Program-made: the position numbers and the translations under genes
The notes under the pieces: generated by a model
Told to the model about the DNA's origin: nothing
Seen by the model: only the letters and a program-made list of their open reading frames with translations
Databases searched by the model: none
Shown: one piece after another, positions 1 through 64,000 of the stretch
Layout of the letters: every line of letters begins with the position of its first letter
Numbering within the stretch: the stretch's first letter is position 1
Source: Schmidtea polychroa
Taxonomy: Eukaryota
Assembly (NCBI GenBank): GCA_044892525.1
Contig: CM097885.1
Location: forward strand, 19,842,001 to 19,906,000
Direction of reading: 5' to 3'
Length of the DNA: 64,000 bases

Positions 1-184
1 ATTTTAATATCTTAATACGATAAACTTCCCATACACTATAGATGGGTTGAAACATCACCTAGGGTGTGGAAGAACGTTTTTTCGAGATTTTTTAATTTAT
101 TAATTTAATTTAAATAAAAATTATTATTAACCCCACGTTCTAACGGGGTTGGTGAAGCGAAGCGAACAGGGGCGGAGCCCCTAG
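1..184 (+). mobile_element. Helitron-like 3' terminus (subterminal hairpin + CTAG)
   Basis: GGGGC-GGA-GCCCC hairpin running into CTAG (181-184), followed by T; second hairpin AACCCC..GGGGTT at ~129-150. Confidence 0.55.
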
Positions 185-194
185 TAATATTAAT

Positions 195-384
<190 letters not shown>

Positions 385-439
385 TTATGGTGAAAAATAT
401 TTTTTTACGGATGTCTAACATTAAAATAATATATAAAAA

Positions 440-605
440 TTACAAGCTTTGTGATACCCAATGCAAATCCCAATAGTATACTAGTTCTTTTGGCTTTCAT
501 CAGTGCTATTCAGGAGACGCGAAGATTTCTCTTTGCTTTAAGTAAATATACAATATTGCTGATTCGACTCTATTGCATATTTTCCCTGGTACACTGGTAT
601 ATTGC
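440..605 (-). mobile_element. Penelope-type pseudo-LTR fragment with degenerate hammerhead
   Basis: Reverse-complement homolog of ~17745-17905; the hammerhead core has lost part of stem II/GAAA. Confidence 0.6.
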
Positions 606-1490
606 AAAAAAAATGTTTTTGATACTCACGAATTTTCAGCACTGCATTTTTCAAGTGAATTTCCGTTCAAGAAAAATGGAACTCATATATTTAAACCAAA
701 AGAAATTAAATTTAAAAAATCACTTCATTTAAACAAAAAATTAAAATTTTTAAAAATGTCAAGTAATCTTGTCTTATGCATTTTTTTCGGGTCATTGTTT
801 TATGATGTCAATCCTATCATATTTAGATTTATTACATTTTATTTTTTATTTAAAAAAATTCAAATAATATTTTTAAACAAATTTTTTGAGAATAACTTTC
901 ATGCAAATATTAAATTTTCATATAATTTTACAATTAAAATATTCCAGAAATATTTCATTTTGAGATTTCATATATTTTACAAATAATGTAATTTTAAATC
1001 TTTTGCAATCAAATTGTCAATTTTTATACAAAAACAATCAGTTGGACATCATAAATAGCGGAAATTTTGGCCTGAATCGACTAAATTAGTTTCGAAATCA
1101 AAGACTTTGTAAAGAATATCAGGTTCATAAAACATTAAATAATTGAGTTTAAGAATAGTTTATCTAGATCAGTGGTTCTCAAGTGTGGCCACGGTGGCCA
1201 CATGCAGCCACCAAAAAATATTTCATAGTAAATATTGATATTTAAAACAAATACAAATTAATTTATAAATTTTAAATTTATTGAATTCACAAGATTTTTC
1301 CAGAATTTTGTCTAGTTGTTTAAATTTTGTAATCGGGTTAATTTTATGGCGAGGGACTATTCAAACATATTCGGTTAAGAGAGTAAGTAAAGTTTTGACT
1401 GTTTTTTTTGATAATATTTGGAAGCATGTGTATATTATTGTATTTTGTATTTTTCTAATTTTAAAGGTAAATTGATATAACCCTGTCAAA

Positions 1491-3370
1491 ATGGATATAA
1501 GATTTTTTTATCAAAAAAGAAAAAAAAAGGATGAAAGTGAAGCAGGACCCAGCAAAGATGTTAACACCAGTGATGCGAATACTTTGAAAATATTAAATCT
1601 AACTAAGCGAAGTCGTACTTTTCGGGAAGAGAAAAGAAAGTTTCATAAAGAATGGGAAGATATGTATTTGATTGTGCAAAATGAGAATGTACAAGACCAC
1701 ATAGTTGCCGTTTGCGTGATTTGCAAAACTGAAATTAATCAAATTAAATAATATGCTATGGAACGGGCATTATAAGAATCATAAAGATGAAGTACAACAA
1801 AAATGGCCCACCCCAAGTTTACGAAGAAATTTAATAGAAAAATTTAGCACTGAACTTATTTTACAAAGAAAAGTAATAAGTACTTTTTAACACAAAATGA
1901 TTATTTCTATCTGGGATCTCTCAAAGTTAGTTATTTAATCGGAAAACATCGAAAGCCTTTCACAGAAGGTGAATTTATAAAATCTGTAGTTTTGGGAGTT
2001 GATCCTCAAAATAAACTATTTCGTAATTTGTCGCTAAGTAATGATACAGTTCAAAGAAGAATTAAAGAACTAGGAAAGTTCATAGGACTTGAAATAAGCA
2101 GATCCCTCAATAAAGTCCATTTTATAGTTTATGTTTGGACGAAAGTAATGATGTGACAAAAACCAACCAAATTTTAGTATTTGCAAGATATTTCGATGTT
2201 GAAAAAAGTGAATTTATTGAAAATTTATTGTGCCAGGCGCCATTGACAGATCGTCCGAATACAACTAATATTTATAATACAATTAAAGCGGACATGGTAA
2301 AGTTAAACGTATCAACGCACAACTTGTGTGCTGTAACGGCCGATGAAGCTGCGGTTATGAAGAGCGAAAGAAAAGGCGTATTGAATTCGTTCAACGAAGA
2401 CTCTGAAAATGAAATATTTCGTATGCATTGTATTGTGCATTAAGAAGTGTTAGTTAGCAAAACTGTTGTTAAATGTATGGAAGATGTAGAATTAACAGTA
2501 AGAAAAGTATTAAATGCAATTAATACCAGTAATAAATTATCGAACATATTTAGGTCCATTTGTGAAATCAACGACGAAAAACATAATGTGTTACTTAATT
2601 ATAACCACGTTAAATGGCTAAGTTTCGATAGTAGCGTTCAACGACTTTGTGAATTATATGATTATGTTACATCCACTTTGGCCGTAAACCATAAAGATTT
2701 AAGTGAAAAGCTTCAAAATAATTACATAAAAGGATCAATTTTATTCCTAAAGGATTGTTGCCACGTATTAGTTCAATTAATAAACAATTGCAAAGAAGAA
2801 ACTTAATAATAATAGAAAGCGTGTTAATTATAGATAAATTAAAAAACACCGCAAAAAGCCTTGTGACAGAAGTTGAAAACGACAATTTTTCGATTCTATT
2901 TTCTCTTAGTGATTTCCTAGATCAGGGGTCCTCAAACTGTTTTTAATAGGGACCCAGAAACCAGAAACTTGGTGACCCAATACAAAATTTTTTCCTTCTT
3001 TTGCAATCAACTTTATATTTACCAACTCCGACTAAAATTATTTGTGATCGCTAGATCGCGTTTTATATGGTGCAAATCGCAAATTAAAACTAGTAAACTA
3101 ATGCTCTCGTTTTGTTTGTAGCAGATTAAAAAGTCTGTGACGTAGTTTGTTTCATTTTTTTACAAATAGCATCCTCGCGACCCACCTGGGAAGTTTCCAC
3201 GACCCACATGCGGGTCGCGACCCATGGTTTGAGAATAGATGACCTAGATAACTTAGCAGACACGACTTCGAAATGAAAATTAAAGCATAAAATAATACAG
3301 AGTCTTCAATTATTAAATTTTGAACTTGATAAAAGATTCGAAGAATTGAATTTCTTAAAAACTGTTTCTT
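1491..3370 (+). pseudogene. hAT transposase pseudogene, N-terminal part (GTF2IRD2/ZBED5-like)
   Basis: RKFHKEWE..CVIC, LDESND..QILVFARY, TADEAAVM, HCIVH, VKWLS motifs; multiple stops and frameshifts; resumes after 14790 (FW..YKELA) and 15990 (CERSF). Confidence 0.8.
2923..3241. mobile_element. hAT-family MITE nested in the transposase
   Basis: Imperfect TIRs CAGGGGTCCTCAAAC / GTTTGAGAATAGATG; TSD TCCTAGAT/ACCTAGAT; GCGACCC subterminal motifs. Confidence 0.65.
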
Positions 3371-3790
3371 AGTAGGTAGATAGTAGCGTACCGCAGCAAC
3401 CCCCCCCCAGGGGGGGGGGGGGGGGGTTTCTGCTGCAACTTTTGATTACGCAATTTTTCAGACTATAGTGAGGGGGTCTCGATGGTCCTGGGATTTTCAA
3501 TACAAAAAAAATTTTTCAATACAAAAACGATGGTCCTGGGATTTTCAATACAAAAAAAATTTTTCAATACAAAAATCCGACTATCAATAAAAAAGTCAAG
3601 GATTTTTCAGACTATAGTGAGGGGGTCTCGATGGTCCTGGGATTTTCAATACAAAAAAAAAAATTTTTCAATACAAAAATCCGACTATCAATAAAAAAGT
3701 CAAGGATTTATCAGACTATAGTGAGGGCGTCTCGATGGTCCTCGGATTTTCAATACAAATAAAATTTTTTCAATACAAAAACGATGGTCC

Positions 3791-3995
3791 TGGGATTTTC
3801 AATACAAAAAGCTGGTCTACACTAAAAAAGCATGGTAATTTAAGGTCTCAGGATATTTTCAATACAAAAAGCTGGTCTACACTAAAAAAGCATGGTAATT
3901 TAAGGTCTCAGGATATTTTCAATACAAAAAGCTGGTCTACACTAAAAAAGCATGGTAATTTAAGGTCTCAGGATATTTTCAATACAAAAATCTGG
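3791..3995. repeat. 60-bp tandem repeat (~3.4 copies)
   Basis: Unit containing TTTTCAATACAAAAAGCTGGTCTACACTAAAAAAGCATGG repeated almost identically; left arm only. Confidence 0.9.
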
Positions 3996-4084
3996 TCTAC
4001 ACCAAAAAAGCCAAGGATTTTTCAGACTATAGTGAGGTGAGTCTCCTTGGTCCTGAGAAATATGTGGTCTACACTAAAAACGTG

Positions 4085-5000
4085 GTAAATTTTTCAATTA
4101 AAGTAAATAATGGTTCTAAAAAATTAAATTACAGTAAATAATGGTTCTAAAAATTAAATTACAGTAAATTATGGTTCTAAAAAATTAAATTACAGTAAAT
4201 TATGGCTCAAATTTTTAAATTAAAGTAAATTATGGTTCTAAAAATTAAATTAAAGTAAATTATGGCTCAAATTTTTCAATTACAGTAAATAATGGTTCTA
4301 AAAATTGAATTACAGTAAATAATGGTTCTAAAAATTAAATTAAAGTAAATTATGGTTCTAAAATATTAAATTAAAGTAAATAATGGTCCAGATGTTTCAA
4401 TTAAAGTAAATAATGGTCCAAATTTTAAAATTAAAGTAAATTATGGTCCTAAAAAATTAAATTACAGTAAATTATGGTCCAAATTTTTCTATTACAGTTA
4501 ATTATGGTCCTAAAAAATTAAATTAAAGTAAATTATGGTTCTAAAAATTAAATTAAAGTAAATTATGGCTCAAATTTTTCAATTACAGTAAATAATGGTT
4601 CTAAAAATTGAATTAAAGTAAATTATGGTTCTAAAAATTGAAATTACAGTAAATTATGGTCTAAAAATTAAATTACAGTAAATTATGGTCAAACATTTTA
4701 AATTAAAGTAAATAATGGTCCAAATTTTTCAATTACAGTAAATAATGGTCCTAAAAAATTAAATTACAGTAAATTATGGTTCTAAAAATTAAATTAAAGT
4801 AAATTAAGGTTCTAAAAATTAAATTAAAGTAAATTATGATCTAAATAAGTTAATTAAGGTCCAAATTTTAAAATTAAGTAATCAATGGTAAAAAATTTTA
4901 AATAAGTAAATTAAAGTAATAATTTTTAAATTAAGTAATCAATGGTAAAAAATTTTAAATAAGTAAATTAAAGTAAATTAAAGTAAGATTTTAAAATTTA
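4085..5000. repeat. ~30-bp AT-rich minisatellite
   Basis: ATTA(A/C)AGTAAAT(T/A)ATGGTTCTAAAAATTAA units; partly mirrored at ~14100-14500. Confidence 0.9.
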
Positions 5001-5239
5001 TTAACAAAAAGTTGAAATAATAGAAGGTGTTTGAGAATTGAAATTTTTTAATGAAGATTTTTATGAAATATTTTTCAATGGTAATTTTTTATGGAAATTT
5101 TTATGAAATATTTTTCAATGGTAATTTTTAATGAAAATTTTTATGAAATATTTTTCAATGATAATTTTAGATGGAAATTTTTAAGATAACTTTTAATGAA
5201 AAATTTTATGAAATATTTTTCAAAGACAAATTTTAATAA

Positions 5240-6622
5240 TAATTCAACAACAAACCAACAACTTAGTACCAACAACCAGTAACTTACGAACATGTAGTTA
5301 CAACCAGATACCTACAACTAGTTACTAACAACTAGTTACCTGCTACCAAGTACTTACAACTAGATACCACGTACTAACTAACTCTCAAACAACCAGATAC
5401 TTATAACCAATTACCACCTACCCATTAACTAGCTACAACCAGCTAACTAGGTACTAGATACCAAGTACTAACAACCAGTTACCAACTACTAAGTACCTAC
5501 AACCACCTACCCATTAACTAGCTACCAAGTACTTACAACTAGATACCACGTACTAACTAACTCTCAACCCCCACCTACCCATTAACTAGCTACCAAGTAC
5601 TTACAACTAGATACCACGTACTACCAACCGTCAACAACCAGGTACTAAGCCTTATCAACCTACAACTAGTTACTAACAACCAGTTACCTGATACCAAGTA
5701 CCAACAACCAAAAACATACAACCAACTAGGTACCAGATACCAACTAGCTACCAAGTACTAACAACCAACAACAACCAGGTACTAAGCATTAATTACCAAC
5801 TACTAAGTACCTACAACCTACAACTAGTTACTAACAACCAGTTACCTGATACCAAGTACTAACAACCCACAACAATTAGCTAACAACTAACTACCACCTA
5901 CCAAGTACCTACAACTAGATACTAACAACCAGTTACCCATTAACTAGCTACAACCAGCTAACAGCAACCAACCAACTACCAAGTACTAACAACCAAAAAC
6001 AAGCAACCAACTAGGTACCAAGCATCATCAACTAGATACCAAGTACCTACAACCAACTAGCTACCACCTACCAGTTAACTAGCTACAACCAGCTAACTAG
6101 GTACTAGATACCAAGTACTAACAACCAGTTACCAACTACTAAGCATTAATTACCTACAACTAGTTACTAACAACTAGTTACCTGATAGCAAGTACTTACA
6201 ACTAGATACCACGCACTAACTAACTCTCAAACAACCAGATACTTACAACCAGTTACCAACTACTAACTACCTACAACCACCTACCCATTAACTAGCTACA
6301 ACCAGCTAACTAGGTACTAGATACCAAGTACTAACAACCAGTTACCTGCTACTAAGTACCTACAACCACCTACTAAGTACCAACAACCGACAACAACCAA
6401 GTACTAAGCATTAATTACCACCTACCAAGTACTAACAACTAACTACCACCTACCCATTAACTAGCTACAACCAGCTAACTAGGTACTAGATACCAAGTAC
6501 TAACAACCAACTACCAAGTACCAAGTACTAACAACTAGCTACCACCTACCAAGTACCAACAATCAACTAACAACCAGGTACTAAGCACTGTCAACTAGAT
6601 ACCAAGTACTAACAACCAGATG
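5240..6622. repeat. strand-biased C/A-rich mosaic repeat (mirrored at 12460-13840)
   Basis: Shuffled words CAACTAG, TACCAAGTAC, TAACAACC, CTACCCATTAACTAG; very G-poor on the plus strand. Confidence 0.9.
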
Positions 6623-8415
6623 ACCACGTGAAATTATTAGTTAAATAGGTAAAATAATGTTTAATTTTTAAATTAACTAATCAATGATCTAAAATATTAA
6701 AGTTAAAGTCAATTTAAGATGCAAATCTTCGTCAATTAATCAATGACCACATGAAATTATTGGTTAAATATGAAAATAAGGATTATATTTAGTTGTTTAG
6801 TAAATTATGGTGTAAAATTAAGAAATAAAGAATAATTAGGTAAATTAAGGATAAGTAAATTAAAGTTAAAAATTTTAAATAAGTAAATTAAGGTTCAAAA
6901 TTTTAAATTAAAGGAAACAATGGTTTAAATTTTAAATTAAAGCTAAATGAGTAAATTAAAGTAATAATTTTTAAATAAGTAATGTAATAAGTAAATTAAA
7001 CTAAAATTTTTAAATTTATTAACAAAAAATAGAAGGTGTTTGAGAATTGAAAGTTTTTAATGAAAATTTTTATGAAATAATTTTTAGGATAATTTTTATT
7101 TAAAAAAGAAATTAATTTATTACCAGTTATATACTTTAAAACTTTTTTATGGAATAAGACAAAAATTTTGTTGTATAAGTCCTTTAATATTGTAATAATT
7201 ATTTATTAATAAATTTATTATTCTACACTAAATATTTCAAAAACAATTATCATATTATTAATTATATTACTCCTTTCAATAAAAATAAGATAAATATTCA
7301 AATAAATGACTTATAAAATACAATTAAAATTAAATTCTTTACACTAAATTTAAAAATATAAGTTTTATAAGAAAATGTGAATAAGAAATTGATTTATTAA
7401 CAGTTATAGACTTCTTAAACTTAATGATGAAATTAGGTAATAGAAAGTAATTTTTCTTTTTAAAAAGTCCTTTAATATTGTATTCTATTCATTATTAAAT
7501 TTACTATTTTACACTAAAATATTTTAATTTAGAAAAAAAAAATCATCATAATATTGAATATAATACTTCAATCAAAATAAGTTAATACTCAAATATATGT
7601 CTTATAAAATACAATCAAAATTAAATATTTCACTAAATTTTAAGTAAAGTTTTTTAAATTCTCAAATAAATGTTAACACGATATTAATTTATTAATCATT
7701 ATATACTTTTTAAACTTATTATTGGAATAAAACAATAGAATGATATTGAAAATATATACAATTTAAAAATACAATAAAAATTAAATTACATACTAGGTAA
7801 AATGTTGGTAAAATCCCGTTCACAGCTTGTTATGCAATAAACTAGTCATGGCTTGTTACGTAATAAAATAGTTTAAATTACATATCCTTCTCACTTATAT
7901 TCCACCGATTCTCATTATCCCACTATTTAATCTCCTATATTCCCCCGATTTCCACTATTTAATCATTTGTATTCCCTAGAATTTCCATTAATTATTCACT
8001 TATATTCCCCGATTCTCTATTTTCCATTAATTAATCACTAATATCCCCCCGATTTTGATTAATTATTCCCCACAAATATTTGTTTTAAAAGTTTTTTTTA
8101 TTAAATTTATGAATTTTATGAAATAATTTTAAATAAATTCAATATATTTACATTTTTATCAACCTTCTTCTTATCTATGCCACTTCTCATTATTTACCTC
8201 CATTAATGAATTATTCTACCAATTATTTTCACCCATTTGAATTTATCATCGAGTAATGAATAATTTCCTCACTTTAATGATTCTTACCACCTTCATTGTT
8301 AATTTTATCAAAGTTTAAAGAATATTTCTCTTTACATTGCTTACCACTTTAGATTTTTTATCGAAATTTATGATAATTTGACTAATTCAATGAAAAATGA
8401 GTTAATTAATATATA

Positions 8416-11400
8416 CTCTGAGTTTATCCGACAAAATATTCTGTCCCCCTATGGGTATTGCTCACAAGGGTACTACTCACATTCAACATGTCGCAAGGGT
8501 ATTAGTCGTAAAGGTATTTAATGTTTTTATTTGAATGATTATTTAGGCAAATTTGATGTTTAAGGCATTGATAATTTTTAGAGTTGATGGTTTTATTCAA
8601 GTAAATTTCTATCTTTTTTGTGAATTTCTATCATTTTTATGAATTTCTATCATTTTTATGAATTTCTATTATTCTTGTGGATTTTTATCATTCTTGTGAA
8701 TTTCTATCATTCTTGTGAATTTTTATCGTTTTTTGTGAATTTTTATCAATTTTGTGAATTTCTATTATTTTTGTGAATTTCTATTATTTTTGTGAATTTC
8801 TATTATTTTTGTGAATTTTTATCGTTTTTTGTGAATTTCATGTTTATTGAATGAATATTTAAAGTTAGTTCTATGATAAATTTAATTAATTTCTTGATAA
8901 TTAGTTGTATTTTATTGAATAGTTTTTAAATAAAAATTAATTTCATTGACAATTAGGTTAATAATTAAGTGATTTTTGATGATAACTTTGTAATGTATTT
9001 GACTAAATAATGTTTTCAATATTTTTCTAAGAATATTTACTCATTGATGAACTTTAAAAAACATAAGCTAAGAAACCAGTTAACTTACTTGAAAATGATT
9101 GTAGTTTGCTATTATTGCTTGAAAATGATTGGTTGAATCGATGAAGAATTATGATCAATCAATATATATCATCTCCAGTATTTGATGGTAAATATTTGTA
9201 GAAAATATTGATTTTTGATCTTTTAGTGAACTCTTACTACATAGCTACTAAATTATTTCAATGGAAGAATATTTGGTGTCTATAACAATTAAGTCATATT
9301 TTTGAAGTTCTTTAAAGATTTTAAGACTGAATTGAATTAAAGGAGGATTCAAGTGGGTAGAATTGAAGGATATATTCGGTTAGATGTTTAAAAGGGTAGA
9401 AATATTTGCTGAGAGATCGGTTAAGATGGGATATTGTTGGTTAGATTTAATGAGAGGTCGGTTAAGATGGGGAAAATATGATCTTTTAAGGGGATATAGT
9501 CGGTTAGATTTAATGTGAGATGGGTTAAGATGGGAATATATTATTGTGAGGGAGATATAGTCGGTTGCTTTTAATGAGGGAAGGGTTTCGATGGGAATAT
9601 ATGATTTTTTAAGGGTGATGTTGGTAAAATATCAATGTTTTTTAAGGAAATTGCAATACATTAGTCAGTTATGAATCAATAATAATTATATCGTTTTATT
9701 AGGTTGTGATTAATGCATAGTAAATTATTTTAGAACAATGTTTTATTAAGTAGGGATAATGATCGATTTACTTGGTTTTGACGATGAAAACTTTACAGAT
9801 AATTGGGATTGATATCAACTTTAAATTATTTTTATCTTTATTTAGACGGACAACGACAAAAGTTGAGAAATATTGATTTAAAACATCGACAACTAAATAA
9901 AATTGATCTTTATTGGAAGAAATCTTGATTTTAATTAGTAATTAAATCGGTTGAATATCGGTAAAATGATCATTTGAAGAAATATATTTTATTGAATGGA
10001 TAAATTTAATCTTTCAATGGGACCTAGTCAGTTATATTTATTTTAAATTTCGAGTACAGTGATTTACAAAAATTTACAGTGATTAACAAAAATTTTATTA
10101 TAACCGGTTTTGTCATTAGATTTTATAAATTCTTTAGGGTTAATGATTTTACATGTTTTATAAGGAAATATTCGTGATAATAGGAATTAAAGTTAGAATT
10201 ATAGTCATTTAAAGGGATTTTAAGCAATCTTATTAGTCAGAGGTAAATATATAACCTTTTAAGGATATTTATCGATAAAATACTAATCTTTAAAGATATA
10301 GTTATTTCAGGGAAATTTGATGCTTTTTAGATGATTTTAGTGAAATATTTGTAATAATACGAATTAAGGGTAGAAATATAGTCATTTGAGGGATTTTAAG
10401 GAATCTTGTTAGTTCGAGGTGAATATATGATCTTTAACAAGTACTTATCGATAAGATACCAATCTTTAAATATTGATATATTTCAGGGAAAATGATTCTT
10501 TTTAGATGATTTTATTAGAGAATTCGCTTGAATATACCAATTATTTAAATGAATTTACTGGTTTATTAGATGTTATCATTAGTTATCTAGTCTCTTTTGG
10601 AATTTAATGATAATTATTTTTATTGTAGATTGCTGACTTTGATAATTTTAATGAATTCATACTGATTTTTTGAATATATTGAGGAATTAGTAAATAGATT
10701 TGAGTACATGTATTACTTTTAAAAAAATAGTTAAAATTAATTTTATTTCAAATAATTTATTCAATCTAAATCAATTATCTACTAGATCTTATCTTATTAA
10801 TTTATTATCTTAGTTGATTCAACTTGAATGATCAGCATTTTTTTTTATTTATTGGATGATTAGAATTTTTTCTTGTCCATTAATTAAATTTTTATGATAT
10901 TTATTTCGAATAATTTAAATTTTTTACAATAATTTAATCAATTTTTATCAAGTTATTGATGCCTTGAGTTCAATTAATTTTCCATCTAATTTTTCAAGTG
11001 ATGAGTATTTGCTTTTAAAGATCAATTTGTTAGTACATAGTTGTTGGTTGTAAGTAGTTGGTTGACTTTTTAGATTTTGATAAGAAAATAGTGTATGTGA
11101 TGAAGAGTATTTTGTATTTAATTGCTATTATTTTTATGTGTGGTTAGTTGATTGTTGGTACTAAGTTGTTGGTATCTTGTATATGGTAGTTGGTACAGTG
11201 TTGTTTATTGATTGTTGTTATATAGTTGTAGGTTGATATTTGTTAATTTCTCGATGGGTTTTGATGGTGGTTGTTAGTAGTTGGTATCAGGTAACTGGTT
11301 GTTAGTACTTAGTAGCTAGTTAATGGGTAGGTTGTGGTTGAGTGTTACCAATACCCCTAGGACTAGTACCTTGACGACCAGTACCCTTGCGACCAGTACC

Positions 11401-11453
11401 CTTACGACCTGTACCCTTAGGGGGTCAAAACATCCTGTCGGATAAACTCAGAG
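8416..11453. mobile_element. nested ~3-kb TIR element, non-coding
   Basis: CTCTGAGTTTATCCGACA (8416) / TGTCGGATAAACTCAGAG (to 11453), flanked by TATA; ~15-bp GTCGCAAGGGTACT-like subterminal repeats in inverted orientation at both ends. Confidence 0.65.
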
Positions 11454-11874
11454 TATATATAATAAAACTGATCAACAATAAGTATTTATTGAATGCAATT
11501 TTTACATTGCAATAATAAGTCAGTAGTTATCATTTAAAAGAAGAATGTTTTGTAAATTAGAATTCATTAGTCTTTCATTGTAATTTAAATTATTTTGAAT
11601 TTCACGTGGTGATGAGTTGTGGTTTTTTGATGAAAATCAACATTTTTGTTAAATTTGAAAAGGTTTTTCTAATGATTTTAATTAAATATATTTTTGTAGA
11701 TAGATAAAAAATTAATTTAAAAAGCATTTCATAAAATACAGTGAAGAATATTTAGTAGTTAGTTGTAAGTATCTGGTTGTTTGAGAGTTAGTTAGTACGT
11801 GGTATCATGTTGTAAGTATTTGTTAGCACCTAGTTAAAAATATTTAGTAACCGATTGTTGGTAACTGTTGAATT

Positions 11875-11905
<31 letters not shown>

Positions 11906-14900
11906 TTATTATTTTTATTATTATTATTCCATTAAAATTTCCATTAAAAATTAACTTAAAAAATATTTCATAATAATTTTCATTAAAAATTATCCTAAAA
12001 ATTATTTCATAAAAATTTTCATTAAAAAATTTCAATTCTCAAACACCTTCTATTTTTTGTTAATAAATTTAAAAATTTTAGTTTAATTTACTTATTACAT
12101 TACTTATTTAAAAATTATTACTTTAATTTACTCATTTAGCTTTAATTTAAAATTTAAACCATTGTTTCCTTTAATTTAAAATTTTGAACCTTAATTTACT
12201 TATTTAAAATTTTTAACTTTAATTTACTTATCCTTAATTTACCTAATTATTCTTTATTTCTTAATTTTACACCATAATTTACTAAACAACTAAATATAAT
12301 CCTTATTTTCATATTTAACCAATAATTTCATGTGGTCATTGATTAATTGACGAAGATTTGCATCTTAAATTGACTTTAACTTTAATATTTTAGATCATTG
12401 ATTAGTTAATTTAAAAATTAAACATTATTTTACCTATTTAACTAATAATTTCACGTGGTCATCTGGTTGTTAGTACTTGGTATCTAGTTGACAGTGCTTA
12501 GTACCTGGTTGTTAGTTGATTGTTGGTACTTGGTAGGTGGTAGCTAGTTGTTAGTACTTGGTACTTGGTAGTTGGTTGTTAGTACTTGGTATCTAGTACC
12601 TAGTTAGCTGGTTGTAGCTAGTTAATGGGTAGGTGGTAGTTAGTTGTTAGTACTTGGTAGGTGGTAATTAATGCTTAGTACTTGGTTGTTGTCGGTTGTT
12701 GGTACTTAGTAGGTGGTTGTAGGTACTTAGTAGCAGGTAACTGGTTGTTAGTACTTGGTATCTAGTACCTAGTTAGCTGGTTGTAGCTAGTTAATGGGTA
12801 GGTGGTTGTAGGTAGTTAGTAGTTGGTAACTGGTTGTAAGTATCTGGTTGTTTGAGAGTTAGTTAGTGCGTGGTATCTAGTTGTAAGTACTTGCTATCAG
12901 GTAACTAGTTGTTAGTAACTAGTTGTAGGTAATTAATGCTTAGTAGTTGGTAACTGGTTGTTAGTACTTGGTATCTAGTACCTAGTTAGCTGGTTGTAGC
13001 TAGTTAACTGGTAGGTGGTAGCTAGTTGGTTGTAGGTACTTGGTATCTAGTTGATGATGCTTGGTACCTAGTTGGTTGCTTGTTTTTGGTTGTTAGTACT
13101 TGGTAGTTGGTTGGTTGCTGTTAGCTGGTTGTAGCTAGTTAATGGGTAACTGGTTGTTAGTATCTAGTTGTAGGTACTTGGTAGGTGGTAGTTAGTTGTT
13201 AGCTAATTGTTGTGGGTTGTTAGTACTTGGTATCAGGTAACTGGTTGTTAGTAACTAGTTGTAGGTTGTAGGTACTTAGTAGTTGGTAATTAATGCTTAG
13301 TACCTGGTTGTTGTTGGTTGTTAGTACTTGGTAGCTAGTTGGTATCTGGTACCTAGTTGGTTGTATGTTTTTGGTTGTTGGTACTTGGTATCAGGTAACT
13401 GGTTGTTAGTAACTAGTTGTAGGTTGATAAGGCTTAGTACCTGGTTGTTGACGGTTGGTAGTACGTGGTATCTAGTTGTAAGTACTTGGTAGCTAGTTAA
13501 TGGGTAGGTGGGGGTTGAGAGTTAGTTAGTACGTGGTATCTAGTTGTAAGTACTTGGTAGCTAGTTAATGGGTAGGTGGTTGTAGGTACTTAGTAGTTGG
13601 TAACTGGTTGTTAGTACTTGGTATCTAGTACCTAGTTAGCTGGTTGTAGCTAGTTAATGGGTAGGTGGTAATTGGTTGTAAGTATCTGGTTGTTTGAGAG
13701 TTAGTTAGTACGTGGTATCTAGTTGTAAGTACTTGGTAGCAGGTAACTAGTTGTTAGTAACTAGTTGTAGGTATCTGGTTGTAACTACATGTTCGTAAGT
13801 TACTGGTTGTTGGTACTAAGTTGTTGGTTTGTTGTTGAATTATTATTAAAATTTGTCTTTGAAAAATATTTCATAAAATTTTTCATTAAAAGTTATCTTA
13901 AAAATTTCCATCTAAAATTATCATTGAAAAATATTTCATAAAAATTTTCATTAAAAATTACCATTGAAAAATATTTCATAAAAATTTCCATAAAAAATTA
14001 CCATTGAAAAATATTTCATAAAAATCTTCATTAAAAAATTTCAATTCTCAAACACCTTCTATTATTTCAACTTTTTGTTAATAAATTTTAAAATCTTACT
14101 TTAATTTACTTTAATTTACTTATTTAAAATTTTTTACCATTGATTACTTAATTTAAAAATTATTACTTTAATTTACTTATTTAAAATTTTTTACCATTGA
14201 TTACTTAATTTTAAAATTTGGACCTTAATTAACTTATTTAGATCATAATTTACTTTAATTTAATTTTTAGAACCTTAATTTACTTTAATTTAATTTTTAG
14301 AACCATAATTTACTGTAATTTAATTTTTTAGGACCATTATTTACTGTAATTGAAAAATTTGGACCATTATTTACTTTAATTTAAAATGTTTGACCATAAT
14401 TTACTGTAATTTAATTTTTAGACCATAATTTACTGTAATTTCAATTTTTAGAACCATAATTTACTTTAATTCAATTTTTAGAACCATTATTTACTGTAAT
14501 TTTTTTTGTATTGAAAATCCCAGGACCATCGTTTTTGTATTGAAAAATTTTTTTTGTATTGAAAATCCCAGGACCATCGTTTTTGTATTGAAAAATTTTT
14601 TTTTGTATTGAAAATCCCAGGACCATCGAGACCCCCTCACTATAGTCTGAAAAATTGCGTAATCAAAAGTTGCAGCAAAAAAAAGTTGCAGCAAAAAAAA
14701 AGTTGCAGCAGAACCCCCCCCCCCCCCGGGGGGGGGGGGTTGCTGCGGTACGCTACTATCTACCTACTATATATCTTTCTTTTTTCAGGTTATGAAAAAT
14801 GAAAATTTCGTAGAACTCCAAAAAAGGTTAATGTCATTTTCAATATTAAAATCAATTAACTGGGCTAACGTAAAATATGCATTATTGGAAATAAGGCACG

Positions 14901-15005
14901 ATAAATTAATTCAAGACCGTTTTAATAATAATAATGTACCAAAATTTTGGTCTGAGTTATACGTTGACGATGAATCAAGTCAGTATAAAGAATTAGCAAC
15001 AATTG

Positions 15006-15984
15006 TGTTGGGTTATTGAGTTGGTGATAAATTTAAATGTTACTCTGGCTCCAAGCGTGTCTTTATACGATTCACAAATAACACTTGACAACAGAAATCT
15101 TTATTGCTAATCACAAATAATCTTTCTCTTTACACTGGCAATAAATTCAACACTCTGCTTGGTGACTATACAATGCTTATTGCAACACTCGGTGAGGAAT
15201 AGCACTTGTGTATAACACCGGATTAAAAGATCACAAATTACTGATTGGTTTCTAAACTGGGATTTTGAGCTGGTTGTCTTCTTTGACTTTCTTCACAACT
15301 TTATTCAAATAATCAAATAACTTCTTCTCGTTTTATTTTTCAACTAATTCTTTTCTTCAACTATTCTCCAATAATTATTCTCCACAATTATTTCCTTTAC
15401 AATTATTTTTGACAATCGTTTGTCCAACAACGTTTCGTCCGACTTTGTCTAATTTTCTTCAATAATTTTATCTATCAAATCGTCTTTCAAATTGTCTCAA
15501 TGTCGCGTCACTTTTGTCTCTAATTTTCTTCTTCTTTCATGCCCACCAATTTTCCCTTATATAGTTCGCTTCTCTTGTGGCACTCCAGATAATCAAGTGT
15601 TTTCCATTTTCCTACTCCTGCTTTTCCCCCACTGTCCCATTTTTATCTCTGACAGCTGTCAAGTTATTTTTCCTTTTTTGTTTGACCGCCTTCTACCATC
15701 AATTCTATTATCACTGGCAAGCTGTCGAGATAAGGATATTGTTGTTTTTCTTTTTCCCCGATTTCAAAATTCCTTTTCCTTTTTATACTAATTAATTAGT
15801 ACTAACCTTGGTTTTCATTTTCCTGTTTGATTCCTTTTATTTCCTTTATCTTTCTCACTTTTAGTTTCTTTTTACTTCCGTTTTCTTTTCTGAGTTCCAA
15901 AAGATCGTCCCATTTGTCATGGCGATCTTCCCCCAGGTAATTTTATTTATTTCTTTATAAATTGTTATTTAGGTATCCTCAACA
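15006..15984. mobile_element. solo LTR (Gypsy-type)
   Basis: TGTTG...CAACA termini, 4-bp TSD ATTG; homologous along its length to 42983-43938. Confidence 0.8.
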
Positions 15985-16696
15985 ATTGCTTTATTATTTT
16001 TATCAATTTTCCCTACAATTGTATACTGCGAAAGATCTTTCATTGTAATGCAGTTCATAAAAAATAAGTATCGAAACCAACTGACAGACGAAAACTTAGA
16101 AGCGGCGATGCGACCTGCATTGGAAGAGAGAACTGTTGAACAATTTCCATTTGAATTAGTTTTAAATAAATAAAAATCAATATGCTTAAATGTTGTCTTT
16201 TATTGAATATATGCTTATAAGTTTATTCAATTTTGTGTAAATACAACTATTTTTACCAAAATCCATATTTGGTGCGGCCACGAGGCATTTCCATAAAACC
16301 ATTAATGCCTGTAATGCGGCCACAGCCAAATTTTAAGTGAGAACCACTGATCTATATTTACTTCTTTTTGTTAAAATAACAAATTTTATTGATATTGTAA
16401 TGCTAAATTTGGCGATTCAATTCTTGAGACGATAGAAATAATATTAGGGAATACCGTAATTGGATGAGAGAGGAAAACACAAAGATATATTTGTGTTGAC
16501 AAAGATCTACAGAACGGAGCCAAATAAATATCGAGTCAAGGTCAACCCAGAAAATAGATTATTGTATTATGATATGCTCAATGCTTAATCGAGTGATTAA
16601 CAGCATTTTTATCTATGTGACTCAATGAAGCTCTACATATTTTCATTGCCATTATGATTTGATAAAAATATTAATACAAAAACGCATATAGGAAAA

Positions 16697-16759
<63 letters not shown>

Positions 16760-16869
16760 TTTAAACAATTAAATGATAATTTAAATTGTTTCTATTTTGA
16801 TATTTAATCCTAATGATCTTTTATAATTTTTTAAAATTATTATTTTTTAATTTTTAATTTAGTTTTTTT

Positions 16870-17395
16870 ATAAAAGCTATTCTCAAGGTCAAAAACAAAA
16901 AAATCAAACTGATGATTTTATTGATCTATTCTTTAGTGTTGATTGTTGGCCATCTGTTTATGATGAGAATTGCTTTCTTAAATCTGATATTTTTTTGGAT
17001 GTTTTAATTCGCTAAGATTTTGATTGAAATATTTTTTCTTTCCTTCCTTGGTTGACATTGTTGGAGATGTCTGTTTACCGAGCATTTTCCACCGGGATCT
17101 AGATGTTCTATAACTCTTTGGTGCAAGGTCCTGAGCGTACTTCCAATGGATATTTCCTTGCATACATTGCACGTGATGCAATAGACAATGTTTTTTCTAA
17201 AGCACATATCTTTCGGTGCCTGGCAGTTTTCCATTGTGTAATTGTTTTCTCTATTTGTGTTGTTTGCCAAAGCTTTTCTCAAGGTCCAAGATTTCTGTGC
17301 TATACGAATTGGAAGGCCGATGCGATTAAGTTATTTAAGGATCTTGAAGTTGAGTATGTATTATCATTTAATTGTTTAAAATGCAATCAATGCTG
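16870..17395 (-). pseudogene. Penelope-like retroelement GIY-YIG endonuclease fragment
   Basis: CFRKNIVYCITCNVCKEISIGSTLRTLHQRVIEH matches the Penelope GIY-YIG EN pattern (VY.ITC..C...YIG.T.R.L..R..EH). Confidence 0.8.
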
Positions 17396-17485
17396 CTACA
17401 AAGAAATCACTTTATACTTTATTATTATAATTATTGTTATTATTATAAACAAGACAAGATTTGTGATACCCAGTGATATTTCCAG

Positions 17486-17525
17486 TAGTAGACTAGTTTC
17501 GAGCTTTTGACTCTCCTCAGTACTA
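17486..17525 (-). ncRNA. minimal type I hammerhead ribozyme (Penelope-associated)
   Basis: Minus strand UAGUA-CUGAGGA-GAGU-CAAAA-GCUC-GAAA-CUAG-UC-UACUA. Confidence 0.7.
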
Positions 17526-17829
17526 TGTAGAAGGAGCGAAGGTTTCCGAAGACATTCGACAAAAAAATGTCCACCCTTATTTTATTAGTTAAAAATGCTA
17601 AAGGTAATCGGATGCACTTGTAAACAGTTTCTGTGTATCGGCTAATTTTTAAGTCTGCAGAGGTGAATATGATTTTTCATACGCCATTTTTACAAGTTTT
17701 GAGATTTTCTGCGACCAAGCTAATTTGCAAGTGATGTGATTTCTAGTGTACCAGGGAAAGTATGCAATAGAGTTGAATCAGCAATATTGTATACTTACCT
17801 GGCGCAAAGAGAAATCTTCGCGTCTCCTG

Positions 17830-17873
17830 AATAGTACTGATGAGAGCCAAAAGCTCGAAACTAGTCTACTATT
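17830..17873 (+). ncRNA. minimal type I hammerhead ribozyme (Penelope-associated)
   Basis: AAUAGUA-CUGAUGA-GAGC-CAAAA-GCUC-GAAA-CUAG-UC-UACUAUU: 7-bp stem I, intact core, palindromic ACUAGU stem III, predicted cleavage after GUC at 17866. Confidence 0.85.
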
Positions 17874-17911
17874 GCGATTTGCATTGGGTATCACAAAGCT
17901 TGTGCTGGTAA

Positions 17912-18062
<151 letters not shown>

Positions 18063-18403
18063 TATTTTTATAATTATTATTTTTATTATTATCATAACCC
18101 AAATAATTAATAGTAAAATTGTTCACTTTCGGTTCTAAGAGAAAATAATAAAGAATAAAATAAATAAATATAATTATTTAAATTTTTAAATTTGAGGGAA
18201 AAATTCTAAACTTCACCTTTGATTTTTTTATCTTTATTTCTTTTATCGACTATCGATCAATGTTTCATGGTTAAAATAAGACAAAATATTGACCGATAGT
18301 CTGAAAATAAATGAAAAGAGAAAGGGAATCAGTTTATTTATGTTAAGAAATCAGGTTGCCTTAAAATTTCTGTTTAAAATTATTAAAAATGAAAAATACT
18401 CAC

Positions 18404-49166
<30,763 letters not shown>

Positions 49167-51177
49167 AAAATTTCTTTAAAGCCTACATTGAAGTTAAAAA
49201 GAATTATAAATGGAAAATTTATCATTGATTGAAAATAATTTTAATGAAATAGTAATAACCAAAATCTTAAATATAAAGAAATTATTAAAAAAGTTATAAA
49301 AATTAATGAAAAATTTTAAATTTCTGTTCAAAATTTAATTGAAATATCTAAATATTAAATAACAAAATTAACAATGTAACTAAGGTAAATATTTCAATTT
49401 ATATAAACAAGGTCTAAATTGAGCGTCATTTAATGAATATTAACTACATTAACTACACCTATTATAATTAAAATTTTAACTGATTCTCGTGAAAAATTAT
49501 TAAAACAATAAAACTATAAAAACTTTACTTAATTCGAAATTTAGAGATATATAAATAAACATTCCACAGACTTAGAATAATCGAAAAGATCAAATATGTG
49601 AACAGATTATTTTCATTACTTTTTAATGTTTCTGAGAACCGCTACACCGATCGACACAATTATTGAACTAAAGGTATCACAATATCGAGATGCACCAGAT
49701 TACGTAGCACTAATGTAGAAAAGACTGGAAAAAGTGTAATTGGAAAATTTAAAGGTTACATTTAGACAAGAAAAATATAATGCTCACTATGACAGAACAA
49801 GCAAGCCTCGTAATCTCAAAGTGAATAAAAGGTTTCACTTGTGTCACCACAAGTAGTAAAAGGCATAACAACATAATTAGCAAGGTCATTTAAAGGCCTA
49901 TATGATGTCGTAAAGGTAGTTCATGAAAATCTGAACCTACAAAAACAGAAAAATGAAGACTTTAGTATAGTATATGTTAACATACCCACAAACAAAGTTA
50001 ACAATAGAATGCCTCGCAAATACAACTTTGAAACACAAAATGGATTAATGATTTAGCAAAAATTTTTTCACAATCATAGGAATAGTTAGTTCAACGAATG
50101 CATTAGTAGACAAAGATATATTAATATAAGCATCAATTCATCAAATAAAATCATTGTATCGAATTTAATTTTATTATCAATAAGAGACGTGTAATTAAGA
50201 ACAGTAAAAAATTGAATCCAAAAAACTTCAAACACAACTATAGTATTTCATAAAAAAAAGCCTAAATTCAAAATTTAAGACTTGCCAAAGATTATAATTT
50301 ATTTGTACAATGGGACATGGATCTACACATGTCAATATGGAATTGTTAAATAGTAAAAACACAGTTAGCACTCAAGAAAAAAACATATAAAATATTCAAA
50401 TAACTTCACCTATTGGTTCTACATCAATATGAGTCAGCAACAAAATTGATAAAAAATAACTTTGTAGTATTTAATATTTGATTTTTTGATTCTTTGCCAT
50501 TTTCATTTTTGTTTTTCATTTCTTCTCTTCGCTACTACTTTTTAGAATTCTGGAGCAACATGTTTTTAATTTTCCATGTTTTACCCAAATCATTTTGTTC
50601 ATTTTAACAATAATTATTTAATTTTTGATATTTAGATATCCTTAACAAATTGATAATAAAGTCATCGAATGGGGAGAAAAATACTACAATCAAATACAAA
50701 ATTATTACAGGAGTTATTAGTAAACGAAAGCATTTTAGGATGCGTTAAAAAATATGGATTTCAAAAAACTATTTTTTTTATTTTTTGAATTATCATTGCC
50801 CTATAATGTGTCCATGAGGCACATAAAATATGACAAATGTTGAATGTATTCCTCAAGTACCTAAATTATTGAAAATTCGTGCACAATCGCATTCACCGAT
50901 TTCTAGAAATTTGGAACATTTCCATCCAGTAAGACTTTTTATTTACCTTCTAATAGTTTGCTAGTGATAGAAATGTTCAAAGTGATTGTCTGGTAAAAGT
51001 ACAAAAATGCTAAAAATGATTTTTATTGAATTTGTTAATAATAGCATTTTGAACGGAAATCTGCAAACAAAATTAATGAACCAATCAAAACACTGGAAAT
51101 ATATTTTATTAAATGAAAACATGCAATTGATCAAATGCAATATTGCAACCCAAATAGCAAATAAAGGTATCGAATGA

Positions 51178-51760
51178 TCATTGATATTCAATGTGGTCAT
51201 CGTGAGTTGCTGGATTCCCTCGGAAATTCGTATTTTGGCGTTGATCCCAAGAATCATGATTCGATTTTCGGAAATGTTTAGAACTCCTAATCGATTTCAT
51301 ATCGGGAACTAGAGCCGTGAGGCTGGTTATCAACTTCTCTTCAATTATATTCAAGGAGGGCAAAGTCAGAATTACGGTGTCATATTTTATCAAGCTCCAT
51401 ACATTGACAGCGTAAGCTGGTATCACCATATAATGTGGGATCATGGAGCAAATTTTGGCAATGTTCCGGGGGGCTTCATCGGTGCTGAAACGGTACAACA
51501 AATAATGAAATTGTAGAAGGGAACGGTTGGATTACATGGATTATTATTTAAACAAATAAACAAAATTATTATTTATTATAATTAATATTTCTTTGCAATT
51601 GATATTGTGTTTATTAATACAATTATTCTTTATTACAATTAATATTATTATTATTATTATTATTACAATTAATATTATTATTATTATTATTATTATTATT
51701 GTTATTATTATTATTTATGAAAATTAATAATATTATTTATTACAATTAATATTATTATTT

Positions 51761-51808
<48 letters not shown>

Positions 51809-53359
51809 TATTACAATTAATATTATTTATTATTATTAAAATTTTTATTTATTATTATTATTATTTATTACAATTAATATTATTTATTATAATTATTTTA
51901 ATATTATTTAATATTATTTATTATTATAAAATTTTTATTTATTATTATTATTATTATTTATTATAATTAATATTTATTAATATTATTATTTTATTAATTA
52001 ACTCTGTGATATTTAGTTAGCTATAATTAGATTCGTTTTTTAATTTATTTCGTTTTTAAATTAGTTTCACCGTAAAATAAATGAATAAAATAAATAATAA
52101 ATGTCTATGATAAACAGTTGTAATCGTATTAATTATATTTTATAGGGAAATATTTAAAACGTAAAACAAATCTGAATTAATTTACAAAGGATTGCAATAT
52201 GTGAAAGAAACAGATTTTAGAAAAGCTAAAATATTGTACTAGTGGAATGAAAATTAAAATCTTATTGCTAGTTTTGCGCTTGGGTTCCCGGGGATCCGCT
52301 TACCAGATAAAGTTCATTCTCTAGGTTACACTTTCCAACCATTTATCAAGCGATTGTACCGTTCTCATGAGATAAATTGAACATTCCCCTCGCGATAGAA
52401 TGAAATAACTGATATTTAACATTTAATTCTCTTTACATTTCTTATGAAAATATGAATTATAATCAATAAATTACCGGTTTAATCAATATGGAAAAACAAT
52501 CCATAAATCTCAAGTTAAAATAATGATTATAAATTTATAAACTAATTCACTGAACCTGTTGACAAATAAAACTGATTTCCCCCAATTTCGACCTTCAATC
52601 AAATTTATCAAATAATCCTTATCATCATTTGGTAGGTTCAAATCATCAACAATATGTAGATCGTCTTGAAATAATTTTATTGACAAGGTCGATGTTAATC
52701 CATGGAGTCTAGTACCGATTGGAAGAACAGAAAAGTATGCACGCGGTCCCATAGGTCCTTTAACTTGAGCCCCACCGATAAACTGAGGTGCAGTTCGATC
52801 TCCATGTCGAGCTCTGCCTGTTCCCTTTTGAGGCCACATTTTTTTTCCAGTTCTATTAACTTCAGGGCGAGTGGTAATTTTTCGCCAATCCTAGATATAA
52901 CATTTTTTTAGGAATTTAAAACTCTTAAATGTCATCTTACAACAAATCTATAAACTCCTTGCCAACGTAAATTCAGATTAATTAAATCTAATCGTGGAAA
53001 AGTTCCAAAAATATCAGGATGAAGATCTAGCAGTCCTAATTTCCGATCTTCAGGACATTTAAGTGTTTCTAACCAAGCTTGTTTGGGCTTAACATGCGAA
53101 TTTGAACAAGAAACTGATTCCAATAGGTCGCGTTTTACTATGGATGGTACAACAGGTGGTAATTCACATGGTTCTTCGTAATTGTCATTTTCATTAAAAT
53201 TCGTATTGGTATTTTGATTAGAGATTATTGATGAGGTTTTCAAAGACCGAAAGGTTGATAACTAATGTATAATTATAAATAAATAATTAATATCATTACT
53301 ATATTGATGAAACTTACAATTTTAAATTCACGATTGCTTAATTTAAATATTTTTATCAT
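51178..53359 (-). CDS. MRPL4: mitochondrial ribosomal protein L4 (uL4m), 4 exons, ~334 aa
   Basis: Exons 53359-53318, 53261-52941, 52890-52556, 51484-51178; QAWLETL..LGLLDLHPDIF..PRLD, KMWPQKGTGRARHG..APQFIGG..GP, QDDLHIVD, RNWG.SVLFV, NVWSLIKYDTVILT. Confidence 0.92.
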
Positions 53360-54764
53360 TTGTAAATCCCGCTAAAACATGAATATTAAAAGTCATATCA
53401 TTTGACAGATAATATATGAATATTAAAAATGGAAAATTTTCATTAAAATATTGGCTTTTTATGAGATTCATAAATTATTTAATATTAGTATAATGACATA
53501 ATTAAATTTACAGATCGTTGATAAACTTATTGTTCTGATTAGATGATTGTTTATTATAAAATATTGTAAACCAGGGCTGATCAACCTTTTCATATAAAGG
53601 TCCAACTAAAAATTAAAAAAACATGTAACACATAAAAAATATTAAAATATAAATATTAGATGATAAAGACAAATTATTTGTTTATTATAAAAAAATCATA
53701 AGAAAATAAATTACTGCCTACGTTTTTTATTACAATGACACACTAACAAGTTACAAAAATAGTCAATATAAAATGATTGTGAAAACTTTAATTTTAACTT
53801 AAAGAACTATTGCGAAACAAGCAAACTGTATAATTGCTAACGACTGTCGCTATAAAATTAAGGAGCACATGCGCCCTTCTGCAAAACTTTGTGGTTCTTC
53901 AGGTAAAATATACAAACAACATAGTCTGAATCAACACCATTGGGTGAATTATTATAGTTCATGGTAACTAAGGAAACGCCAACATTTTACAATTGCTTTA
54001 AAATATATCTATTTTTGTAAATTATTGGACTTTTTCTAATTTTTCATAGAAATATATATGTAAAAAACTCAAAAAGTAAAGTTTTAACGGTCCACGCATT
54101 ATTCATCTCTACTATAAGCGAATAATATTTAAAATATTCAATTAAATTTAATTGTTTTTAATTTGAAGATTTCAAAAATATATCTAAATAATAAAATTAA
54201 AAATATTTATTGAACGCTTAAATGATTGGGGAGTAATGATGGTAAATGAATGGGATATTGTTCTTAAATAGTGAAATAGGAAAGATAAGAAGGTAAGGTA
54301 AGAAAATCAATAAAACAGAAAATTAAATAAAAGAAGGTCATTCTTAATTAATAGGCACAAGAAATTACGAAGTGCCCAATAGAACGGGTGAAAAAAGGAA
54401 TGAATAATCAGTGCCCTCAGATGGGAATATGTAAAAACTGAACACAGTATAGCAGGGATGAGAAATGAGCTAAATTTATTACGAGAGAAATTTGCGAGAT
54501 ATTTGAATTTACAAGGAGATTTAAAATAAATTGTTGAGAATCAGAAAACTGTTGGAAGAAACTTGTGTATTGAATTGATATGTTAGATTGAGAAATCCAA
54601 ATCAAGTTAAAGGTAATCAGATCAATTTGCGAATAGCCCGTTATCGGCAATAGTCAAAAGGTTTTGTTCTTTGGCTCCTTGCAGCAATGGCCTTTTTTCT
54701 ATAGGCCCCTTCTATTTGTATTGAAAGAAATATGAGTGGCTCCTTCAGCAATTACATAATCCAA

Positions 54765-54849
54765 AAAGCAAAAAAAACGAGTTGCCGCAATTTTTCATCC
54801 CCTCCAACGCTGGGGGGTAATTGCGGCAGTGGGCTACTAACTACCTACT
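54765..54849. mobile_element. remnant right terminus related to the 3371-14768 element
   Basis: AGTTGCCGCAA..CCCC..GGGGGG..TTGCGGCAG..GCTACTAACTACCTACT resembles 14700-14768. Confidence 0.5.
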
Positions 54850-56129
54850 ATTGGGACATATAAGTCCGATTTTTATTCTTGAAAATAAAAAAATTGATAA
54901 AATCTATTGCTGCACACTAGATAAGAAAAATAAAATTATAAATAGCTTACTTGGCAATTCCGAGCACAGCAGATATAAAAACCAATTAATAATAAGCCTC
55001 TAGACTAACAAAATTTTATAGAAAAGAAAAAAAGCAGACAGTTTTAGACCTGTTTAAGAGCCTATAACCGTATAGTACTAAAATCCCAAATTCCCATGCA
55101 TTTGTAAGAATTTAAATTATTTTAGTAATTATTAGAAATTCTCTGGAACAATATGTTCCTAAAATATTGAAATGGTTAATTAATGTTTAATTAGTGTATG
55201 ATATAATTTTAATGATTGCCTGCCATGCTTGTTATGTGACCCTGATCTCAATCTAGTTCATTTTGATCTACCTTCACTCATTACACAGTTCAGTTTACTT
55301 TCGTTTTTTGACTCAGTTTCAGCCCAACTATAATAACTGAAAAACAAAAAATGCAAATTAAGGGTTTGCTTTAATAATTTATGAATTATTCTTTTTTTAC
55401 AAAAAAATTATTAATTAATTTATAGAGCATAATAAATATTTTGAGCTAAATTTGTTATTTAAATATCATCAAATTTATAATAACATTTTAAATAACCTTT
55501 GTTTATCTATGCTTCATCTGAAAACGAAAATTCAAAACCAAATTTAAAATAAAATGACAACATGTAAAATATATTGGCAACAGAGGCGAGATACTCACAA
55601 AGAACATTTTTATTCCAAAGACGGTTTGTTTAATGTGATTAATGTAATTAAATTATATTTTTATTAATTATTAAGATGATGAATTGTATTGGAAAACATA
55701 TCATCACATATCTCATTCTTTCAATATTCATGGTCCAGCAAGAGCTATTATCGTTCCGTATTTTCGTGTTAATTTCCTGCGTATATATTCAGTAAACCTT
55801 TAGGAATATCGGCTGGCGCTATTGTGCTAAGATTCAAGCTAAAGCCTACCGGCAAATTGATCCAACTGGCATGTTTGTGAATTTTATTTTCAATATTTTT
55901 ATTTAATTTTTTAATTATAATTATTTATTAATATCATTTCAATTTGAACCCCGTTATTTGTGATCCCAACCTTTCTTGTCATCTTATTCATAACTTGTGT
56001 AGTTTTCTAACATTTTATTCATATTTTTTGATTATATTTAAGTAATAATTTATTGTTTTATTGAAAATTTTAATGTTAAATGTACGCCAAAGTTGAAAAT
56101 TCATCATATCAAATCGACTTTTGTGACAA

Positions 56130-56700
56130 ACTACTGACTACACAGGGATTTCTTGCTATGATTAAATAAGTAGAAGTGCAATGGAGCCAAATTCGAACTG
56201 TAGGGAAGAATAAAGAGCGCGTTAAGTCCTTAAATCTCAATAGCGACCATTGAAACTGCGCTTTTGTGGATGAAACCGTTATTGAGTGAGAAGTAGATCC
56301 CATATACCCTGAGTTTCTTTCGGAGCTTTCTTGTTCCTTGCACAAGTTTAAAGTAATAGGAGCTGTTAATTTGAACATCAGTTTCTGCTAAATTATCCAG
56401 AATAATGTCATTGGCATCCCAAAACTCTGTCAACATGAGCTCTTTTCAATGACTTGTTTATGACCTCATTTTCTCAGAACAAACCTCTCTAGGCAGTTTA
56501 CACTTTTCAGATTCCCGTTTAGACTGTGGAACATATAGTGAAAGTATTATCTCATACATGATAATACAATTATCCAAAAAACTCTCTACAACGTCGTCCA
56601 AAATCGGAATGTTCTCTTCGCAGCACTGCAGACGTCGATTTTGTATTTCAGTAGATGAAATGTGGTAAGAAGCGAGAGCATGATTTTTGTTGCACTTTCA
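56130..56700 (-). pseudogene. mariner transposase remnant
   Basis: MLTEFWDANDIIL..INSSYY..H.SAVSM..LPYSSNLAPLHFYLF, a degenerate MLTVFWD..YSPDLAPSDF pattern. Confidence 0.7.
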
Positions 56701-56845
56701 CTGAATAATGTCTAAACAGTGCCAAACAGTCTAAACAGAAAGGAAGAGATGGAGGTCAAAGGAAGATGTCAGGGGGAAGAATTCAAAGAAATACTTATCA
56801 ATAAATAAAAGATGTGTATCAACCAAGGAACGTACATCAAAGACA

Positions 56846-59007
56846 ATGGGAAACAATATAACAGAAGAGATATTGCAGCTATCAAGTATGACCCTAACCC
56901 TAACCGCCCCATTATTGGTATTTCCAGACTTCAGAAAAGAATTTATATTAGACACAGACGCCAGCTTCGATACTATTGGAGCAGTTCTTTCGCAAAAGGA
57001 TGAAAAAGGACATGAACATGTCATTGCATATGTTTCATGCAAAACATGTTTACAGTGTATGATGGAACATGAAGATCCAAAAACCGGCAAAATTAAAACC
57101 AAAATTTTAACAGTAACAGCAGAAGGCGGATATAACGAGTGGCAAAATGACAATGTGGAGGTCCAAGAAATAAAGAGTAAGTTAGAAAATAAAGATTGTA
57201 AATTCATGATGGAAAACAACACGGTACTAACTAAGCAAGGTAAAATATGGATACCATCAGATAATAGACAAAGGATGATAAAAGAAGTACGCATTGCTGT
57301 GCCATGCAGGTACACAGAAAGTAACGAAATATATCCAAAATAATTTTGACATTGAAAATCTAGCAACGGAAGTAAAAGGGGTAATTGAGAACTGCGAAAG
57401 ATGTCAGAAAATGAAAACGATAACAACCAAGACAAAGGAGGAAACTCAAACAATAAAGAGTAGTGAACCATTCGAGAAAATATATATGGACATATGTGGG
57501 CCATTGAAAGAAATGTTCAATAAAAAGAAATATATTTGCGGAATCATTGACCACTATAGTAAATACATCTCATTAACGGCCATAAACAAGCAAGGCGAAA
57601 AAACAATTAGTGAGACTTTATTAAATAGATGGATATTAAAGTTTGGAGCTCCAAAAGAACTTCATGTAGATTGTGGGAAGAACTTTGAAGCAAGAAGTAT
57701 TAAAGAACTTGCAAAGGCAGGTGGTATTGAATTAATCTTCTCAAACCCATATCACCACAACACGAATGGTATTATTGAAAGACAGTTCAGAACAATCAGA
57801 GAGTATATTAACGCGTCATTGAATGTAGGAGGAAGAAAAAACTGGGCTGATTTAGTACCAGAAATAGAATATACTTTAAATGCAACAGTTTAAAAAACAA
57901 TGGGAGTAAGTCCAACAGAGATTATATTTGGAAGGAAAATCGACAGAATGAAATGGTACATGAATAAAGGAATAAATAGAGAGGATATGGAAAAAAGAAT
58001 AGAGGATAAAACATTAATGCCAAACGGAAGTAAACAGTGAGAAACTTGGAAATGGGAGATATGGTGTTGAATAATTTAACTGAATCTGACTATCAACAAC
58101 AATAATCGAAAGTGTTTCCACAATACTTTTGATTATTGTTGCTTTATTGGTCATATGAAAAATATCGTAGTTTTCCTGATTCGAAAAAACTAAATTAGGG
58201 TCTGTAAAATATTGCAGAATATCTCCTTTTCTCCTTTTTTGCTGCATATTAAGGGTTTTTTTAATTCAGTGCTTAAAAAATTATTTTGTTTAGACAATTC
58301 ATCCAACATAAATTTTAACGTTACATCGGCTACATATAAATTAGTATTTTCTTTAGATAGGGTTTCCACAGCTACCTTGATGGGTTGCAAATTTGTGATT
58401 ATGTGACAGTAATTTTAATTCTCTGTCAATGAAATCAAACTAGAATTTTAAATCAATCAAACTTTTTCGGACAGCATCTTTAAGTAATAAAAATCTCTCC
58501 CAAATATATAATAAACTATTCCACCTGGTTTTACAATCTAAAATTAAACAAAGCTCTTTCCCAATGATTTCTTTTACATACTTTTGTAATAAATTATTTT
58601 TGGTTGCCGATTTTCTATAAATTCTTACTATCTGCCGTATTTTTGTTATTAAACAATTTATTTCATCATTTTGAAGAACAAGTTGAAAAGATTCAGTTGC
58701 TTCTTGATATATATATAAATTAATGATCATATTCACTATCGGAAATATCAGAATAAAATTTCAGAATACAAATTTCTATCAAGGATTTTTGATTTACCGA
58801 ATTTACCGGTAAATGTACCGTGTTTTTTACTGATATACAATCCCTAGTGTTGATCAAACAAGAAATTAGAAATAAAGACAAAGCAAGATGGGAAGGGCCG
58901 TACAAAATGATAAAGAAAATACATGAACGAGCTATTTACTTAAAGATCAAAATGGGAACACGATAGTTAGAAATGTTGAGAAGATCAAACATTTAAAAAA
59001 AGGGGGA
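56846..59007 (+). pseudogene. Gypsy/Ty3 pol remnant (RNase H, integrase), interrupted by a hAT fragment; PPT then LTR start
   Basis: FILDTDAS..IGAVLSQ, H..C..CQ, MDICGP, HVDCG, PYHHNTNGIIER, WEGPY; PPT AAAAAAAGGGGGA followed by TGT at 59008. Confidence 0.85.
58080..58840 (-). pseudogene. hAT transposase fragment
   Basis: LILDCKTRWNSLLYIWERFL and PIKVAVETLS motifs. Confidence 0.75.
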
Positions 59008-60748
59008 TGTGAGGAGTCAAAATTAAAATGTTAAATTAAAATTATTTCATGATTAAATTTTGCAAAATTAAAAGTGAAACTTAAATTATTTGAAATAAAT
59101 TAGAATTAAAATGGTCTTTTATTCATATTTGGTTGAAATTAAAATTTATAAAAAGAAAATGTCCCAAGAATATTTGCTTATATAAGCAGATTTAATGAAA
59201 TATAATTTTGGATTAATTTAGTCTTAGTAATTTATTTGATAACAGAAGAATTGAATGTTATAGCTTCTAACACGTAATAATAATTCAAATTAAATTAAAT
59301 TAGGGCTAAGTAAATTAAGAGTCTAAAATTAATTTTTTTATGAAATAAATTTCAAAGGCAAAATTAAATACAAAAAATGATGGCTAAGTTAATTTAGATA
59401 AATAGGTAAAAAAAGGGCTAATTTTTAAAATTAATTTTAAATAAGTAAATTAAAGTTAAAAATTTTAAATTAAAGTAATATTATAAATTAAAGTAAATTA
59501 ATGAAATAAGTAAAATTAAAGTAAGAATTTAAAATTTATTATCAAAAAGTTTGAATAATAGTCGGCTTTTGAGAAATGAAAATTTTTATGAAATAATTTT
59601 CAAAGGCAAAATTAAATACAAATTTTTATTAAATTAATTTCAAAGAAATATTTCAATTAACTTCTACTTGGATAACGTGAGCTAAACCAATAAGTTACTT
59701 CATGGGCCTAAAGATTTTATCACTACCCCAGAAATTTCTGTGATAAGATAATGTTTTGAATCACTTAATTTTTATTTAAAATTTATTATCTCATTTCTCG
59801 ATAAATTCATTTGATTTAAAAACGAAATAAATTTATGTTAAAATTTTAATTTCACATTAATTTTAATAAATTTTAAATTTTTATTGTTTGTATAAAACTT
59901 TTAGAAAAAGAATATTTATTTTTGCACCAATATTAAATTATTTTTGCCCAAAAAAATGTTGTCTAGCGTCTTTAGATTCTTATTTGAACCCAATTTTCAG
60001 AATCTCTGTTGATAGAACTGGTATAGCATATTAATAGTTTAACACTGAAATTAATTTTTTATTTGCTTCAGTTCTGGGAGAACTGGAATCAACCAAACTC
60101 TTTGCGAGAATGGAATGGAAAAAGGATGAAGAAGAATTTACAATCGAAGCTCAATTGCCTTTTATTACAACTCTTCTTAAAGGGTTTATTTCCTTTTAAA
60201 TTATAATAATAATTAAATTTGAAGGAAAATTAATTATATAATAATTAAACTGAATATATAATATTTTTAATATGAATAATTTACAAGGTTTTTTTATTTA
60301 TTAGTTCGTCTTTTAAATTCAATATTGTTAATTTAATTATGTTTTATTTCAATTCGATTATGATAATTGTATATTTTAATTATTATTAAATATTTAATAT
60401 AGATTTTGATTAAAGATTGCCATTTAATTATTAATGATTTTTAAATCAATTTATTAATAATTAAAAATAAAACACTAGTAAATGTCTAGGTCACATTAAT
60501 AGATATAAACTTCTATACAAAACCCCTAATTAATTAATAAATGTTGTGAATGGTTGTTTGAATAAGATCTATTAGATCAGTGTTTCCCAAACCTTTTATT
60601 GTGCTATGCCCACGAAGTCTTTCGAAGAGTCGTATGCCCACCACATAACGTACATTTATAATATTCAATATTAAAAAATTGAATTATTCAATAATACATA
60701 TTATTGGATTTTCGTTAAAAAATAAACAAACAGTTTTCAAAACATATA

Positions 60749-60975
60749 CCGTATATTTCGGCGTATAAGGCGACCGTCAGATAAGACGAGTTACAAAATT
60801 AGAGCAAATTTTTATGATTTACCATATATCGGTTGTAGTAGTATAAATACAACTAGTATAAATACAACTACCTGTACTGTAATACTTTCTTTTATATCGG
60901 TTGTATAAGACGACCCACAATTTTCAAGGGTGATTTTTTGACTTTAAGGGTCGTCTTATACGCCGAAATATACGG
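60749..60975. mobile_element. Tc1/pogo-type MITE (TA TSD) within a hAT remnant (~60578-61420)
   Basis: TA|CCGTATATTTCGGCGTATAAG...CTTATACGCCGAAATATACGG|TA; host remnant shows FPSSYLVECGFS. Confidence 0.8.
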
Positions 60976-61490
60976 TAATTGAAATTTAGTACAAAATATC
61001 GTCAACTGAAAATATTTAATGGAATCCTTGTTCTTGATGCCTTTTGCAAAGACATTTAATTTAGTATGCTTAAGTTTCAAGTACCCTCGATTTGTTATAT
61101 CCAACCGATTTCTTTTCTTTAGCAGCAAATCATTTATGGCACTAAATCCACATTCCACTAAATATGACGATGGAAACGATAACAATCGTTTTCTTATGTG
61201 ATGTAATATCAATTTCAACAAGTTGTATATGTATTCACTCAATTCATCTATTCTTATGCAAACAGTACTATTGCTGAGTGGCATAGATTTAATCTCTTTG
61301 AACATATTGTAAAATGATTAAAAATAAGATTAAAAGACGTCAGTATTCAGAGAAATTTTTAAAATTTACGAATACCTACTGTTCACAACGAATGGTTGCC
61401 CTTTTGTCTCTTATGAGAAAAATCCTTTACCAATGAAAAGAAGTCGCATTTGAAGGTGAAACATAGTGCTCATATTAATTCAGATATAGT

Positions 61491-61869
61491 CAGTGCTCGA
61501 AGTGGAACAAAATATGTGCCGGGATAGGCATGCTGTGGCACCCGGGATTCCAGGCTTTTATGCAGAAATTTTCAGTTGGGGGTGTTGCAAAACTTTGGGG
61601 GGGGGTGTCCAACAAATACCTACCTATCCATTACTGCTGCTTGGTAAATTCTTAATTGAATAGAGAATAGAGAATAAAGAATATATATATACATAAATAT
61701 ATGGATGTACTATGTGTGACCTTAATTGCAGTATTTGTGTGCCTATAAAATGAAATAAGTACCGGGATAAACCTATAGATTATATGAAATGAAGTGCCGG
61801 GATGCAATTCCGCCTACATAATCAATGCCGGGATAATATCCCGGCTATCCCGCCTCACTTCGAGCACTG
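61491..61869. mobile_element. hAT MITE
   Basis: TIR CAGTGCTCGAAGTG / CACTTCGAGCACTG, perfect 8-bp TSD GATATAGT, CCGGGAT subterminal repeats. Confidence 0.88.
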
Positions 61870-62166
61870 GATATAGTTCAAATATTAATTACTCTAAAGA
61901 AAAAAAATAACCGTTTTAAGAAATGCTGATATTGATTGCTTAATTAAATTCTCTCCTATAGTATGATTTTTTCCACATTTAGCGATGAGTAATTAAATTT
62001 GGCAACTAGCCTCAACAATGCGATCGACACTTCCAGTTCGTTTTTTTAATTTTTTGAGATAAATAATAAACAATGTTATAATCTGAGGACCCAGACATTC
62101 AACATTCAAACATGTAGGTATTAATTCACAAAAATTATAAATTGTTACATAATAAGGTAAGCAAGG

Positions 62167-64000
62167 TAGGGGTTTTTAAAAACAGTACTTTTCAAAAAAA
62201 AACATCTGTTACTGTTTTAAATTTTCAAAAAAACAGGTGATAACAGCTGTTTTTACTGTTTTTATTTTTCTTGAATTTTACAAATAAAAAAATAACTATT
62301 TTAACTATTTTATCTTGGTACAAAAATTTGTGCATATCGAAAATACACGTTCAACATCAGTTGGTTTTATGCAAAGAAGTGCGTCATATAATTTTTGCAG
62401 ATTTTCTGTTCTTTTCCCCGATATTCTTGAAAAGCATGAATTCTGATTTGAGCCACCTGACAATTCTTCTTTCTGGAGTAACATATTCAATTCATTCTGC
62501 AGCGATAGATTTTCATTTTCATCAATATTCGGTGACTCTTGAGCTACTTCATCTACATCATCATTGACTCCAAAAGGACGAGAGGTTAAATTGCCTGCAA
62601 AAGTAATAGTGGCCTTTAATGGAATGATTGCGGGATCCCTGAGGCTTTGTAATAACTTCATAACGTCCTCATTATCTCGCTCATTTACAAGAATTTTCAA
62701 ATTTTCTATGAGCTTATTATTAATGTCGCTGTTCAAATCAGAAAGTTTATTGAACATGAATTGTAATATTTTTTCAGCACTCGCTAAAGTTGCGTTCTCA
62801 TGACTTAAATTCTTAACAGCTAATTTAACGGGTTCCATGGCCTTGAGAAGTATTTTTAATGCAGAAAAGTCCAGTGCTTCTATTTTATCCAACGCCTTGA
62901 ATCCAGTTAAAGTTTCGCAAATCGCTGTTTCCGTCTTGATTAGTGGTCCAGTCATGGTGGGAATAGAATTCCTCGGGTCTTGATATCGAGATGAAGCTCC
63001 ATCTCACCGCCGAATTCATGCTTAACTTTGTTTTGAAAGAGATCGTTGCGAACTGTTGATTTCTTGATAAATCTCACAAATTTTCTTGAATTCTCTAGTA
63101 AGCCATGATAATCCACTTCTTCCTGTTCGATTTCATCATTGCTTATAATTTCCAAATCCATTCCATCATCGAAATTGTCAATTTCGTCGATCTCACAGCT
63201 ATCTAAGTAATGCTCTTCGAAATCTTCAACTCTTTTCTTATATAATATATCGCACACACCCAAGTGGATGCCATGATTAATACAAAATTGTCCAATAACA
63301 TCGACGTGACGAGTGTATTTTTTGTTTACAGCAGCTCCATTTTGCGTAGAACCCACAATATCTTTGCGCATATTGATACCAAATTCAGCTATATGTCGTT
63401 TCATTGTTTCAACCATTTCAAGAGCAGAACATGAGACAAGCGTACGCACAAGACCAGTTCTTAATGTTGTTTTGTCAACACTTCTATGAAAATTTATACC
63501 AAAAAATCGTCTTCTTCTCACGGTGGTATATTCGTCAACAGTCAATACTGTATTTTGCTCCATTTTTGAGTTTTTTCCTGGATGCTGTCAATCATTGAGT
63601 TTCTTCTTTCATTGTAATCCTCGTGGACTAATTTCATGACATCACATTCTGTTCCTGGAAGTTTGTATCCATTTTTTCCTGGATGCTGTCAATCATTGAG
63701 TTTCTTCTTTCATTGTAATCCTCGTGGACTAATTTCATGACATCACATTCTGTTCCTGGAAGTTTGTATCCATCTCGAGAAATTGATTGCTTGATATAAC
63801 TATTTCTAGTTATAGTTCTGTTGCGAGGTCTGAGATGATTTCTTTTAAACTTTTTCCGTATAGAAAATCTTCAATTCTCTCTGGTCTCTTTTCTTCTACT
63901 GGCTTTTCTGATGCTTTTTGAGTAGTTTTATCGGCATTGATGCATGAGTCATGAGATGTTTCTTTAATGTTGTGGTAGACTAGCCTGAACACTTGATAAT
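62167..64000 (-). pseudogene. hAT transposase pseudogene, truncated by the window edge
   Basis: LTVDEYT, CINHGIHL, LDIKTR, KPTDVERVFS; frameshifts and a ~100-bp tandem duplication at ~63572-63773. Confidence 0.8.

What the first reader, a model, noticed from the sequence alone, without database searches (positions are those of the whole stretch)
3371..14768. 11.4-kb gene-less element with Polinton-like AGTAG ends and 2.8-3.7-kb near-identical inverted arms
Seen: exact 30-bp terminal inversion, a terminal GCAGCA-C(n)/G(n)-TGCTGC hairpin, and arms built from several repeat tiers that mirror each other almost base for base. The ORF track has no ORF between 4040 and 11844. The element splits a hAT transposase, with a possible 6-bp TSD (TTTCTT, offset 7 nt on the right). 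Known: AG(T)...CT ends and 6-bp TSDs are Polinton integrase hallmarks. Inference: a non-autonomous satellite or defective-interfering Polinton-like DNA, close enough to helper size to be replicated and packaged in trans; otherwise a new giant foldback family.
Basis: partly seen in the sequence, partly recalled or inferred. Interest (0 to 1): 0.7.

Follow-up and report, generated by a model that had tools for sequence, protein, structure and literature searches.

The report
Gene-less giant foldback lacking Maverick footprint
This is a real 11.4-kb gene-free mobile DNA with two long mirror-image arms and ends resembling those of virus-like Maverick transposons, but this copy did not leave the 6-base duplication that Mavericks leave, so which enzyme moves it is still open.

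Summary
The element is real: 3371-14768, a 38-bp exact terminal inversion, a C/G hairpin at each end, arms of 3.7 and 2.8 kb (2,525 bp with 4 mismatches), no gene, and highly repeated in three public runs of one organism. It sits inside a dead hAT transposase.

A homologue spanning the junction gives a net insertion of exactly 11,398 bp, so nothing was duplicated, or only TA if the true ends lie one base inward. A diverged solo end at 54849 keeps the motif and hairpin, and all three ends have T outside. A gene-bearing Maverick 7 kb away has a perfect 6-bp duplication and shares only 9 of the first 11 bases.

Best reading (0.5): a gene-less passenger of another Maverick family, with this copy inserted atypically. 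Rivals: a giant TA-targeting foldback (0.3), or a hybrid of the two (0.12). Membership of Polinton/Maverick fails on this copy, and packaging is untested. The scan has already noted gene-less Maverick-ended foldbacks six times in this genome and twice elsewhere (unchecked notes); none matched this sequence.

The parts
3371..14768 (.). Whole gene-less foldback element, 11,398 bp (11,396 bp plus a TA duplication if the ends are read one base inward)
3371..7105 (+). Left arm, 3,735 bp
11977..14768 (-). Right arm, 2,792 bp; lacks the equivalents of 3576-3628 and 3659-4580
3393..3436 (+). Left subterminal C/G hairpin, 22 bases inside the end
   Evidence: z -3.65
14705..14746 (-). Right subterminal C/G hairpin
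   Evidence: z -5.48
3480..4011 (+). Outer tandem tiers (48-, 104- and 60-bp units)
4096..4857 (+). 30-bp tier, about 25 copies (about 9 copies remain in the right arm, 14237-14502)
5245..6620 (+). C-rich degenerate tier; the left arm holds 13 matches (up to 4 mismatches) to the terminal 16-mer, all in the orientation opposite to the end; mirrored at about 12462-13837
   Evidence: 2 matches in 36,641 background bases, one of them the solo end
7106..11976 (.). Non-mirrored, non-coding core, 4,871 bp
8416..11453 (.). Nested unit with an 18-bp exact inverted end, subterminal repeats and TA runs on both sides; probably an older TA-type element
   Evidence: loose ends at 8409 and 8411 in run X12
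1992..3370 (+). Host: decayed hAT-type (FAM200A-like) transposase, part left of the insertion
14769..15016 (+).
   Evidence: hAT dimerisation domain at 15973-16170
54767..54849 (-). Diverged solo end of the same clan (same terminal motif with one change, hairpin kept, T outside); similarity may reach 54716; no partner end in the window
21881..37841 (.). Neighbouring gene-bearing Maverick used as the comparison: 15,961 bp, AGTAGT ends, perfect 6-bp TSD, about 1.06-kb TIRs; not shown to be the helper

Best explanation
The element is a non-autonomous, gene-less linear DNA that rides on Maverick/Polinton enzymes, most likely those of a Maverick family other than the neighbour at 21881-37841. Shown: the anatomy, the absence of genes, repetition in the organism, insertion into an old hAT, and a diverged relative that keeps the terminal motif and hairpin. 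Inferred: a displaced single strand folds back through its arms into a racket, which rebuilds a double-stranded end for the helper's protein-primed polymerase. Copying through that stem keeps the two arms nearly identical while the unpaired core drifts. The inverted copies of the terminal motif inside the arms would be extra binding sites for an end-binding protein. Most copies would be integrated by the helper's integrase with 6-bp duplications. This copy would be an exception: captured at a break without duplication, or having lost one copy of the duplication. Packaging is possible by size only and is not shown.
For: The first 11 bases match the neighbouring Maverick at 9 positions, including the first five. 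Only 8 of 8,541 background TA sites reach 9 of 11, and none of those starts AGTAG. The arms are built like that Maverick's TIRs: tiers of tandem repeats, with 0 substitutions in 1,057 aligned bases plus indels there, against 4 in 2,525 plus indels here. An apparently young helper-type element lives in the same window. Of the 40 variant rows shown (386 in all), 30 fall in the core and 3 in the arm (binomial 4e-4), which hints that the arms are closer to the family majority than the core; the rows were pre-selected as best supported. The racket model is described in PMC4196379 (passages). Polintons lacking polB that stayed mobile are reported in 10.1101/2025.02.07.637071 (passages).
Against: There is no 6-bp TSD, and the net insertion equals the element's length. 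All three ends in the window have T outside, whereas the Maverick's ends have C and A. The chance of three T's is about 0.05 at 37% T, and two of the three belong to one insertion. The end is AGTAGG, not the (AGT)2 or (AG)3 motif of PMC8097293 (section 7). It fails the Repbase rule (same TSD length, at most 1 mismatch in positions 1-11; PMC4455052 passage). There is no DNA or protein similarity to the neighbouring Maverick beyond the tip (best blastn E 0.013, best tblastn E 0.032 among 45 frames), and shared 7- and 8-mers stay within the control range in all 8 segments. The hairpin is absent from that Maverick's end (z -0.49). No gene-bearing element with AGTAGGTAG ends was found.
Confidence: 0.5

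Rival explanations
1. A giant non-autonomous foldback of a TA-duplicating cut-and-paste superfamily (most likely IS630-Tc1-mariner). The true ends lie one base inward (GTAGG...CCTAC), the TSD is TA, the 'Polinton' A is the A of that TA, and the internal copies of the terminal motif are transposase-binding sites.
For: It explains the zero net duplication exactly and the T outside all three ends, in a TA-rich target. TA duplication is diagnostic for mariners (passages of PMC7357744 and PMC8969392). Aphid mariner TIRs listed in PMC5490172 begin CGAGGC or CGAGGT, with AGG at positions 3-5 as here (a weak lead). A mariner-type transposase remnant lies at 56233-56445, and a TA-flanked unit is nested in the core and shares the C-rich tier.
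Against: The 9-of-11 match to the Maverick tip must then be chance (about 1 in 1,000 TA sites). The longest TIRs of this superfamily in the passages I read are about 460 bp, against 2.8-3.7 kb here. That such transposases lose efficiency with element length is recalled, not looked up. No transposase linked to these ends was found.
Confidence: 0.3
2. A hybrid: ends derived from a Maverick and copied by its protein-primed polymerase, but inserted at TA or without duplication by a different enzyme (a TA-specific transposase or a recombinase).
For: It is the only reading that takes both the Maverick-like tip and the T^A, zero-duplication site at face value. The hairpin, kept with one compensatory pair in the diverged end, has no counterpart in the neighbouring Maverick.
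Against: It rests on one full insertion and one solo end. I found no precedent in the searches made, and no candidate enzyme. The compensatory change is 1 pair of 6 in 3 sequences (160 of 500 shuffles reach it).
Confidence: 0.12
3. An assembly fold-back artefact or a one-off local inverted duplication.
For: No listed contig piece spans the structure (longest aligned piece shown about 217 bases), and no long reads were seen. Polishing can inflate arm identity (own knowledge).
Against: The arms differ by indels of 53, 922 and 31 bp. A 4.9-kb core is not mirrored. The flanks are not mirrored and continue one hAT frame to the base. Core, arm and tip are covered by tens to hundreds of thousands of variant contigs in three runs from two studies. 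A diverged second end exists in the window.
Confidence: 0.04

Closest known systems
Maverick/Polinton self-synthesising elements (PMC8097293 section 7 and passages; PMC10748475 and PMC8969392 passages; Kapitonov and Jurka 2006 not read)
   Same: AG...CT termini, long TIRs built of tandem tiers, size just under the 12.7-24.6 kb range of intact vertebrate elements, and a gene-bearing member in the same window with a 9-of-11 tip match.
   Different: No genes; arms of 2.8-3.7 kb against 46-1,447 bp; end AGTAGG rather than (AGT)2 or (AG)3; no 5-8-bp TSD on this copy; a subterminal C/G hairpin.
Non-autonomous Polintons: polB-less insect polintons (10.1101/2025.02.07.637071, passages), Tlr1 as sometimes viewed (PMC5499653, passage), Repbase Polinton-N entries (recalled, not checked)
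   Same: Dependence on enzymes supplied in trans.
   Different: The first two keep several genes and are recognisable derivatives of a gene-bearing element. This one has no gene remnant and no detectable parent.
Long-TIR Tc1/mariner relatives and their MITEs (aphid LTIR elements, PMC5490172 passages; C. elegans Tc6-type palindromes, recalled)
   Same: TA-compatible site, inverted ends, no coding capacity in the derivatives.
   Different: About 5 times longer than the 2.3-2.4-kb LTIR elements, arms 6-8 times longer, and no linked transposase found.
Drosophila Foldback-type elements (named in a PMC6431247 passage; structure recalled)
   Same: Long inverted arms of internal tandem repeats that differ in length between the two sides, around a variable loop.
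   Different: Their longer TSDs and transposase superfamilies (recalled) do not fit a site with zero or two duplicated bases.

Membership tests
Polinton/Maverick (incl. non-autonomous) | 6-bp (5-8-bp) target site duplication | tested here: not met
   Flanking 6-mers differ; net insertion 11,398 = element length. The control Maverick in the window has a perfect 6-bp TSD.
Polinton/Maverick (incl. non-autonomous) | 5'-AG...CT-3' termini | tested here: met
   but the first A can equally be read as part of a TA duplication
Polinton/Maverick (incl. non-autonomous) | Terminal short tandem motif (AGT)2 or (AG)3 | tested here: not met
   End reads AGTAGG in all three ends; motifs from PMC8097293 section 7, defined on vertebrate elements
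Polinton/Maverick (incl. non-autonomous) | Repbase rule: same TSD length and at most 1 mismatch in positions 1-11 against a classified element | tested here: not met
   2 mismatches against the one Maverick available, and a different TSD length; other Maverick families of the genome could not be compared
Polinton/Maverick (incl. non-autonomous) | Long terminal inverted repeats | tested here: met
Polinton/Maverick (autonomous) | pPolB, integrase, ATPase, protease and capsid genes | tested here: not met
Polinton/Maverick (incl. non-autonomous) | An autonomous partner with the same ends in the genome | not testable with these tools
   No genome held; collection scans empty or chance
Polinton/Maverick (incl. 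non-autonomous) | Protein-primed replication, packaging | not testable with these tools
   needs bench observation
IS630-Tc1-mariner (non-autonomous) | TA target site duplication | tested here: inconclusive
   Fits exactly if the ends lie one base inward; cannot be told from a blunt insertion on one full copy and one solo end
IS630-Tc1-mariner (non-autonomous) | Ends shared with a DD(E/D) transposase-bearing element | not testable with these tools
   A mariner-type remnant at 56233-56445 has no recognisable inverted ends; no genome held

The most novel reading that the evidence does not exclude
A clan of gene-less foldback elements of 11 kb or so with Maverick-like tips and a conserved subterminal hairpin that are copied by Maverick polymerase but inserted at T^A without the 6-bp duplication: a parasite that draws on two different mobile systems, or a Maverick lineage with a different integration chemistry.
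Probability: 0.12. Interest if true: 0.8.

Novelty: new variant of a known kind. Interest (0 to 1): 0.5.

Why it matters
How Mavericks replicate and integrate rests largely on a model (the single-stranded racket intermediate). A gene-less, high-copy element that is more than half mirror arm would be a natural test of it: arms should stay matched while the core drifts. The missing 6-bp footprint adds a sharp question that one genome-wide table can settle. If most copies lack it, then either Tc1/mariner-type enzymes move 11-kb foldbacks with arms far longer than any I found described, or Maverick-like ends can be coupled to another insertion chemistry. Either way, classifying such elements as Polintons from AG...CT ends alone would be unsafe. 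If most copies have 6-bp duplications, this is one more family of a class the scan has already noted repeatedly.

Tried and rejected
No whole genome was held, so copies, TSDs and partners could not be tabulated.

Terminal patterns found nothing in viral contigs or metagenome contigs, and the nested unit's end found nothing in metagenome contigs. A shorter pattern gave 6 viral loci, none with the hairpin behind it; these were taken as chance. A 350-aa Maverick frame found no relative in viral contigs. Rfam gave 0 matches.

Two further searches for full-length hAT relatives across the junction found none, so the zero-duplication result rests on one spanning homologue (P0006) plus the reading frame. 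P0005 is not collinear left of the junction and P0004 starts beyond it. The Atlas look-up of P0006 gave only sub-0.9 leads.

No RNA holder was listed. The loose ends at 14768, which would have shown other copies' flanks, were not among the 24 rows shown (7,541 hidden). Small-share runs that I did not lay are not used as evidence.

Look-ups of three stretches of the element in the scan's own notes found no look-alike in this genome, and a word look-up for a TA/mariner foldback found none. One search was mis-indexed by three columns and was replaced.
Full report
1. The observation. The element runs from 3371 to 14768. Its ends are an exact inversion over 38 bp, 39 with the outside T and A. A hairpin starts 22 bases in on each side and folds better than all 200 shuffles (z -3.65 and -5.48). 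Global alignment gives a left arm of 3,735 bp and a right arm of 2,792 bp. A 2,525-bp block has 4 mismatches; the right arm lacks 53 bp and 922 bp and has 31 + 1 extra bases. The arms are tiers of 48-, 104-, 60- and 30-bp units and a degenerate C-rich tier. No frame of 100 aa lies between 4040 and 14663. The core's longest frame (83 aa) is ordinary for its composition (34 of 100 shuffles). None of 23 short frames from the element reaches a Pfam cut-off, and Rfam finds nothing.

2. The insertion site. The left flank is a decayed hAT-type transposase, 54-67% identical to three FAM200A-like or unnamed proteins. Its dimerisation domain lies at 15973-16170. A search of 1.84 billion representatives with the right-hand piece gave 4 hits, 3 of them relatives; one, P0006, spans the junction. 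Placed without gaps, its residues 1-17 sit at 3319 (9 of 17 identical, score 48 against 4 for the next placement), and residues 18-40 put residue 18 at 14768 (13 of 22 identical, 59 against 12). The net insertion is therefore 11,398 bp, the element's exact length. The 13 bases in question are host coding sequence. A perfect 6-bp TSD is also excluded directly, because the flanking 6-mers differ. Two descriptions fit and cannot be told apart on this copy: AGTAG...CTACT ends inserted between T and A with no duplication, or GTAGG...CCTAC ends with a TA duplication. The result rests on one spanning homologue plus the frame; two more searches found no other.

3. It is a repeated family. No genome was held. 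Of 24 runs listed for the core, 20 hold part of it and 4, all from one study, hold half or more of its words. I laid 4 of the 24 on 7100-15400 (core, right arm, right flank). Runs X1, X2 and X5 (organism A, two studies) gave 278,302, 44,198 and 44,068 contigs, with all 30 bins covered and many variants. The hAT flank at 14896 is covered by a single contig in each. Summed depth is not a copy number, X1 may be the source sample, and no piece shown spans the structure, so the two-armed form of other copies is not shown. Run X12 (organism B) covers parts of the core heavily, has no depth at 7654-8207, and shows loose ends at 8409 (8 contigs, mixed) and 8411 (46 contigs, one flank). This fits the nested unit at 8416-11453, which has an 18-bp exact inverted end and TA runs on both sides, having a boundary of its own. 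Of 386 variant rows, 40 were shown: 30 in the core, 3 in the arm and 7 in the flank (binomial 4e-4 for core against arm). The rows are pre-selected, so this is a hint that arms are nearer the family majority than the core. Loose ends at the tip were among the 7,541 rows not shown, so other copies' footprints were not obtained.

4. A second end. A search of the window for the terminal 16-mer gave 11 matches against 0.14 expected. Two are the ends themselves, eight lie in the C-rich tier, and one is a solo end at 54849 on the minus strand. The solo end is 72-77% alike over 52-85 bp (E 1e-5), folds a hairpin at the same place (z -3.36), and keeps all 6 pairs of the outer stem with one compensatory change (not significant with 3 sequences, 160 of 500 shuffles). 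No partner end lies in the window. All three ends have T outside. With up to 4 mismatches the left arm holds 13 copies of the terminal 16-mer, all pointing opposite to the end, against 2 in 36,641 background bases.

5. The neighbour. A gene-bearing Maverick lies at 21881-37841: 15,961 bp, AGTAGT ends and a perfect 6-bp TSD. Pfam hits include an adenovirus-type protease, rve integrase with chromodomain, A32-type ATPase, TBP and a RING finger. Its 1,314-aa frame is taken as the polymerase from size and position; Pfam gave it only a weak endonuclease VII hit. Its TIRs are tiered repeats with 0 substitutions in 1,057 aligned bases plus indels. The element's first 11 bases match it at 9 positions; 8 of 8,541 background TA sites do as well, and none of those starts AGTAG. 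Beyond that there is nothing: no significant blastn or tblastn match, shared words within the control range and no hairpin. It is a useful control, not a demonstrated helper.

6. Mechanism. Best reading (0.5): a gene-less passenger of Maverick enzymes. The racket model, as summarised in PMC4196379 (passages), has a single strand fold back through its TIRs before polymerase copying. Long arms would favour that step and keep the two sides matched. This is inference; the adenovirus panhandle parallel is my own knowledge (only a reference title was seen). The reading must treat this copy's site as atypical: capture at a break, or exact loss of one duplicate, which the TA run on the right would make a little easier. 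My rough estimate is that the sequence evidence alone is about even between this and the TA reading. What tips it is prior expectation, and that comes largely from the scan's unchecked notes on six gene-less foldbacks with Maverick ends in this genome, three of them said to have 6-bp duplications. Those notes are leads, not support, and none matched three stretches of this element by sequence. Rival (0.3): a TA-duplicating foldback, which explains the site and the three T's outright but must write off the tip match and needs arms far beyond the 460 bp seen in PMC5490172 (passages). Hybrid (0.12): both at face value. Artefact (0.04).

7. Membership. It is not filed as a Polinton/Maverick. The TSD, the (AGT)2 motif (PMC8097293, section 7 and passages) and the Repbase end rule (PMC4455052, passages) were tested and not met on this copy. 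It may still work like a Maverick passenger. Tc1/mariner membership is inconclusive.

8. Novelty. Six library searches listed no paper whose title or abstract start describes gene-less multi-kilobase foldbacks with Maverick ends, or TA foldbacks of this size. Most subscription papers and Repbase are outside the library. Non-autonomous Polinton entries in Repbase are recalled, not checked; Kapitonov and Jurka 2006 and Pritham et al. 2007 were not read. Passages were also read in 10.1101/2025.02.07.637071 (polB-less polintons that stayed mobile, TIRs of about 2 kb), PMC6431247, PMC5499653, PMC10748475, PMC7357744 and PMC8969392. One flatworm genome preprint, 10.64898/2025.12.11.693146, reports Maverick expansion, with 0 occurrences of palindrom, foldback or inverted repeat in its main text; it is cited as context only and the organism here was not identified. 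No supplements were read; those of preprints are closed and could hold repeat libraries that include this family.

9. Verdict. The element is real, repeated and gene-less. New variant of a known kind, interest 0.5.

Noticed in passing
window 21881-37841: Young gene-bearing Maverick with a perfect 6-bp TSD and substitution-free TIRs. It carries a TBP-like frame (34523-34867, Pfam E 7e-14) and a RING-finger frame overlapping the left TIR. Its integrase frame holds an in-frame run of about 29 AAT units at 32521-32608.
   Followed up: partly
window 54767-54849 (-): Solo diverged end of the same clan as the finding, hairpin kept, about 1.6 kb from a ribosomal protein L4-family gene piece (52513-52890).
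   Followed up: yes
window 8416-11453: TA-flanked unit with 18-bp inverted ends and 15-bp subterminal repeats, nested in the core. It carries the same C/G-skewed tier as the outer arms (11140-11347, 70-90% alike), which suggests shared history.
   Followed up: partly
window 2923-3241: hAT-type MITE of about 320 bp with a 7-of-8 target duplication, inserted in the same hAT transposase.
   Followed up: no
window 15006-15216 and 15703-15984: Another high-copy repeat interrupts the hAT right of the element; similar stretches lie at 42983-43188 and 43667-43938.
   Followed up: no
window 56233-57890: Mariner-type transposase remnant (Pfam Transposase_1) next to an LTR-retrotransposon RNase H and integrase fragment.
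   Followed up: partly
window 17004-17330, 19337-19525: Weak GIY-YIG (Penelope-like) and IS1595/Merlin-like transposase remnants.
   Followed up: no
window 38827-39142: Imperfect palindrome of about 315 bp (75% between its halves), possibly an old MITE.
   Followed up: no
window 63571-63773: Exact 102-bp tandem duplication.
   Followed up: no
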